From the NCBI GenBank assembly GCA_001824135.1, contig MHWM01000032.1:1-35718 (forward strand): a stretch of 35,718 nt of DNA, written 5' to 3'. Positions within the stretch are counted from its first letter, which is position 1, and each line of letters opens with the position of its first letter. A program made the translations under genes and the position numbers. The notes under the pieces were generated by a model. The model was not told where the DNA came from and did no database searches. It saw only the letters and a list, made by a program, of their open reading frames with translations. Source of the stretch: Candidatus Zambryskibacteria bacterium RIFCSPLOWO2_02_FULL_39_14. GTDB lineage: Bacteria; Patescibacteriota; Minisyncoccia; Phycocordibacterales; Zambryskibacteraceae. Positions 1-35,718 of this stretch are shown one piece after another.

Positions 1-1
1 G

Positions 2-1195
2 GATAAATTAATTGATAACAATTTTAAAGTATCTACTGATACTAGAAAAGATGTAGCAAATTCTATATTCTTTGCTATAAAAGGAGACAACTTTGATGGC
101 AATACTTTTGTCGAAACAGCTTTAGAAAAAGGTGCCACTGGAGTTGTAACAGAAAATCCTAAATTTAAACAAAAGCCACACATATATGTCGTCGACGATG
201 TTCTAGATACATTACAAAAATTGGCTAAAAGATACCGCGAGACTTTCGATATCCCGATCATCGCTATCGGTGGGTCTAATGGTAAAACAACTACTCGAGG
301 ATTAGTCAATCAAGTATTACAAACTCGCTACAAAGTATATTCAACCGAAGGTAATTTAAATAACCACATTGGTGTACCTCTCTCTATTTTATCTATGGAT
401 AAATCTTCAGAAATAGGGGTATTTGAAATAGGAGCCAATCATTTAGGTGAACATACTAAACTTTTGGAAATCCTAAATCCAACTCATGTCTTAGTAACTA
501 ATAATGGTATGGACCACTTAGAAGGATTCGGTTCACCGGAAGGCGCAAGAGAAGCCAATGAAGAAATCATTACTTGGGCAGATAAGCATAAAGCGATTGT
601 CATTAAAAATAAAAATCATGAACTTGAGATCAACTCTCCCCTACCCTTGGCTATCTCTTGGGAAGGAAAAAGATATCAGACAAATCTGGCTGGTAATTAT
701 AATTTAGAAAATATTAATTGGGCATTGTCTGTCGGAGCTCAATTTCAAATCATTGATAAAGAAGAGACTCTTGAGGCTATAGAGAGATACAAATCCCTAT
801 CGCAAAGATCACAATTAGTGATTAAAGACAATAACAAATTTATCGTCGATTGTTATAACGCTAATCCAACTAGTATGATGTTAGCACTAAAGAGTTTTGT
901 GGACTCGGTTAGTCACCCAAGAGGTATCATATTGGGAGATATGCTAGAGCTTGGTGAATACGCTGGTAAAGAACATAAGAGGGTTGTTAAATTTATCGCG
1001 GAGCAAAAGTTTGATGTAATAGTACTTATTGGAAAACTTTTTAAAAAAGCTGTGGAAAAAACGGGTCTCAAACATGTTTGGTTTGAGGATTCTGCCACAG
1101 CCAAAATTTGGTTCAGAACACAAGCATTTGATAATTACACTTTTTTATTGAAAGGTTCAAGAGGGATAAAAGTAGAACAAGTTATAGAGACTTAG
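2..1195 (+). CDS. murF: UDP-N-acetylmuramoyl-tripeptide--D-alanyl-D-alanine ligase (MurF), 5'-partial at window edge
   Basis: The reading frame is open from nt 2 (DKLIDNNFKVSTDTRKDVANSIFFAIKGDNFDGNTF...), so the ORF-track 'M' at 221 is an internal TTG. It has the Mur-ligase P-loop IAIGGSNGKTTT and the MurF-type DCYNANPTSM motif. Stop is TAG at 1193-1195. Confidence 0.9.
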   Translation, partial: DKLIDNNFKVSTDTRKDVANSIFFAIKGDNFDGNTFVETALEKGATGVVTENPKFKQKPHIYVVDDVLDTLQKLAKRYRETFDIPIIAIGGSNGKTTTRGLVNQVLQTRYKVYSTEGNLNNHIGVPLSILSMDKSSEIGVFEIGANHLGEHTKLLEILNPTHVLVTNNGMDHLEGFGSPEGAREANEEIITWADKHKAIVIKNKNHELEINSPLPLAISWEGKRYQTNLAGNYNLENINWALSVGAQFQIIDKEETLEAIERYKSLSQRSQLVIKDNNKFIVDCYNANPTSMMLALKSFVDSVSHPRGIILGDMLELGEYAGKEHKRVVKFIAEQKFDVIVLIGKLFKKAVEKTGLKHVWFEDSATAKIWFRTQAFDNYTFLLKGSRGIKVEQVIET

Positions 1196-1350
1196 CTCCC
1201 CTATTATTCCAGACTACCAACACTGAATCATTTACTACTTATCCAAAAGAGACGACCACCATTTGAAAGAAAAGTTCATTAAAAGATAGGCTGGAACATA
1301 AATTGGAGCAAGTAGAAAAAATAAGATGAATCTAATAATTTTCATATAAA

Positions 1351-1569
1351 TTAACTTGACTGTCTAAATTCAAGTATTTTTTCCCAGATGAAAAAGATAG
1401 GGATTCTTATATAAGACCAACTGATGTTTAATATATTTTTAATATACTCTATAGTATTTCTCCCCTGTTCTGAATCGGCAGCATCAAAAATAGACCAATC
1501 TAAAAAATATTTAAGAGCCGCCAAGGCTATAATAATCAATATAAGCAAACCTATAAATCCTCTATTCAT
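1351..1569 (-). CDS. small hypothetical membrane protein (72 aa)
   Basis: ORF only. It has one N-terminal hydrophobic helix (GLLILIIIALAAL), lies 12 nt downstream of the M23 peptidase gene on the same strand, and shows no recognisable motif. Confidence 0.35.
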   Translation of the reverse strand: MNRGFIGLLILIIIALAALKYFLDWSIFDAADSEQGRNTIEYIKNILNISWSYIRIPIFFIWEKILEFRQSS

Positions 1570-1581
1570 AGACCTATTTTA

Positions 1582-2859
1582 TCAAAGAGAAGGAAGATAA
1601 GCGAGTGGATCAAGATAAGCATCTGTGCTGGCAAGAGGAATATATATATTATGACACCCTGAACCTGTATCCTTATATCTCTGAGATGTAAATGGGCTAA
1701 TCTTCACCCCCTGAGATGCATAGAGACCGATATGAAGATGTGGTCCGGTAGAATTACCTGAACCATATACTCTTGGATATCCGCCTGAATATCCTATTAT
1801 CTCTCCTCTTTTGACATTCTGACCCGTCTTTACCACAGATGCTGACAGATGAGCATAGATACTTGAAAGACCATTATCATGCTGTATAAATATCCAGCGA
1901 CCATAGGAGTAACAACCTTTTTGGTCATCGGTATTGGCTTCCCCTTTCACAATACCAGCATCCATAGCCATAATTGGTGTACCTTGTGAAGCTCTGAAAT
2001 CAACTCCGTTATGATATCTTGTTGGTCGAACACCAAAAGTATCAGTGACAAAAATTTTAGATAAAGGCCAAGCCAGCAAACCATGTTGTAATTTTGGAAT
2101 AAGAGTTGGATCTAAAGCAAACTGTAATTCAGATTCCAACCTAAAAAGATCCTCTTCAAACTCCTTTTGACGCGCCAGATTTTCGGCAAGCATTTTTTGA
2201 TACTCAGCTTCTTTATTTTTAGTTTCAGTCAATAATTTTTCTTTAGCCTTCTGATTTTCTTCAACTACAGATTTCTGCCCACTCAATTGATCTTGTAAGC
2301 TCAATTGTTCTTCTTTTACTTTCTCTTTCTTTGCTTTCTCTTGGTTTAGTGCTTTACGAGTCTCGCGTAAATCTTTTATCTCTTCTTCCAATCGAGTATT
2401 GAGATCCTCAAGTCTATTTCTATCTCCCCAAATATCTGAAAGTTTAGTAGTTGCTAAAAGATTAAGTAGAAGCGGTCTGGAATCGTAATCAGATAGTCTT
2501 GTAAGAGTATCAGCGATAGCTCTCCGATGTATAACTATTTGTTGTTCTTTCTCATTCATAGTATTTTCAAGCGATTTAATAGTGAGATTAGTGGAAGAAA
2601 TTTTTGACTGTGTGATATTGATATCAGAAGCTAACTTTTTCCTAGTAGCATCAAGAGACTTGACAGCACCACCGAGAGTCTGGGCTTCTTTGTTTACCGC
2701 TTCTAACTCAATCTGAAGCCTCTTTTGTTCTTCAAGCAGAATTTCTCTCTCTTTTCTAACATTATCAATCTGTTTTTCTAAATCACTCGGATTAGCTGCG
2801 CTCAGAATCATCGGTACAAATAAAAATAAAAAGAAGATATTAGAAAATCGTAGTTTCAT
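1582..2859 (-). CDS. secreted M23/LytM-family metallopeptidase with long N-terminal coiled coil (EnvC-like architecture)
   Basis: Signal peptide MKLRFSNIFFLFLFVPMILSA, about 230 aa of heptad-rich K/E/Q sequence, and a C-terminal M23 domain with HNGVDF (HxxxD) and GPHLHIGLY (HxH). Its start overlaps the upstream stop (ATGA). Confidence 0.85.
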   Translation of the reverse strand: MKLRFSNIFFLFLFVPMILSAANPSDLEKQIDNVRKEREILLEEQKRLQIELEAVNKEAQTLGGAVKSLDATRKKLASDINITQSKISSTNLTIKSLENTMNEKEQQIVIHRRAIADTLTRLSDYDSRPLLLNLLATTKLSDIWGDRNRLEDLNTRLEEEIKDLRETRKALNQEKAKKEKVKEEQLSLQDQLSGQKSVVEENQKAKEKLLTETKNKEAEYQKMLAENLARQKEFEEDLFRLESELQFALDPTLIPKLQHGLLAWPLSKIFVTDTFGVRPTRYHNGVDFRASQGTPIMAMDAGIVKGEANTDDQKGCYSYGRWIFIQHDNGLSSIYAHLSASVVKTGQNVKRGEIIGYSGGYPRVYGSGNSTGPHLHIGLYASQGVKISPFTSQRYKDTGSGCHNIYIPLASTDAYLDPLAYLPSL

Positions 2860-3746
2860 TTATTTCTTACCTTATCGAGATTAAAATGCTTCCTATTTAC
2901 CCAAGCCAATTTCTTCTCATCAAAAATAGCTCCACCTTTATGAACACGCGAAATATCAAAGACTTTTATCAATTCATCTAGAGTAAAGATTTCCTGATTA
3001 GTACCAGGATTCCAACCAAGAAGCGCAAGGTAGTTTATAATGGCTTGTGGTGAATATCCTTTGTTTTTATAAGTATCAATCCAAACTGCCTCACCATGTT
3101 TCCTCTTCGACAACTTAGAACGATCTGACGCCAATATAAGTGGTAAATGTGCATATATAGGACGAGTAGCCCTAATTGCTTCTTGAATTAATATTTGACG
3201 TGGTGTATTTGATATTCCATCTTCACCACGAATGACATGGGTAATCGCCATTTCATGGTCATCGACTACTGATGCGAGATGATAAAGAGGCTCTTCCAAA
3301 CTCTTGGCGACAACAAAATCACCAAGTTCAGTCGTATCAAACTCGACACTACCGCGCACTAAATCTTCGAAGACGACTTTCTTATTAGGATTCTTCAACC
3401 TGATAACTTCATTTCTTTGCCCTGCTTCTGTTACTTCTTCTTTTGAAATATAAACAAAGCCACTATCAAGCATTTGCTTTAAAAATTTCTTATATATATC
3501 TTCTCGCTCTGATTGTCTATACAATTCATCGTGTTCTAAACCAAGCCAGATCAGTCCGTCTAAAATATTCTGTTCGAATGCTTTAGTAGAACGTTCTCTA
3601 TCTGTATCATCTATGCGTAAAATGAATTTTCCTCCACGTTGTTTAGCAAAAAGATAATTAAATAAAGTGGTACGTGCCGTACCAATATGAAGATTCCCTG
3701 TCGGCGATGGTGCCATACGCACCACTATGTTATTTTTCGATTTCAT
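2856..3746 (-). CDS. gltX: glutamyl-tRNA synthetase-like protein, catalytic (Rossmann) domain only, 296 aa
   Basis: Motifs seen: APSPTGNLHIGTARTTLFNYLFA (HIGH), RIDDTDRERS, THVIRGEDGISNTPRQ, KLSKRK (KMSKS), NYLALLGWNP, FDEKKLAWVNRKH. The protein ends about where the anticodon-binding domain of canonical GluRS starts. The TGA stop overlaps the next gene's ATG. Confidence 0.85.
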   Translation of the reverse strand: MKSKNNIVVRMAPSPTGNLHIGTARTTLFNYLFAKQRGGKFILRIDDTDRERSTKAFEQNILDGLIWLGLEHDELYRQSEREDIYKKFLKQMLDSGFVYISKEEVTEAGQRNEVIRLKNPNKKVVFEDLVRGSVEFDTTELGDFVVAKSLEEPLYHLASVVDDHEMAITHVIRGEDGISNTPRQILIQEAIRATRPIYAHLPLILASDRSKLSKRKHGEAVWIDTYKNKGYSPQAIINYLALLGWNPGTNQEIFTLDELIKVFDISRVHKGGAIFDEKKLAWVNRKHFNLDKVRNK

Positions 3747-4863
3747 GACTTAGAGCAATTTTAAGAATTTCCTCTGCGACTAAATGCGCGGCTTCTGGTT
3801 TATAGAAAGCTTTTGCGGCTGCCTGCATCTTTGCCCTTTCTGTTTGATTTGTTACCAATCGTTCTATCTCTGAAGCCAATATGTTGTGAGTGAAGTTGTT
3901 TTCTTCTACCACTTCACAAGCTCCAGCGCGAGCGTAGGCAAAAGCATTTTGCCTCTGGTGGTCACCATTTGATTTGACAATCGGTATAATAATAGAAGGT
4001 ACTCCCCATGCTGCTATCTCGAAGATAGTAGAGCCAGCACGAGAAACCACCACAGAAGCCGCCCCAGCAGCCATGCGTAAGGTCAAGGGATCTAGATAAT
4101 CAAAGGCTTTATACCTGTCTTTGTGAGTGGAATTGAAGAGTAGTGCTTCTGCCATATCTTTGACTTCTTTGATATTGTTTTTACCCGTCTGATGAATGAT
4201 GGCATATTTTTCTACCAAGTTTTTTAAACCTTCAATAACGGTATTATTGATCTTTCTTGCTCCTTGTGACCCACCAAGCACTAGTATTAGTGGTATATTT
4301 TCTTCTATCTTTAAATACTCGTGGGCTCCAGCATGAATAGGATTAGCGATATCTTTACGTATAGGATTACCTGTAAAAGCCACTTTCTCTTTAGGAAAAT
4401 ATTTAGAAGTTTCTCTATAAGAGACAGCCACCCGAAGAGCATACTTCCCTGCCCAGAGATTAACACGACCAGGCACCATATCAGACTCGTGTATGACTAC
4501 CGGGATGCGTAAAATATATGCTGAAAACAATACTGGAAAACTAGCATACCCTCCTTTACCAAACACAACGTCAGGATAGAGTCTATAAACCATAATAAGC
4601 GAAGTTAGAATCCCCCACCCTGTTTTAAAAATATCAAAGAAATTTAAGAACGAGAAATAACGGCGAAGTTTACCAGCACTATTTTTCTTGTAAATGATGC
4701 CGTGCTCATAAAGTACTCCTGGGTTATAAGGAGTAGGAGACATATAAAACAGCTCCAGTTCTAAAAGTTTCTTCTCTTTGGCAAGATTGTTGAGTTCTTC
4801 GGCAATAGAGATTATCGGGTAGAAATGTCCTCCGGAGCCACCGCCAGTAAATAAAATACGCAT
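3730..4863 (-). CDS. murG: undecaprenyldiphospho-muramoylpentapeptide beta-N-acetylglucosaminyltransferase (MurG)
   Basis: N-terminal MRILFTGGGSGGHFYP G-loop, LGGSQGA, and a C-terminal SRAGSTIFEIAAWGVPSIIIP...GDHQRQNA motif. It sits between ftsW and the rest of the cell-wall operon. Confidence 0.92.
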   Translation of the reverse strand: MRILFTGGGSGGHFYPIISIAEELNNLAKEKKLLELELFYMSPTPYNPGVLYEHGIIYKKNSAGKLRRYFSFLNFFDIFKTGWGILTSLIMVYRLYPDVVFGKGGYASFPVLFSAYILRIPVVIHESDMVPGRVNLWAGKYALRVAVSYRETSKYFPKEKVAFTGNPIRKDIANPIHAGAHEYLKIEENIPLILVLGGSQGARKINNTVIEGLKNLVEKYAIIHQTGKNNIKEVKDMAEALLFNSTHKDRYKAFDYLDPLTLRMAAGAASVVVSRAGSTIFEIAAWGVPSIIIPIVKSNGDHQRQNAFAYARAGACEVVEENNFTHNILASEIERLVTNQTERAKMQAAAKAFYKPEAAHLVAEEILKIALSHEIEK

Positions 4864-4865
4864 TT

Positions 4866-5966
4866 TTATGATTCTCTAGCTCTAGAAATAGATAGAATGA
4901 TACCCACTTCAAGCAGAGTAATGAAGAGAGAAGTGCCACCGTGGCTGACAAATGGTAAAGTAATGCCCGACAGTGGAACTACTCCAAGCATGGCACCAAT
5001 ATTGACGAATGCTTGGGAGACTATCATTATAACAATTCCTACTACTACCAGTCTAGCAAAGACTGTAGATGCCACGGATGCAATCTTCAGACCTCGTGTG
5101 GCAAAAAGCACAAATACCAGAAGTAGAAATATTGAACCAACAAAACCAAATTCTTCAGCCGCTACAGCAAAGATTGAATCGCTTACCGGTTCAGGAAGAT
5201 AAGTAAATTTTTGTACACTTTGACCAAACCCGCGACCAAACAATCTGCCAGAACCAATAGCTATAAGAGATTGGCGCACCTGATAACTTGCTCCTAAAAC
5301 ATCAGACTGAGGATTAAAGAAAGTAGTTATACGTTGCATGATATAAGGTCTAGTAAAAGCTAGAAAAGTAATACCTATAAGACCAGCTAAAACAACCATA
5401 AGAACATGGCGCCACTGTCCTCCGGCTGTGATAAACATGGCCAGACCTGCTATGATGATTAAAACAAGATTATCTGTATCCGGTTGTTGCAAGAGAAGTA
5501 CTGCAGAAATAGTAAATAAAATGACAAGAGGTAAGAAACCCCAGTATAAAGTCTTAATCTTATCCTTAACTCCAGAACTCCAAGCCGCAAAGTAAATAAT
5601 GAAGGCTAGTTTCAGTATCTCTGATGTTTGGAAAGTGACAAAACCAAGCGCAATCCAACGCCTAGCTCCAGCATGTTCCAGACCAATACTTGGGAAAAGG
5701 ACTAAAATGTTGAGAATGATAGCGATTACAAATAAATAAAAAGCATATTTTTTCCAGATTTTATAATCCAGACGCGAAGCCACTATCATAGCCAAAGTCC
5801 CCAAAAATAGACCAAAGACCGTCTGGGAGAAAGCAATACTAGAATAATTAGAACTTTCTTTAGCAAGAAGACCTAAAGATGCAGAACTGAATATAAAAAA
5901 ACCAGTCACTATTAAGATAATAGAAATAAATAGAAAAGGTTTATCTACTTTCGCCCTTGACGCCAT
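4866..5966 (-). CDS. ftsW: SEDS-family peptidoglycan glycosyltransferase (FtsW/RodA; FtsW by context)
   Basis: Polytopic membrane protein of about 10 TM helices with SEDS-type motifs (RWIALGFVTFQTSEILKL, QSLIAIGSGRLFGRGFGQS, PEPVSDSIFAV, GVVPLSGITLPFVSHGGTS). Located between mraY and murG. Confidence 0.85.
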   Translation of the reverse strand: MASRAKVDKPFLFISIILIVTGFFIFSSASLGLLAKESSNYSSIAFSQTVFGLFLGTLAMIVASRLDYKIWKKYAFYLFVIAIILNILVLFPSIGLEHAGARRWIALGFVTFQTSEILKLAFIIYFAAWSSGVKDKIKTLYWGFLPLVILFTISAVLLLQQPDTDNLVLIIIAGLAMFITAGGQWRHVLMVVLAGLIGITFLAFTRPYIMQRITTFFNPQSDVLGASYQVRQSLIAIGSGRLFGRGFGQSVQKFTYLPEPVSDSIFAVAAEEFGFVGSIFLLLVFVLFATRGLKIASVASTVFARLVVVGIVIMIVSQAFVNIGAMLGVVPLSGITLPFVSHGGTSLFITLLEVGIILSISRARES

Positions 5967-6063
5967 AATTACCGCAGATTATAACATGATGAGTATGGGT
6001 GGAATAATGCAATTCTTTCGCAAAGATAGAACTTTTACAATTTTTTAATAAAAACTATCAAAA

Positions 6064-7110
6064 CTAACTCACTAGAACTAAGATGACGCCAACAATAGCA
6101 GAGATTACAGAGACTATCCAGTAGCGCATCACTACCTTCTCACGTGGCCAACCAAGAGCTTGAAAATGGTGATGAAGTGGAGCCACTTTGAATACTCTAT
6201 AGCCGTTGAAAAATTTATATACATATATCTGGATAATATCTGAGGCAGTAGTAGCTGCTAGAGGTAAGGCAATTATGGGTAATAAAAGCACTGAATCCGT
6301 CAAGAAAGCAATAACTGACAAAACGACAGTAAGAGCCATCATTCCAGTCTCTCCCATATAAAACCGTGCCGGCGGTACATTGAACCATAAGAATGCCATA
6401 ATACCTCCTGCGATAGCGCCTGAAAGAGCAGAGATATCCACTTGATTATTAACAAACGCAATAACTGCAAAGGCAGTGAAAACTGGAGCCAGCACTCCCC
6501 CAGCCAACCCATCAAGACCGTCAATTACTGATGTAGAGAAAGTAGCAAGCATTACTATGATAAAGAAAGGTATGAACAAAATACCAAGATACAAATCACC
6601 ATTGAAAGGAATGTTTACAGAATCAAAGTCAAGTTTATAGTAAAACCATAAGCTGATGATGATACCAATAAGAGTGACTAGGATTATCTTTATCTTGCGA
6701 TAGATAAGAGCATCTTGGGCATATTTACCGTATCCATATATATGCACAAGATCATCAACTAATCCTATAAAAGCCGCAAAGAAAAAGGCTCCTAAGGGTA
6801 CCAAAGTCTGACTTCTTGAGAAAAAGTTTAGTTTCTCTGTTACTTCTGACGGAAATAATATTGATAAAATATAAATGGCACAAACAGTAAGGAGTACAGA
6901 CACCCATATTATAATTCCCCCAACTTTTGGCGTACTGAGCTCATGTTCAGTATTGTGAATGTTTTTAAAAGCTTCAGAAGTATCCGCATCAGTCCTTGGC
7001 GACCTCTTCCACATCTTGTATTTGTAGAAATAACTAGTGAAAAACGGCGTGATAGAAATACCGATAAAGAAAGTGAGTGCAGTTGGTAAAATTATTTTTA
7101 GTATATCCAT
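6064..7110 (-). CDS. mraY: phospho-N-acetylmuramoyl-pentapeptide transferase (MraY)
   Basis: Polytopic membrane protein with GLVDD, VIDGLDGLAGG and the C-terminal APLHHHFQALGW motif. Confidence 0.93.
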   Translation of the reverse strand: MDILKIILPTALTFFIGISITPFFTSYFYKYKMWKRSPRTDADTSEAFKNIHNTEHELSTPKVGGIIIWVSVLLTVCAIYILSILFPSEVTEKLNFFSRSQTLVPLGAFFFAAFIGLVDDLVHIYGYGKYAQDALIYRKIKIILVTLIGIIISLWFYYKLDFDSVNIPFNGDLYLGILFIPFFIIVMLATFSTSVIDGLDGLAGGVLAPVFTAFAVIAFVNNQVDISALSGAIAGGIMAFLWFNVPPARFYMGETGMMALTVVLSVIAFLTDSVLLLPIIALPLAATTASDIIQIYVYKFFNGYRVFKVAPLHHHFQALGWPREKVVMRYWIVSVISAIVGVILVLVS

Positions 7111-7111
7111 T

Positions 7112-8965
7112 TTATTGACGTTTTATAAATATATTGTACCAGAGAGAGAACACAAAGAGGAGGTATATTTTTCGGGAATTATCGGTTTTTTTTATTAAAT
7201 GATCATCTATCAGTTTTTTGATATACGAGATATCCATATGACTTTTTACATATGGATTATCAAGAATAGTGTCATACACATCAGCTCGCTCATTTGTAAA
7301 CCAATTTTTCACAGGTGTTGGAAAACCGAGTTTCTTTCTATTACGTACAGATTCTGGTAATACGTTTTTAAAAGCTTCGCGCAAGAGATATTTTGTAGTA
7401 CCATGCCAACCTACAAACTTCCATTTAAATCTATCTGGTAAAGTTCTTGCCAGATGCGCCACTTCAATATCAAGAAACGGAACTCTTAGTTCAAGTGAAT
7501 GCGCCATTGTCATTTTGTCAGCTTTGGCTAATATATCACCTATAAGCCAAGTATGGATATCTACATACTGCATCTTGGTTGAGTCACTTAACCCAATAGT
7601 CTGCCGGTAAATAGAATCTAGAGACAAAAAATCAATCCTATCTCCTCTCCATAGTTTTTCAATTTCTTTTCTATCAAAAATAGAGCCATTGAAGTATTTC
7701 TGACCAATATACCAATCTTCGAGCTTCATACTGACTCTACGCAAATAATTTTTACCAAAAAATTTGAATGGCAATTCAAGAAATATTTTTATAATTTTTT
7801 TTGGAACCCATAAAAGTTTTTGTGAGTAAAATGGTGTAAGATATATATTGTACCCGCCAAACAATTCGTCAGAACCCTCACCAGATAAAACAACTTTTAC
7901 ATGTTTAGCTGCTTCTTTAGCCAGAAAATAGAGTCCCAAAGCTGACGGGTCAGCTACCGGTTCATCAAAATGCAAGATAGCTTTAGGTAATACCTCAAAA
8001 TACTCTTTAGGACCAATAGTAATTTCATGATGATCTGTACCAAGTGGTATAGAAGTCTCCTTAGCTTCCATACTTTCGCTTAAAGAATCAAAGCCTACAT
8101 TAAATGTCTTTATCTTTCTTCCACCTCTGATTTTTTGCATTAAAGTAGCAATAATACTTGAATCTATACCACCAGATAAAAATGAACCGACTGGAACATC
8201 GGCTATCATATGACAGGCCACAGAATCTTGCATGACTGCTAAAATTTTCTTTGCGGTTTTACTTTCATTAAGAGAATTATCTTGTTTAAATTCAAATTGC
8301 CAATATCTTTTCTTTTCAGATACACCTGTATTCAAATCTATACTTAAAAAGTGAGCGGGTGGAAGTCTAAAAATATTTTTAAAAAATGTTTCTTCAAGAG
8401 GATTATATTGAAAAGAAATATAGTTGAAAACTGCCGCATCATTGGTCTCAGGTAGAAAATTTTCTAGTGCTAGAAAACTTTTTATCTCAGAAGAAAATGC
8501 GATGATATTATTGCTTTTTTTAAGATAATAAAGTGGTTTAATACCGAAAAAATCTCTAGCAAGAATAAGTTTATGCTCTTTTTTATCATATATAGCTATA
8601 ACGAACATGCCTCTTAAATATTGGAATGCCTGCAAACCATATACTTCAAACATAGATAGAACTACTTCAGTATCGCTCTCTGTCTTGAAACATTTTCCCT
8701 TAACTTTGAGTTCTTCACGAAGTATCTTGTAATTATAAATCTCTCCGTTAAAAAATATAAGAAATCTGTCGTCAAAAGAAGTAATGGGTTGTTTACCGTG
8801 AGCTAAATCAATGATAGAGAGTCGTCTCATACCAAGACCAAGATAATCATCAATAAAGAAACCATCATCGTCAGGGCCACGATGAGATATAGCGTTTGTC
8901 ATTTGGCGAATAGATCTATCCTTATCTTTAATTTCCTTACCTAATATACCTGTAATGCCACACAT
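7112..8965 (-). CDS. asnB: asparagine synthase (glutamine-hydrolysing), AsnB family
   Basis: N-terminal MCGI (Ntn-amidotransferase Cys2), RGPDD, a PP-loop SFLSGGIDSS, and SGEGSDELFGGY. Length 617 aa. Confidence 0.9.
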   Translation of the reverse strand: MCGITGILGKEIKDKDRSIRQMTNAISHRGPDDDGFFIDDYLGLGMRRLSIIDLAHGKQPITSFDDRFLIFFNGEIYNYKILREELKVKGKCFKTESDTEVVLSMFEVYGLQAFQYLRGMFVIAIYDKKEHKLILARDFFGIKPLYYLKKSNNIIAFSSEIKSFLALENFLPETNDAAVFNYISFQYNPLEETFFKNIFRLPPAHFLSIDLNTGVSEKKRYWQFEFKQDNSLNESKTAKKILAVMQDSVACHMIADVPVGSFLSGGIDSSIIATLMQKIRGGRKIKTFNVGFDSLSESMEAKETSIPLGTDHHEITIGPKEYFEVLPKAILHFDEPVADPSALGLYFLAKEAAKHVKVVLSGEGSDELFGGYNIYLTPFYSQKLLWVPKKIIKIFLELPFKFFGKNYLRRVSMKLEDWYIGQKYFNGSIFDRKEIEKLWRGDRIDFLSLDSIYRQTIGLSDSTKMQYVDIHTWLIGDILAKADKMTMAHSLELRVPFLDIEVAHLARTLPDRFKWKFVGWHGTTKYLLREAFKNVLPESVRNRKKLGFPTPVKNWFTNERADVYDTILDNPYVKSHMDISYIKKLIDDHLIKKTDNSRKIYLLFVFSLWYNIFIKRQ

Positions 8966-8969
8966 AACA

Positions 8970-9917
8970 TTAATTTGTGGTTACATATTCCATAACAGCA
9001 TTCACTAAAGCGCGTACATCTTCGAATCTGCCTTGTTCAGTAGAACCAAGAATAACCACAATAATCGGATGCCCTAATTCTGGATCAAATACCACTGCTA
9101 AGTTACCACCAGCAATGTCTGTAAAACCAGTTTTAGAAGCTATGAGTCCAGGTATTTCAGAAGCAAGACTGTTTGTATTTTTAGCAATATGTAAAAAGTT
9201 ATCAAGAGATCGAATTGTCATCATAGTATCTCTTGTTGCTACCAGAAGCTCCGGATTATGTAAAATGATATATTCCAGAAGAATACCTATATCTTTAGCG
9301 CTTCCATAAGCACCACTCCTGATATCTAACTCATCAAGTCCAGTCTCATTCCAAAAATACATATTTTTGAGACCAAGTTCACTAGCCTTAATATTCATTT
9401 CTCCAATAAAATCATTAACAATCTCTTCAGAAGTTGCCGCTGATCTGGAAAGAGCGCCTAGAGAAAGTGCCACTGCTCGCATGCCGTCATTCGAAGATGT
9501 CAGTAGAGAAAAATCAAGAATATCTCCAAGAAACCATTTCTCATCTTTGAAGAAGCCACTATCTCCTTCCGTCTTAAGCGCTTCTTCGACAATAGTAATG
9601 GTGCTATACGAAGGGCTTAGATCCTCAGCAACCAGAGCAGACATCACCTTAGCCAAAGATGCCAGTGGAAGACGAACATCTTCATTTTTAGCAAATAAAA
9701 TAGTTTCTGTACGTATATCATAAACATAAGCCGCCTTCGCCTTAAGAGTGATTAGTGGAAATGGTTTAGAAACTACTTCGGAAGGAGCAGAAATATCGTT
9801 TCTCTTAATCCTTAAATCCAGAATAAAAGATAGAGTAAGTAAAAACACTAAAATTATAATTAAAAATGTGAAGAAACTTATTTCGGAATCATGAGTGATA
9901 GAAGATTGATTATCCAT
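8970..9917 (-). CDS. membrane-anchored D-alanyl-D-alanine carboxypeptidase (S11/PBP5-like)
   Basis: N-terminal TM anchor, then the three penicillin-binding motifs: SLAK (SxxK), SSN (SxN) and KTGFT (KTG). Confidence 0.8.
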   Translation of the reverse strand: MDNQSSITHDSEISFFTFLIIILVFLLTLSFILDLRIKRNDISAPSEVVSKPFPLITLKAKAAYVYDIRTETILFAKNEDVRLPLASLAKVMSALVAEDLSPSYSTITIVEEALKTEGDSGFFKDEKWFLGDILDFSLLTSSNDGMRAVALSLGALSRSAATSEEIVNDFIGEMNIKASELGLKNMYFWNETGLDELDIRSGAYGSAKDIGILLEYIILHNPELLVATRDTMMTIRSLDNFLHIAKNTNSLASEIPGLIASKTGFTDIAGGNLAVVFDPELGHPIIVVILGSTEQGRFEDVRALVNAVMEYVTTN

Positions 9918-10461
9918 TTTGTTCCGTTTCAGCTGGTGTTGTTTTTATAAACTCCTCTATTTTCTTAAAAGCGGTCTTGTATTCTGGTAAATCTTCCTCT
10001 CTGGTAATACCAAGATATTCTAAAAGTTTAAGAGTTGCTTTATAACTATAACTTCTATCTCCTAAAACACCTTCTGTACGATCTATCAAACCGCGTATAA
10101 GAAGGGCACGTAGTATAAAACTAGAATTAACTCCTCGTATATGATCAATCTCTCGTCTGGAAATCGGACCTTTGTAGAGAATAATAGAAAGTGTCTCAAG
10201 TCCAGCTCGGCTAAGTTCATTCGACAATTCCTCTTTCTGCATTTTCTCAATAAACTCATTAGTACTTGGATGCGTTCCGAAACTTATAAATTCACCATTT
10301 GAAACTAAAACTATTCCCCTATTTTTATAAAAGTCTTGCAGATTATCTACAGATTTCTTTATCATCTCTAAATCTACATTAAGAAATTTAGAAAGTTCTT
10401 GAAACGAAACAGGTTCATTTTTGAAAAAAATTATCGATTCAATTTTATTTTCTAAATTCAT
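9910..10461 (-). CDS. scpB: segregation and condensation protein B (ScpB)
   Basis: IESIIFFKNEPVSFQELSKFL and LSRAGLETLSIILYKGPISRREIDHIRGV are typical ScpB winged-helix repeats. The ATG at 10461 is preferred, 13 nt after the scpA stop. The ORF-track start at 10506 is a GTG inside scpA and cannot be excluded. Confidence 0.85.
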   Translation of the reverse strand: MNLENKIESIIFFKNEPVSFQELSKFLNVDLEMIKKSVDNLQDFYKNRGIVLVSNGEFISFGTHPSTNEFIEKMQKEELSNELSRAGLETLSIILYKGPISRREIDHIRGVNSSFILRALLIRGLIDRTEGVLGDRSYSYKATLKLLEYLGITREEDLPEYKTAFKKIEEFIKTTPAETEQNG

Positions 10462-10474
10462 TATTTTTTTATTT

Positions 10475-11218
10475 TCAGATGTAGGTGGGCGTGCCAACAA
10501 TTTCACTCTCTATTTCAATATCCCCACGATCAACTTGACTCACACGGATCGCCCCTCTTTTAACAAGTTCGAGCATAGCCAGAAATCCTATAATAATGGA
10601 AACCTTTTTCTCATAAGTCATAACTCCCTTACTGTTATGAAAGTCTTTGAAATTGAGTTTGGTGGCACGCGATACCCTCTCTGCCAATTTCTCTATCATT
10701 TCTTCAAGACTTATAACTTTTTTAACAATTACTTTAGGTAATAATTCCTTCTTAGGCAGAGCGTCTATAACTCTTTCAAGAGCAAGCAAGAGATTTACAG
10801 TATCTGTCTTTGAATCTGGAGAGAAGACCACTAATGGATTCTTTGTAGGAATTTTTTCAAAAATTATCTGTTTACCAAAAATTTTCTTCAAAGCTAGAGC
10901 CAACTCCTTAACCTTAGCATATAGAACCAGACGATCTTCTAGGTCATGAATGCTTTCTTCCTCATCTTCCGTCAATTTCAACATCGGCAAAAGCGAACGC
11001 GACTTGATAAGCATCAAAGTTGAAGCAATTACTATAAATTCAGCAGATTCACCTATGGGAAACTCTTCATGCTTATCTATGTAGCTTATAAAATCATCCG
11101 TGACTTGTGATAAAGAAACATCATTTACAAAAAGCTTTCTTTTAGTAACAAGCTCAAGAAGAAGGTCCAAAGGACCTTCAAAAACCGCTGTTTTTACCGT
11201 ATATGAACCTTCTTTCAC
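10475..11218 (-). CDS. scpA: segregation and condensation protein A (ScpA, kleisin)
   Basis: N-terminal FEGPLDLLLELV kleisin motif; about 247 aa; immediately upstream of scpB. Confidence 0.88.
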   Translation of the reverse strand: MKEGSYTVKTAVFEGPLDLLLELVTKRKLFVNDVSLSQVTDDFISYIDKHEEFPIGESAEFIVIASTLMLIKSRSLLPMLKLTEDEEESIHDLEDRLVLYAKVKELALALKKIFGKQIIFEKIPTKNPLVVFSPDSKTDTVNLLLALERVIDALPKKELLPKVIVKKVISLEEMIEKLAERVSRATKLNFKDFHNSKGVMTYEKKVSIIIGFLAMLELVKRGAIRVSQVDRGDIEIESEIVGTPTYI

Positions 11219-11257
11219 CTCGATATTATAGCTTTTACAGCCTTAGTTTTCAATAAA

Positions 11258-12499
11258 TTATGGGTTCAATCTTTTTACATCCCTTGGTAGATACGTCGCT
11301 TCGCGGACATTTGGTAAGTCAAGAATTTTCATTATAAAGCGACCGGGGCCCACACCACCACCACCGTGCGGAGGACAACCGTAGCGGAAAAAATTTAGAT
11401 AATCTTTGAGCTGTTCAAGATCCATTTTCTTCTCTTTTGCTTGTTTTTCTAGAACTTCTATTCTATGTTCACGTTGAGCCAGAGTAGTAACTTCAATACC
11501 TCGATAAAGTAGATCAGCTCGGCGACTTCTATCAGACCCCTCTTCCAATCGCATATGATAGAAAGCACTCTTAGATTTGTGATATTCAGTAATAAACACA
11601 AATTCGTGTTTATATTCTTTTAATACATATTCAGAAATAGCTCTTTCCTCTTCTGGCGAAAGATCATGTTCTTCTCCCGACTGAACAACTTCAAGTGACT
11701 TAATAATTTTTTTAGCTTCTACTATAGTCATTCTAGGAAATGGACTTACGGGTACAGTTATATTAAGTTCTGGAAAAACTTTTTTGAGCTGTTCAAATCC
11801 AGCAATAATCATCCCCTCTTCTGCATCCATAATGTCGTTATGGTCATTGATGTAAGAAATTTCAAAATCCCAACCTGTAAACTCTGTCATGTGTCTGGTA
11901 GTAAAAGATTCTTCCGCGCGAAATACAGGAGAGACCATGAAGACTCTCTCGAACCCAGATGCTATAGCCATTTGTTTATAAAACTGTGGTGATTGAGCTA
12001 GATATGCCTTGCGGTCAAAATATTTTACTTCAAAAACTTCTGCACCACTTTCAGAAGGCATACTCATCAGAGCTGGAGGATAAAGTTGAATATATTTATT
12101 TTCGTCAAAATATTTACGCCACCCTTTTTCAAACTCTGTCCATACTTTGAAAATTTTTGCTTTCTCTGGTTTTCTAAGATCAAGCCAACGATAATCAAAC
12201 CTTATTGGTGCCTCAGTTTCTTCACTACCCTTTACTACCACAGGTATAGGAAGTTCAGCTGCAGCAACCGATAAAACTTCGATCTTAGTCGGATGCATCT
12301 CACTACCACCCGGAGCTTGGGGAGCATCTTTCATATCTCCTATCACTCTGATAACTGATTCAAGAGATAAATTTTTAGCAGTCTCAAATTCTTTATTATC
12401 TATAGTTACCACCACTTGAGTCAGGCCTTGCATATTGCGAACAATGATAAAAATAATCTTAGACTGAACTCTTAATGCATGTATAAATCCTTGTATCAT
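11258..12499 (-). CDS. aspS: aspartyl-tRNA synthetase, archaeal/eukaryotic-type class IIb (short N-terminus)
   Basis: Class II motif 2 FRAEESFTTRHMTEF, motif 3 PPHGGGGVGPGRF, and the C-terminal LPRDVKRLNP tail typical of type-2 AspRS. The OB domain starts almost at residue 1. The ATG overlaps the trpS stop (ATGA). Confidence 0.82.
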   Translation of the reverse strand: MIQGFIHALRVQSKIIFIIVRNMQGLTQVVVTIDNKEFETAKNLSLESVIRVIGDMKDAPQAPGGSEMHPTKIEVLSVAAAELPIPVVVKGSEETEAPIRFDYRWLDLRKPEKAKIFKVWTEFEKGWRKYFDENKYIQLYPPALMSMPSESGAEVFEVKYFDRKAYLAQSPQFYKQMAIASGFERVFMVSPVFRAEESFTTRHMTEFTGWDFEISYINDHNDIMDAEEGMIIAGFEQLKKVFPELNITVPVSPFPRMTIVEAKKIIKSLEVVQSGEEHDLSPEEERAISEYVLKEYKHEFVFITEYHKSKSAFYHMRLEEGSDRSRRADLLYRGIEVTTLAQREHRIEVLEKQAKEKKMDLEQLKDYLNFFRYGCPPHGGGGVGPGRFIMKILDLPNVREATYLPRDVKRLNP

Positions 12500-13449
12500 G
12501 AAATTTTTAATCCGACTTTTTTCCGGATACTATCCATTTTCTTCTCAATACACTTATGTGCCACATTGCCACCTGTCTTAAGGACATCAAGTACTGCTTT
12601 CTTATCTTTCTTCAACAATTCCCTTTTTTCTCGCATGGGAGTTATAAATTTCTTAAGATCAGATGCTAATATTTCTTTAAGCTCTTTATACTGACCTTTT
12701 TTCTCTGTATAAAGATTATCTAACTCACCCTTATCACGTACAAGAGCATGTATAGCATATACATTCTCCGGTTTCTCTCCGGAAGAATCGGTTACTATAC
12801 CCATTACGGCTTTCTCTATATCTTCATCTGTGGCAAAAAGTTCTATAGTATTACCATAACTCTTACTCATTTTTTTACCATCAATACCCTGTACGGTAGC
12901 GACACTTTCCAATATAAGCGGTTCTGGCAACTTGAAAGTTTCTCCGAATATGCGATTAAATTTCTCTGCTATATCGCGAGTGATCTCAATATGTTGCTTC
13001 TGGTCTTGTCCAACCGGTACCACATCAGCATCTTGTATTAAAATATCAGCCGCCATCAAGACAGGATAGTCAAATAGTCCCACATTAGCTTCTTTACCGC
13101 TTGCCTTAGCATCTTTATATGCATGGGCGCGTTCCAGATACGGCACGGTGGTCAAGCAGTTAAATATCCAAGCAAGCTCCGTCACTTGTGGCACATCTGA
13201 TTGTTTATAAATAACCACATCTTTAGGATCCAATCCTATAGCCAAGTAGTCCAGAAGTACATCTAGAGTATTTTTCTCAAGTTCTTTCTGATTCTGGACA
13301 GTGGTCAGAGCATGCAAATCAGCGATAAATATGTAGCATTTGTAGTCATCCTGCAGTTCTACAAACTGCTTCATAGCTCCAAAATAATTACCTATATGTG
13401 GCCTGCCGGTCGGCTTAACCCCAGAAACCAGTATCTTTTTATCTGTCAT
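12496..13449 (-). CDS. trpS: tryptophanyl-tRNA synthetase
   Basis: GVKPTGRPHIGNYFGA (HIGH), the VPVGQDQKQH motif and KMSKS. Length 317 aa. Confidence 0.93.
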   Translation of the reverse strand: MTDKKILVSGVKPTGRPHIGNYFGAMKQFVELQDDYKCYIFIADLHALTTVQNQKELEKNTLDVLLDYLAIGLDPKDVVIYKQSDVPQVTELAWIFNCLTTVPYLERAHAYKDAKASGKEANVGLFDYPVLMAADILIQDADVVPVGQDQKQHIEITRDIAEKFNRIFGETFKLPEPLILESVATVQGIDGKKMSKSYGNTIELFATDEDIEKAVMGIVTDSSGEKPENVYAIHALVRDKGELDNLYTEKKGQYKELKEILASDLKKFITPMREKRELLKKDKKAVLDVLKTGGNVAHKCIEKKMDSIRKKVGLKIS

Positions 13450-13499
13450 ATAAGCTTTATAATATCAACAAACCTCACTAATTTAAATGCCCCAATTTC

Positions 13500-13530
13500 A
13501 TTCTCTAATTCGCGCGAATTAGGTCATAGA
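13500..13530 (-). promoter_or_regulatory. palindromic operator/promoter module, copy 1 (upstream of trpS, downstream of the lipase-like gene)
   Basis: Perfect 18-bp palindrome CTAATTCGCGCGAATTAG at 13505-13522 (core ATTCGCGCGAAT at 13508-13519). On the - strand it reads tctaTGACCtaattcgcgcgaattaGAGAAT, a -35-like TGAC and a -10-like GAGAAT with the palindrome filling the spacer. It shares 23 identical nt with copy 3. Confidence 0.55.
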
Positions 13531-13550
13531 ACAAAATACTTATTACACAG

Positions 13551-15440
13551 CTAATTATTTATTTTAGCTAAAATTGCTTCAGCCTTAATTACCATACTGG
13601 AGGTAGCCGGATCATCAATCTTATCCTTATTATTGTATTTCTTTACACTTAATATAAATGACTCCAGTTTTTTTATAACTAACTTTTCTGCTAATTTTAG
13701 CTTGAACTCGTGCAATTTCGGATATTTCTTACCAATTGATCTAATGAGTTCCGCTTCTTTCAAAGTTGCAAGAACAAATTTTAAATCATTGTTCAATGAT
13801 TGATATATACCTTTATTATTTATTTTTCCATCTTTGTAATACTCTTCTAGATCAATTAATAACTCATTTACTAAATCAATGATTGACGATTCTTCTAAAT
13901 CTGGTTTTGTTATTATAGGTGCACTTATTTTGACTGGTACATTTTCATAATGATTAACATCAACCACATATTCAATCTTTTCCCCTTCTACAACATTTTT
14001 TTGGACGGTAACAATATTATCATTATCATCGACAAAACTAGCCACAGCCATATGATATTCACCATCTGCGGTACCAATAAGCTCTACCTCATATTCGCCT
14101 GAAAGTCCGTCAGGGATGATTATCATTTTTACTCCATTCGGATCATTCTCGCCAGTATAAATTGCTTCGGGAATCTGATTAGAATCTTTTGTGATTATTC
14201 TGTTTTGCGGATCAGTAATCTTGACTGCCACAGGTGAAGCGAACCAGAATGTTGTTATATTGTTCGGCTCTGTCGGTGGTTCAAAATCACCAACAGGATT
14301 AGGAAGGCCAAGAGCAGAAAAAACTTCTGGAATCGCCATAGTTGGTAACCCCCCATGATTTGAGTTAATTTCCTTTTGTGTTAAGCGCTCATCAATGTCC
14401 CACTCATCAGACTGTGCTCGCACAAGAGGAATAAACACTGCAAATATTTTCTGCCAGAAATTTTGATTACTTCTAGATAACACAGGTCCTATCAAATCAA
14501 ATTCATTTAAGAAAGCACTCGAGAGTAATACCCTATTGTCACCCTCTGGATTATTGCGAATTGGATTTATTGGCTCCGGTATTCCATCAGCCCATAATTT
14601 TGTTTCTAAAGCTGGTCTCTCTACAACAGAAATATTTCCTACTGTGCCAGTGCCAGTACCTGCTATTACGGTGATACGACCAAGCTCCTTCAGATTTTGC
14701 ATACTCTCTGACTCATTAAGATTTTCTAGAAAAGGATTCGTTGCTTCAGTAAGACTACTGTATGGCTTTACATTGTCATTCGAGTCAGAAAGAAAATCAT
14801 ATGTTGGCAGTAATTCTCCTATAGAAGTGATGAACGTGTGAATGGTGTCATAGTAATCAGATGTATTAGCACTGAAAGTAGTCATAAACCAAAGTATAAA
14901 TTTTATACCGTTCTTGTCTGATTGGCTCCAATTTCCAGGAACTTCACCTCCCTCCCATAGGGTGTAAACATCTGACGACCCATAATTTGGTGTACCGAGC
15001 ATTACTAATTGATCCACATCATTTCGGTTTATATAATCTTCACTTTGTATATAGCTCCTAGACACTAGTCCTCCCATACTATGAGCAATGATATTGACTT
15101 TAGTCGAAGAGGAGTTAGCAAGAGCCCTATCTATAGTAGGAATTAAATAATTTATCGCAGAGTCCTCATTGCTTTTTCTCCAGTCATAAAAAGCAATAAA
15201 AAGATTATTGTCAAGTACATACCCCTCTTCAATTAATTCATCAATGAGTTTATCCCAAGTATGATCAGTTGAATGGAAATCCCACGTATCGGGTGTACTC
15301 CTCCCCAGCAATACCGACCAATTCCAAGAACCCATTATTCCTGGAACAAGTACTATGGGCTCTAATGTATTTGCCTGCGCATAGCTCAAAGATGGATTAA
15401 TAGAAGCAATAATTAGAAAACTAAATATTAATTTTTTCAT
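13551..15440 (-). CDS. secreted alpha/beta-hydrolase, lipase/esterase-like (PGAP1/LCAT-like N-domain) with beta-rich and helical C-terminal domains
   Basis: Signal peptide MKKLIFSFLIIASINPSLSYA, an oxyanion-type VLVPGIMGS, and the nucleophile elbow IIAHSMGG (GxSxG). About 250 aa of extra C-terminal sequence follows, with a beta-sandwich-like part and a helical tail. Length 629 aa. Confidence 0.7.
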   Translation of the reverse strand: MKKLIFSFLIIASINPSLSYAQANTLEPIVLVPGIMGSWNWSVLLGRSTPDTWDFHSTDHTWDKLIDELIEEGYVLDNNLFIAFYDWRKSNEDSAINYLIPTIDRALANSSSTKVNIIAHSMGGLVSRSYIQSEDYINRNDVDQLVMLGTPNYGSSDVYTLWEGGEVPGNWSQSDKNGIKFILWFMTTFSANTSDYYDTIHTFITSIGELLPTYDFLSDSNDNVKPYSSLTEATNPFLENLNESESMQNLKELGRITVIAGTGTGTVGNISVVERPALETKLWADGIPEPINPIRNNPEGDNRVLLSSAFLNEFDLIGPVLSRSNQNFWQKIFAVFIPLVRAQSDEWDIDERLTQKEINSNHGGLPTMAIPEVFSALGLPNPVGDFEPPTEPNNITTFWFASPVAVKITDPQNRIITKDSNQIPEAIYTGENDPNGVKMIIIPDGLSGEYEVELIGTADGEYHMAVASFVDDNDNIVTVQKNVVEGEKIEYVVDVNHYENVPVKISAPIITKPDLEESSIIDLVNELLIDLEEYYKDGKINNKGIYQSLNNDLKFVLATLKEAELIRSIGKKYPKLHEFKLKLAEKLVIKKLESFILSVKKYNNKDKIDDPATSSMVIKAEAILAKINN

Positions 15441-15442
15441 AA

Positions 15443-15922
15443 TTATAAATAATTATTACCAATATTGACTAGTGCCGATACAGATAGAAACATGTACAGT
15501 ATAAATAATAAAATTAAAAATATTAGTCCAAATACACCGGTAAGTGATAGGTTTAAAAAAGTAAATTTATCTCTTATTAACTTAGTGCAATAGAAAGCTA
15601 GTAACGGCCATCCAAACATTGTAATAAAGATCATTTTGAAACTTGGACCAGAAAGTACATTTCTCAACCAACCAGTATTTGTAAAACCATTATAGAGCCA
15701 CATATCAATCTTTACCAAAATCACCCATTCCCAAATAAAATAAATAGCAAAAGAAGAAACATAAGCTCCCACTACCTGCTTCCAAGAAACAGGTAAATTT
15801 TTTTTCCATTTCTTGATACCAAGATAAATGAATGGCGAGAAGACAAGCAGGATTGAGATTATAAGTACTCCCCACTCGATCACAAAGGCCAACGTCGGAT
15901 TAGGAGTCAAATACGGTTTCAT
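15443..15922 (-). CDS. hypothetical integral membrane protein (about 4 TM, 159 aa)
   Basis: ORF with four hydrophobic segments and no recognised motif. Its stop is 2 nt before the lipase-like gene start, so the two are probably co-transcribed. Confidence 0.5.
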   Translation of the reverse strand: MKPYLTPNPTLAFVIEWGVLIISILLVFSPFIYLGIKKWKKNLPVSWKQVVGAYVSSFAIYFIWEWVILVKIDMWLYNGFTNTGWLRNVLSGPSFKMIFITMFGWPLLAFYCTKLIRDKFTFLNLSLTGVFGLIFLILLFILYMFLSVSALVNIGNNYL

Positions 15923-15964
15923 TAAAATAAATTATACACCAGAAATATTAGACTGTCATTTTCT

Positions 15965-15990
15965 TTTATTCTACCATTCGCGCGAATTAG
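15965..15990 (-). promoter_or_regulatory. palindromic operator/promoter module, copy 2 (between arsR stop and membrane-protein gene)
   Basis: Core ATTCGCGCGAAT at 15976-15987. On the - strand it reads ctaattcgcgcgaaTGgTAGAATaaa, an extended -10. The 26 nt at 15965-15990 are identical to 16263-16288. A separate perfect TATAAT (15931-15936, - strand) lies 8 nt before the 15922 ATG. Confidence 0.5.
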
Positions 15991-15992
15991 AC

Positions 15993-16259
15993 TTATAAAA
16001 CCCTTAAAAATCGTTTTACTATATCTGGAGCATCTTTATTAATAGAATAGAACATTTGAAGACCGCGTTGTTCTCTTTCCAGAGCATTTGCGTTTGCAAG
16101 AATATATAAATGTTTAGAAGTTGCCTTGAATGATAGCTTTATATGGTCTGCAATCTCTCCAACACTCTTTTCTTTTTCTTTCTGTAAAAAATAAACGATT
16201 AATAGGCGTCGTCTGTTGGCTAGAGCTTTTAAAATTCTTTCTAGTTCTTTTTCTTCCAT
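15993..16259 (-). CDS. ArsR/SmtB-family winged-helix transcriptional regulator (88 aa)
   Basis: LKALANRRRLLIVYFL...SVGEIADHIKLSFKATSKHLYILANANALEREQRG is a typical ArsR HTH. No obvious metal-ligand Cys/His cluster was seen (no Cys at all). Confidence 0.8.
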   Translation of the reverse strand: MEEKELERILKALANRRRLLIVYFLQKEKEKSVGEIADHIKLSFKATSKHLYILANANALEREQRGLQMFYSINKDAPDIVKRFLRVL

Positions 16260-16262
16260 ATC

Positions 16263-16296
16263 TTTATTCTACCATTCGCGCGAATTAGGTCATAGA
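16263..16296 (-). promoter_or_regulatory. palindromic operator/promoter module, copy 3 (arsR promoter)
   Basis: Core ATTCGCGCGAAT at 16274-16285. On the - strand it reads tctaTGACCtaattcgcgcgaaTGgTAGAATaaagatATG. This gives a -35-like TGAC, the palindrome in the spacer, and an extended -10 TGnTAGAAT (16266-16274) only 6 nt before the arsR ATG, which suggests a leaderless or near-leaderless transcript. Confidence 0.6.
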
Positions 16297-16348
16297 TGGA
16301 TTGTGGGTGATAAGTGTAGCTAGTAAATTTGATTATAAGATAAGTAAT

Positions 16349-17830
16349 TTAAGCTACAGGCAACTCCATGTAGAAAGTAGAACCTTGGTTAGGACCAGCA
16401 GATTCAGCCCAAACACGGCCTTTGTGAGCCTCTACAACACCCTTGACAAAAGAGAGACCAAAACCAGTGGAATTAATATTAATCTTTAGTGAGTCTTTGT
16501 CCCTAGCTCCCTTAGTAAAGAGCTTGAGCTTAAGTTCATCAGACAAACCTGCACCAGTATCTTTAACAGAAAAAATGATTTTATTATTTAGATGTTCGAG
16601 ATTCACAATTATACCACCTTCGGAAGTATAGATGACGGAATTGTCTAATAAGTTTCTAAGTGCCTGATAAAGTTGAGCCTTGTCCCCTTTTATCCCATAA
16701 TCACCTTCGGATATATGTATTTCAAAAGATAAATTTTTTTCATTTGCTATTTTTTTCTGCTTTTCTGCAACATCCAGCACAATTTCTTTGAAATCTAGTT
16801 GCTCCATATTATATGTGTAGGAACCTTTATCTATATTTGAAGCATCTAGAAAATCTTTCACAAACCCTACACCCTCTGTCAATGACCTTAAACCTTCTTC
16901 AAGCATTGGTTTAGATTTATCTGTACAGGCCCCATAGTCTGGCTCTGTCAGAAGTTCTGAGAAAATGCTGCGAGATTTAGAAAAATAACCCTTGATCTGA
17001 TGGTTGATGATATGGAGCAAATTGGTTTGCCCCTCGTTGGCTATTTGAAGCTGATTATTTAGCCTCTCTAATGATATCGTTGATGCTCTCCATATATAAA
17101 TAATAATGATTACCAATATAGAGATGATTAGAACTAGAAAACCAATAAATATTAGAAATGGTTGCAATGTCTGTCTAGTTAAAGTAAAGAAATCCTCAGC
17201 CTTGATATCAGTTGCCAAGACTGCAACCACATTGCCAATCTCATCTCTTATCGGTGCGTAACCAGTAAGCACAGTGCCATAATCATCAGTGTACAATTCC
17301 TCACTAGTTAAAGGTCCTTTGTATGCAGCGAAGGCTTCCGGTATATCGACGGCCTCTGGGTAATCTTGCCCAGGCCACTGTAATTTATCTGGTCCATCGG
17401 GTTCTATCTTCCCATCACGATTTACATCTACATATCTTGTCTCATCATTACTTATATTCGCATAAGGATCGATAGAATCGGCGTCTACTACAAATTCTAT
17501 TTGTGTTGGGTCATCCGCCTTCTTGCGAAAAATATACATGAAGACAATATCTTTATTACTGTATTTCGCTCTATTCAATTGGGTAACAACGTGAATCCAG
17601 GCTGGCTTATGCCAATCCTCCTCGACCTTGAGCTCCTCAAGATCCTTTGCATCAACATTAGATGCTACAGTAATAGATATGGTCAACAACCTTTCTCGAA
17701 GATTGTTCGTCAGAAGGTTAACTGTATGTTGATATAAAACTTGTGAGGCAAAGATAACTATAACAATAGAAATGATGAGCAATATGATGGCAAAAGTGAC
17801 AGGACTTGTAAATTTCTTGATTCTGTTCAT
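16349..17830 (-). CDS. sensor histidine kinase with extracytoplasmic Cache-like domain (no cognate response regulator in window)
   Basis: Two TM helices flank about 190 aa containing DDYGTVLTGYAPIRDEIGNVVAVLATDI (Cache-like). The H-box region is LLHIINHQIKGYF (atypical), the N-box LRNLLDNSVIYT, G1 VKDTGAGL and G2 STGFGLSFVKG. Confidence 0.8.
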   Translation of the reverse strand: MNRIKKFTSPVTFAIILLIISIVIVIFASQVLYQHTVNLLTNNLRERLLTISITVASNVDAKDLEELKVEEDWHKPAWIHVVTQLNRAKYSNKDIVFMYIFRKKADDPTQIEFVVDADSIDPYANISNDETRYVDVNRDGKIEPDGPDKLQWPGQDYPEAVDIPEAFAAYKGPLTSEELYTDDYGTVLTGYAPIRDEIGNVVAVLATDIKAEDFFTLTRQTLQPFLIFIGFLVLIISILVIIIIYIWRASTISLERLNNQLQIANEGQTNLLHIINHQIKGYFSKSRSIFSELLTEPDYGACTDKSKPMLEEGLRSLTEGVGFVKDFLDASNIDKGSYTYNMEQLDFKEIVLDVAEKQKKIANEKNLSFEIHISEGDYGIKGDKAQLYQALRNLLDNSVIYTSEGGIIVNLEHLNNKIIFSVKDTGAGLSDELKLKLFTKGARDKDSLKININSTGFGLSFVKGVVEAHKGRVWAESAGPNQGSTFYMELPVA

Positions 17831-17852
17831 CTTTTTATCCTATATAAGAATA

Positions 17853-19715
17853 TTATACATCCAATAAGTCCTTTATATCACTCTTATCTATCTCCCAGAG
17901 AAAGTTCGTTAATTTGGGCCCAGATTTTTTACCAAATAATAATTGGTATAAATTTTGGAAAAAGATGCGTTGATTCGCTATATTTCTTTCCTCGGTAGCA
18001 TTAGCACTCTTCGGCAAAGCGTACAGTAGAGTGATAAATTTATTCAAATTTAATTTTGATTTACGGTCTAGTAATTTATTTAATTTTTTGATTAATTTAA
18101 TATCATCATCAGTCATACTCACTATATACTTCACATTTGGTACCTCTAGAAGGGTGTGAGAATATGCTGGATTGAGATGTATAAAACGCGATTTTTTATC
18201 TTTAATCAAATCCAAGTCTAAATAAATATTATTAGAATTTATATTATCATGGCTTGAATCGCTTGAATTAGATAGTTTCAACTTCAACAATTTTCCAATG
18301 TCCTTCTCTTGTATTTTAGTAAAGATGTCATATTTCTGCTGGTGAAAATTTAATGTTTTTTTATTGAGAATTGGTTTGACAATCCATTTGTAAATATCAC
18401 GCTGAGGTAATGTCGGCATAGTAATGATTTTCCCATTTATACTTAAGCTTGATGCTCCGTACCCATACCCTCCATAAGGATTGATGCCCCTTTCTACACC
18501 ACGAGCATGCAGATGAGTATTGTGAATAAAAGAGGATTTATCATGAAGTAATTTTCCGTGATAAATTTTACCAATCAATTTATTTATATAATTACTTGTC
18601 CCGTAGAGAGTCACGTACATCGCATTCATCAGGTAACGATCATTTTCGAAGTATGATGCAAGTTCAGAATTATCTGCATACTCCTGAACAAAAATTGTAG
18701 GAGCAAATATTTCGTTATAATTTCCTCCACATCTAAGCGGTTTACAAATTATTGTTGGTTCAACTATAGCTTCACTCGTTCTAATAACCCCTTTCGTAGA
18801 AGAATCAAGCCATTCCCTATTTTTTATAAGGAAATCCTCAATTCTAACCAAGTCGTCTGGGTCGCTAATTGGACCAACTCTAGAAGATTTATTGTTATAA
18901 GAACCGATTTTAACTTTACTTAATCCTTCTCTCAATTGTCGCAAGAAATTTGGTAAAATATCTTTATGTACAAGAACTGCATTTGGAGCGGCACAGTCTT
19001 GCCCTTGATTATAGAGTCCTAGAGTTAAGACTGCTTCAATAGCTTTATTTAGATTGGCATCCTTACTGACTACTACTGGATTATGACCAGCTCCATTTGA
19101 AATAAATAGAGTTCGTTTGTCAAAAATAAACCGTAATTTACTTGCATGCGATGGAAGTCCAGTAAAAATAACTGCTTCAGTAGCAGGTATGCTTTCTTTA
19201 GTTTTTGGGTTCACTAATAATGCAGATCTTTCTCTCAAGAATTCGCTCCTCTGCTTCTGCGAAACAAAAATATTTGGAAATAATTTTTTAATTTCCAGAA
19301 GATCCAGCATATCTTGAAAAAAAAGCATCATGCTCTGTGGAATTCGGAAATGCACTTCACTTGCCATCAAAGATGGAACGATGACAAAACACGAAAATGC
19401 ATAGAGTGGCTGATTTCTTGGTAGGAATGAAGCGACTGCTCCAACTCTCAAGAAAAAAAATTTTTTATTTTCCCTGAGGTTTCTAAGTAAATCTAAGGCT
19501 CTATTTACCTCATCTTGTACAACCTCAAAACTCTCATATCTAAGCAAAATATCAGTTAGCTTCTCAAAATGAACTTCAATAAGATCAGCTAGTTGTTTAG
19601 CTTTTTTATCTACTTCAAAAAAATCAATTTTTCTGTAAGGAGAGAAATACTTACTTGAAACTACTTGTTTCTTTAACACGGGTTTTCTCCGGACTGAAAG
19701 TAATGTGTTCACCAT
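17853..19715 (-). CDS. aldehyde-dehydrogenase-superfamily protein (reductase/acylating-like) fused to a C-terminal module resembling the C-terminus of class I lysyl-tRNA synthetase
   Basis: ALDH-like landmarks: VIFTGLPSHASKL (cf. FTGS..G), ISNGAGHNPVVVSKDANL (cf. ELGGK.P.IV..DAD, with no Glu at the general-base position) and NQGQDCAAPNAVLV (catalytic Cys motif GQ.C). The last roughly 90 aa, ...RIFFQNLYQLLFGKKSGPKLTNFLWEID..., resemble the LysK C-terminal ...[17 protein letters not shown]... motif recalled from memory. Confidence 0.55.
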   Translation of the reverse strand: MVNTLLSVRRKPVLKKQVVSSKYFSPYRKIDFFEVDKKAKQLADLIEVHFEKLTDILLRYESFEVVQDEVNRALDLLRNLRENKKFFFLRVGAVASFLPRNQPLYAFSCFVIVPSLMASEVHFRIPQSMMLFFQDMLDLLEIKKLFPNIFVSQKQRSEFLRERSALLVNPKTKESIPATEAVIFTGLPSHASKLRFIFDKRTLFISNGAGHNPVVVSKDANLNKAIEAVLTLGLYNQGQDCAAPNAVLVHKDILPNFLRQLREGLSKVKIGSYNNKSSRVGPISDPDDLVRIEDFLIKNREWLDSSTKGVIRTSEAIVEPTIICKPLRCGGNYNEIFAPTIFVQEYADNSELASYFENDRYLMNAMYVTLYGTSNYINKLIGKIYHGKLLHDKSSFIHNTHLHARGVERGINPYGGYGYGASSLSINGKIITMPTLPQRDIYKWIVKPILNKKTLNFHQQKYDIFTKIQEKDIGKLLKLKLSNSSDSSHDNINSNNIYLDLDLIKDKKSRFIHLNPAYSHTLLEVPNVKYIVSMTDDDIKLIKKLNKLLDRKSKLNLNKFITLLYALPKSANATEERNIANQRIFFQNLYQLLFGKKSGPKLTNFLWEIDKSDIKDLLDV

Positions 19716-19727
19716 TAATTTAAGAGG

Positions 19728-20069
19728 TCAATTATGAAGTTGCATTAGCACAATTCCTGAAATAGATAGTAGTATTCCGACAAGCTGATACATTGAAACA
19801 TTACTCCATTCTCCAAAAATGAATAGACCAACAAGAATAGTGCTTATAGTAAGAAGCGAATCAACTATTGCCGAAGTCATACTCAAACCTAGTTTTGAAG
19901 TAACTAGTCCGAAAGTTATGAATACCAGTGGAGAAACAATTAAAAGAGCTAGAAACCAAATTGTACTGAATTTTTCTTCCTTGCTTGCCCATACAGCACT
20001 TATGGAATTGGCTGAAAGAGCCACTAAAACAGCACTCAGAATGAAGAACCAGGTCCTTAAAAATGCCAT
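19728..20069 (-). CDS. small 4-TM membrane protein, SMR/DMT(EamA-half)-like (ArnE/ArnF-like size and topology)
   Basis: 113 aa with four hydrophobic helices and no EmrE-type TM1 Glu. Its stop is 12 nt upstream of the ALDH-like gene start. Confidence 0.5.
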   Translation of the reverse strand: MAFLRTWFFILSAVLVALSANSISAVWASKEEKFSTIWFLALLIVSPLVFITFGLVTSKLGLSMTSAIVDSLLTISTILVGLFIFGEWSNVSMYQLVGILLSISGIVLMQLHN

Positions 20070-20127
20070 TTAAGCATTATAACACGAATATTTCTCTGTA
20101 AGTAAATCGAGAATTTTAATTAAGATC

Positions 20128-21012
20128 TCACAACCCTAATTTTTTTAAATCTTCTACTACCTTGCGAGCTTCTTTGGAAAGTTTATCGGGTATTTGAATA
20201 GAGATGCGTATATATAAATCACCACGCCCAGATTTACCAGAGTTAGCGTGGTTGTATGGCACACCTTTACCCTTCACTCGCAAGATAGTGCCATGTTTAG
20301 TACCAACAGGCACCTTGAGAGTAATCTCACCATCAAGACTATGAATATTTTTTTCTGCACCGAGAAGAGCTTCTGTGAGTTTAACCACTAAATCCATGAT
20401 CAAGTTATAACCTTCTTTACGTAAATATGGATGCTTACGAACATGAATCTTTACATACAAATCACCCGGTACTCCACCCTCAAGAATTTCACCGTGGCCA
20501 GAGAGACGGATCATTTGTCCATCATCAATACCCGGTGGTACAGAAATAGAAACTTCTTTCTGCTTTACAAATTTAGAATTAATTACGACCTTTCTATCTA
20601 CGCCGAAGATAGATTCTTGGAAAGAAAGTTCAATATCTACCGCGATATCACGTCCGCGTCTGACACGGCGACCACCAAATATACTAGAGAGGATGTCACC
20701 GAGATCTCCAGTATCAAATCCAGCATTACCGAAACCGGAGAAATCAAAACCAAATCCAGACGGGTCAAATCCAGCACTTCTAAAGCCCCCAGTCCCAGTT
20801 CCACCACCACCTACTGAACCAAATGCATCATATTGCGCCCGCTTCTTTTTATCAGAGAGTACCGAGTAGGCTTCACTTGCCTCTTTAAATTTTGCTTCGT
20901 TACCGCCAGATTTATCCGGATGATAAACATGCGCAAGTTTACGGAAAGCTTTTTTTACCTCCTCTTCGCTTGCATCTTTGTTAACTCCTAGAATTTTATA
21001 ATAGTCTTTCAT
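20128..21012 (-). CDS. dnaJ: J-domain co-chaperone, DnaJ/CbpA-type lacking the Cys-rich zinc-finger domain
   Basis: KDYYKILGV...HPDK J-domain, a G/F-rich linker, and C-terminal substrate-binding domains ([18 protein letters not shown]). The protein contains no cysteine, so no CxxCxGxG repeats. It sits directly downstream of dnaK. Confidence 0.85.
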
Positions 21013-21036
21013 AGGTTAACTTATAACTTTAAGCTT

Positions 21037-22944
21037 CTAGCTATTGGCTTTGGGTTCGGAATCATCCTGTTGGGCAGGTTTAACTTCTGCATCTTTTATA
21101 TCACCTTCTTGCTTCGGCACGCCTGAGCCTTCGGCGGAGGTGGCAGGATTCTTACTCATAAACTCACCAATCTTCTGCAATTCTGTAGAAAGAGCTTCTG
21201 TGGCAAATTTTATGGTCTCTAGAGTTCCGGTCCCTTGCTCTTTTTTTAATGCATCAACTTTTCCATTAACAGCAGTTTTTATATCCTCCGGTATATTTGT
21301 AGTGTCTTTCAAAGATTTCTCGGCTGTATAGATTAGCTGTTCAGCAATATTTTTTACATCTACCAAGTCTTTTTTCTTCTGATCTTCGACTGCATTTGAT
21401 TCTGCGTCTTTCTGCATTTTTTCGATATCAGTTTTAGAGAGACCAGAGCTTGCTTCTATCCTGATAGACTGCTCCTTGCCTGTTGTTTTATCCTTAGCCT
21501 TAACACTTAAGATCCCGTTGGCATCTACATCAAAAGTAACTTCGATCTGGGGCATACCGCGCCCTGCTGGTGGTATGCCATCTAATATAAAGCGTCCTAG
21601 AGACTTATTATCAGCCGCCATAGCTCTTTCTCCTTGCACAATGTGTATTTCTACAGAAGTCTGATTATCAGCGGCAGTGGAGAAAATCTGTGATTTAGCA
21701 GACGGAACTGTAGTATTTTTCTCAATCAACTTCGTAGCAACACCACCCATAGTTTCTATACCAAGTGAAAGAGGAATCACATCCAAGAGAAGAACGTCTT
21801 TAACATCACCAGCAAGAATTCCACCTTGAATAGCAGCACCAAGCGCTACAACTTCGTCCGGATTTATAGATTTATTTGGCTCTTTGCCGAAAAATTTCTT
21901 AACCGCATCAGCGATAGCCGGCATACGCGTCTGCCCACCTACTAGTATAACCTCATCAATAACACCTACTTTAAAAGGTGAGGCCTCCATAGCGCGTTTG
22001 GTAATTTCCATAGCCCGGTCTATAAACTCTCTTGAAAGTTCCTCAAGTTTTGCTCTTGAAAGCTTTAGAAGCAAATGTTTAGGACCAGAGGCATCAGAAG
22101 TGACAAACGGTATATTTACTTCTGTTTCAGTAGTGGTTGAAAGTTCTATTTTAGCTTTCTCAGCTGCTTCATCTAGACGTTGAAGTGCCAAAGCATCAGA
22201 TCTAACATCAATACCAGACTCTTTCTTAAACTCTTCGGCAATGTAATTGAGAATCTTCTGATCAATATCTTTACCACCCAAATGAGAATCACCGTCAGTG
22301 GATTTTACTTCGACCACATCATCACCAACTTCCAATATCGAGATGTCGAAAGTACCTCCACCGAAATCAAAGACGGCGATCTTTTCATTTTTCTTTTTAT
22401 TAAATCCATAAGCGAGAGCGGCGGCGGTTGGTTCGTTGATAATGCGTTTAACATCAAGACCTGCAATTTGACCAGCATCTTTGGTAGCTTTTCTTTGAGC
22501 ATCATTGAAATAAGCCGGCACAGTAATAATAGCTTCAGTAATCTTTTCTCCCAACTTAGCTTCAGCATCTACTTTAAGCTTCTGCAAAATCATGGCGGAA
22601 ATTTCTTCCGGACGATTTTCTTTATCAGCCATTTTAACCATGACAGAACCATCTTTAGCAGAAAGAATTTCAAAAGGCACAGTGGACTTATCCTTCTGGA
22701 CAGCCGGATCAGAGAAAGTGTGGCCGATAAAGCGTTTGATACCGAAAATAGTATTTTTGGGGTTAGTCACAGCTTGGCGCTTAGCCAAAAGACCCACCAG
22801 ACGATCGCCTGTTTTAGAAACAGCTACTATAGAAGGAGTAGTGCGTACACCTTCAGCATTTTCTATAATTTTTGGTTGACCTGCTTCCATGACCGCAAGA
22901 GCGGAGTTAGTGGTGCCGAGATCTATTCCAATGATTTTAGCCAT
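21037..22944 (-). CDS. dnaK: molecular chaperone DnaK (Hsp70)
   Basis: [35 protein letters not shown] and a C-terminal lid. Length 635 aa. Confidence 0.97.
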
Positions 22945-22955
22945 GATGTTTAAGT

Positions 22956-23471
22956 TTAATTGCTAATAAATTCCCCTACTTTTACTTTTGCCGGACGGAT
23001 CACTTTGCCATTTAACTTATACCCTTTCTGCATAACTTCAAGCACCAGATGATCTTGTTCTTTTTTCTCTGTACTAATCATCCCCAATGCTTCGTGTTCA
23101 TGCGGATTAAATGTCTTGCCAACTGGGTCTAATTCTTCAAGACCTTTGACCTTGAGTATAGCTACTAACTGATTATAGATAGGCTCAAGGTCTTTGCGGT
23201 CTAGAGACAGAGATATATTAAAACTATCTAGCACAGGAATCAATTCTTCTATCAATCCTTGATTCGCAAACTTAATAAATTCTAGCTTAGCTTCTTCGTC
23301 ACGACGCCGGAGATTGGCGAAATCTGCCTGACTTCTCTGCCATCCGTCTAAATATTCTTTAGCTTTCGTTTCAGCCTGTTTAATCTTTTCTCTAAGCTTC
23401 TTCTCTTTTTCAGCATAATTTACCGAATCAAGGTCATCTTCTATAACGATGTCTTCATCTTCCTTATTCAT
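22956..23471 (-). CDS. grpE: nucleotide exchange factor GrpE
   Basis: A coiled-coil N-terminus followed by [11 protein letters not shown]...[20 protein letters not shown], a GrpE C-terminal beta domain. Located upstream of dnaK. Confidence 0.88.
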
Positions 23472-23485
23472 ATTTTTCTAATTAC

Positions 23486-23899
23486 CTAACGCTTCGACCA
23501 CTGAGGCGCCTTACGAGCCTTCTTAAGACCGAATTTCCTGCGTTCTTTAGCACGAGGATCGCGTTTAAGAAAACCCTTCTGCTTCAACTTAGTACGCAGA
23601 AGAGCATCATGTATTACAAGTGCTCGTGCTAAACCATGTCTAAGAGCTTCGGCTTGTGATGAATTACCTCCTCCTTTTACCTTAGCAGTCACAGAAAACT
23701 TGTCTGTGGTGTCATCAAAAACGGACAAGACTATTTTCTTGAGCATCAAGGTAGGAAAATATGCTTCTAGTTCTTTTTCATTTACAGATACAGAAATCTT
23801 TGAAGCAGGAGTAAGACGCACCCGAGCTACAGAAGTCTTGCGCCTCCCTACTGCTTCAATGTATCGTTCCTTGTTTTCTATTGTCTTGGTAATCATCAT
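23486..23899 (-). CDS. rpsI: 30S ribosomal protein S9
   Basis: GRRKTSVARVRL, GGGNSSQAEALRHGLARAL, and C-terminal KKARKAPQWSKR. Confidence 0.95.
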   Translation of the reverse strand: MMITKTIENKERYIEAVGRRKTSVARVRLTPASKISVSVNEKELEAYFPTLMLKKIVLSVFDDTTDKFSVTAKVKGGGNSSQAEALRHGLARALVIHDALLRTKLKQKGFLKRDPRAKERRKFGLKKARKAPQWSKR

Positions 23900-23907
23900 T
23901 TATAAAA

Positions 23908-24255
23908 CTAATCTTTAATTGTTAAATTTTTCATCATCTGCGTACGCAATTTATTCTTCGGAAGCATGCCATAGACTGCTCGGCGTAACACCTCTCTTGC
24001 TCCCTTGGTCTCAACCACGTGTTCCTGTGATTGTCTTTTGAGCTTACCCGGAAAACCAGAATGATGCGAGTAAATTTTATCTCTGAGTTTTTTAGGATTA
24101 AGAGACATTAGAGAACTAGAAATTACCTCTACTTTAACATCAGGGATGCGATTTCTAGAAAAATCTGTCCTGTCCTTACCCATAAGAAGCACAGCCACAT
24201 CTGTAGCTACTCTTCCGGGTACTCTGTCTTTAGCATCAATTACGTGTTTTTTCAT
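23908..24255 (-). CDS. rplM: 50S ribosomal protein L13 (short form, 115 aa)
   Basis: VIDAKDRVPGRVATDVAVLLMGK, YSHHSGFPGKLK and AVYGMLPKNKL. It is shorter at both termini than the roughly 142 aa E. coli protein (from memory). Confidence 0.88.
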   Translation of the reverse strand: MKKHVIDAKDRVPGRVATDVAVLLMGKDRTDFSRNRIPDVKVEVISSSLMSLNPKKLRDKIYSHHSGFPGKLKRQSQEHVVETKGAREVLRRAVYGMLPKNKLRTQMMKNLTIKD

Positions 24256-24599
24256 ACAAATTCTATGACGGCCATCGGACTAGCATCACTTGTTCGCGAT
24301 ATCATCTTAGTAATTCTGGTATAACCTCCAGCTCTTTCTTTATAAGTTGGAGATAATTCTTCTACAATTTTTTTAGCCACCTTAACTCCTACCCGACCCT
24401 CAATAAAACGACGAGAAGCAAGAGTTTTCTTCTTACCTAAAGTCACAAGTTTCTCCATATAAGGTCTCAACTCTTTAGCCTTAGCTTCTGTTGTTTTAAT
24501 TTTCCCTTTTAGAGCTAGAGAATATGCGAGTGAACGAAGCAGAGCTACTCTCTGATTTTTTTTGCGGCCAAATTTTCTGTTCGCATTATGATGTCTCAT
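24252..24599 (-). CDS. rplQ: 50S ribosomal protein L17
   Basis: MRHHNANRKFGRKKNQRVALLRSLA and GGYTRITKM. Confidence 0.95.
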   Translation of the reverse strand: MRHHNANRKFGRKKNQRVALLRSLAYSLALKGKIKTTEAKAKELRPYMEKLVTLGKKKTLASRRFIEGRVGVKVAKKIVEELSPTYKERAGGYTRITKMISRTSDASPMAVIEFV

Positions 24600-25558
24600 T
24601 TCAATGTTATACCAAACTCACCAAGTGCTTTTTTTATTTCTTGAATACCCTTAGTTCCCAGACCAGCAATATCTAAGAGATCTTTCTCTTTCTTACGAGC
24701 TAGACCACCTACAGTGCGAATATTGGCGATAGAAAGTGCGTGTCTAGTACGAAGTGAAATATCCAGTGACTCTACGCGTGTTTTAAGCACTTCAGGATCA
24801 ACTTCTGCTCTAGAAGATGTGCTTTGCTCTGCTTCAATATCTTTACCTGAAACTTCTGGTTCATCTTCTTTAAAACCTACAATAGCTTTAAGTTGATTTA
24901 TCATGGTCTCAATAGCAGAAGTAAGAGCAAAGGTTGGAGAGACGGTTCCGTCAGTCTCAATGAACATTCTAAGTTTATTGAAATCTGTCCTGTTTCCAAC
25001 ACGCATGTTTTCAACTTCATAACTTGCACGACGAATAGGGGTGAAGATACCATCAAGAGCAATGGTGCCGATATCTACACGATTTTTGTCGATCATCTCT
25101 TTAGGCATAAAACCAAGGCCTTTTTCGGCCTTGATTTCCATATCGAGCAGAGCATTTTTACTGGTGAGAGTGGCGATAATTTCGTCTGGAGTAAGGATTT
25201 CTACTTGACCAGGTACTTCCAAATCAGAAGCCTTAATCACTTTCTCTCCCTTGACCTTTAGAGATAGAGTCTGAGGATCATCAGTAGAGAAACGCATGCG
25301 GATTTTCTTTAGATTAAGAAGGATGGTAATGATATCCTCTTTTACCCCGTCCAATACGGAAAACTCGTGACTGACGCCAGCAATCTTAACAGAAGTGATG
25401 GCTACACCCGGCAGAGATGACAAGATGATACGACGAAGACTATTACCTAGAGTATGTCCATAACCAGGATAAAGACCTTCAATTTCGAAAACGCCACTAT
25501 CTCCTTCTTCAGAGATAATCTTTGGTTTAGAGGGTAAAAGTATTGTGTAATCAACCAT
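24596..25558 (-). CDS. rpoA: DNA-directed RNA polymerase subunit alpha
   Basis: N-terminal domain GYGHTLGNSLRRILLSS-type motif (GHTLGNSLRRIILSSLPG) and a C-terminal HhH domain (LDISLRTRHALSIANIRTVGGL). In the conserved rpsD-rpoA-rplQ position. Confidence 0.96.
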   Translation of the reverse strand: MVDYTILLPSKPKIISEEGDSGVFEIEGLYPGYGHTLGNSLRRIILSSLPGVAITSVKIAGVSHEFSVLDGVKEDIITILLNLKKIRMRFSTDDPQTLSLKVKGEKVIKASDLEVPGQVEILTPDEIIATLTSKNALLDMEIKAEKGLGFMPKEMIDKNRVDIGTIALDGIFTPIRRASYEVENMRVGNRTDFNKLRMFIETDGTVSPTFALTSAIETMINQLKAIVGFKEDEPEVSGKDIEAEQSTSSRAEVDPEVLKTRVESLDISLRTRHALSIANIRTVGGLARKKEKDLLDIAGLGTKGIQEIKKALGEFGITLK

Positions 25559-25643
25559 AAAATATATAAAAAATTAATGTTTAATTATACGCTAATAATG
25601 CTCATAAGGCAAGTTTTATGAATCGTGGTAAAGAATATCATAA

Positions 25644-26249
25644 TTATCTGTTATAAAATTCAATTACTACTCCAAGATCAAATACATGCTCTTGCGGTAC
25701 ATATACCGGATGACCATTGACCACCACCTGTTTCTTGACAGGGTCAACTTTGAGCCAAGCTGGAATCATAACTGTCTTTAATCTTTCTGATACTTCACTA
25801 AAGAGAGAACTGTTGATCGAGCCAGCACGCAAACTGACAATATCACCCTCTGAAAGAAGAATTGAGGGTATGGTTACACGTTTGTTGTTTACCATGATGT
25901 GTCCATGACTTGCAGTTTGACGAGCTTGAGCACGAGTCTTGCTTAATCCAGAGCGAAAGAGAACATTATCTAGACGACTCTCAAGAATAGTAAATAGTTT
26001 TTGTATAGGCTCTTGTTCATGAAGAGATTTATCAACATAGTTTCTAAACTGCTTCTCAGTCAAGCCATAACTGAAACGAGCTTTCTGTTTTTCTATCAAC
26101 TCACGGCCGTATTCAGATTTTGGTTTACCGCGACCTTTACTATTTCTTTCCTTGCGAGCTAAAGAGAGTGCATATTTAGGGGTTTGAGTTTTCTCAAATA
26201 TTGGTGCTCCCAGACGTCTAGCTATTTTATATTTAGGTCCTATCTTCAT
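25644..26249 (-). CDS. rpsD: 30S ribosomal protein S4
   Basis: GPKYKIARRLG, YGLTEKQFRNY, and the S4 domain RLDNVLFRSGLSKTRAQARQTASHGHIMVN. Confidence 0.95.
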   Translation of the reverse strand: MKIGPKYKIARRLGAPIFEKTQTPKYALSLARKERNSKGRGKPKSEYGRELIEKQKARFSYGLTEKQFRNYVDKSLHEQEPIQKLFTILESRLDNVLFRSGLSKTRAQARQTASHGHIMVNNKRVTIPSILLSEGDIVSLRAGSINSSLFSEVSERLKTVMIPAWLKVDPVKKQVVVNGHPVYVPQEHVFDLGVVIEFYNR

Positions 26250-26265
26250 ATAGTTTTATGCAATA

Positions 26266-26712
26266 TTAATTTCTACGAGGTCGAGGTGGTTTAGGACCAT
26301 TATGAGGTACCGAAGTTTTGTCTTGGATAGTAGTTAGATTTATTCCTTTTGAGATAAACCCTCTTATGGCTGATTCTCGGCCAGAACCCACACCCTTTAC
26401 AACAACTTTGACTTCCTTAACTCCCAAAGTTTGAGCCTTAAGCGCCAATGTCTCACCAACCTTAGCGGCTGCAAATGGTGTACCCTTTTTAGCACCTTTA
26501 AAACCCAAAGCACCACTTGATGACCAAGCTAGAGTATTATATTTGTTATCTGTAAGAGTAACCTTAGTATTATTATATGTAGATTCAACATATAAGACGC
26601 CTGAGTCGATATGCTTTTTACTAAGCTTCTGTTCTTTTACTGCATCATCTGTAGCTACAGCCACATCAGTTTCTGAAGCTTTATCTGTTTTTACTATACG
26701 TTTCTTACCCAT
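26266..26712 (-). CDS. rpsK: 30S ribosomal protein S11
   Basis: GVLYVESTYNNTKVTLTD, GFKGAKKGTPFAA, and a C-terminal DKTSVPHNGPKPPRPRR. Confidence 0.95.
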   Translation of the reverse strand: MGKKRIVKTDKASETDVAVATDDAVKEQKLSKKHIDSGVLYVESTYNNTKVTLTDNKYNTLAWSSSGALGFKGAKKGTPFAAAKVGETLALKAQTLGVKEVKVVVKGVGSGRESAIRGFISKGINLTTIQDKTSVPHNGPKPPRPRRN

Positions 26713-26739
26713 AATTATTTATATTGAATCTTGATTTTA

Positions 26740-27117
26740 TTATTTCTTTTCCGCAATCTTTCTTCCTGTGCCCATAGTCTTTCTAGCACCTCGTTTTGTG
26801 CGAGCATTAGTCTTAGTACGTTGACCACGCACCGGAAGATTGCGCAAATGACGCATGCCACGATAGGTCTTAATATCTTTCAGGCGTTTAATATTTCCAG
26901 TGATTTCTCTCTTTAGATCGCCTTCAAGAGTCATACCCTCTATAACAGAACGAATTTTATTTTCCTGTTCTATACTTACATCTTTTGATTTAATCCCAAG
27001 TGGCACACCGGCTTTTTCAAGAATAGTCCTAGCGCGAGAGCGACCAATCCCAAAAAGGACCAGTAGGCCGATTTCTAAACGTTTTTCTTCTGGGATAGTT
27101 ATACCGAGTATTCTCAT
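26740..27117 (-). CDS. rpsM: 30S ribosomal protein S13
   Basis: [31 protein letters not shown] and GQRTKTNARTKRG. Confidence 0.95.
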   Translation of the reverse strand: MRILGITIPEEKRLEIGLLVLFGIGRSRARTILEKAGVPLGIKSKDVSIEQENKIRSVIEGMTLEGDLKREITGNIKRLKDIKTYRGMRHLRNLPVRGQRTKTNARTKRGARKTMGTGRKIAEKK

Positions 27118-27233
27118 TAGCCTTGTCTTTGTTTATGGCGAGGGTTAGCCTTGCAAACTACATAAACATAGCCCTTTCTACGGACTATTTGGCACTTAGC
27201 ACATATTTTCCTGACCGCTGCCTTAACTTTCAT
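27117..27233 (-). CDS. rpmJ: 50S ribosomal protein L36 (38 aa; absent from the supplied ORF track)
   Basis: Hand translation of the - strand gives [38 protein letters not shown], with the L36 CxxC...C...H zinc-ribbon pattern. Its TAA overlaps the rpsM ATG by 1 nt (TAATG). Confidence 0.93.
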
Positions 27234-27281
27234 AGCAAGTCTGCATTCTAGCTTAACTTTGTTTTCCTGTCTACCCCTAAT

Positions 27282-28082
27282 CTATATTTGGTTTGAAATT
27301 GTCATATCTTTATATACTACCACCGCTCTATTATCCATTATCTCCCAATCAGAGATAAATTTATTTTTCCCCATTCTTATCCTGCCATAAATTGGATCCA
27401 TGAGTATTATCTCTTTAGGATTAAGAGGGTCGCCCGTAAAACCTATCACCACCCTAGCGTGTTCTCCTGGACGAACTGACACCACTTTCCCATCTTTAGT
27501 CTGCCAAGACACAGGTGCTCTTCGGGATAAAAGTCCCCAAACGATAACAGGATTGCCTGACAAGACTTCATTTAAAACTTCTGTCAAATCAGCATCCTCA
27601 AGAATAGCTGCATTGTAGTACTCCAAAGCCAGATTAAGAATAGGCTTCTCATAAACACCAAACCCGGTGCGGTTAAAGATCGAACCATTAACACTTCCGA
27701 TAAATCCATCTTCTGGATCACCCCAAGTGCCATCTGAAGACATGGGTTCTCTAGTATCAAAAGCTAATTTATCCAAAAGCTCTGCTTCAGATACATTTGT
27801 ACCACGATAACTAAGTACCGTCCTTAGAGCAGCTACTTCGCAAGTCAAACCATTTTCTTGGCGAAAATATGGCATTGATAAAGAAAATGAGGCTTCTCCT
27901 TGAAATGAACCCACTAATGCCAAGTGATTTACTGTTGAGTAAAATAATGTATGTGCCAAATGTTCGAACCGTGATGTTTTGTGATAATTAGGATGTTTCT
28001 GTAAAGAAACAAATAGAAAAATTGCCAAAAAAACAATTCCTGTACTAGCAAGTAGTGTTTTGTCAGATATTTTCTTTATCAC
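27282..28082 (-). CDS. membrane-anchored papain-like cysteine peptidase, C39-like (YvpB/BtrH_N-like) domain
   Basis: N-terminal TM anchor (LLASTGIVFLAIFLFVSL), a candidate nucleophile in ENGLTCEVAALRTVLSYRG, and a candidate His in GEHARVVIGF. GTG start at 28082. Confidence 0.6.
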   Translation of the reverse strand: MIKKISDKTLLASTGIVFLAIFLFVSLQKHPNYHKTSRFEHLAHTLFYSTVNHLALVGSFQGEASFSLSMPYFRQENGLTCEVAALRTVLSYRGTNVSEAELLDKLAFDTREPMSSDGTWGDPEDGFIGSVNGSIFNRTGFGVYEKPILNLALEYYNAAILEDADLTEVLNEVLSGNPVIVWGLLSRRAPVSWQTKDGKVVSVRPGEHARVVIGFTGDPLNPKEIILMDPIYGRIRMGKNKFISDWEIMDNRAVVVYKDMTISNQI

Positions 28083-28099
28083 AAGTAGATAATTCTTAA

Positions 28100-28330
28100 T
28101 TAAAGTCGTTTGATAATCCTAGCTTTACCGCCATATGGTTCGAGTTCGAGAAGTACTTTATCGCCCACTAATACACGGATGCGATGAAGTCGCATCTTTC
28201 CAGAAAGATATGACAATATTTCTTCTGATCCACCAGATGGATCATCCAACTTTACGCGAAACATAATATTAGGCAGAGATTCAACTATTACTCCCGTCCT
28301 TTCTAAATCCGAAGATTTACTTTGTTGCAT
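28100..28330 (-). CDS. infA: translation initiation factor IF-1
   Basis: GVIVESLPNIMFRVKLDD...LSGKMRLHRIRVLVGDKVLLELEPY is an S1-like IF-1 fold sequence. Length 76 aa. Confidence 0.95.
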   Translation of the reverse strand: MQQSKSSDLERTGVIVESLPNIMFRVKLDDPSGGSEEILSYLSGKMRLHRIRVLVGDKVLLELEPYGGKARIIKRL

Positions 28331-28333
28331 ATA

Positions 28334-29671
28334 TTACTTAACTGGTAATTGTTTTATGGTAATTCGTGAACCATCCGAAGGGAAAGATTTTTTCCAAAAT
28401 GGTCTTATAGTGGCTGTGGCCGATATTACAGTTGGATAATTATTAAGTATAGAAGAGATATATTTCTTAGGTTTACCGACAATATCAGTCTTCAAAGACA
28501 CTTCATCAGTACGCCACACTACCATAGTATCACCCGTTACAGAGAGGTGAATCTCATCTGCATTTAGTATATCTAGAGAAGAATCATCGGAGAAAGAAAG
28601 TGTAAGTAATTCTGGCTCTAGAATATCAACAGATTCACCGGGAGCAAGAGTGATCTTGCCTAAAGAAAGATAAGTAGATAAATCACTTCTTTTAAACATA
28701 ACACCATACAAATTAGCGCGCCTATTAGCTACAACACGGCCTGGAGTAGCAGAGTCCGTTTGTGGTAAGTCTTCGAAAATAATAAAGGAAAGCGACGGGA
28801 AAAGAATCAAGTCTTTAGGTACTTGAGCTATAGCATCTGAAATAAGTTCAGCTCTTAAAGATGTCTCTAGTTCATTTTTGACTCTTAATCTGTCTTGTTC
28901 ACTCACTATTTTTTCTTTCCCGACAAAACCTCTAGACATCTCTGTTTTAGAGCGGGCATAAACTGCGGTAAATAAGGAAGTGCCTTCAAGACCCGGTAGA
29001 GTAAAGTCTGTGAGACCAATATTATATTCCTTTCCGGGATTTTCTGCATAAACAGTAACCTCCAAAGAACCTGGCTGTTCACTACCATTTACCACCTTTT
29101 TTGCAGGCACAACTATAGCATCTTCGACTTGGTAAATTTTACCTTCTGGAGTTTCAAAACGAGTAGTTGCTCTAAATCTTTGAGACTTAGTGCTACTGTT
29201 GTAGACCACTATTGTACCGCTTGCTTTACGACTCACTTCTTCTTCTCCAGAAGCCAAGACTTCCACTCCTTTGTCTTTGGAGAGTTTAGCTACACTATAT
29301 GAAAGAGTATCATTACCTGTCTTTTGTGCGATAAAAGACTCATTTTTCAAAGAAAGAGCAGAGGACTTAGGTACGTAAGAGAGTGTTGCCCCGTTAAAAA
29401 TAGAAAGCAATATAAATATAAGTACTAAAAGAGATACCCCAATACCCCACCAGAAACCTTTCCTGGTTTTTTTTATGCTTGGCGGTTTAACTTCTTCTTG
29501 TGATATGTGAATACTATCGCGTGGAACCGCAGAAGAATTATATTCTTTCATTATAAATGATGAAGGTGGCTGTTCTCCATTTTTCCTGCGATTTTCTGGA
29601 ATTGGTATATCTCTTATACTTCTTTTTCTCTCTGGTACTATAATATCTTCAATTTTTTTCGGCATGTACAA
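28334..29671 (-). CDS. hypothetical single-pass membrane protein with large extracytoplasmic domain (445 aa)
   Basis: Basic cytoplasmic N-terminus, one TM (FWWGIGVSLLVLIFILLSIF), and about 350 aa of beta-rich sequence. No motif recognised. Confidence 0.5.
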   Translation of the reverse strand: MYMPKKIEDIIVPERKRSIRDIPIPENRRKNGEQPPSSFIMKEYNSSAVPRDSIHISQEEVKPPSIKKTRKGFWWGIGVSLLVLIFILLSIFNGATLSYVPKSSALSLKNESFIAQKTGNDTLSYSVAKLSKDKGVEVLASGEEEVSRKASGTIVVYNSSTKSQRFRATTRFETPEGKIYQVEDAIVVPAKKVVNGSEQPGSLEVTVYAENPGKEYNIGLTDFTLPGLEGTSLFTAVYARSKTEMSRGFVGKEKIVSEQDRLRVKNELETSLRAELISDAIAQVPKDLILFPSLSFIIFEDLPQTDSATPGRVVANRRANLYGVMFKRSDLSTYLSLGKITLAPGESVDILEPELLTLSFSDDSSLDILNADEIHLSVTGDTMVVWRTDEVSLKTDIVGKPKKYISSILNNYPTVISATATIRPFWKKSFPSDGSRITIKQLPVK

Positions 29672-29680
29672 AATTATAAC

Positions 29681-30898
29681 CTATTTTTTAAATTTCTGCC
29701 CACTGCTTTTACGTGATAGTTCCTGATGCTCTTTTAATTGCTTATAAAACTTATCTTTATCCACTATCCCCCCTTTCTCTCTAGCAATCTCTTCAGTCAA
29801 TTCTATAGGGAAACCGTACGTAGTAAAGAGGATAAATGAATCCACCCCTTTCTCAAATTGCTTCAGACCTTCTCTCAAAGTCTTTCTGAATTTATTTTCT
29901 TCAGCAAGAATCTCTTTTTCTATTCTTTCGCTAGATTTTGCAAGTTCTGGATAAATATCTCTGTACTTTAAAATGACACTGCGAGCCACGTGAAAAAGCT
30001 CTCCGGGAGCAATACCTAAGATATCGGCATAGCGCACCGCACGGCGAATAAGACGTCTTAAAATATATCCTCTGCCAGTATTAGAAGCAATAACACCATC
30101 GGCTATCATGAATACTGATGTTCGTATGTGGTCAGAGACAATTCTCTCTGCCTTTTCTTCTGAAACTGAAGAAATATCTTTGATCCTTTTTATAATAGAT
30201 TCAAAAAGATCTGTCTCGAAAGCACTCGACACACCTTGAGTCACAAAGGTCAGACGTTCAAGACCCATACCAGTATCTACTCCTCTAATTTTAAGAGGTG
30301 TAAGTTCCTTATCTCGACTTTGGTAATATTCATTAAAAACGATATTCCAAATCTCAATTCCTCCTACATATATTTCTGTAGTCGGGCCACACGGACCTTC
30401 TTCCCCCGTCGGTCCCCAGAAATTATCTTCTCTGCCAAATTTTTTTATAATAATACTAGAGTCGATGGACTTCCAAATATCAGCAGATTCTTTGTCTTCT
30501 GGAATATTATCTGCGCCACCGAAGACAGAAATAAAATCTATCTTCAATCCAAAATCTTTAGTAATAAGTTCATGGGCATATTCGATGGCTTCTTTTTTCC
30601 AATAACCACCAAAACTGAAGTTGCCAAGCATTTCAAAAAAAGTGAGATGGCTCTTGTCTCCAACCTCTTCAATATCAGATGTACGCACACACTTTTGAGA
30701 AGAAGCTACATTAAGTGAGTTTAAATCTTTTTGAGCATCTGCCTTGCTTATGTAATACGATTTGAACTGTTGCATCCCTGCTGTAGTAAAGAGGACTGAC
30801 GGATCGTTCTTGGGTACAAGTGAAGCTGAAGGAATTATTACATGTGCCTGTTTTTTAAAAAAATCTAAGAATTGTTTACGAATTTCTCTGGATTGCAT
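29681..30898 (-). CDS. alaS: alanyl-tRNA synthetase, N-terminal aminoacylation/tRNA-recognition domain only (405 aa)
   Basis: IRKQFLDFFKKQAHVIIPSASLVPKNDPSVLFTTAGMQQFK, HLTFFEMLGNFSFG, GPCGPTTEIY, IEIWNIVFNEY, VDTGMGLERL, GRGYILRRLIRRA and TTYGFPIELT. It ends at ...EHQELSRKSSGQKFKK, which aligns (from memory) to about residue 455 of E. coli AlaRS. No editing or C-Ala domain follows. Confidence 0.88.
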   Translation of the reverse strand: MQSREIRKQFLDFFKKQAHVIIPSASLVPKNDPSVLFTTAGMQQFKSYYISKADAQKDLNSLNVASSQKCVRTSDIEEVGDKSHLTFFEMLGNFSFGGYWKKEAIEYAHELITKDFGLKIDFISVFGGADNIPEDKESADIWKSIDSSIIIKKFGREDNFWGPTGEEGPCGPTTEIYVGGIEIWNIVFNEYYQSRDKELTPLKIRGVDTGMGLERLTFVTQGVSSAFETDLFESIIKRIKDISSVSEEKAERIVSDHIRTSVFMIADGVIASNTGRGYILRRLIRRAVRYADILGIAPGELFHVARSVILKYRDIYPELAKSSERIEKEILAEENKFRKTLREGLKQFEKGVDSFILFTTYGFPIELTEEIAREKGGIVDKDKFYKQLKEHQELSRKSSGQKFKK

Positions 30899-30922
30899 TC
30901 AATGAATATAACATAAAAAGCG

Positions 30923-30944
30923 AGCCCGACATCAAAGTCGGGCT
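30923..30944 (-). terminator. candidate intrinsic terminator/attenuator hairpin directly upstream of alaS
   Basis: An 8-bp GC-rich stem, AGCCCGAC (30923-30930) / GTCGGGCT (30937-30944), with a 6-nt loop. On the - strand it is followed by CGCTTTTTATG. It ends 24 nt before the alaS ATG. Confidence 0.5.
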
Positions 30945-31060
30945 GTGAGATCTTTCCAATGTTCAGAAAACCACCTGAGAACAAGGGCAATTCTGTACAG
31001 AATCATCGATCGGGACATGAGTATCCACGGTCGATCTGTGACATCGTTGATCAATTTCAT
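30932..31060 (-). CDS. candidate small ORF / leader peptide (42 aa)
   Basis: Hand translation gives MKLINDVTDRPWILMSRSMILYRIALVLRWFSEHWKDLTARL*. It is preceded by GGAGGG 3 nt from the ATG. The stop codon lies in the loop of the terminator hairpin. There is no homology evidence. Confidence 0.3.
   Translation of the reverse strand: MKLINDVTDRPWILMSRSMILYRIALVLRWFSEHWKDLTARL
30990..31003. repeat. perfect 14-bp palindrome ATTCTGTACAGAAT inside the alaS leader
   Basis: Read directly from the sequence. It could be a protein operator or a small RNA hairpin. Confidence 0.4.
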
Positions 31061-31076
31061 AATCCCTCCGGAATCA

Positions 31077-31104
31077 TTTATACCATAAATATTAATTTTG
31101 GCAA
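31077..31104 (-). promoter_or_regulatory. candidate sigma70-type promoter for the alaS leader
   Basis: The - strand reads TTGCCA (31099-31104), a 16-nt spacer, then TGgTATAAA (-10 at 31077-31082 with an extended TG). The predicted start is about 10 nt upstream of the small-ORF ATG. Confidence 0.45.
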
Positions 31105-31117
31105 ATAAGACACCATT

Positions 31118-31702
31118 TTAAAGATTTTTAAGTACTTTAAAATCCTCTTTTAGAGTGTCGAGTAAATGCTGATTATAAATAGCGGCAGCGGGATGGTAGA
31201 GAGGCGCTACTTTAAACTTGTCGGTAGTAAACACTTTTCCATGAAGTTTACTTATGGAATCCAATTCAAACTCTAATCCGTAGCGACTCATCACGTATTG
31301 CATAGAAAATCGCCCAAGAGTGGCGATCACTTTCGGCTTAATGATTTCAATTTGTCGATCAAGAAACGGCGCATATATTTCTATCTCATCAGGAAGAGGG
31401 TCACGATTACCGGGCGGGCGGTCCTTTACGATATTTGTCACATAAACATCTTTTCTCTCTATACCTGCGGAGACAAGAAGTTCATCGAGCACTTTTCCCG
31501 CCCGCCCGCAAAACGGCCTACCCGTCTTGGCTTCATTCTCCCCCGGCGCCTCACCTATAAACATTATCCAAGCAGAATGATTGCCCTCTCCTATTACAGG
31601 GAAGTATTTATTTTTAATTCGTTCTTTATATAAAGGCGAGCTCACAAGACCCAGTATCTCATCTTTTATCGCTTTTAGTGCCCTCTCTTTTTCGTTTATC
31701 AT
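31118..31702 (-). CDS. uracil-DNA glycosylase, family 4
   Basis: The family-4 motif FIGEAPGENEAKTGRPFCGRAGKVLDELL and a C-terminal HPAAAIY. The start ATG directly abuts the upstream stop (TAGATG). Confidence 0.85.
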   Translation of the reverse strand: MINEKERALKAIKDEILGLVSSPLYKERIKNKYFPVIGEGNHSAWIMFIGEAPGENEAKTGRPFCGRAGKVLDELLVSAGIERKDVYVTNIVKDRPPGNRDPLPDEIEIYAPFLDRQIEIIKPKVIATLGRFSMQYVMSRYGLEFELDSISKLHGKVFTTDKFKVAPLYHPAAAIYNQHLLDTLKEDFKVLKNL

Positions 31703-32557
31703 CTATGAAGCTTTTGACAACAACTCATTTATTTCATTTATCACCGGCCTAGAATCAAATGTGGTTCCTAAAAACTTACTTAAAAATTCCGGATTATCTT
31801 TAATATTCGAGCACAATACCACTCCAGCACCTAATAATATTTTTTTATTTGCTTTCGAAAGAGAATTGAGACAAGTAATAGGATGTAGAGATTCACTTTC
31901 TATCATATCTTGCAAATTACCTTCTTCTGGATAATTCCAACCTATCATTGTCAGGTTCTTACAAACACCATAGTGTATGGCGGTACTGGAAAATTTGGTA
32001 TTAGTTACAAGCCAACTGTCGGTGATAGACCGGTCGACCCCGCCATAGTTGAAAACATTTTCTTGAAGGTCATCAAATCTCGCTTTTATATAAAGAGCTA
32101 TTTTCAAATCAGATTTAATACCAAGTTCATTATGAAATTTAGCTTCTACCATAATAAGTTTCTTGTCATTGTATGCCACCACATCTACTTCATGTGGTAC
32201 ACATCCGCCAAGTACTACTTGACGAGTCTCGCATCTAAATCCTTTAGCTTTGAGTACTTCAGCTACAAAATCTTCAAAGGGAAATCCTGATGGACCAAGA
32301 TCTGTAATAGCACGGCGAAGAGAATAGCTTCTGGCTACAGGCTTACTAGCCTTCTTCAGGACAGAAAAGGCGTGTTTATATATCTCAGATGTAGTCATAT
32401 CACCTCCAAGTTCCAGTGATATATGTGACAAAACATCTTCTGCCATTTTTTCTGTTGCACCGGATTTCAAAAGAGAGAAACGAAGTTTTTCTGGTTCAAA
32501 AGCTTCACGTTTGCCATTTGCCTTAATAATCATTATTTGTTTTACCGGTTGTATCAT
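31703..32557 (-). CDS. ATP-cone domain fused to a PD-(D/E)xK (Mrr-cat-like) restriction-endonuclease-fold domain
   Basis: The N-terminal IIKANGKREAFEPEKLRFSLLKSGA...MAEDVLSHI...TSEIY is an ATP-cone pattern. It is followed by FEDFVAEVLKAKGF...PHEVDVVAY...LIMVEAKF (D...ExK) and VTNTKFSSTAIHYG. Confidence 0.7.
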   Translation of the reverse strand: MIQPVKQIMIIKANGKREAFEPEKLRFSLLKSGATEKMAEDVLSHISLELGGDMTTSEIYKHAFSVLKKASKPVARSYSLRRAITDLGPSGFPFEDFVAEVLKAKGFRCETRQVVLGGCVPHEVDVVAYNDKKLIMVEAKFHNELGIKSDLKIALYIKARFDDLQENVFNYGGVDRSITDSWLVTNTKFSSTAIHYGVCKNLTMIGWNYPEEGNLQDMIESESLHPITCLNSLSKANKKILLGAGVVLCSNIKDNPEFLSKFLGTTFDSRPVINEINELLSKAS

Positions 32558-32571
32558 CTTGTCATTATAAC

Positions 32572-33750
32572 CTATGAGATAACTCTATCCATCACTCCAC
32601 CACCTATACCATAGTCACCATCGTCTACTTTACTGGGAGACAAATAAAACACTATTGATTGACCGAGGGATAATCCGTTTATCGGTTTTTGAAACTCTAT
32701 ACCAAGTTCTTTACCTTCAAGAAAAAGTGTGGCAGGCACTTTATTTCCCCTATATCTTATCCTAGCAGAGAGGAGAGGATTTTTAGGTTCAGTAATCCAA
32801 TTCACACCCTTGACCACAATCTTTTTAGGCGAAAGAGAATCTATTTCCGATTTTTTATTTGAAACGGTAATAGTGTTTGCTTTAATGTCTTTTGATACCA
32901 CATAGAAAGCGCCATCCTCCGGTTTTTTCTTCAAAATATCAAAACCGTGCCTTTCTCCAATAGTGTAGAGTACGGCACCACTGTGAGAACCTATGATTTC
33001 ACCTAGAGTATTTAATACATCTCCCGGTTTAGTAGAGATAAAATGAGAAAGAAATTCTTCCATGCTGACATCACCAATAAAGCATATGCCCTGACTATCT
33101 TTCTTCTCCGAGACAGGCAGATTATATTTGCGCGCCAACTTGCGCACCTCATCCTTTTTTAGATTGCCAACTGGAAAGAGTATGTGTGCTAAATCATCTC
33201 TTGTTAAGGTCCAGAGAAAATATGATTGGTCTTTCTCTTTATCCACAGCTTCCTTCAATTGCCCATACTCAATACGAGCATAATGTCCTGTAGCAATATA
33301 GTTAGCACCCATTTCTTTGGCCTTTTTCCAAAATGCTCCAAATTTTATTTCTTTATTGCAGAGTACATCTGGATTCGGCGTACGACCAACTTTGTATTCA
33401 GCTATCATTTTATCCACTACCTCGCTTTTATACTTTTCTTCGAAATCAAAAAACAAGAAAGGAATATCTAAGGCAATGGCTACCTTCATAGCATCACGCC
33501 GTTCATCTCTCCAGCTACAAGGCAGAAAATCGGGTTGCCAGACTTTTATAAATACACCTGTTACGTCGAAACCCTTCTCCTTCAATAGTGCTGCGGAAAC
33601 AGCACTATCTACTCCACCAGAGAGTCCTACAAAGACTTTCGGCTTAGAGGTTATTTGTGTTACAGCAATTTTTTCTTTGCTATCTGGAAATGTATTTAAA
33701 CTTTTTTGCGACATGGTCATCGAAGTCTTCAGAATAATGCATTGTACCAT
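32572..33750 (-). CDS. mnmA: tRNA-specific 2-thiouridylase (MnmA)
   Basis: PP-loop VGLSGGVDSAVSA, GRTPNPDVLCN, IATGHYAR, DQSYFL, and DSQGICFIG (second catalytic Cys). The start is uncertain. The ATG at 33750 has an AGGAG 3 nt upstream but overlaps mltG by 71 nt; the alternatives are ATGs at 33720 and 33714. Confidence 0.88.
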   Translation of the reverse strand: MVQCIILKTSMTMSQKSLNTFPDSKEKIAVTQITSKPKVFVGLSGGVDSAVSAALLKEKGFDVTGVFIKVWQPDFLPCSWRDERRDAMKVAIALDIPFLFFDFEEKYKSEVVDKMIAEYKVGRTPNPDVLCNKEIKFGAFWKKAKEMGANYIATGHYARIEYGQLKEAVDKEKDQSYFLWTLTRDDLAHILFPVGNLKKDEVRKLARKYNLPVSEKKDSQGICFIGDVSMEEFLSHFISTKPGDVLNTLGEIIGSHSGAVLYTIGERHGFDILKKKPEDGAFYVVSKDIKANTITVSNKKSEIDSLSPKKIVVKGVNWITEPKNPLLSARIRYRGNKVPATLFLEGKELGIEFQKPINGLSLGQSIVFYLSPSKVDDGDYGIGGGVMDRVIS

Positions 33751-34630
33751 CGTCTCCTGTCAAGAAATATAAGTAAGGTGTAGAAGTGGGGTTAATGGCG
33801 GCTTTTATACTCTCGAGCCCTGGATTTGATATTGGTCTTGGTGGTAATCCTTTATAGAGATATGTATTGAAAGGAGAGTCAATCTTTAAATCATCAAGAG
33901 TAAGATCCTTAGTAGTCTTGCCATTAACATAAGCAAAACTAGCATCCACCTGTAGAGGCAGGCCTAGCTCCACCCTTCTCCATAAAATACCAGAGACAAT
34001 CTCGCGGTCTATCTGAGATCGAGCTTCACCTTCTATAAGAGATGCCATGATTATAATTTCTTCGGGAGTTTTTCCGGAGAGATTGGAGTTATTGATAACT
34101 TCCGAAACTTTACGGACAAAGTTATTATTAAGCAGTTTTATGGTAGAAGAAGCAGTTACTGTAACCGGGATGAAATAAGTATCTGGAAACAAATACCCTT
34201 CCGGCGCCAAAGATTTGAAACTATCATGATCAAAGAACGGAAATCTATCATCAAAAAGATTTGAAATCTTAGCTACAGTAAAACCTTCTGGAATAGTAAG
34301 TTTAACTGTTTCTATATCGTTATGGCCATGAAATACACGCCAAGCGATAAGAAAAGTGTTCTGGGGACGAGACATGTAATATTGACCGGCTTTCATATCA
34401 CGTTCTCCGCCAAGGACAATAGCTGCCAGACGAAACCAAAAAGGTGAGCGTATAACGTTATCCTCTTGTAATTTTTCTGTAAGAACATAAAGACCAACAC
34501 CCTCTGGAATAGTGATAATAGATCCCGAGGGGAAAGAAAATGGTGGGGTTATATACCAGAGACAAGTGATGAGAAAAAACATCACAAAAATAAACAAATA
34601 AATTCTCTTGTTTATAAAACGCCTATACAT
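33680..34630 (-). CDS. mltG: endolytic murein transglycosylase MltG (YceG-like)
   Basis: TM anchor followed by IPEGFTVAKIS, EGYLFPDTYFIP, IIMASLIEGEA, LQVDASFAYV and NTYLYKGLPPRPISNPG. The ATG at 34630 (MYRRFINKRIY...) is preferred. The ORF-track start at 34747 is a TTG inside the upstream gene. Confidence 0.88.
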   Translation of the reverse strand: MYRRFINKRIYLFIFVMFFLITCLWYITPPFSFPSGSIITIPEGVGLYVLTEKLQEDNVIRSPFWFRLAAIVLGGERDMKAGQYYMSRPQNTFLIAWRVFHGHNDIETVKLTIPEGFTVAKISNLFDDRFPFFDHDSFKSLAPEGYLFPDTYFIPVTVTASSTIKLLNNNFVRKVSEVINNSNLSGKTPEEIIIMASLIEGEARSQIDREIVSGILWRRVELGLPLQVDASFAYVNGKTTKDLTLDDLKIDSPFNTYLYKGLPPRPISNPGLESIKAAINPTSTPYLYFLTGDDGTMHYSEDFDDHVAKKFKYISR

Positions 34631-34634
34631 AAAT

Positions 34635-35718
34635 CTATACAGGTAGATTGGCAGGAGCTTCTGCCTTCTTTGAAGGAATACGAGTAAGTGTAGGTGTGGT
34701 AGATACTCCACCGTGTGGAAAATGGAATAGAGTAGCCAGCTCTTCAACAGTCAGCACATAAGGCTCACCATACAGGTGTTTAAAAGGAACATCAAAAAAT
34801 GACCGGCGTTTATAGGCTTCAAGGTGTGTTTGATGAAGCATCCTTTTTTTCTTGTCGTGAACATCTTGCCACGGATATTCAACACTCATAAACTTATTAG
34901 GTTTGATGCCATTGAGATTCTTGGAACCAAACTGACGCATACTTCCTATAAGACCCGTAAGTTTGTTCTTATCAAAGATATCTTTAGGCGCAACATAGAG
35001 CACTCTCATCATAGAGTTGAAAGCCAATTTGCCAGCATTGCGTTCTATGGCTTTAATAGTCTCGCCCTGTGTCGTGGTTAAATGTTGGAGAGTCTGAGGT
35101 TTACCTTCAGCTGGTTTAATATAAGATTCTTGTTCAATGATTTTTTTTATTTCTTTCTTAATGCTCTCTTTCCAATCAGGCTTTGGAAAGAGACGTGTAT
35201 CCTTAAGACCCTCCTTGCGATGACCTTGTATCAATATTTGTATCCACGCCTGTTCTCCGGGTTTGAGAGAACCAAGATATTCGATAAGCGGCACGAGGGG
35301 ATCCACTATTTCTTCTGGCTCTTTACCGCCTCGCTCCAGTTCGTAATCTATATATGATTTGATGGGATATGGGTCCGGTTTAACAAGGCTTGTCGTGATA
35401 CCGGAAAAATTTACCTTTTCCGGATCATAGACAACTTTGAGCGCATAATCTTCCGCCTCATAAACTTCCGCACCAGGATATTGAGCATAGATTCTCGATT
35501 CTATAATATTTTTCCACTTTGGTAATGCCCAGATGAAGAACTTAACTTCACCGCCTAACGAGACAATTTCAAGTGAGAAGAAGTCTCTAACTCGACCTTT
35601 AATAAAAACATCTGTAAGCGTACCTACCACATCTTCCCATATACCTTCTAGCACCATTTCCATAGCAGCTGGTGACTTATTTATGTCTCTCGGCAACTTA
35701 ATCTCCAGAAGCACACTG
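34635..35718 (-). CDS. conserved hypothetical protein, 5'-partial (reading frame open to window end)
   Basis: The frame stays open past the GTG at 35714 to the window edge. The sequence runs LLEIKLPRDINKSPAAMEMVLEGIW ... TVEELATLFHFPHGGVSTTPTLTRIPSKKAEAPANLPV*. No P-loop or other catalytic motif was seen. Confidence 0.55.
   Translation of the reverse strand, partial: SVLLEIKLPRDINKSPAAMEMVLEGIWEDVVGTLTDVFIKGRVRDFFSLEIVSLGGEVKFFIWALPKWKNIIESRIYAQYPGAEVYEAEDYALKVVYDPEKVNFSGITTSLVKPDPYPIKSYIDYELERGGKEPEEIVDPLVPLIEYLGSLKPGEQAWIQILIQGHRKEGLKDTRLFPKPDWKESIKKEIKKIIEQESYIKPAEGKPQTLQHLTTTQGETIKAIERNAGKLAFNSMMRVLYVAPKDIFDKNKLTGLIGSMRQFGSKNLNGIKPNKFMSVEYPWQDVHDKKKRMLHQTHLEAYKRRSFFDVPFKHLYGEPYVLTVEELATLFHFPHGGVSTTPTLTRIPSKKAEAPANLPV

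Follow-up and report, generated by a model that had tools for sequence, protein, structure and literature searches.

A glutamyl-tRNA synthetase without anticodon-binding domain as the probable sole GluRS of a Zambryskibacteria bacterium

The DNA analysed here (the window) is a stretch of 35,718 nucleotides from Candidatus Zambryskibacteria bacterium RIFCSPLOWO2_02_FULL_39_14 (GCA_001824135.1, contig MHWM01000032.1, positions 1 to 35,718). It contains a group of cell-wall genes on the minus strand, in which a short gene for a glutamyl-tRNA synthetase (GluRS), referred to as gltX', is placed between murG and the gene of an M23 peptidase (Table 1). The start of gltX' overlaps the end of murG by 17 nt. 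An earlier note on this DNA, made from the letters alone, had described the overlap of the gltX' TGA with the ATG of a complete M23 peptidase gene and the absence of murD from its usual position between mraY and ftsW. Both observations were correct: the overlapping gene codes for 425 aa with a hydrophobic N-terminus, and ftsW directly follows mraY. On longer identical contigs, the murF gene cut by the contig edge codes for 405 aa with Mur_ligase_M and Mur_ligase_C domains.

Table 1. Genes and features at the gltX' locus, with positions counted from the first letter of the window.
Feature	Position	Strand	Remarks
murF, 5' end cut by contig edge	2..1195	+	PF08245, 90.5 bits, single match in the genome
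EnvC-like coiled-coil M23 peptidase, 425 aa, hydrophobic N-terminus	1582..2859	-	PF01551, E 2.2e-24; 3' neighbour of gltX order-wide
ATGA overlap of gltX' stop and M23 start	2856..2859	-	TGA 2856-2858, ATG 2857-2859; putative translational coupling
gltX', 296-aa GluRS	2856..3746	-	Rossmann catalytic domain, shortened acceptor-binding insertion and stem-contact domain, without anticodon-binding domain (ABD)
Basic C-terminal tail FNLDKVRNK, residues 288-296	2859..2885	-	In place of the ABD; common to all nine short forms (alignments)
KMSKS loop, KLSKR, residues 211-215	3102..3116	-	K211, L212, S213, K214 and R215 invariant (43-sequence alignment)
Site of deleted putative zinc-binding subdomain (pZBD), residues ~100-104	3435..3449	-	~35 residues of other GluRS missing
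HIGH motif, HIGT, residues 20-23	3678..3689	-	From sequence; H20 and G22 invariant (43-sequence alignment)
murG	3730..4863	-	PF03033 and PF04101; 5' neighbour of gltX order-wide
ftsW	4866..5966	-	ORF; PF01098 on identical contigs
mraY	6064..7110	-	ORF; PF00953 on identical contigs; ftsW next, no murD between

The 296-aa protein contains the class-I catalytic signatures listed in the earlier note, with THVIRGED at residues 169-176 in addition to the two motifs of Table 1. It was confidently modelled by AF2 (pLDDT 91.8, pTM 0.90), and a Foldseek search with the model returned bacterial GluRS as the top structural matches, with TM scores of 0.86-0.91 over the query and of ~0.55 over the bacterial GluRS chains. 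The first match was the non-discriminating GluRS of T. elongatus (45% identity, TM 0.88), whereas GluQRS structures reached only TM 0.73-0.76 at 26% identity. The NCBIfam model gltX_bact (TIGR00464) scored 378.7 bits (cut-off, 289.95), and all GluQRS models (TIGR03838, NF004314 and related ones) stayed under their cut-offs (196 vs. 276.7 and 199 vs. 256). Because only the GluRS model is exceeded and bacterial GluRS are the best structural matches, the protein is a GluRS which derives from the canonical bacterial enzyme and not from GluQRS (YadB), as had been proposed from the sequence.

The missing part of the enzyme is clearly delimited. The PF00749 profile matched with 289.7 bits and was covered to its last position (314/314), the TIGR00464 match reached only model position 317 of 470, and PF19269 (Anticodon_2) did not match the protein, which thus stops where the ABD was expected to start. 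The C-terminus reads FDEKKLAWVNRKHFNLDKVRNK, directly followed by the stop codon, and its tail is the end of a helix predicted for residues 277-295. The C-termini of the short forms share the derived residues A281, K286, F/Y288, N289 and K292. The second deletion is seen in the Pfam match, which is split into two parts (2-99 and 134-314) around the pZBD site, and in the alignment with T. elongatus GluRS (2cfo), where query residues 100 to 104 correspond to chain residues 96 to 133.

To place the gene among its relatives, we compared 32 gltX loci fetched from the genus and from 15 other families of the order. The gene order ftsW-murG-gltX-M23 was present in 30 of them, the remaining two showing only gltX-M23 and no M23 gene, respectively; the linkage of murG with gltX' is therefore conserved. 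The same order holds around the genes of full-length enzymes of 434-495 aa. Because it is found throughout the order, including these full-length GluRS, the cell-wall linkage does not explain the truncation, and the operon position is an inherited gene order without bearing on the function of the enzyme. From the same position and the sole copy, gltX' is the ortholog of full-length gltX. Two further length classes occur, intermediate forms of 381-417 aa and short forms of 285-296 aa. The pZBD is deleted in most of the order, part of the ABD is deleted in the genus, and the ABD is totally lost in nine of 37 species. Eight of the nine species with a short form have overlapping stop and start codons at the gltX-M23 junction (ATGA, or TAATG in G024), and the ATGA junction also occurs with intermediate forms, e.g., in G004 and G009. 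In G019, an insert with an inverted repeat lies directly after the gltX stop codon.

The assembly (485 kb in 32 contigs, 98.6% complete by markers) contains one PF00749 locus, i.e., a single gene of the GluRS/GlnRS type, which must therefore serve translation. No second full-length gltX and neither a GlnRS nor a GluRS2 was found in the assembly by the PF00749 search. One PF00749 gene was likewise present in each of seven short-form genomes examined together, and one also in G043. The genome further codes for GatB (360.8 bits) and GatA (474.4 bits), and its tRNA-Gln carries a U1-A72 pair. Together with the lack of GlnRS and GluRS2, these findings describe the setting of a non-discriminating GluRS, which is likewise found in a GatCAB context without GlnRS.

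The tRNAs offer a possible basis for recognition by such an enzyme. Among the 33 tRNAs of the genome, only tRNA-Glu and tRNA-Gln combine U8-C9 with a GUCU/GGAC D-stem, A46 lies in a variable loop of 4 nt in each of them, and the augmented D-helix (U11-A24, U13-G22 with A46, no nucleotide 47) is confined to these two. These features agree with the set of major identity elements of tRNA-Glu from E. coli, and GluRS1 of A. ferrooxidans charges only tRNAs with the augmented D-helix set (PMC9976931). In E. coli, the bases of the anticodon contribute strongly to identity (PMC9976931), which speaks against the anticodon-independent recognition proposed for the present case. Both tRNAs stay essentially the same whether the enzyme of a species is short, intermediate or full-length, and we rejected a co-evolution of the tRNAs with ABD loss on the near invariance of tRNA-Glu. 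A loss of U34 thiolation as the cause of ABD loss was also discarded, because MnmA is retained in the genome and the modification probably still occurs, a point which at the same time counts against the reading preferred below.

We consider it probable that gltX', orthologous to full-length gltX but trimmed to the catalytic core, codes for the organism's sole GluRS, which acts as a minimal housekeeping enzyme of the non-discriminating type. This corresponds to the second of three options raised in the earlier note, a minimal GluRS, and is the one favoured by the evidence. The enzyme would select its tRNAs via the augmented D-helix set, and GatCAB would then convert Glu-tRNA-Gln, marked by U1-A72, to Gln-tRNA-Gln. 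The proposed role towards both tRNAs would follow from necessity and from the D-arm common to them.

Anticodon-binding domains are seen as having joined an ancestral catalytic core at a late stage, and identity determined by acceptor and D-arm has been proposed for primordial synthetases. To our knowledge, engineered truncations have so far been the only test of this late addition in the case of GluRS. If the preferred reading applies, the gltX' lineage represents a natural, selected, sole-copy GluRS without ABD. A full-text literature search, with most subscription journals outside its coverage, returned no description of a natural bacterial GluRS lacking the ABD. The suggestion that the truncation might already be a documented lineage trait was thus borne out for its distribution over nine species, but not for its documentation in the literature searched. 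Catalytic-only sequences of 280-330 aa were explicitly filtered out by Dasgupta & Basu 2014 (PMC3927822), and the automatic annotation as 'glutamate--tRNA ligase' masks major architectural loss in candidate-phyla genomes.

Compared to canonical bacterial GluRS (T. elongatus 2CFO, T. maritima 3AFH/3AL0), the gltX' protein shows 39-45% identity and TM scores of 0.86-0.91 over the catalytic, acceptor-binding and stem-contact domains, shares the HIGH and KMSKS motifs and is encoded at the orthologous gene position, but it lacks both the pZBD and the alpha-helical ABD (Anticodon_2, ~150 residues). The same architecture of domains 1-3 only is known from engineered C-truncated E. coli GluRS, which was described by Dubois, Blais, Huot & Lapointe in 2009 (Biochemistry 48:6012) and by Dasgupta et al. 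in 2009 (FEBS Lett 583:2114). The truncated E. coli enzyme is reported to be active and specific for tRNA-Glu and keeps the region that sees the D-stem determinants (Dubois 2009, Biochemistry 48:6012, via PMC2777447). While this enzyme is a laboratory construct of a discriminating GluRS from a cell which also has GlnRS, gltX' codes for a natural, fixed and sole enzyme which also must serve tRNA-Gln and additionally lacks the pZBD.

GluQRS (YadB) is a glutamyl-queuosine tRNA-Asp synthetase, which glutamylates queuosine-34 of tRNA-Asp. It likewise consists of a GluRS-like core of ~300 aa without ABD (PDB 1NZJ, 4A91), but represents an ancient paralog beside a full GluRS and has kept its zinc site, whereas gltX' occupies the gltX position and has no second copy beside it. 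The pZBD-deleted GluRS of Methylacidiphilum, Akkermansia and phytoplasmas (PMC4381286; PDB 8JPV) are missing the same subdomain, and the gltX' protein aligns with 8JPV in one stretch, yet these enzymes keep their ABD. Chongdar et al. 2015 connected the loss of the pZBD with an alternative route to Gln-tRNA and acknowledged Methylacidiphilum as an exception (PMC4381286). From its gene content, the gltX' lineage appears to rely on GatCAB and to be a further exception, and thus a counter-example to the published link between pZBD loss and GatCAB independence. Loss of a tRNA-binding domain from an essential synthetase is also known from insect endosymbionts with extremely reduced genomes (metG of Moranella endobia, PMC3620526; Carsonella, PMC2175510). 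These cases differ from gltX' in the enzyme affected and in the host-dependent intracellular setting. We know of no graded series within one genus and of no recombinational spread described for them.

In the alternative that survives best, which we still regard as unlikely, the catalytic core needs a tRNA-binding partner in trans, either a diverged free-standing ABD or an unrelated protein of the Trbp111/CsaA type, comparable to Arc1p. In E. coli, the free distal domain reportedly stimulates the truncated GluRS (Dubois 2009, via PMC2777447, PMC3927822), which suggests by analogy that the lone core may be a poor enzyme, and in yeast, GluRS and MetRS bind tRNA with higher affinity in the presence of Arc1p (PMC3592460). 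However, the search of the genome with PF19269 gave nothing even at E<=10, and none of the nine short-form genomes (draft assemblies) contained the domain. A custom HMM of the relatives' C-terminal domains, run against 13,333 six-frame segments, gave a best E of 0.19, i.e., noise. The split GluRS with its ABD half encoded elsewhere, as considered in the earlier note, is therefore disfavoured, within the limits of a draft assembly from which a number of expected tRNAs (Cys, Trp and Gln(UUG) among them) are missing and where a small gene could sit in a gap. A candidate for an unrelated helper is present as a free-standing tRNA_bind protein of 107 aa (G000:C3:9314-9592, 84.6 bits). Because this protein occurs order-wide, it predates the truncation; moreover, it was undetected in five of the eight short-form genomes searched (G001, G003, G008, G011 and G019) and found in several genomes with intermediate forms, so its distribution does not follow the short form. 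We therefore rejected it as a specific Trbp111-like helper, although some other non-homologous protein may assist the core.

In a further alternative, a second complete GluRS (or a GlnRS) would be located in unassembled DNA, and the short protein would be a paralog with a side function. The 32 contigs with their missing tRNAs leave room for this, and GluRS is absent altogether from some genomes of the class, presumably through gaps. It is made quite improbable by the nine separately assembled species genomes, each of which has exactly one GluRS gene, the short one, by its orthologous gltX position between murG and the M23 gene, and by the high marker completeness. Even less credit is due to a recruitment of a paralog to non-translational glutamyl transfer in cell-wall synthesis, perhaps offsetting the missing MurD, as the earlier note had envisaged from the tight coupling of gltX' to murG and the peptidase gene. 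MurC, MurD and MurE were indeed not found in this assembly, where murF is the only Mur ligase detected, but the gene is the only GluRS of the genome and thus needed for translation, and the same gene order accompanies full-length GluRS across the order. Mur ligase matches vary patchily from 0 to 4 in the genus without clear relation to the GluRS form, with none, e.g., in the intermediate-form genomes G041, G042 and G020, so a link to Mur ligase loss was dismissed as well.

As noted from the sequence, gltX' does not look frameshifted, because its stop codon overlaps the M23 start and reading through the TGA yields 15 junk codons and then another TGA. Recoding of TGA was rejected, since translating every TGA as Gly produced junk text with a TAA soon after. 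Apart from the unusual length, nothing speaks for an assembly artefact or a decaying pseudogene, and such an origin has practically no chance against at least 24 contigs of separate metagenome assemblies (including an NCBI genome record) on which the identical 296-aa protein has the same neighbours, a gltX end point shared by nine species of the genus at 65-83% identity, invariant catalytic motifs throughout, and dN/dS values of 0.05-0.10, obtained from the few short-form pairs with estimable dS, as dS was saturated for most. With the identical gene on separate contigs, the truncation does not stem from faulty assembly or sequencing of this record, a possibility raised in the earlier note, and the substitution pattern indicates strong purifying selection on the short gene in the nine species.

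The truncation seems to have a complex history. Among 300 other genomes of the class, nine were without PF19269, but GluRS was unassembled or cut by a contig edge in all nine, so no independent case of an ABD-less GluRS emerged. On core alignment columns 176-333, the short forms constitute one clade with support of 85/92, sister to G016, whereas columns 1-175 reject a monophyletic grouping of them (p-AU 1e-4). A single clade of the short-form species is rejected by the flanking-gene tree as well as by the N-terminal half of the protein, and we therefore read gltX as a mosaic, for which the alignments indicate one origin of the truncated 3' half and several 5' lineages. The zinc-binding subdomain would have been lost first, in most of the order, followed by ~60 ABD residues in the ancestor of the genus. 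The rest of the ABD would have been lost once, in a G016-like allele, whose truncated 3' half presumably then recombined with a number of different 5' halves in different species. It is conceivable, although we rate it below an even chance, that Glu and Gln codons are read here via a synthetase which never touches the anticodon, that Glx identity resides entirely in acceptor and D-arm, and that the ABD-less 3' half was spread among species of the genus by homologous recombination because it was favoured rather than just tolerated. In that case, a single genus would provide a natural series in three steps, from a full through a partial to an absent ABD, with the tRNAs identical throughout. By the mosaic reading itself, mosaicism between species can extend even to an essential gene of translation.

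The 296-residue product of gltX' is a genuine minimal GluRS, conserved and present in a single copy. It carries the motifs HIGT (residues 20-23), THVIRGED (169-176) and KLSKR (211-215) and ends in ...AWVNRKHFNLDKVRNK*. The gene start overlaps murG by 17 nt, and its TGA shares bases with the ATG of the downstream gene, which codes for a coiled-coil M23 peptidase of 425 aa. Translating past the stop yielded 15 junk codons and then a second TGA, which together with the shared ATG bears out the earlier note's view of a complete short frame rather than a frameshift. A recoded stop was ruled out because the frame remains broken under table 25. An assembly error, which that note had named as one refuting outcome, is contradicted by recurrence: the same protein with the same neighbours is found on at least 24 separately assembled contigs (separate groundwater metagenome assemblies, one NCBI genome record).

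Positions of features in the window and, where prefixed G000:C3, on contig C3 of its source genome G000
Feature	Position	Strand	Basis
gltX' (GluRS, 296 residues)	2856-3746	-	ORF
gltX' TGA/M23 ATG overlap (ATGA)	2856-2859		
pZBD deletion site in gltX'	3435-3449	-	Pfam match split, 2CFO alignment
MurF	2-1195	+	
Hydrophobic 72-aa protein	1351-1569	-	
tRNA-Ile, anticodon UAU	G000:C3:3608-3682		ARAGORN
Trbp111/CsaA-like protein, 107 aa	G000:C3:9314-9592 (fetched locus L122, 1489-1812)	-	PF01588, 84.6 bits

The claimed origin in canonical GluRS rather than GluQRS was confirmed. Pfam tRNA-synt_1c scored 289.7 bits, with the match reaching the last profile position, and NCBIfam gltX_bact reached 378.7 bits (cut-off 289.95), with matched model positions ending at 317 of 470; every GluQRS model scored the protein under its cut-off. 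The AlphaFold model (pLDDT 91.8, pTM 0.90; terminal long helix at 277-295) was superposed on bacterial GluRS with TM values of 0.86-0.91 (over the query), the top match being the non-discriminating enzyme of T. elongatus, versus 0.73-0.76 for GluQRS. A GluQRS identity was dismissed on both grounds. Judged from sequence and predicted fold, the protein descends from bacterial non-discriminating GluRS and is predicted to work likewise, although it lacks one canonical architectural feature of these enzymes, the anticodon-binding domain (ABD).

The genome holding the window (484,814 bp in 32 contigs, rated 98.6% complete; the window is contig C32) contains a single PF00749 locus and therefore neither a second GluRS, full-length or other, nor a GlnRS. 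The names carried by the nearest homologs indicate Candidatus Zambryskibacteria, within Parcubacteria/Patescibacteria. A split GluRS with its ABD encoded elsewhere, as the earlier note had considered, is not supported by this genome: Pfam Anticodon_2 had no match at E<=10, and the best E was only 0.19 when C-terminal domains from 25 relatives were turned into an HMM and 13,333 six-frame segments were searched with it, all filters off. GatA (474.4 bits) and GatB (360.8 bits) are present, as are tRNA-Glu(UUC) and tRNA-Gln(CUG). Because there is one PF00749 locus, no detected ABD and a GatA/GatB pair, the short protein must, on this gene content, be the housekeeping GluRS, and glutamine must take the indirect pathway. 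The minimal GluRS is therefore the favoured option, being sole-copy and conserved with no ABD found in the genome. The tRNA set of G000 comprises 33, and Cys, Trp and Gln(UUG) are not among them, so assembly gaps exist despite the 98.6% marker completeness. ARAGORN also called a tRNA-Ile with anticodon UAU.

From 40 relatives, 32 gltX loci were retrieved to inspect the genes and their surroundings, and one from genome G043 was added later. PF00749 searches revealed open frames of three sizes: full-length forms of 434-495 aa with a complete Anticodon_2 match in the order's other families, intermediate forms of 381-417 aa, carried by most of the genus, and short forms of 285-296 aa, known from nine species (G000, G001, G003, G008, G011, G018, G019, G024, G043). 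The intermediates have lost about 60 internal residues, and with them the first ABD helices, and they retain the C-terminal block GKGNVLWP-RYALSG--SPDPF. All nine short forms share an identical end point and the tail F/Y-N-L-x-K-x-R/K-x-K. Among 37 species genomes of the genus, an ABD remnant is present in 26; nine carry the short gene and are ABD-free throughout, and two have only fragments at contig edges. Across the class, an ABD is present in 291 of 301 genomes; in nine other ABD-less ones, the GluRS gene is unassembled or cut at a contig edge. Among the genomes sampled, complete ABD loss is limited to part of one genus. Some loci were irregular: gltX lies in two frames of 244 and 282 aa at G006:C1:46492-47837, a possible frameshift or split gene, and in G007 a second PF00749 frame, weakly matching and 299 aa long, lies elsewhere in the genome (G007:C21:41425-42216). 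Six class genomes (G088, G175, G250, G273, G287, G313) have no PF00749 match over the family cut-off and hence no recognisable GluRS gene, with only weak sub-cut-off matches of 18-21 bits in G175 and G287. Completeness is put at 100% for G088 and at 97% for G175 (6 contigs). These may be assembly gaps or very divergent enzymes.

Several observations point to a functional enzyme. The catalytic residues are unvarying in an alignment of 43 GluRS sequences, dN/dS is 0.05-0.10 for short-form pairs with estimable dS, and short-form branch lengths are similar to those of the intermediates. Substitutions specific to the short forms are grouped beside the cut (D/E/N281A, E286K and I288F, together with N289 and K292), and the core net charge shifts from about -6 in full-length through about -3 in intermediate to about +1 in short forms. 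Both features would fit either re-surfacing of the old domain interface or a newly gained contact with RNA.

The short-form species are not a simple clade, being non-monophyletic on both the MurG+M23+FtsW tree and the GluRS core tree. Pairwise identities of neighbours and GluRS also disagree (G003/G015: M23 87%, GluRS 62%; G004/G011: MurG 83%, GluRS 60%). In sliding windows, the short forms are closer to each other than to intermediates in the C-terminal half only. Alignment columns 176-333, tail excluded, place all nine in one clade with G016 as sister (support 85/92; 86% of bootstrap trees), whereas their monophyly is rejected for columns 1-175 (delta lnL 100.8, p-AU 1e-4) and likewise for columns 1-300. 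The simplest reading is a single truncation in a G016-like allele and later interspecies recombination within gltX, a spread that may have been selected or neutral.

A second reduction affects most of the order (loci L006-L036), whose GluRS is missing the putative zinc-binding subdomain (pZBD), a stretch of about 35 residues within the acceptor-binding insertion. The Pfam match on the short GluRS falls into two pieces (2-99/134-314), and its residues 100-104 bridge residues 96-133 of 2CFO. Chongdar et al. (PMC4381286) linked this deletion to whether GlnRS or GluRS2 is available and acknowledged that Methylacidiphilum does not conform. Because the order's genomes with the deletion are GatCAB-dependent and have neither GlnRS nor GluRS2, they speak against that correlation, and the order is a further exception to it.

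Regarding tRNA recognition, U8-C9 followed by the D-stem G10-U11-C12-U13/G22-G23-A24-C25 occurs only in tRNA-Glu and tRNA-Gln among the 33 tRNAs, and both have a four-nucleotide variable loop with A46. These features correspond in sequence to the 'augmented D-helix', which is counted among the major identity elements of E. coli tRNA-Glu and is shared by every substrate of A. ferrooxidans GluRS1 (PMC9976931), and the short GluRS would select its two tRNAs by it. The tRNA-Gln also has U1-A72, an amidotransferase element (PMC9976931, PMC4381286). Both tRNA genes hardly differ between species of the three GluRS length classes, so ABD loss needed no tRNA co-evolution. An E. coli GluRS engineered to lack its C-terminal part is reported to be active and tRNA-Glu-specific; it keeps the part that recognises the D-stem (PMC2777447). 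MnmA is kept in the genome. A free-standing Trbp111/CsaA-like tRNA-binding protein was rejected as a short-form helper, since it occurs order-wide, is patchy in the genus and shows a distribution unrelated to that of the short form.

In the literature searched, which was of limited coverage, no naturally occurring bacterial GluRS without an ABD was described; a GluRS survey left out catalytic-only sequences of 280-330 aa (Dasgupta & Basu, PMC3927822). A precedent of the same kind is the loss of tRNA-binding domains from MetRS of insect endosymbionts (PMC3620526). The minimal GluRS is relevant to synthetase and genome-reduction specialists.

The earlier note had also suggested, from the operon context, recruitment to another glutamyl-transfer reaction and asked whether the murG-gltX linkage is conserved. 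It is: the order ftsW-murG-gltX-M23, or the fetched part thereof, occurs in 30 of 32 loci, drawn from the genus and from 15 further families of its order; of the remaining two, one has gltX-M23 only and one lacks M23. This order-wide context is older than the truncation and has no functional implication for it; a cell-wall role is not supported. In seven short-form species the M23 start overlaps the gltX stop as ATGA, and in G024 as TAATG. In G019 (locus L017), an insert starts directly after the gltX stop; the 72 bases read contain a perfect 15-nt inverted repeat (ATCCCGTTAGAAGTT ... AACTTCTAACGGGAT). The insert may act as a terminator or represent a small mobile element. A conserved hydrophobic 72-aa protein without Pfam match lies 3' of the M23 gene throughout the genus. 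MurF is the only Mur ligase found in the G000 assembly, where tblastn with relatives' sequences gave nothing for MurC and two other Mur ligases. Mur_ligase_M matches range from 0 to 4 per genus genome, with none in several assemblies of 2-20 contigs and 95-96% completeness (genomes cited for the pattern: G041, G042, G020, G024, G019). The genus may be losing cytoplasmic peptidoglycan-precursor steps; mraY-ftsW-murG is kept in G000 and in all fetched genus loci that reach those genes.

Follow-up and report, generated by a model that had tools for sequence, protein, structure and literature searches.

ArsR-family homodimers bind pseudo-palindromic operators 1:1, and residues of the recognition helix set their specificity (bioRxiv 10.64898/2026.05.15.721447). 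SmtB, CzrA, CadC and SqrR are small, autoregulated winged-helix repressors of the family with a pseudo-palindrome of ~30 bp over their own promoter, and the protein described here resembles them in fold and in the HMM families that it matches. Its closest solved or named relatives are the non-metal regulators PagR, HlyU, NolR and SdpR. Palindromes also occur within genes: a parS site lies inside spo0J, and Ogata et al. are said to have described, in 2000, Rickettsia palindromic elements (RPEs), which are palindromic repeats inserted in-frame into protein genes.

Here we analysed a stretch of DNA of 35.7 kb (the window) in which a short palindrome occurs three times. We propose, with a probability of about 0.78, that all three repeats serve as operators for ArsR, the protein of 88 aa encoded between copies 3 and 2, a reading that draws on sequence comparison across many related loci.

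Three palindromes around arsR

The window contained three exact matches to ATTCGCGCGAAT, at 13508-13519 (copy 1), 15976-15987 (copy 2) and 16274-16285 (copy 3), compared to none in 100 dinucleotide-preserving shuffles. The coordinates given in an earlier note on this DNA were exact. Its description of the repeats was also recovered: copy 1 extends into a perfect 18-mer, CTAATTCGCGCGAATTAG (13505-13522), 23 nt are common to copies 1 and 3 (13508-13530; 16274-16296) and 26 nt to copies 2 and 3 (15965-15990; 16263-16288). The same note saw no further copy, and this extends to degenerate ones. A search allowing two mismatches returned the three known sites and no others, and in a scan with a weight matrix built from ~170 related sites copies 1-3 scored 25.9 to 36.7 bits while the next-best window position scored 3.2 bits, which is within the range of shuffled sequences and hence leaves no degenerate fourth copy in the window. 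The flanking gene order was as previously read, all on the minus strand: a histidine kinase, arsR, a 159-aa membrane protein, an LCAT-like lipase, trpS, aspS and scpA. The membrane-protein/lipase unit (13551..15922) sits between arsR and trpS (Table 1).

Table 1 Features of the arsR region, with coordinates in the window.
Feature	Position	Strand	Evidence
Copy 3, predicted arsR 5' operator	16264..16295	-	weight-matrix score 32.7
Predicted arsR extended -10, TGGTAGAAT, from copy 3 proximal arm	16266..16274	-	promoter scan, ATGACC-16-TAGAAT with upstream TG
arsR, 88-aa ArsR/SmtB-family winged-helix protein	15993..16259	-	Pfam HTH_5, NCBIfam NF033788
Copy 2, predicted arsR 3' operator	15966..15997	-	weight-matrix score 25.9
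Predicted membrane-protein/lipase promoter, ATGACA-17-TATAAT, sigma-70-like	15931..15959	-	region's best promoter-like match, 11/12 positions
159-aa membrane protein	15443-15922	-	
629-aa secreted LCAT/PGAP1-like lipase	13551-15440	-	Pfam LCAT, PGAP1
Copy 1, third predicted operator	13498..13529	-	weight-matrix score 36.7
Predicted trpS promoter, TTTAAA-17-TGaTATTAT	13459..13487	-	promoter scan, TG before second hexamer
trpS, first housekeeping-operon genes	12496-13449	-	Pfam tRNA-synt_1b
aspS, first housekeeping-operon genes	11258-12499	-	Pfam tRNA-synt_2

The dyad of copy 3 (16279/16280) precedes the arsR ATG by 20 nt, a distance found in seven lineages. Its gene-proximal arm is intact (GAATGGTAGAATAA) and its distal outer arm is replaced by TCTATGACC. 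The ATG (16259-16257) follows the extended -10 by 6 nt, with a -35-like ATGACC hexamer at 16293-16288, and this spacing implies a leaderless arsR mRNA. Such a transcript, suggested previously, is consistent with the conservation of TG(G/A)TAGAAT-N6-ATG at arsR in seven lineages (including L002, L005, L007, L029, L038 and L061) and with the leaderless style of the genome, as window genes lack a Shine-Dalgarno sequence and -10 boxes lie 6-9 nt before the starts of first genes. In further lineages a distinct TGnTATAAT element precedes the arsR ATG by 6-8 nt, and the site is found upstream of this element.

Copy 2 overlaps the 3' end of arsR, whose stop codon is at 15995-15993; two codons ahead of the motif's canonical TAA there is already an in-frame TAA. 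This copy carries its own TGGTAGAAT at 15968-15976 and has its dyad at 15981/15982, ~60 nt before the membrane-protein ATG (15922). The membrane-protein/lipase promoter lies just downstream, its -10 ending 8 nt before the ATG in a leaderless geometry that matches other operon first genes in the window. The dyad of copy 1 (13513/13514) is ~64 nt before the trpS ATG (13449); its proximal arm is intact (TTAGAGAATGAA), and on the distal side it shares the flank TCTATGACC with copy 3. The trpS promoter is downstream of copy 1, with a -10 ending 9 nt before the trpS ATG, and its analogue in L005 reads TGGTATGAT-N7-ATG. The '-10-like' AGAAT assigned earlier to every copy belongs to the palindrome, as its outer arm. 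Of the three, only copy 3 is inside a core promoter; copies 1 and 2 lie upstream of better promoters.

In the mechanism that we propose, a dimer of ArsR would read the site centre with its recognition helix. Autorepression of arsR would come from binding at copy 3, which overlaps both the extended -10 and the spacer of the putative leaderless promoter. Copies 2 and 1, over the arsR stop and ahead of trpS-aspS, would by their distances from the two downstream starts place ArsR to modulate both operons; copy 1 is probably a lineage-specific extra that keeps a site before trpS now that the membrane-protein/lipase genes intervene. Simple steric repression is not given by the position of these two copies, which are centred about -58 to -64 from the probable starts, and we infer an effect on the lipase and trpS operons, be it repression or activation, from position.

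The earlier proposal that ArsR controls itself, the lipase unit and the trpS operon was in part corroborated by gene order. Of 122 arsR loci, 12 have trpS immediately 3' of arsR and three more have it within 3.5 kb; in L005 and L007, arsR is directly upstream of trpS-aspS with a site ~62 nt before trpS. Judged from these comparisons, the link to trpS is real and the arsR-trpS adjacency is ancestral in this clade, while control of the lipase and trpS genes remains a positional prediction. In L002 and L007, LCAT-like genes occupy different places near arsR.

These gene orders also bear on whether the repeats could be a small mobile or recombinogenic palindromic element (REP, MITE, RPE, attC/att-like) that marks cassette boundaries, with arsR as a passenger. 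In the window both arsR and the membrane-protein/lipase unit are bounded by directly oriented copies, the common non-consensus 9-nt flank of copies 1 and 3 suggests duplication, and in one locus (L184) a 5.2-kb stretch contains 10 sites, placed between small ORFs. However, the cassette occurs without a distal copy in L002, where the lipase lies between arsR and trpS with no counterpart of copy 1, and in L035, where the arsR-membrane-lipase unit is present without trpS. Both arsR-flanking copies were found when synteny was checked in relatives that lack the cassette (L005, L007, L009 and L011), which speaks against the scar or att-like origin once offered as an alternative. In L001, the genes called within ~10 kb of arsR included neither an integrase nor a transposase, and an integron attC or a phage/ICE att site was rejected on this absence of an integrase within +/-10 kb, together with the missing distal copies in L002 and L035 and the cassette-free genomes. 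Over the DNA covered, copies were few (3 in the 35.7-kb window, and 23 further sites in 214 kb flanking arsR), 2.9 million viral contigs gave 0 matches, and deeply diverged lineages have the site at orthologous positions (5' of arsR, at its stop codon and in one mnmA linker). We consider a mobile element very unlikely, and return to the reading of the repeats as ArsR operators.

ArsR and its probable site across Patescibacteria

The window protein is a bona fide ArsR/SmtB winged helix. It scored 37.4 bits against Pfam PF01022 HTH_5 (cutoff 22) and 66.9 against NCBIfam NF033788 (cutoff 55), and its AlphaFold2 monomer model (pLDDT 93.1, pTM 0.81; H3-27, H33-40, H44-56, E60-65/E68-73, H79-87) has the winged helix-turn-helix fold (alpha1-alpha2-alpha3-alphaR, beta hairpin, alpha5). 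The top Foldseek matches in the PDB were HlyU, CadC, NolR, SqrR, CzrA and PagR (TM 0.65-0.72). The recognition helix is LSFKATSKHL (residues 42-51), with the signature K-A..K. Cys is missing from the protein, and conserved Cys was absent from alignments of 20 and 100 sequences. There are two His residues, H39 and H50, of which H50 belongs to the recognition helix, and no set of His or Glu ligands is present in the C-terminal helix APDIVKRFLRVL; the protein shows no recognisable site for a ligand. Assignment to a metal/metalloid sensor subclass was rejected, there being no alpha3/alpha3N Cys and no alpha5 Asp/His/His/Glu set.

Many Patescibacteria have ArsR homologues (50-73% identical) whose genes are closely preceded by a site and carry another at the stop codon. 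Five homologue loci with differing neighbours (61-72% identical) all had one 5' site and one 3'-end site. In an unbiased sample of 80 metagenome arsR loci, selected by protein only, a 5' site (within 130 nt upstream of arsR) was present in 73/77, a 3' site at or over the stop codon in 77/80 and both in 71/77; among genome loci the dyad was exactly 5 nt past the arsR stop in 19/36. Across these sampled loci 'site, arsR, site' is, as read from sequence, a conserved unit of the Patescibacteria.

The centre of the site varied together with the recognition helix when compared over 68 distinct ArsR proteins. Helices of the type K/R-A..S-K went with a CGCGCG centre (64/85 sites), K-S..S-R with CGTGAG (12/15), N-A..S-K with GTAGCG (7/8), R-S..S-K with CGTACG (6/6) and K-A..S-R with CGCACG (4/4), and other sites in a locus followed that locus's centre variant. 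The classes are spread over several similarity groups yet partly clade-structured, which makes the number of independent events uncertain. This covariation argues that the ArsR protein very probably reads the site. It strongly supports, together with the bracketing of arsR homologues by the site in nearly all loci examined, the initial proposal that the repeats are an operator of the adjacent regulator. CGCGCG, described at first as conspicuous in this AT-rich DNA, is present in the window copies but is no invariant hallmark, as it changes by lineage in step with the protein.

The motif had been described as a 12-mer that extends to 18 nt in copy 1. It is larger, ATTCGCGCGAAT being the core of a ~32-bp pseudo-palindrome. 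Nor is it confined to this window: it belongs to a family found throughout the Patescibacteria, many of whose sites are not near arsR and some of which are intracoding. Its oriented consensus is TATTCTCTAATTCGCGCGAAT(AGG/GGT/AAG)AGAATAG, with inner half-sites ATTCG..CGAAT and outer arms (T)ATTCT...AGAAT(AG), so that each half holds two GAAT-type repeats. The site is directional, the arm toward the regulated gene being GAAT(AGG/GGT/AAG/AGT)AGAATAG. Among the matches listed, the variant arm of intergenic asymmetric sites faced a gene start at <=250 nt in 118 cases and the other arm did so in 28, and intergenic sites lay at promoter-like distances from gene starts with a peak at 15-35 nt.

Alternatively, the palindrome might function as a hairpin in RNA or in single-stranded DNA, serving as terminator, processing site or translational operator, and not as duplex DNA read by a protein. 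In its favour, L019 and L043 are among the genomes with perfect 34-nt palindromes, the place of the 3' site after the arsR stop codon is that of a terminator, and a purine invariably faces U at arm position 8, compatible with A-U or G-U pairing in the sense strand. Pairing itself, however, was not in excess: over 143 oriented sites 76.4% of cells were paired compared to 76.1% in shuffles (76/500 shuffles were as high), the covariation score was 0.088 versus 0.082, columns 12/25 were unpaired in 120/143 sites, and the arms were anti-correlated at positions 7-9 (z = -4.5 and -5.2). Folded as RNA, window copies 2 and 3 did not outperform shuffled sequences (z = +0.39 and +0.82). The stem is not followed by a U-tract, and Rfam gave no match. 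Copy 3 ends 6 nt before the start codon of a leaderless arrangement and so would not be transcribed. A hairpin function is thus extremely improbable, and the lack of hairpin covariation and the anti-correlated arms also count against a mobile element.

Sites within coding regions

The site was also found in-frame inside mnmA, dus, tatD, tgt and uvrC, where only stop-free frames are used; many of these intracoding sites, among the matches listed, are 190-350 codons from the next gene. In mnmA the site had 87-93% DNA identity across seven genomes, compared to 36-52% in the flanking coding sequence. MnmA (L119) carries it without length change relative to 2hma, and TatD (L053) with a 2-aa length difference relative to 1j6o. 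Replacement of residues with a length change of 0-2 aa is not expected of an inserted mobile element, whereas in TGT (L101) the site lies within an 11-aa (33-nt) insertion relative to 2ash, as such an element would. In both MnmA and TGT it falls in loops or linkers. Our literature search found no paper on in-frame sites in these housekeeping genes.

A plain promoter-operator model does not explain the many sites deep in coding regions. Genes downstream of non-arsR sites, among the matches listed, formed 123 clusters among 230 proteins and had no coherent regulon function. We offer the tentative hypothesis, which we hold at less than even odds, that ArsR is a phylum-wide global DNA-binding factor whose site has been written under selection, with one orientation preferred, into the reading frames of core genes, and that the intragenic sites are functional. 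Their translation would be (S)LIRANxRI or FSNSRELEN, in mnmA, dus, tgt, tatD, uvrC, dinB, alaS and mur ligases. If so, intragenic sites may be polar roadblocks, internal promoters or chromosome-organising sites, and the site and regulator, which co-occur across the poorly understood Patescibacteria (CPR), would represent a layer of regulation with no described counterpart among ArsR-family proteins and, for CPR bacteria, a first general cis-regulatory code.

It is also conceivable, though unlikely, that ArsR binds the sites mainly in a chromosome-level role (centromere-like, nucleoid-organising or as a polar transcription roadblock), with promoter overlap only autoregulatory. This would suit the maintenance of sites in-frame in housekeeping genes far from any downstream start, the conserved mnmA site, the 3'-end site of arsR itself, the heterogeneous target genes and a Foldseek match of the ArsR model to the centromere-binding protein AspA (TM 0.66, rmsd 2.2, 71 residues). 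Against it, AspA ranked below ~28 ArsR/SmtB regulator chains, no partition ATPase neighbours arsR either in the window or across L001 to L012, and intergenic sites are strongly directional toward gene starts and lie at promoter-like distances from them.

Comparison with known systems

Compared to SmtB, CzrA, CadC and SqrR, the window ArsR lacks Cys and the alpha5 His/Asp/Glu ligands and is therefore not a metal or persulfide sensor. Its second predicted operator is fused to the gene's stop codon, protein and site are kept across the whole phylum, sites of this type are also found inside coding regions, and the site is directional with its doubled GAAT-type repeats. The covariation of helix and centre parallels the helix-set specificity of the ArsR family (bioRxiv 10.64898/2026.05.15.721447).

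The best sequence matches of ArsR were Lmo1102 (E 3e-9), PagR, HlyU and NolR, with a weak match to the SdpR autorepressor family in NCBIfam. PagR, HlyU, NolR and SdpR are, like the window protein, short (88-100 aa) and without metal sites, but identity is only 23-33%, and NCBIfam scores for SdpR, BigR and PagR were far under their cutoffs. HlyU and BigR sense through Cys, in contrast to the Cys-free window ArsR. To our knowledge, neither in-frame operators within genes nor a site that is invariant across a phylum occur with PagR, HlyU, NolR or SdpR.

Like RPEs, the window-type palindrome is read through in-frame in conserved housekeeping genes, in loops or linkers. It differs from them in being ~32 bp and not 100-150 bp, in often being written in place with no added length, in its orthologous positions across deep lineages, in its tie to a cognate DNA-binding protein, and in the absence of hairpin covariation. 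Like parS of the parS/ParB system it is partly intracoding, including at the end of the gene for its putative binding protein, and AspA of pNOB8 has an ArsR-like fold that matches the window model. Unlike parS/ParB and AspA, no ParA-type ATPase adjoins arsR in the loci examined, and most intergenic window-type sites are near, and oriented to, gene starts.

The palindromic site and its association with arsR

The 12-mer ATTCGCGCGAAT occurs exactly three times in the window (see table), as the earlier note had reported, and it was absent from 100 dinucleotide-preserving shuffles of the window, which rules out chance or a low-complexity repeat as the origin of the copies. Copy 1, on the trpS side, is a perfect 18-mer, CTAATTCGCGCGAATTAG, and shares a 23-nt flank with copy 3, on the 5' side of arsR; copy 3 shares 26 nt with copy 2, at the arsR 3' end, both as originally described. 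A weight matrix made from related sites and run across the whole window gave 25.9 to 36.7 bits for the three copies and no more than 3.2 bits at any other position; there is therefore no hidden fourth copy, in agreement with the earlier reading.

Features discussed in the text; positions without a handle refer to the window, and L handles denote genome or metagenome loci of relatives
Feature	Position	Strand	Remark
Copy 1	13508-13519		trpS side
Copy 2	15976-15987		arsR 3' end
Copy 3	16274-16285		arsR 5' side
arsR	15993-16259	minus	88 aa
Membrane protein		minus	159 aa; downstream of arsR
LCAT/PGAP1-like lipase		minus	629 aa; after the membrane protein
trpS, aspS, scpA and more housekeeping genes		minus	after the lipase
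Orphan sensor histidine kinase	16349-17830	minus	directly upstream of arsR
Aldehyde-dehydrogenase-like protein	17853-19715	minus	620 aa; adjoins the kinase
arsR 3'-end site, example	L005:10262-10299
arsR 3'-end site, example	L011:10245-10280
mnmA with two in-frame copies	L122:7395-7527
Zn-ribbon protein	L043:2994-4781
Zn-ribbon protein	L048:2822-4555
Ten-site array	L184:700-4650		metagenome contig Ga0193751_1000051

ArsR homologues come under names such as Zambryskibacteria, Nomurabacteria and Minisyncoccia, which places the organism in the Parcubacteria group of the Patescibacteria (CPR). We first compared loci whose ArsR homologues are 61-72% identical and whose neighbourhoods are unlike, arsR being followed by trpS (L005, L007), an LCAT lipase (L002), TspO (L009) or a convergent gene (L011). 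Every one of these loci carried two copies separated by about 300 bp, the first just 5' of arsR and the second at the 3' end of the gene. To avoid selection by the motif, we assembled an unbiased set of 80 metagenome loci picked by ArsR protein similarity alone. An upstream site lay within 130 nt in 73/77 of these, a 3'-end site was present in 77/80, and 71/77 had both. A genome scan with TWATTCGCGCGAATNNNAGAAT, using one genome per species, returned at least 118 blocks; the matches listed are essentially all Patescibacteria MAGs from many classes, and among them an ArsR homologue lies inside only 37/118 genome blocks. The motif, in some cases together with arsR, was also seen in records titled 'uncultured Gammaproteobacteria' or 'Acidobacteriaceae' (L042, L045, L051, L058, L059, L065, L079, L099, L118, L127); mislabelled bins or contaminating contigs are the probable cause.

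Alignment of the sites defined a pseudo-palindrome of about 32 bp (oriented consensus TATTCTCTAATTCGCGCGAATAGGAGAATAG, n=143 sites) that is perfect across 34 nt in two relatives, L019 and L043 (ACTATTCTCTAATTCGCGCGAATTAGAGAATAGT). The alignment also shows that the AGAAT previously read as a -10-like element is the outer palindrome arm; only the copy 3 arm doubles as an extended -10, that of arsR. The two arms are asymmetric at positions 7-9, which usually read TAG in one half and AGG, GGT, AAG or AGT in the other, and these arm positions are anti-correlated (z = -4.5 and -5.2). At intergenic sites a gene start lay within 250 nt on the variant-arm side in 118 cases and on the TAG-arm side in 28. 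A palindrome of this kind might act as an RNA or single-stranded DNA hairpin, a reading we rejected: pairing across the 143 oriented sites was 76.4% versus 76.1% in shuffles, covariation of the arms was absent, an arm-symmetry test was also negative, the three window copies folded no better than shuffles, and an Rfam search gave no match.

The 3' site is fused to the gene itself. Its dyad lies exactly 5 nt past the arsR stop codon in 19/36 genome loci, and in loci with this spacing the final arsR codons and stop form the left palindrome arm (TCT ATT CTC TAA, continuing into TTCGCG). The window arsR has an earlier in-frame TAA, two codons ahead of the canonical palindrome TAA. In this arrangement the DNA site constrains the ArsR protein tail. 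Tails set by the overlapping palindrome read S-I-L-stop, from TCT ATT CTC TAA, or alternatively N-S-R-E-stop, from AAT TCG CGC GAA TAG.

ArsR and the centre of its putative operator

The ArsR protein scores above the cutoffs of Pfam HTH_5 and NCBIfam NF033788 and aligns with Lmo1102, PagR, HlyU, NolR, YgaV and CzrA. Its predicted fold (AlphaFold, 100-sequence alignment) is a winged helix with a pLDDT of 93.1, for which the best Foldseek matches were HlyU, CadC, NolR, SqrR, CzrA and PagR. The protein has neither a Cys nor an alpha5 ligand set and is therefore not a metal sensor. The model also matches the AspA fold. A centromere-like role of the sites is a less likely alternative, against which stands the finding that no partition ATPase neighbours arsR in the window or in L001 to L012.

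We next considered the recognition helix (LSF-x-x-TS-x-HL), in which three positions change together with the six bases at the centre of the sites on either side of arsR. In raw counts over the 68 distinct ArsR proteins of the unbiased set, K/R-A..K helices were accompanied by CGCGCG at 64/85 sites (and by CGAGCG at 15 more), K-S..R by CGTGAG (12/15), N-A..K by GTAGCG (7/8), R-S..K by CGTACG (6/6) and K-A..R by CGCACG (4/4). Extra sites within one locus bear that locus's own centre, and helix classes span several similarity groups (K-S..R four, R-S..K three). This is the pattern that would be expected of a cognate factor/operator pair. An operator of 12-2-12 form with an uncontacted centre, first drawn from the centre variants, was dropped because the centre co-varies with the recognition helix. 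The CGCGCG run that had seemed conspicuous is real in the window but is no universal hallmark, being the variant that matches the K-A..K helix of this lineage. Together, the sites bracketing arsR and the helix-centre covariation uphold in substance, with corrections of detail, the proposal that the sites are ArsR operators, to which we assign a probability of roughly 0.78.

Promoters and history of the copies in the window

At copy 3 the proximal arm itself forms the extended -10 of arsR, TGGTAGAAT-N6-ATG. This geometry, with the dyad 20 nt ahead of the arsR ATG, is kept in seven lineages, which strengthens the earlier suggestion of a leaderless arsR whose ATG follows the -10 by 6 nt. In other lineages the site lies 28-94 nt upstream of arsR and a separate TGnTATAAT stands 6-8 nt before the ATG. 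ArsR bound at copy 3 would occlude RNA polymerase, and the overlap of operator and -10 makes autorepression of arsR a reasonable, somewhat favoured expectation. Copy 2 lies about 60 nt upstream of the membrane-protein start, just above a better promoter, ATGACA-17-TATAAT, and copy 1 about 64 nt upstream of the trpS start, just above TTTAAA-17-TGaTATTAT, likewise a better promoter. The layout is the same in L005 and L007, where the arsR 3' site is about 62 nt ahead of trpS.

Across the 34 minus-strand gene starts in the window a Shine-Dalgarno-like sequence was near-absent (3/34, weak at best), and operon-first genes had a TGnTAnnnT box ending 6-9 nt ahead of the start codon, as at starts 5966, 11218, 13449, 15922, 16259, 20069, 30898 and 32557. 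Boxes so placed imply leaderless transcripts, suggesting that leaderless mRNAs may be widespread in this organism.

The arrangement of the window is repeated in L001, a contig 99% identical to it. Adjacency of arsR and trpS is clade-specific, found in 12/122 arsR loci with 3 others within 3.5 kb, and the LCAT-type lipase changes position relative to arsR, lying downstream in L002 and upstream in L007. L035 has a membrane-plus-lipase unit of the window type without trpS. Copies 3 and 2 correspond to the conserved 5' and 3' arsR sites. No site copy lies distal to the lipase in L002 or L035, so copy 1 is an addition specific to this lineage; the 9 nt of non-consensus flank that it has in common with copy 3 suggest that it arose by duplication. 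The alternative that the repeats are scars or att-like boundaries of an inserted cassette was rejected, since they predate the insertion of the membrane-protein/lipase unit and exist without it.

A kinase homologue is found upstream of arsR in 11/122 arsR loci. The window kinase has no response regulator close by, and ArsR has no receiver domain. In the adjoining 620-aa protein the aldehyde dehydrogenase match is confined to residues 178-364 and falls far under equivalog cutoffs; the long N- and C-terminal stretches are without a match, and the protein is kept beside the kinase in L001 and L005.

Sites elsewhere and comparison with known systems

Among the matches listed, the genes after other intergenic sites were very diverse, with 123 clusters among 230 proteins, and no coherent functional regulon was found. 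The recurrent downstream genes in the same matches were trpS (nine times), a Zn-ribbon protein (six) and the LCAT lipase (three). The Zn-ribbon protein is unannotated, 575-596 aa long, and has N-terminal CxxC...CPxC motifs and no NCBIfam match; it starts 8-25 nt after the motif site in at least five genomes (six sites among the matches listed; L043, L048, L102, L103 and two copies in L058). The L184 contig has ten sites in 5.2 kb, three of them in tandem, 71 and 80 bp apart, and the remainder 40-57 nt ahead of successive co-directional small ORFs without assigned function. TGnTATAAT-N6-ATG is present at several of these ORFs, and the whole resembles a series of putative operator-promoter-gene modules.

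Sites also lie in frame within conserved genes: in MnmA (at least seven genomes), in Dus, TatD, GT1 glycosyltransferase, UvrC, class-V aminotransferase and DinB, and in FemAB, Sua5, AlaRS, Mur ligases and TGT. Among the matches listed, 31 intragenic sites read (S)LIRANxRI in 21 cases, FSNSRELEN in 9 and the third frame in 1, and the TAG arm was 5' and the variant arm 3' in 17 with the opposite in 0, although two frames of that unused orientation are stop-free. In mnmA the DNA identity was 87-93% at the site versus 36-52% in flanking coding sequence. In MnmA and one TatD the site takes the place of linker residues already there and alters the length by 0-2 aa, and in TGT it lies within an 11-aa insertion. 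A single mnmA in L122 has two in-frame copies 97 bp apart, whose translations are LIRANKRI and FSNSRELEN. The mnmA site as promoter-operator of the next gene was rejected, as the next genes differ among the seven mnmA loci; roadblock, internal promoter or chromosome-organising roles may be considered as candidates for intragenic sites. For the repeats as a whole, a phage, mobile or recombination element is an unlikely origin, given site positions orthologous across deep divergence, 0 matches in viral contigs, no integrase within about 10 kb of arsR in L001 and low copy number.

Most bacteria of the Candidate Phyla Radiation are uncultured, the transcription factors of the group are very few, and to our knowledge next to nothing is known of its gene regulation. 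A small, highly conserved regulator with a probable 32-bp site is defined enough for tests with synthetic DNA and recombinant protein, and the natural specificity variants, in which helix and centre change together, predict the outcomes of swap experiments. For annotation, the locus can be recognised by the order 'site, arsR, site', and a site found elsewhere points to a candidate target gene. In the window, this accounts for the motif common to arsR, the tryptophanyl/aspartyl-tRNA synthetase operon and the secreted lipase operon. If functional, in-frame sites of one orientation in essential genes would be a new mode for a repressor-family protein and a case of DNA-level constraint shaping protein sequence.

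In full-text literature searches we found no earlier description of the motif and nothing relevant on ArsR, palindromes or leaderless transcription in CPR or Patescibacteria; matches to the motif string were E2F-site papers only. Systems in which an ArsR-family protein controls its own gene and has a pseudo-palindromic operator are known (bioRxiv 10.64898/2026.05.15.721447). Judged on comparative sequence data, what would be new here is the phylum-wide conservation of the regulator-site pair, the fusion of the putative operator to the arsR stop codon, the directionality of the site, and the keeping of oriented copies in frame within core genes.

Follow-up and report, generated by a model that had tools for sequence, protein, structure and literature searches.

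An aldehyde dehydrogenase-fold enzyme with a class I lysyl-tRNA synthetase-derived tail in Patescibacteria, a candidate Lys-tRNA-dependent reductase

The stretch of DNA analysed here (35,718 nucleotides, contig MHWM01000032.1 of Candidatus Zambryskibacteria bacterium RIFCSPLOWO2_02_FULL_39_14, hereafter the window) encodes on its minus strand (17853..19715, stop codon at 17853-17855) a 620-aa enzyme in which an aldehyde dehydrogenase (ALDH)-like catalytic module is followed by a C-terminal module derived from class I lysyl-tRNA synthetase (LysRS-I). From the sequence evidence we propose, with a probability of about 0.5, that this enzyme is a Lys-tRNA(Lys)-dependent, non-hydrolytic reductase of the ALDH superfamily, and that the lysine aldehyde thus formed is processed and exported. 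An aminoacyl-tRNA-dependent reductase, which a first reading of the letters alone had raised as a speculation, is the leading hypothesis because the ALDH module has been fused independently to both classes of LysRS, because the synthetase core was lost repeatedly while the anticodon-binding part was kept, and because aminotransferases, SDR enzymes and exporters are found as partners. A protein identical to the enzyme is present in Parcubacteria group bacterium GW2011_GWB1_38_8. Neither a LysRS-I gene nor any tRNA gene was found in the window, and a scan of positions 15900-21100 for promoters and terminators gave signals at or under the shuffle expectation.

The catalytic module and its active site

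The ALDH-superfamily landmarks recognised in an earlier, sequence-only reading of this DNA, whose four quoted peptide strings all occur in the open reading frame, are borne out by the Pfam profile Aldedh (PF00171), which matches the enzyme with E=3.8e-22 and 78.9 bits for a cutoff of 23. The AlphaFold model (AF2; pLDDT 90.7, pTM 0.87) superposes on many solved ALDHs over ~450 columns (Foldseek, E~1e-19), and the enzyme is accordingly modelled with a complete ALDH fold, its NAD(P)-binding and catalytic domains covering residues 25-450 (18366..19643, minus strand). The closest solved relatives are amino-aldehyde dehydrogenases with the same GQDC motif.

In the HMMER alignments, GQDC241 falls on Cys302, in agreement with the proposal that this cysteine is the ALDH nucleophile (codons D240-C241 at 18993-18998), PRN101QP aligns to PWN169FP, which places N101 (19413-19415) on the oxyanion-hole Asn169, and E335-x-F337 aligns to Glu399/Phe401 (codon E335 at 18711-18713). 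The general-base glutamate had been described as missing, and it is indeed N207 (19095-19097) that sits on Glu268 of M-E-L-G-G-H-A-P. The position of Lys192 is occupied by R124 (19344-19346) and that of Glu195 by Q/H127, as seen in the alignment with the fusion proteins described below; the former is Arg in the short forms, whereas the fusions have Lys (V-K-A-P-E). These minus-strand codons (N101, R124, N207, D240-C241 and E335) were all verified on the DNA. Residues N101, N207, C241 and E335 are invariant among 118 family members, E335-x-F337-x-P and FTG186 are conserved, so that the NAD(P)-binding residues (Lys192, Glu399, Phe401 and the GxTxxG region) are all represented, and the active-site signature is kept in every architecture of the clade.

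In ordinary ALDHs, Glu268 hydrolyses the thioester (PMC8160307). The invariant Asn207 at this position departs from the E-L-G-G-K motif of the hydrolytic, acid-forming enzymes and rules out an ordinary acid-forming ALDH; we therefore propose that the thioester escapes hydrolysis. Such an Asn fits CoA- or phosphate-dependent acyl chemistry equally well. Like the CoA-acylating PduP, EutE and AdhE, LuxC and the gamma-glutamyl-phosphate reductase ProA, which act on activated acyl groups and release no free acid, the 620-aa enzyme combines the ALDH fold, a Cys nucleophile and an NAD(P) site with the lack of the hydrolytic Glu. Unlike them, it belongs to a separate and very small clade uniquely tied to LysRS parts. 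Used as a query against 1.84 billion representatives, the ALDH module retrieved no more than 2279 at E<=1e-3 and 211 at E<=1e-30, and it therefore forms a small distinct clade. For the 620-aa enzyme, the Pfam search gave no match to LuxC (PF05893) at E<=10 and the NCBIfam search no equivalog, while a few relatives score close to the LuxC threshold of 21 bits (L043 and P0221 22.0, P0253 20.6, P0257 20.3, P0214 18.5).

The C-terminal module and the fusions to lysyl-tRNA synthetases

The tail of the enzyme had been likened to class I LysRS, and the profile searches agree. As a single sequence, the enzyme matches TIGR00467 (lysS_arch) with E=2e-5, the score being 23.3 bits for a cutoff of 147.55 and confined to profile positions 420-505. 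A profile built from 37 sequences of the module matches, in the whole PDB, only 1irx, the P. horikoshii class I LysRS, with E=3e-10 over residues 443-517 of 523. By profile-profile alignment (hhalign), residues ~510-620 map to the last ~110 residues of the ALDH::LysRS-I fusions, and BLASTP aligns residues 527-620 to residues 884-979 of a fusion. The C-terminal helical module (aa ~510-620; 17856..18188, minus strand) is thus homologous to the last ~80-110 residues of class I LysRS (LysK; 1irx), with which it shares the motif F-x-x-x-Y-x-L-x-x-G-x-x-x-G-P-R/K-L-x-x-F-L. It contains an invariant Y590 and G599-P600, the residues conserved in it are those conserved in genuine LysRS-I, it is modelled with a pLDDT of 91.3, and it is basic (median pI of 9.35 for the last 100 aa across the family). 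The helical anticodon-binding domains of GluRS and LysRS-I have been described as related (PMC12088422); the profiles point specifically to LysRS-I as the origin of the module, and to a part of the alpha-helical anticodon-binding region as its probable source.

The structural comparison did not add to this evidence. Foldseek of the isolated module against the PDB gave nothing significant and did not retrieve 1irx; GluRS 3afh came out as the best of the compact matches (TMq 0.51, E=4, not significant), and the full-length search was dominated by ALDHs and uninformative on the tail. A Pfam search with the C-terminal 188 aa alone gave no match at E<=10. The homology of the module rests on sequence profiles and on the fusions because the Foldseek search of the isolated module gave nothing significant. 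The same reading had named three observations that would speak against it, namely no match of the tail to LysRS-I, a cysteine motif out of register with the ALDH nucleophile and membership of a known family, and none of the three was made.

Between the two modules lies a variable and partly disordered linker (aa ~451-509; 18189..18365, minus strand), with pLDDT <50 at residues 484-491 and poor conservation in A1 and A2. The ~440-residue LysRS core of the fusions falls in this gap of the 620-aa enzyme in the hhalign alignment, and the linker takes the place of the deleted synthetase core.

The relatives of the enzyme display a wide range of architectures. The ALDH module is fused to a complete class I LysRS, in the order ALDH->LysRS, in ~45 clusters, where HIGH- and KMS-like motifs are retained, and the reverse order LysRS->ALDH is found in three class I fusions (P0225, P0229, P0234). 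Fusions of the module to class II LysRS make up >20 clusters, with contigs reaching 962 kb, which rules out assembly chimeras; these class II relatives score against the LysX model (NF002821) through their LysRS part. Fusion to two unrelated LysRS classes that share only their substrates is a case of convergence. In class I, a size series from 985 through ~690 to ~620 aa is observed, in which the synthetase core is lost and the anticodon-binding end is kept; in the class II relatives P0256 and P0279 the OB-fold is kept and the core has degenerated. In Patescibacteria, where the family is widespread, the short form by itself comprises >120 sequence clusters. The ALDH module is also fused to aminotransferases (P0296, P0269), to Pol-beta nucleotidyltransferases, to a GNAT and to an AstE/AspA hydrolase, and it occurs alone (~400 aa) without any C-module in L043. 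The stand-alone form and these other partners indicate that the tRNA-binding appendage is not obligatory for the clade. The Pol-beta nucleotidyltransferase partner resembles ANT(3'')/MNT proteins only weakly (E~0.3) and lies in a housekeeping context.

A membrane protein and a histidine kinase beside the enzyme gene

The gene directly upstream of the enzyme gene, on the same strand, encodes a 113-aa small membrane protein (19728..20069, minus strand); the limits given earlier to both reading frames and the 12-nt gap between them are confirmed. Four hydrophobic segments support the four-TM topology ascribed to this protein. It had also been called SMR/DMT-like and ArnE/F-like: an affinity to drug/metabolite transporters (DMT; EamA/TMEM234/SMR) is suggested by sub-threshold matches, but membership of SMR or ArnE/F is not established, the scores being 12.4 bits for Multi_Drug_Res (SMR, PF00893; cutoff 23.7) and 17.9 for TMEM234 (cutoff 30.1), with no match to the ArnE/F model in NCBIfam. 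Among 31 orthologues, matches to EamA (11), TMEM234 (10) and SMR (3) are likewise all below the Pfam thresholds.

The association of the enzyme with the 4-TM protein is genuine and has been conserved in different phyla. A homologue of the 4-TM protein lies directly upstream on the same strand in 26/42 short-form loci, and some small multi-TM protein is upstream in 35 of these 42; some CPR loci have instead an unrelated ~210-aa membrane protein, for which no family assignment was found. The 113-aa protein is also orthologous over its full length (62-64 bits) to the 107-116-aa EamA proteins encoded in the ALDH::LysRS-II operons L060-L062 of distant bacteria, which carry precomputed EamA matches. 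Transporters adjoin the ALDH module in every lineage, with an MFS exporter gene overlapping by 4 nt in some relatives and MFS_3 in others. This conserved arrangement makes the 113-aa protein a candidate exporter of the product of the enzyme.

In CPR, no neighbour of the enzyme gene is more conserved than a gene located 22 nt downstream (16349..17830, minus strand), which was absent from the sequence-only reading and encodes a 493-aa membrane sensor histidine kinase with two TM segments, an extracytoplasmic domain and HATPase_c (Pfam, E=1.4e-20); HisKA is also detected in an orthologue, and no family assignment was found for the sensor domain. Of 50 loci, 39 contain this kinase family, at a median distance of 26 nt; the kinase gene immediately follows the enzyme gene in 32 of the 42 short-form (CPR) loci, and it is found only beside forms that lack the synthetase core. 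Receiver-only response regulators accompany the kinase in L033, L040, L036, L014 and L043. The CPR hosts of the three-gene unit formed by the 4-TM protein, the enzyme and the kinase are otherwise almost devoid of biosynthesis.

Aminotransferase, SDR and sulfotransferase genes adjoin relatives of the enzyme, and such partners fit the processing of an aldehyde. The Acidobacteria-type operon combines ALDH::LysRS-II with DUF1254/DUF1214, a sulfotransferase and EamA. A tRNA-Lys gene was found beside the enzyme gene in only 2/43 loci.

Proposed reaction, alternatives and significance

In the reaction that we propose, tRNA(Lys) would be recognised by the LysRS-I-derived module, Cys241 would attack the aminoacyl ester to give a lysyl-thioester stabilised in the Asn101 oxyanion hole, as the conserved residues suggest, and NAD(P)H bound at the conserved cofactor site would reduce the thioester to lysine aldehyde. 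This cationic product, as such or as a derivative, could then cross the membrane via the co-encoded 4-TM DMT-like protein, a step suggested by the conserved synteny. In the fusions with a complete LysRS, the synthetase may supply Lys-tRNA in cis; since the synthetase core is deleted in the short form, we propose that the substrate must there come from the LysRS of the cell itself. Whereas the ALDH fold, the pattern of conserved residues, the homology of the tail to LysRS-I, the fusions and the synteny are shown here, we infer which substrate is used, in which direction the reaction runs and what it yields.

Three known systems help to place this proposal. Glutamyl-tRNA reductase (GluTR, HemA) carries out the same Cys-thioester/NADPH chemistry on Glu-tRNA. 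As in GluTR followed by GSA aminomutase (HemL), a cysteine would act on an aminoacyl-tRNA ester, NAD(P)H would reduce it to an alpha-amino aldehyde, and the aldehyde would pass to an enzyme of aminotransferase fold, aminotransferases being here fused or adjacent in relatives. The 620-aa enzyme differs in having no homology to GluTR (its Pfam scan gives Aldedh only, in accordance with its ALDH fold), in the proposed use of Lys instead of Glu and in the proposed recognition of the tRNA by a borrowed anticodon-binding module of a synthetase; the likeness would be mechanistic and not evolutionary. LysX, a fusion of an MprF-like lysyl-phosphatidylglycerol synthase to class II LysRS (NF002821), channels Lys-tRNA to its consumer, and thus offers a LysRS fused to a Lys-tRNA consumer that makes a non-translational, membrane-directed product, whereas in the present family the partner is an ALDH-fold oxidoreductase where LysX has a membrane transferase, LysRS of both classes is involved and the core is deleted in the 620-aa enzyme. 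Finally, the full fusions may follow the activate, tether and reduce logic of carboxylic acid reductases and of Lys2 (alpha-aminoadipate reductase), with LysRS for adenylation, the tRNA 3' end as the acyl carrier and the ALDH module as the reductase, although the respective parts (LysRS and ANL domain, tRNA and phosphopantetheine, ALDH and SDR-type R domain) are all unrelated.

Several points weigh against a Lys-tRNA reductase. To our knowledge, no ALDH-superfamily enzyme uses an aminoacyl-tRNA, and we know of no free lysine aldehyde as a metabolite, which would moreover be unstable. Some members of the clade lack the C-module or have partners other than LysRS, co-location with tRNA-Lys genes is scarce, the modelled C-module had no significant Foldseek match to LysRS-I when isolated, and where a fusion might be the sole LysRS the reaction would compete with translation for Lys-tRNA.

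The fusions and the retained anticodon-binding parts, which link the family to tRNA(Lys), would also suit an enzyme that depends on Lys-tRNA and is not a reductase, a reading that we consider unlikely. An amine would here resolve the Cys241 lysyl-thioester, by cyclisation to alpha-amino-epsilon-caprolactam or by transfer to an acceptor, or the enzyme would work oxidatively, like an acylating ALDH, and transfer an acyl group derived from an aldehyde to the tRNA or to the amine of Lys-tRNA. The absence of the hydrolytic Glu implies no more than that the thioester is resolved by some agent besides water, NRPS systems offer examples in which lysine thioesters can form the caprolactam, and the GNAT and aminotransferase partners could suit amine chemistry. 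However, the NAD(P)-binding residues (Lys192/Arg124, Glu335, Phe337 and FTG), needless for pure acyl transfer, are conserved clade-wide, and the SDR, aminotransferase and sulfotransferase neighbours suit a free aldehyde better.

A rather improbable alternative is that the enzyme is independent of tRNA and acts as an aldehyde dehydrogenase or reductase on CoA, phosphate or other thioester substrates, like PduP, EutE, LuxC or ProA, the LysRS tail being no more than what an ancestral fusion left behind, with a structural or protein-interaction role. The weak LuxC matches of some relatives and the forms that are stand-alone or lack the C-module are in agreement with it, as is the N-G-A-G-H-N-P motif of the enzyme, which we take to resemble the G-x-G-A-G-N-x-P of acylating ALDHs; the pTM of 0.87 also suggests that the C-module packs on the ALDH body and could be kept for stability. 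A structural remnant nevertheless leaves unexplained both the convergent fusion to the two LysRS classes, in both orientations, and why each class keeps its anticodon-binding part, and the conserved residues of the C-module match those of genuine LysRS-I.

The association with the kinase raises the idea of a mainly regulatory protein, to which we give little credence, in which the synthetase remnant binds tRNA(Lys) and informs the histidine kinase of how far this tRNA is charged, or of a redox or aldehyde cue, loosely like the HisRS-like domain of GCN2. The kinase remains adjacent where the other neighbours differ, it accompanies only the core-less forms, and receiver-only regulators are close by in several loci. 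Yet all catalytic and cofactor residues are invariant, which argues for real catalysis, the sensor domain of the kinase is extracytoplasmic and faces outward, and the neighbours of the class II and reverse-orientation relatives are biosynthetic and transporter genes, not this kinase.

That the protein is a class I LysRS, as it is named in the original NCBI record and several JGI records, has next to no chance of being right in spite of the weak TIGR00467 match over the last ~90 residues (23 bits vs 147.55), since PF01921 (tRNA-synt_1f) has no match in Pfam, most of the anticodon-binding region is missing and, compared with the fusions by hhalign, the Rossmann core with HIGH and KMSKS is wholly absent, and therefore the 620-aa enzyme cannot aminoacylate tRNA. 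The public name 'Lysyl-tRNA synthetase (Class I)' of the short form is thus a misannotation, which can yield false positives when the completeness of aminoacyl-tRNA synthetases is scored in CPR genomes.

The earlier remark that no described family was known to have this architecture agrees with the literature search, which found no characterised family or paper on an ALDH-LysRS fusion, no aminoacyl-tRNA reductase described besides GluTR and no description of DUF1254/DUF1214 operon partners. If the Lys-tRNA reductase proposal is true, the enzyme would join GluTR as only the second kind of aminoacyl-tRNA reductase, built on a fold unrelated to that of GluTR, and would open a lysine-derived metabolite pathway fed by the translation machinery; the convergent fusions to both LysRS classes make this hypothesis directly testable. 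In a broader conjecture, which we hold to be improbable as a whole, the clade would found a group of ALDH-fold aminoacyl-tRNA reductases with tRNA(Lys) as the acyl carrier, and the CPR three-gene unit (4-TM exporter, enzyme and kinase) would produce and export a cationic signal derived from lysine, be it an aldehyde, an amine or a pyrazine-type compound, and would also sense it, as a tRNA-dependent system of cell-cell or symbiont-host signalling. Patescibacteria have a minimal metabolism and an episymbiotic life, and a conserved unit of enzyme, exporter and sensor kinase is in these bacteria a strong candidate for surface modification or signalling.

ALDH fold and active site of the 620-aa protein

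The enzyme encoded at 17853-19715 (-) has an identical counterpart in Parcubacteria group bacterium GW2011_GWB1_38_8, entered at NCBI as 'Lysyl-tRNA synthetase (Class I)'. Its full-length homologues, at least 120 clusters with 52-63% identity and essentially all from Patescibacteria/CPR assemblies, are called 'aldehyde dehydrogenase family protein' or 'lysyl-tRNA synthetase class 1', the latter in several JGI records. A LysRS function of the 620-aa protein is excluded, the whole catalytic core being missing, and the synthetase name given to this short form is a misannotation. Neither Pfam nor NCBIfam holds a family specific to the ALDH::LysRS-tail architecture, and no description of it was found in the literature. 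The ALDH module is very divergent, the query retrieving 2279 of 1.84 billion representative proteins at E<=1e-3 and 211 at E<=1e-30. The 623-aa short form of locus L024 is accompanied, at a distance of 2.4 kb, by a second ALDH-like paralogue of 409 aa (1736-2965, -; N-G-A-G-V-N-P, GQDC).

Pfam recognised Aldedh alone in the 620-aa protein (E=3.8e-22, residues 178-364). Modelling with AlphaFold from 118 homologues gave a confident structure (pLDDT 90.7, pTM 0.87), whose superposition with solved ALDHs spans ~450 columns (~16% identity, E~1e-19), so that residues ~25-450 are predicted to form a complete ALDH fold. The nearest solved relatives are the amino-aldehyde dehydrogenases YdcW/PatD, plant AMADH and BADH, and GQDC is common to the enzyme and YdcW. 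When residues were mapped by HMMER alignments to solved ALDHs, the oxyanion Asn169 (PWNFP) corresponded to N101 (PRNQP), the nucleophile Cys302 to C241 (GQDC), Glu399/Phe401 to E335-x-F337 and the general-base Glu268 (M-E-L-G-G-H-A-P) to N207; N101, C241, E335 and N207 are invariant in 118 sequences. The cofactor site of the short forms is intact, since R124 and Q/H127 align with Lys192/Glu195 (V-K-A-P-E) in the alignment with fusion proteins. Glu268 activates water for thioester hydrolysis in ALDHs (PMC8160307), and the asparagine at this position therefore points to a non-hydrolytic, thioester-forming ALDH. The non-hydrolytic character proposed in the sequence-only reading is thus borne out by the invariant N207 in place of Glu268 and by C241 at the nucleophile position.

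LysRS-derived module and architectures of the family

That reading had also likened the C-terminus to class I LysRS, and three comparisons agree with it: searched singly, the C-terminal 188 residues matched NCBIfam lysS_arch over profile positions 420-505 of 515 (E=2e-5) and also 1irx (E=0.003), and a profile of 37 family C-termini retrieved one entry from the entire PDB, the P. horikoshii class I LysRS (residues 443-517 of 523, E=3e-10). In the structural check that it had suggested, Foldseek gave no significant match for the isolated module, which was confidently modelled as a small helical domain (pLDDT 91.3). The sole compact superposition, itself non-significant, was with the bacterial GluRS 3afh (TMq 0.51); the helical domains with which GluRS binds the anticodon have been described as akin to those of class I LysRS (PMC12088422). 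The module is basic, with a median pI of 9.35 for the last 100 residues versus 6.8 for the ALDH part.

In four of the 50 loci obtained by scanning species-representative genomes (L038, L041, L042, L046), a 985-1117-aa protein begins with the ALDH module and continues as a complete class I LysRS (PF01921 E~1e-100; TIGR00467 340 bits), and in L045 the two are separate adjacent genes. Such ALDH->LysRS-I fusions form about 45 clusters and keep the HIGH-like and KMS motifs. Profile-profile alignment of query residues 25-450 with fusion residues 2-425, and of ~510-620 with ~870-979, indicates that the 620-aa protein is the fusion minus the synthetase core; intermediates of ~690 aa retain the last ~230 residues of LysRS-I. 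The 575-aa protein of L043 (9533-11260) is extended by ~150 aa at its N-terminus and lacks the LysRS-derived tail, with the kinase still downstream. Exhaustive searching revealed the reverse orientation, LysRS-I N-terminal and ALDH module C-terminal (P0225, P0229, P0234), and a further architecture in which the ALDH module precedes an OB-fold anticodon domain and a class II synthetase. The best models for the latter part are lysine-tRNA ligases (PRK00484 2.9e-61, lysS_bact 3.2e-46, LysX 6.8e-43 versus 7e-9 for AspRS), and this ALDH::LysRS-II family has more than 20 clusters, on contigs of up to 962 kb. P0256 and P0279 retain the LysRS-II-type OB-fold with a degenerate catalytic core; P0256 comes from a Gram-negative non-CPR bacterium, because TonB-dependent receptors adjoin it. 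The catalytic signature of the clade is conserved in all these architectures.

LysRS-I and LysRS-II are unrelated and have nothing in common but their substrates lysine, ATP and tRNA(Lys). Judged from sequence comparison, the ALDH module has been joined independently to both classes, and the anticodon-binding part is what outlasts truncation in each; this is the main argument for an enzyme acting on tRNA(Lys)-bound lysine. Among the distant members scanned, the commonest partner is a C-terminal Pol-beta-type nucleotidyltransferase (P0254, P0255, P0265, P0273, P0280, P0303; L053-L055), weakly like ANT(3'')/MNT enzymes, which may act on an RNA 3' end or adenylylate a substrate; GNAT and AstE/AspA are other partners. 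The 1042-aa ALDH::LysRS-I fusion P0164 has Trp at Gly positions conserved in all relatives (LFISNWAWHNP, YWWYWRWSS), suggesting that its source organism reads UGA as Gly and that the wrong translation table was used. Code 25 (UGA = Gly) is found in lineages such as Gracilibacteria/Absconditabacteria.

Neighbouring genes

In the window, the 4-TM protein (113 aa, 19728-20069, -) is followed after 12 nt by the enzyme and, 22 nt further, by a 493-aa membrane sensor histidine kinase (16349-17830, -). Conservation of the enzyme/4-TM pair across CPR, raised in the sequence-only reading, was confirmed, 26 of the 42 short-form CPR loci having a 4-TM homologue on the same strand immediately before the enzyme gene; some small multi-pass membrane protein occupies this place in 35, an unrelated ~210-aa family included. 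The pair is kept where every other neighbour changes. The class II operons (L060 11685-14676; L061 3879-6906; L062 11624-14552; L051 3136-4509) have the order ALDH::LysRS-II, DUF1254/DUF1214, sulfotransferase-family (Sulfotransfer_3) and a 107-116-aa EamA protein, which aligns over its full length with the CPR 4-TM profile (62-64 bits); the pairing thus extends to very distant bacteria irrespective of synthetase class. The 4-TM orthologues gave only below-threshold matches to EamA, TMEM234 and SMR, and no literature on DUF1254/DUF1214 was found. In L060 and L061 the operon adjoins two genes on the opposite strand, one for a receiver-only regulator and one for a 2395-aa kinase/GAF protein. Reverse-orientation class I fusions overlap by 4 nt with MFS transporter genes that follow them; the P0229 cluster comprises an SDR, a class III aminotransferase and an MFS_3 exporter, and P0296 and P0269 are aminotransferase::ALDH fusions.

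A ~500-aa membrane sensor histidine kinase (HATPase_c, HisKA) is directly downstream in 32 of the 42 loci; its sensor domain has no Pfam match, no DNA-binding response regulator accompanies it, and receiver-only regulators (~125 aa) flank it in L033, L040, L036, L014 and L043. Just downstream of the window's kinase are an 88-aa putative ArsR-type helix-turn-helix regulator (15993-16259, -) and a 629-aa protein (13551-15440, -) with an N-terminal signal-like sequence and a serine-hydrolase-type motif (AHSMGG). The unit is placed between a GrpE-DnaK-DnaJ operon upstream (20128-23471, -) and TrpRS with a non-discriminating-type AspRS downstream (11258-13449, -), a layout seen again in ~12 Paceibacteria-type loci. 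The 35.7-kb window contains no genuine LysRS-I gene, and a promoter/terminator scan around the unit was uninformative. As a rule, tRNA-Lys genes were not found with the enzyme gene; in L043 a tRNA-Lys(CTT) gene (12793-12866) comes right after the kinase.

Proposed reaction and alternatives

The best-supported model, to which we give a probability of about one half, is a Lys-tRNA(Lys)-dependent reduction to lysine aldehyde. The synthetase-derived module would recognise Lys-tRNA(Lys), the ester would be attacked by Cys241 to give a lysyl-thioester and, with no hydrolytic Glu, this would be reduced by NAD(P)H to the aldehyde. The product may be processed by partner enzymes (aminotransferase, SDR, sulfotransferase) and carried across the membrane by the small DMT-like or MFS transporter. 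Full fusions would combine activation, tethering and reduction, the tRNA serving as carrier, and the window's protein would depend on substrate supplied by the cell's own LysRS. The weak points of the model are the chemical instability of the predicted product, the non-significant structural match of the modelled C-terminal module, and the clade members without a tRNA-binding part or with Pol-beta nucleotidyltransferase, GNAT or AstE/AspA partners. A Lys-tRNA-dependent, non-reductive reaction (acyl transfer or cyclisation) is unlikely. It is quite doubtful that the enzyme acts independently of tRNA on acyl-CoA or acyl-phosphate with a vestigial tail, as the tailless members might suggest; the anticodon-binding part persists in truncated forms of both classes. 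A mainly regulatory role as tRNA-sensing partner of the kinase is improbable.

For the proposed Lys-tRNA reductase, GluTR with HemL offers a likeness in proposed chemistry on a different fold, LysX, which joins a LysRS to an enzyme that consumes Lys-tRNA, is analogous to the fusions, and carboxylic acid reductases share the activate-tether-reduce logic. No aminoacyl-tRNA reductase besides GluTR was found in the literature. The misnamed short form could falsely complete the aminoacyl-tRNA synthetase set of CPR genomes. By analogy, we propose a tRNA-dependent, synthetase-linked enzyme with GluTR-like chemistry on another fold, a hypothesis that is sharply testable.

Follow-up and report, generated by a model that had tools for sequence, protein, structure and literature searches.

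The UDG-alaS locus and the elements of its spacer

The window, by which we mean the whole stretch of 35,718 nucleotides analysed here, is contig C32 of a genome of 484,814 bp that is 98.6% complete and has a GC content of 38.8%. On its minus strand a gene for a uracil-DNA glycosylase (UDG) is followed by alaS, and between the UDG stop codon (31118-31120) and the alaS ATG (30898-30896) lies a spacer of 219 nt, whose features are collected in Table 1 together with the flanking genes. The encoded alanyl-tRNA synthetase (AlaRS) contains the class-II aminoacylation domain only, with neither an editing nor a C-Ala domain, and its match to TIGR00344 covers model positions 1-431 of 847. Open frames for alaS in relatives (L010-L038) range from ~380-430 aa to ~540-590 aa and possibly include upstream sequence. 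A 445-aa ORF downstream of alaS (28334-29671) matched no model in Pfam or NCBIfam. Of the 30 same-genus loci fetched, 26 keep the order UDG-alaS, as do many metagenomic loci; AlaRS identity to the closest relatives is only ~65%. The length of the spacer varies across relatives from ~9 nt to more than 600 nt, and many have only 18-19 nt.

Table 1. Features of the UDG-alaS region, with positions in the window
Feature	Position	Strand	Basis or remark
UDG gene, family-4-type uracil-DNA glycosylase, 194 aa, upstream neighbour	31118-31702	-	Pfam PF03167, E 1.1e-32
-35-like hexamer TTGCCA, 16 nt upstream of TATAAA	31104-31099	-	read from sequence
Extended -10-like TGGTATAAA of peptide cassette	31085-31077	-	read from sequence; last base A, consensus T
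GGAGGG, 3 nt (att) before ATG, ~7 nt after -10	31069-31064	-	read from sequence
42-codon ORF, peptide MKLINDVTDRPWILMSRSMILYRIALVLRWFSEHWKDLTARL	31060-30932	-	ATG at 31060; likely divergent member of UDG-alaS peptide family
Perfect 14-nt palindrome ATTCTGTACAGAAT	30990-31003	.	inside ORF, codons I-L-Y-R-I
Intrinsic terminator (predicted)	30944-30915	-	8-bp stem, 6 GC pairs, 6-nt loop, CGC, TTTTT
alaS promoter, extended -10 TGTTATATT	30913-30905	-	motif in 49/62 upstream sequences; geometry enriched genome-wide
alaS, short form, 405 aa, predicted leaderless	29681-30898	-	PF01411, E 4.9e-120; relatives align from residue 1

An earlier note on this DNA had described a promoter, a small ORF, palindromes and a terminator on the minus strand of 30899-31117, and all of these elements are present in the sequence. 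Its description of the spacer as visibly GC-rich overstates the difference: against a genome value of 0.39 the spacer reaches only 0.42-0.45 in 100-nt windows, and the interior of the UDG gene reaches 0.58. The promoter TTGCCA-16 nt-TGgTATAAA can likewise be read exactly as quoted, but a scan for consensus promoters did not list TGGTATAAA because its hexamer ends in A and not in the near-invariant T. The upstream hexamer TTGCCA is not conserved in relatives, where the corresponding stretch is the 3′ end of the UDG gene. The 42-codon ORF opened by GGAGGG-att-ATG is confirmed, with the peptide as it had been given, and the cassette transcript is predicted to begin at GGAGGG or close to it. When the spacer was shuffled, an ATG-initiated ORF of at least 42 codons arose in 530 of 5000 sequences (10.6%), whereas one of that length led by GGAGG arose in only 1 of 5000; two ORFs longer than the 42-codon ORF occur on the other strand of the spacer. 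The GC stem-loop and U-run reported to enclose the stop codon are also where they had been placed. The hairpin AGCCCGAC/GTCGGGCT occupies 30944-30923 with the TGA stop (30934-30932) in its loop, and the T-run at 30919-30915 begins 3 nt after the stem.

The 14-mer palindrome exists as noted, but does not appear to be a functional element. Perfect palindromes of this length number 69 in 485 kb, or ~0.03 per 219 nt, and an apparent genome-wide excess of palindromes was an artefact of N-runs. Because ATTCTGTACAGAAT occurs once in the genome and is not present in homologous cassettes, we judge it to be a chance occurrence and reject it as an operator.

The alaS promoter and predicted leaderless expression

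The same note had argued that the leader leaves no space for alaS to have a promoter of its own, and that alaS expression would depend on read-through. The sequence from the T-run to the alaS ATG, TATGTTATATTcattgaATG, shows otherwise, as it contains the extended -10 element TGTTATATT with 6 nt between its end and the ATG. This element is conserved in relatives. Of 62 distinct sequences upstream of alaS, 49 have a motif of the form TGnTAnnnT, mostly TGnTATATT, 6-7 nt ahead of the ATG, and it is kept in loci with and without an insert, including those with spacers of 18-19 nt, which are essentially the motif itself. Distant Paceibacteria have a weaker version of the pattern, with the motif at 6-7 nt in 24 of 77 loci.

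The geometry of this promoter recurs throughout the window's genome. The pattern TGnTAnnWT ends 6-9 nt before the first ATG in 43 of 512 long ORFs, compared with 7 of 2459 internal ATGs, and SD-like 4-mers show no enrichment in the same genome (5.5% at gene starts versus 7.4% at internal ATGs). Examples of an extended -10 of the TGnTAnAAT type near an ATG can be seen in the 15991 region of the window, at C16:14290 and at C22:3537. Leaderless mRNAs thus seem to be a major mode of expression in this organism. The conserved extended -10 close to the ATG and the genome-wide geometry together make alaS look leaderless, and the locus is most simply read as a leaderless gene with its own promoter, with the A of the ATG at 30898, or a neighbouring base, as the predicted start of its mRNA. 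The earlier remark that alaS lacks an obvious SD is borne out and fits this reading, since a leaderless mRNA, as predicted here, accounts for the missing element; its absence is normal for a genome that would start many mRNAs at the ATG. Because the promoter lies downstream of the terminator, the proposed requirement for read-through fails, and alaS is independent of it.

The spacer peptides and the variable contents of the slot

The small ORF of the spacer is probably a divergent member of a rare and lineage-restricted peptide family of ~12 members and 36-57 residues that had not been described before. Its members share the core LLI(K/R)RQLWRY(R/K)AV..YRR..DF..DL. Searched with a profile, 1.84 billion representative proteins yielded only ~9 such small proteins, and a search of 5.8 billion proteins recovered the same set and one more. 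Each member that was looked up sits between UDG and alaS in Zambryskibacteria-like CPR/Patescibacteria. Within the genus the cassette is present in 3 of 37 genomes, always at the UDG-alaS locus; in a 300-genome sample of the order the peptide profile gave chance-level matches only, and a DNA similarity search of 40 relatives with the spacer gave chance-level short matches only. The family is under purifying selection and is positionally fixed. For the close pairs that are not saturated, dN/dS is 0.22 (L134/L221) and 0.32 (L015/L132), dS being saturated for more distant pairs. Pairwise nucleotide identity at codon positions 1, 2 and 3 is 0.42, 0.59 and 0.33 in an amino-acid-guided alignment, a procedure that itself favours positions 1 and 2.

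The members also share an architecture. In all 11 that were examined, GGAGG is preceded at 5-16 nt by an extended -10-like motif of the TGn type, in most cases matching TGnTAnAnT, and all 11 have a GGAGG-like motif 4-7 nt before the ATG, a spacing from which transcription would be expected to start at about GGAGG. In every member the ORF ends at a GC hairpin with a T-run and the alaS promoter follows directly; the stop codon of 7 of the 11 lies within the hairpin, that of the other four 0-2 nt ahead of it. Searches of Pfam, NCBIfam, PHROG and PDB sequences with the peptides returned neither a family nor a solved structure, and PADLOC gave one weak match for one member (E 0.015). For a toxin role, which the earlier note had raised, there is no evidence. 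Our best guess at a function is a nucleic-acid- or protein-binding amphipathic helix that acts with the product of a neighbouring gene. The peptide that the window ORF would encode is basic, and AlphaFold models it as a single long helix spanning residues 11-41 (mean pLDDT 72.6).

Whether the window ORF belongs to this family depends on more than sequence similarity. Among 20,025 six-frame ORFs, phmmer found a single non-self match, the ORF just after UDG in L059, at E 0.077. A leave-one-out HMM built without the window placed its ORF at rank 2 among the non-training ORFs of the same set, with a marginal E of 0.45, the best non-training match being another ORF from a UDG-alaS spacer; BLASTP of the window peptide against L015 found nothing. 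The window ORF does share the position and layout of the family, its extended -10, GGAGG, ORF and terminator following the UDG stop and preceding the alaS promoter, and the spacing of its core is ungapped relative to the other members. Since the sequence scores taken alone are marginal, it is the common position, size, ungapped core and architecture that make homology quite likely.

The peptide cassette is one of several kinds of cargo at this site. Where the spacer of a relative is long, it contains a GC-rich insert in which GGAGG leads an ORF that is followed by a terminator; other relatives carry nothing. The GC content of genes in the slot is 0.44-0.57 compared with ~0.39 for the genome, and the cargo differs between species. 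Beside the peptides it includes Cys-rich CxHP...CxxC proteins of ~80 aa (L010, L014, L016, L028, L035), proteins of 73-75 aa (L033, L041, L046), a 170-aa protein that appears MaoC/hotdog-like by eye (L013) and an extra gene of ~411 aa that appears aminopeptidase-like by eye (L011, L040, L042). The interval between UDG and alaS thus behaves like a hotspot for variable cargo. Elsewhere in the genome, contig C2 has at ~13.5-14.8 kb on the minus strand a cluster of GC-rich ORFs (0.51-0.62), among them a 194-aa ORF with AAGGAGGcatcATG and a 55-aa ORF; it may be another accessory island.

The GGAGG that precedes these ORFs occurs in a lineage where its usual partner appears to be lost. The 16S rRNA of three same-genus relatives (L216/G013, L217/G041, L219/G044), the peptide gene being present in one of them, ends in ...GGAGUAAUUCAAUU and not in ...GGAUCACCUCCUUA, with no CCUCC nearby. 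These 3′ tails were located with the Rfam small-subunit rRNA model, the 16S of the window's own genome being unassembled, and no 16S 3′ end carrying CCTCC turned up when that exact pattern was searched for. By eye, no 23S is apparent within ~600 nt downstream of 16S in L216, L217 or L219; in L219 a tRNA-like and a protein-coding-looking sequence follow instead, and the rRNA genes may be unlinked. Loss of the anti-SD has been reported for part of Parcubacteria (PMC9297842). That GGAGGG acts as an SD sequence in the window is doubtful because the 16S rRNA of relatives lacks the anti-SD. All cargo ORFs in the UDG-alaS slot nevertheless keep GGAGG, which may be left over from transfer out of donors that use SD, may be due to the sequence at the start site, or may reflect a contact with rRNA that does not involve the anti-SD. 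A conserved GGAGG before accessory ORFs in a lineage without an anti-SD is a concrete and testable puzzle. A comparable layout, TGnTAnAAT, 6-7 nt, a purine-rich GGAGG-like motif (AGGAG/GAGGA/GGGGG), 4-10 nt, ATG, with GC of 0.47-0.49, can be seen at C18:16020 (-), C19:18146 (-), C26:14615 (-) and C4:3571 (+); the genes are mostly small, with membrane- or lipoprotein-like products of 38-71 aa, and the ORF at C4:3571 has 276 aa.

Alternative readings and comparison with known systems

We favor, with a probability of roughly 0.68, the interpretation that the spacer holds two transcription units, namely a peptide cassette belonging to a rare family and a leaderless alaS with its own promoter. The first would be a small monocistronic unit in which transcription from the extended -10 TGGTATAAA yields an mRNA with a short 5′ end at about GGAGGG, from which the 42-codon ORF would presumably be translated up to the stop codon in the terminator loop. 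The second would be the leaderless alaS mRNA, transcribed from TGTTATATT. Between them the predicted terminator would stop both the peptide unit and any transcription that arrives from the UDG operon, immediately ahead of the alaS promoter. The observation that drew attention to the spacer was therefore largely real. The interpretation attached to it as an attenuator is unsupported, and the fallback of an independent small protein with its own terminator is supported by the conserved peptide family, apart from the suggestion of a toxin.

Several other explanations share parts of this evidence. The stop codon within the hairpin, or 0-2 nt before it, together with the presence of the cassette only directly upstream of alaS and a GCC (Ala) codon in the 5′ arm of the window hairpin, would suit a translation-coupled attenuator of the pyrBI kind, in which a ribosome entering the arm or loop of the terminator blocks the hairpin and read-through varies with translation or Ala-tRNA. 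This we consider improbable. The gene to be controlled has a conserved promoter downstream of the terminator, most genomes of the genus do without the cassette, and many have a spacer of only 18-19 nt. The peptides show neither a run nor an enrichment of Ala codons (2 of 42 residues in the window peptide; 0-5 in family members, never in runs), the conserved core is separated from the hairpin by anything between 4 and ~20 codons, and no alternative antiterminator fold is conserved. Classical leader peptides need no purifying selection on the peptide sequence, and it is just such selection that is seen here. As the stop codon lies inside the hairpin in most members, termination that is sensitive to translation is nevertheless possible as a side effect. 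One could go further and propose that the GC-rich cassettes keep a 5′-terminal GGAGG that acts without an anti-SD, as for instance a 5′-end translation signal or a transcription-start element, and that the stop in the hairpin makes termination dependent on translation; as a combined proposal this is speculative and rather unlikely. A further reading takes the window copy to be a decaying relic, a homologue of the family that has ceased to be expressed or to function here. Of all members this copy diverges furthest, with SRSMIL in place of the family's RRQLW, its coding GC of 0.44 is the lowest in the family and the closest to that of the genome, its HMM score is marginal, and its -10 ends in A, so that the copy may be weakly expressed or decaying. 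Yet its reading frame is uninterrupted, the copy still has GGAGGG and a terminator and its core is free of gaps, and on balance we hold decay to be unlikely; a second assembly (L039) that is 99.8% identical over 5 kb with zero changes in the spacer is too close to inform.

The spacer could finally be a non-coding or cis-regulatory RNA, such as a small RNA, a riboswitch or a T-box, with the ORF incidental. The unit from promoter to terminator is ~155 nt long, it folds somewhat better than shuffled sequences (z = -2.34; 4 of 200 as good) with the terminator contributing to this score, and chance ORFs of such length are common. Checks for known and shared RNA structure on the minus-strand leader, which the earlier note had proposed, speak strongly against it. 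At gathering scores Rfam has no match in the whole window, and at E <=10 the matches in 30850-31170 are driven mostly by the terminator, the best scoring 22.3 bits against a threshold of 46; none of them is a meaningful match to an RNA family, T-box included. ARAGORN found no tRNA or tmRNA in the spacer. For nine homologous cassettes RNAalifold gave a consensus of -0.81 kcal/mol with 6 trivial pairs and no helix that competes with the terminator, and conservation tracks codons and amino acids. We regard an RNA element as very improbable. SRP or 6S RNA in the spacer was considered and dropped on the coding signal, the lack of shared RNA structure and the absence by eye of an SRP-like motif or rod-like fold. 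Across the whole genome (98.6% complete) the Rfam models RF00169 (bacterial small SRP) and RF00013 (6S) matched nothing at E <=1, and these RNAs may be divergent, unassembled or absent there.

The reading as a peptide cassette followed by an independent alaS promoter defines a very narrow small-protein family tied to one genomic slot in CPR bacteria. To our knowledge almost nothing is known about small proteins and gene regulation in these tiny-genome organisms. The finding is nonetheless a modest one and changes no major open question.

Comparison with characterized systems helps to place the locus. Like attenuators of the trp/his and pyrBI types, the spacer has a promoter and an ORF of ~40 codons whose end overlaps a terminator upstream of a gene of biosynthesis or translation. 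It differs from them in that the gene downstream has a promoter of its own, conserved and located beyond the terminator, regulatory Ala codons and a conserved antiterminator are lacking, selection acts on the peptide sequence and most relatives do without the element. The T-box riboswitches of Firmicutes also lie upstream of synthetase genes and end in a terminator; the spacer gives no T-box match even at E <=10, and its transcribed region is too short at ~155 nt and has no conserved structure. Putney and Schimmel reportedly found in 1981 that E. coli alaS is autoregulated by AlaRS binding to a palindrome at its promoter. Here, too, alaS has palindromes upstream, but the 14-mer is ~90 nt upstream of the alaS promoter, inside an ORF, unique and not conserved. 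Leaderless mRNAs from extended -10 promoters that abut the start codon are well known in Actinobacteria and Deinococcus-Thermus, and alaS resembles such genes in having TGnTAnnnT 6-7 nt before its ATG, with no predicted 5′ UTR and no SD; the difference is that the host is a CPR bacterium of the Parcubacteria type whose relatives have 16S rRNA without an anti-SD, and that the transcription start is predicted from sequence. The contents of the slot, for their part, invite comparison with moron- or cassette-like accessory genes. They are unlike these in that PHROG gave no matches and PADLOC only the weak one, and in that the peptide family seems to have been kept at one locus by vertical descent. 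They are like them in being self-contained units of promoter, gene and terminator that occupy a single intergenic slot, the contents of which vary.

What the first reader, a model, noticed from the sequence alone, without database searches (positions are those of the whole stretch)
31118..32557. ATP-cone sensor fused to a PD-(D/E)xK nuclease, translationally coupled to a family-4 uracil-DNA glycosylase
The 284-aa protein joins an N-terminal ATP-cone to an Mrr-cat-type nuclease core (EVD...VEAK). The ATP-cone is the ATP/dATP-sensing allosteric module of ribonucleotide reductases and NrdR. An extra C-terminal region follows the nuclease core. As far as I know, this architecture has no experimentally defined function.

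Its TAG stop directly abuts the ATG of a family-4 UDG (TAGATG), which implies co-translation and stoichiometric co-expression. A nucleotide-pool-gated nuclease paired with an enzyme that creates abasic sites in uracil-containing DNA could be one of two things:
- a repair module tuned to dNTP status;
- a restriction-like defence against dU-containing or dUTP-perturbing phages.

Both ideas are hypotheses.
Basis: partly seen in the sequence, partly recalled or inferred. Interest (0 to 1): 0.7.

Follow-up and report, generated by a model that had tools for sequence, protein, structure and literature searches.

The report
ATP-cone nuclease next to uracil glycosylase
The two genes and the unusual ATP-sensor-plus-nuclease protein are real, and the nuclease belongs to a large, highly conserved, functionally unstudied family of candidate-phyla bacteria and archaea, but its pairing with the uracil glycosylase is a local gene-order feature, not a dedicated two-gene system or a phage defence.

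Summary
A 284-aa ORF (31703-32557, minus strand) and a 194-aa family-4 UDG (31118-31702, minus strand) abut as TAG|ATG.

The 284-aa protein has three domains:
- an NrdR/NrdD-like ATP-cone with intact nucleotide-contact residues;
- a PD-(D/E)xK core, with E95, D125, E138 and K140 invariant across the family;
- a C-terminal AF1548-like_C domain of helix-hairpin-helix type.

It belongs to the AF1548 family. The nuclease and C-terminal part of that family was solved in 2004 (PDB 1Y88) without its ATP-cone. I found no functional study.

The family is large, at more than 1,100 clusters at 50% identity. It occurs in Patescibacteria and many archaea, evolves as slowly as MnmA, lies among housekeeping genes, and is absent from the phage collections searched. 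It is not in a defence island.

UDG lies within four genes downstream in most Parcubacteria relatives. It is directly adjacent in only about a fifth of them, and MgtC, a Cas4-like nuclease, Ogt or an exonuclease often intervene. UDG is absent from all 9 loci below 40% identity and from both plasmid loci examined.

Distant members instead sit beside AMP-phosphorylase-family genes and ion transporters.

Best reading: a core endonuclease gated by adenine nucleotides, co-expressed with UDG only in this lineage. Its cellular role, repair or nucleotide turnover, is unresolved.

The parts
31703..32557 (-). Gene for the 284-aa ATP-cone / PD-(D/E)xK nuclease / AF1548-like_C protein (AF1548 family)
   Evidence: ORF. 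It is 100% identical to a protein named 'ATP-cone domain protein' from Parcubacteria GW2011_GWB1_38_8. Pfam hits. 1Y88 at E=6e-28. AlphaFold model with pLDDT 92.8.
32303..32536 (-). ATP-cone domain (residues 8-85)
   Evidence: PF03477 at 31.4 bits, above the 25.8 cut-off. The family profile matches NrdD and NrdR ATP-cones. Foldseek finds NrdR ATP-cones at rmsd 1.8-2.6 A. I10, K12, E18 and K24 align with the NrdR nucleotide-contact residues V51, K53, E59 and K65 (and PMC12176259, read).
31892..32290 (-). PD-(D/E)xK nuclease core (residues about 90-222), with catalytic candidates E95, D125, E138 and K140
   Evidence: Mrr_cat hit. The residues are invariant. They align with the D/E/K catalytic triad assigned in 1Y88 (PMC1874628). 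Foldseek matches 1Y88, MspJI, AspBHI, Can2 and Cdn1 nuclease domains.
31715..31891 (-). C-terminal AF1548-like_C domain (residues about 223-281), four short helices of helix-hairpin-helix type
   Evidence: It aligns with the C-terminal domain of 1Y88. PF22357 is detected in relatives. The domain model has pLDDT 86. Its best fold matches are weak (E of 0.25 or more) but are uniformly DNA-binding helix-hairpin-helix modules: RNA polymerase alpha C-terminal domain, Hel308 domain 5, BAF, and RAD51/RadA N-terminal domains.
31118..31702 (-). Family-4 uracil-DNA glycosylase gene (194 aa), a form lacking all four iron-sulfur cluster cysteines
   Evidence: PF03167 at E=1e-32. TIGR00758 at 188 bits against a cut-off of 125. 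S. tokodaii UDG 4ZBX at E=1e-48. The four cluster cysteines are replaced by L, S, D and Y.
31700..31705 (-). Stop/start junction TAG|ATG with zero spacing
   Evidence: Sequence read. No Shine-Dalgarno-like motif lies upstream.
32564..32591 (-). Promoter-like site TGGATA-16-TATAAT, ending 7 nt before the nuclease ATG
   Evidence: Consensus scan with 10 of 12 matches. This is a pattern match only.
30923..30944 (-). Terminator-like hairpin plus T-run, 173 nt after the UDG stop and just before the AlaRS gene
   Evidence: Consensus scan with 8 pairs, 6 of them G-C. This is a pattern match only.

Best explanation
The 284-aa protein is an ordinary member of the AF1548 family. This is a core, vertically inherited gene of Patescibacteria and several archaeal lineages.

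It most likely encodes a Mg2+-dependent PD-(D/E)xK DNA endonuclease. The C-terminal helix-hairpin-helix-type domain would hold it on DNA. The N-terminal ATP-cone would switch its activity or oligomeric state by binding adenine nucleotides (ATP versus dATP, or ATP level). ATP-cones work this way in ribonucleotide reductases and NrdR.

In this genome it is probably transcribed with the downstream family-4 UDG as a two-gene unit. That pairing is one state of a fast-changing gene cassette between mnmA and alaS in Parcubacteria. The cassette variously holds mgtC, a Cas4-like nuclease, ogt, a PolB-like exonuclease, an HD nucleotidase and udg. It is not an obligate nuclease/glycosylase system and not a defence system.

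Shown here: the domains, the conserved catalytic and nucleotide-contact residues, the family's breadth and slow evolution, and the gene contexts. Inferred: nuclease activity, DNA as substrate, nucleotide gating, and the cellular role. The role is DNA maintenance or repair, or nucleic-acid turnover tied to the nucleotide pool.
For: Architecture and fold.

Conserved residues:
- Catalytic E95, D125, E138 and K140 are invariant in 140 diverse representatives and in a 96-sequence alignment of bacterial and archaeal members.
- ATP-cone residues K12, G15, K24 and T56 are at least 90% conserved. I10, K12, E18 and K24 match the NrdR residues whose mutation reduces nucleotide binding (PMC12176259).

Family size:
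- 3,846 hits in the first homologue search.
- 1,148 clusters at 50% identity, 433 of them below E=1e-30.
- The same three domains occur in Archaeoglobi, Korarchaeota, Bathyarchaeia, Aenigmarchaeota, Nanoarchaeota and Altiarchaeales.

Core-gene behaviour:
- Median identity across 29 syntenic loci is 68.8%, against 63.3% for MnmA, 48.7% for AlaRS and 49.2% for YceG.
- The window is entirely housekeeping: ribosomal proteins, RpoA, DnaK/DnaJ/GrpE, aminoacyl-tRNA synthetases, ScpAB and murein synthesis.
- Each clade has its own stable housekeeping synteny.

Local operon: promoter-like and terminator-like sites bracket the two genes.

Variable cassette and repair-gene neighbours.
Against: - No biochemical data exist for any family member.
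- The Mrr_cat HMM hit on the window protein itself is marginal (21.9 bits against 21).
- The helix-hairpin-helix assignment rests on weak fold matches (E of 0.25 or more).
- The ATP-cone lacks the Arg of the canonical K-R-D-G motif, reading K-A-N-G. E. coli NrdR, which binds nucleotides, also lacks it, reading K-S-N-D.
- Contexts differ between clades, so no single partner fixes the role.
- Recurrent ion-transporter neighbours (MgtC, P-type ATPase, CorA, NhaA, MscS) are unexplained by this model.
- Direct nuclease-UDG adjacency recurs in scattered lineages from 47% to 80% identity. That could reflect some selection for co-expression.
Confidence: 0.55

Rival explanations
1. Dedicated base-excision module. 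UDG creates abasic sites, and the ATP-cone nuclease incises or processes them only when dATP/ATP signals that repair synthesis can be completed. The two proteins act as obligate partners made in fixed ratio.
For: - The stop and start abut and a shared promoter-like and terminator-like pair brackets the genes.
- UDG is within four genes downstream in 56 of 88 Parcubacteria-type loci at 40-80% identity, and directly adjacent in 19.
- Other DNA-repair genes populate the same cassette: Cas4-like PDDEXK_1 in 31 loci, Ogt in 10, PolB-exo in 7.
- A Pur_DNA_glyco gene lies 1.4 kb away in a Korarchaeota locus.
Against: - Adjacency decays to 0 of 9 below 40% identity and is absent in all archaeal, Uhrbacteria-like and plasmid loci.
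- The whole mnmA...alaS block is syntenic, so linkage may simply be inherited.
- mgtC is usually inserted between the two genes, with a 4-nt overlap to the nuclease gene.
- At least 13 neighbour changes are needed on the tree.
- Tight junctions are the rule in this genome.
Confidence: 0.15
2. Nucleotide-salvage or energy-stress nuclease. The ATP-cone reads the adenylate pool and releases a nuclease that starts nucleic-acid breakdown. This would feed NMP phosphorylase and the pentose-bisphosphate route, which candidate-phyla bacteria and DPANN archaea rely on for nucleotides and ribose.
For: - Bathyarchaeia locus L052: the nuclease gene overlaps the 3' end of a true AMP phosphorylase (TIGR03327, 617 bits against a cut-off of 535). 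An IF-2B-family isomerase gene precedes it.
- Pontibacter and Criblamydia plasmids: the operon is nuclease, beta-CASP RNase-like MBL protein, archaeal-type 'thymidine phosphorylase family' protein, then PRPP synthetase.
- The same three partner genes occur in permuted order in metagenome locus L133, together with PEP synthase and a P-type ATPase.
- Phosphoketolase, GlgP and acetate kinase flank the operon in Criblamydia.
- The AMP-phosphorylase/RuBisCO nucleoside pathway is documented in candidate-phyla bacteria and DPANN archaea. Titles and abstracts of PMC5113843 and PMC6389311 were seen.
Against: - The MBL/TP/PRS triad occurs on 127 plasmids, and in the two contexts I examined it lies in metal or P-type ATPase islands without the nuclease. 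The link may therefore be incidental.
- No AMP phosphorylase gene is near the nuclease in any of about 120 Parcubacteria-type loci or in the window.
- A free intracellular DNase is hazardous.
- Only 4 independent contexts support the idea.
Confidence: 0.2
3. Restriction-like or abortive-infection defence. The nuclease, alone or with UDG, attacks dU-containing phage DNA or fires when phage infection perturbs the dNTP/ATP pool.
For: - The nuclease core resembles type IV and modification-dependent restriction enzymes (Mrr_cat; MspJI and AspBHI by fold) and the CRISPR ancillary nucleases Can2 and Cdn1.
- There is a weak PADLOC hit to candidate PDC-S02 (E=2.6e-4, 18 bits, residues 64-132).
- Two homologues lie on plasmids near an integrase or an IS element.
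Against: - The context is housekeeping in every clade, with no defence genes nearby.
- The gene shows stable synteny within clades and evolves slowly.
- No homologue was found in 2.9 million viral contigs or 50,697 phage genomes.
- There is no Mrr_N or other modified-base reader domain.
- The PADLOC hit covers only the generic start of the nuclease fold.
Confidence: 0.05
4. Nucleotide-sensing DNA-binding regulator. Like NrdR, an ATP-cone controls DNA binding, here through the nuclease-fold and helix-hairpin-helix domains. This would regulate neighbouring genes such as transporters, with cleavage activity lost or irrelevant.
For: - The ATP-cone is most similar to those of NrdR and NrdD.
- The gene is often first in an operon, directly before transporter genes: MgtC, P-type ATPase and DUF389.
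Against: - All four PD-(D/E)xK catalytic positions, plus H122, H142, R160 and D163, are invariant or nearly so across bacteria and archaea. That is not expected for a domain used only for binding.
- No sequence-specific DNA-binding domain is present.
Confidence: 0.05

Closest known systems
AF1548 of Archaeoglobus fulgidus (PDB 1Y88, structural genomics, 2004; Pfam Mrr_cat plus AF1548-like_C)
   Same: Same family. E=6e-28 for the window protein and 4e-71 for the family profile. About 50% identity over the nuclease and C-terminal domains, and target-normalised TM 0.81. The catalytic D/E/K triad was assigned from the structure (PMC1874628).
   Different: The crystallised 199-aa chain lacks the ATP-cone. 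The gene in Archaeoglobus contigs encodes 265 aa with an ATP-cone (P0391, 99% identical). No function has been reported for it.
NrdR and the N-terminal ATP-cones of ribonucleotide reductases (NrdA, NrdD)
   Same: The ATP-cone fold and the nucleotide-contact residues V/I, K, E and K. The likely mode of action is a nucleotide-dependent change of oligomeric state (PMC9110341).
   Different: There is no Zn-ribbon and no reductase domain. TIGR00244 NrdR scores 15 bits against a cut-off of 125. The output domain is a nuclease fold, and I found no studied example of that.
Mrr / type IV restriction endonucleases (Pfam Mrr_cat)
   Same: The same PD-(D/E)xK subfamily by HMM.
   Different: There is no N-terminal Mrr_N winged-helix reader of modified DNA. 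The context is housekeeping and the gene evolves slowly.
Can2/Card1 and Cdn1 (CARF sensor plus PD-(D/E)xK effector nucleases of type III CRISPR)
   Same: The same design logic: an N-terminal small-molecule sensor joined to a Mrr-like nuclease. There is local sequence similarity around G-x-F-E...E-x-D...E-x-K and fold similarity.
   Different: The sensor is an ATP-cone, not CARF. No CRISPR or cyclic-oligoadenylate genes are nearby.
XPF/Mus81/Hef structure-specific nucleases (nuclease domain followed by helix-hairpin-helix motifs)
   Same: A nuclease core of restriction-enzyme fold followed by a helix-hairpin-helix-type DNA-binding module. This analogy is from my own knowledge; the helix-hairpin-helix character is suggested.
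   Different: There is no ERCC4 domain hit and only one small C-terminal helical domain. Homology was neither shown nor claimed.
Family-4 uracil-DNA glycosylases (S. tokodaii 4ZBX, T. thermophilus 1UI0, T. maritima 1VK2)
   Same: The downstream gene matches them at E=1e-48 to 2e-33 and carries the GEAPG and HPAAA motifs.
   Different: All four [4Fe-4S] cysteine ligands are lost, both here and in all 69 Parcubacteria UDGs found next to the nuclease.

Membership tests
ATP-cone (PF03477) | HMM score above Pfam's gathering threshold | tested here: met
   31.4 bits against 25.8, residues 8-85.
ATP-cone (PF03477) | The four-helix plus beta-hairpin fold of reductase and NrdR cones | tested here: met
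   Model pLDDT is 92.8. NrdR chains match at rmsd 1.8-2.6 A over 81-87 residues.
ATP-cone (PF03477) | Nucleotide-contact residues (NrdR V51, K53, E59, K65) | tested here: met
   I10, K12, E18 and K24 occupy those positions. K12 and K24 are at least 94% conserved.
ATP-cone (PF03477) | Binds ATP/dATP and changes protein activity | not testable with these tools
   Needs ITC or filter binding, plus activity assays.
PD-(D/E)xK nuclease, Mrr_cat / AF1548 family | HMM or sequence match | tested here: met
   Mrr_cat at 21.9 bits against 21, which is marginal. 1Y88 at E=6e-28. Relatives score up to 36.6 bits.
PD-(D/E)xK nuclease, Mrr_cat / AF1548 family | Catalytic E...D...E-x-K residues conserved | tested here: met
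   E95, D125, E138 and K140 are invariant. They align with the 1Y88 triad.
PD-(D/E)xK nuclease, Mrr_cat / AF1548 family | C-terminal AF1548-like_C domain | tested here: met
   The alignment to 1Y88 runs to residue 277. PF22357 passes its threshold in relatives but not in the window protein alone.
PD-(D/E)xK nuclease, Mrr_cat / AF1548 family | Metal-dependent phosphodiester cleavage | not testable with these tools
   No biochemical data were found for any member.
Type IV restriction enzyme Mrr | N-terminal modified-DNA reader (Mrr_N) plus Mrr_cat | tested here: not met
   There is no Mrr_N hit. The N-terminus is an ATP-cone.
NrdR | Zn-ribbon followed by an ATP-cone; matches the equivalog model | tested here: not met
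   TIGR00244 scores 15 bits against a cut-off of 124.65, covering the cone only.
Known anti-phage defence system | Match to a defence-protein model | tested here: not met
   The only hit is an 18-bit partial match to candidate PDC-S02. UDG gives no hit.
Known anti-phage defence system | Location in a defence island or on a mobile element; patchy distribution | tested here: not met
   Neighbours are housekeeping genes and synteny is stable within clades. No hits in phage collections. Two plasmid copies exist.
Family-4 UDG | HMM above the family threshold, with GE(A/G)PG and HP(A/S) motifs | tested here: met
   TIGR00758 at 188 bits against 125. The motifs are visible in the alignment to 4ZBX and 1UI0.
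Family-4 UDG | Four cysteines ligating a [4Fe-4S] cluster | tested here: not met
   The positions hold L, S, D and Y. None of 69 neighbouring Parcubacteria UDGs keeps any of the four. The archaeal equivalog NF040953 scores 204 bits, below its cut-off of 250.
Dedicated nuclease+UDG two-gene module | The pair is conserved across the nuclease family beyond inherited synteny | tested here: not met
   0 of 9 loci below 40% identity have UDG nearby. It is absent in the archaeal, Uhrbacteria-like and plasmid loci. Within Parcubacteria it is directly adjacent in 19 of 97 loci.

The most novel reading that the evidence does not exclude
The AF1548 family would be the first case of an ATP-cone controlling a nuclease. 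It would be a near-universal endonuclease of Patescibacteria and several archaeal lineages, gated by the nucleotide pool. It would link DNA or nucleic-acid cleavage to ATP/dATP status in organisms that cannot make nucleotides de novo. The recurrent ties to Mg2+/cation transporters and to AMP-phosphorylase-type salvage genes would then be functional.
Probability: 0.35. Interest if true: 0.75.

Novelty: new variant of a known kind. Interest (0 to 1): 0.55.

Why it matters
Outside ribonucleotide reductases and NrdR, I found no experimentally studied ATP-cone. A nuclease gated by one would extend ATP/dATP sensing to DNA or RNA cleavage.

The family is among the better-conserved proteins of Parcubacteria genomes and is present in many archaea. 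Its only structure, 1Y88, was solved without the sensor domain, so a cheap biochemical study could assign a function to thousands of 'ATP cone domain-containing protein' annotations.

It also matters as a caution. An abutting stop/start pair in a tightly packed candidate-phyla genome is weak evidence for a functional pair.

Tried and rejected
- **Defence reading: rejected.** PADLOC gave only an 18-bit partial hit. The IMG/VR motif scan and tblastn against 50,697 phage genomes found no homologue. The BFVD fold search gave only single-domain matches, with query-normalised TM of 0.38 or less.
- **Literature: nothing found.** Searches for ATP-cone with restriction endonuclease, nuclease, Mrr or AMP phosphorylase, and for AF1548 and 1Y88, found no functional study. 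The only mentions are structural-classification notes on 1Y88.
- **Non-coding RNA: none.** Rfam and tRNA scans of the window found nothing, including in the 173-nt stretch after UDG.
- **A single conserved partner across archaea: none found.** Nine loci gave nine largely different neighbourhoods.
- **The MBL/TP/PRS triad as proof of a salvage role: weakened.** The triad is on 127 plasmids, and in the two contexts I examined it lies in metal or P-type ATPase islands without the nuclease.
- **Polarity of mgtC loss versus gain next to the nuclease: not resolved.** The neighbour-joining tree shows many changes in both directions.
- **Dimer or complex prediction, and inspection of model coordinates: not possible with the tools.**
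Full report
**What is there**

On the minus strand, a 284-aa ORF (31703-32557) is followed with zero spacing by a 194-aa ORF (31118-31702). The plus strand reads CATCTA at 31700-31705, which is TAG|ATG on the coding strand. The 284-aa protein is 100% identical to a database protein named 'ATP-cone domain protein' from Parcubacteria group bacterium GW2011_GWB1_38_8. The window is therefore a candidate-phyla (Patescibacteria) contig with 37% G+C.

**Domains of the 284-aa protein**

Pfam gives ATP-cone at 31.4 bits against a cut-off of 25.8 (residues 8-85). It gives a marginal Mrr_cat hit at 21.9 bits against 21 (residues 91-143). Other evidence makes the nuclease assignment solid:
- Residues 97-277 align with PDB 1Y88, 'hypothetical protein AF1548' of Archaeoglobus fulgidus, at E=6e-28. 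A family profile reaches E=4e-71.
- An AlphaFold model built on 96 diverse homologues has mean pLDDT 92.8 and pTM 0.88.
- Foldseek returns 1Y88 with target-normalised TM 0.81. It then returns the nuclease domains of MspJI, AspBHI, Can2 and Cdn1, and the ATP-cones of NrdR, NrdD and NrdA at 1.8-2.6 A rmsd.

It is seen above threshold in relatives. Modelled alone it reaches pLDDT 86. Its fold matches are individually weak (E of 0.25 or more), but they are uniformly DNA-binding helix-hairpin-helix modules: RNA polymerase alpha C-terminal domain, Hel308 domain 5, BAF, and RAD51/RadA N-terminal domains.

**Conservation of functional residues**

E95, D125, E138 and K140 are invariant in two data sets. 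One is 140 representatives of clusters at 50% identity or less. The other is a 96-sequence alignment of Parcubacteria, Uhrbacteria-like and archaeal members. The following residues are at least 90% conserved in one or both sets: H122, E123, H142, R160, D163, T185-N186-T187, C119, C199, W207, P210 and P226. The D/E/K triad corresponds to the catalytic triad assigned in 1Y88 (PMC1874628).

In the ATP-cone, K12, G15, K24 and T56 are at least 90% conserved. I10, K12, E18 and K24 align with E. coli NrdR V51, K53, E59 and K65. Mutation of the equivalent residues in Streptomyces NrdR reduces nucleotide binding (PMC12176259).

**The family**

The family is large and its architecture is old:
- The first homologue search returned 3,846 proteins, mostly 72-85% identical among Zambryskibacteria-like genomes.
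- An exhaustive search of a 1.84-billion-protein library of cluster representatives found 1,148 clusters at 50% identity, 433 of them below E=1e-30. Nearly all are full length at about 280 aa.
- A search seeded with the AF1548 sequence found the same ATP-cone + Mrr_cat + AF1548-like_C architecture in Archaeoglobus, Geoglobus, Ferroglobus, Korarchaeota, Bathyarchaeia, Aenigmarchaeota, Nanoarchaeota and Altiarchaeales.
- That search included a 265-aa protein 99% identical to the crystallised AF1548. The 199-aa chain in 1Y88 therefore lacks the ATP-cone that the gene encodes.
- Sources name these proteins 'ATP cone domain-containing protein', 'restriction endonuclease', 'Holliday junction resolvase' or 'ATPase'.
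- I found no paper assigning a function.

**Is it a defence gene?**

The evidence says no:
- The whole window is housekeeping and almost entirely co-directional. It holds S13, S11, S4, RpoA, L17, L13, S9, GrpE-DnaK-DnaJ, several aminoacyl-tRNA synthetases, ScpA/B, MurG, FtsW, MraY, MnmA, YceG and AlaRS.
- PADLOC gives only an 18-bit partial hit.
- No homologue was found in IMG/VR or in 50,697 phage genomes.
- Across 29 syntenic loci the protein's median identity to the query is 68.8%. That compares with 63.3% for MnmA, 72.2% for UDG, 48.7% for AlaRS and 49.2% for YceG. This is core-gene behaviour.

**Is the nuclease/UDG pair conserved?**

It is conserved only within one lineage, and loosely. 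In 46 genome loci the whole block p359-YceG-MnmA-nuclease-...-UDG-AlaRS-p445 is syntenic. I clustered neighbours in 131 loci drawn from genomes, metagenomes and the window. The counts were:

| Neighbour | Loci | Position |
|---|---|---|
| MnmA | 89 | immediately upstream in 70 |
| UDG | 62 | +1 in 23, +2 in 26, +3 in 12 |
| MgtC | 33 | +1 in 31 |
| Cas4-like PDDEXK_1 nuclease | 31 | downstream cassette |
| Ogt DNA-binding domain protein | 10 | downstream cassette |
| PolB-type 3'-5' exonuclease | 7 | downstream cassette |
| HD/YfbR-like nucleotidase | 3 | downstream cassette |

For loci with at least 2.5 kb of downstream sequence, the figures by identity to the query are:

| Identity to query | UDG within four genes | UDG directly adjacent |
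|---|---|---|
| 70% or more | 16/17 | 7 |
| 60-70% | 16/18 | 2 |
| 50-60% | 19/36 | 7 |
| 40-50% | 5/17 | 3 |
| below 40% | 0/9 | 0 |

On a neighbour-joining tree of the nuclease, the state 'UDG at +1' needs at least 13 changes over 88 tips. In relatives the nuclease-mgtC junction is most often a 4-nt overlap. That coupling is as tight as the TAG|ATG junction here.

None of the more distant contexts has UDG nearby:
- three Archaeoglobi loci plus a fourth Archaeoglobaceae locus;
- Bathyarchaeia and Korarchaeota loci;
- three Aenigmarchaeota-like loci;
- four Uhrbacteria-like loci, where the order is HU-LytR-nuclease-L28-DUF6938-UvrD;
- two plasmids.

In the window itself, 10 of 33 junctions are 0 nt or less and 20 of 33 are 15 nt or less, so abutment is the norm.

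Co-expression in this genome is nevertheless plausible. A TGGATA-16-TATAAT site ends 7 nt before the nuclease ATG, and a G+C-rich hairpin with a T-run follows UDG. Both are pattern matches only.

**Other context signals**

Three themes recur, and none is universal.

1. *DNA repair and recombination genes.* The Parcubacteria cassette above holds several. An RmuC-like gene occurs in L111 and L125. UvrD lies 3-5 kb away in the Uhrbacteria-like clade. Pur_DNA_glyco lies 1.4 kb away in Korarchaeota, and Hjc lies 2 kb away in Geoglobus.
2. *AMP-phosphorylase-type genes.*
   - In Bathyarchaeia the nuclease gene overlaps the end of a bona fide AMP phosphorylase, which is preceded by an IF-2B-family gene.
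   - Homologues about 44% identical on a Pontibacter plasmid and a Criblamydia plasmid head an operon: nuclease, beta-CASP MBL protein, archaeal-type thymidine/AMP phosphorylase family protein, PRPP synthetase.
   - The same three partners occur in permuted order in metagenome locus L133.
   - However, that triad is on 127 plasmids, and in the two contexts I examined it lies in metal or P-type ATPase islands without the nuclease.
3. *Ion transporters directly adjacent.* MgtC occurs in 31 loci. P-type ATPases occur in L111, L125, L133 and Criblamydia. CorA and DUF389 flank the gene in Ferroglobus, MscS in A. fulgidus, a permease/Usp fusion in Geoglobus, and NhaA in L131. I cannot explain the third theme.

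**Mechanism I consider most likely**

The protein is a Mg2+-dependent PD-(D/E)xK endonuclease. Its C-terminal helix-hairpin-helix-type domain tethers it to DNA. Its ATP-cone gates it by binding adenine nucleotides and changing the oligomeric state, as in NrdR and ribonucleotide reductases (PMC9110341).

Shown here are the fold, the conserved residues, the family's breadth, the slow evolution and the gene contexts. Inferred are the activity, the substrate, the gating and the cellular role.

The data do not decide the role. It could be DNA maintenance or repair, or nucleic-acid turnover tied to the nucleotide pool. The UDG link is a lineage-specific operon arrangement. It makes a repair role somewhat more plausible in Parcubacteria, but it does not define a two-component system.

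**Comparison with known systems and novelty**

The protein is a member of the AF1548 / Mrr_cat family. It carries a genuine ATP-cone. It fails the tests for Mrr (no Mrr_N), for NrdR (no Zn-ribbon) and for any known defence system.

In design it resembles sensor-plus-nuclease proteins such as Can2/Card1, with an ATP-cone in place of CARF. By analogy only, it also resembles nuclease-plus-helix-hairpin-helix enzymes such as XPF/Mus81.

The architecture is already catalogued in databases. What is new is only that nobody appears to have studied it. I therefore rate it a new variant of a known kind, of moderate interest.

Noticed in passing
window 31118-31702 (-), and UDG genes in loci L001-L134: The family-4 UDG has lost all four [4Fe-4S] cysteine ligands, replaced by L, S, D and Y. 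The same is true of all 69 Parcubacteria UDGs found next to the nuclease, so this is a lineage of family-4 UDGs without the iron-sulfur cluster.
   Followed up: partly
L049 7001-7798 (Archaeoglobus contig); PDB 1Y88: The crystallised 'AF1548' chain is 199 aa and lacks the ATP-cone. The gene encodes a 265-aa protein with an ATP-cone (P0391, 99% identical). The 2004 structure therefore represents an N-terminally truncated ORF call.
   Followed up: partly
loci L003-L045 and others, immediately downstream of the nuclease gene; also L047, L049, L048, L111, L125, L131, L133, L139: Ion-transport genes are directly adjacent to the nuclease gene in many unrelated lineages, often with overlapping stop and start codons: MgtC, P-type cation ATPase, CorA, DUF389, MscS, NhaA and a permease/Usp fusion. 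I have no explanation for this.
   Followed up: partly
L138 2829-6597, L139 7834-11602, L133 7614-10518, L140, L141: A three-gene module occurs on 127 plasmids of Sphingobium, Ralstonia, Cupriavidus, Legionella and others. It comprises a beta-CASP MBL hydrolase, an archaeal-type 'thymidine phosphorylase family' protein and a PRPP synthetase. In the two contexts I examined it sits beside P-type ATPase or metal-resistance genes. Its function appears unstudied.
   Followed up: partly
window, upstream of many minus-strand genes (e.g. 32564-32569, 29672-29690, 5967-5990): Many genes have a TATAAT-like box 5-12 nt before the start codon and no Shine-Dalgarno motif. This suggests leaderless or very short-leader mRNAs in this genome.
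   Followed up: no
window 29681-30898 (-) and 28334-29671 (-): The AlaRS gene encodes only 405 aa, covering the catalytic domain (PF01411 positions 1-435 of 552). A conserved 445-aa ORF with no Pfam hit follows 9 nt later and keeps this position in relatives. This could be a split or truncated AlaRS arrangement.
   Followed up: no
window 30945-31117: A 173-nt untranslated stretch lies between the UDG stop and the terminator-like hairpin. In relatives UDG is followed by AlaRS after about 25 nt. There is no Rfam or tRNA hit.
   Followed up: partly
window 34635-35714 (-): A 359-aa ORF that runs to the window edge is conserved in synteny upstream of YceG in nearly all related loci. It has no Pfam match.
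   Followed up: no
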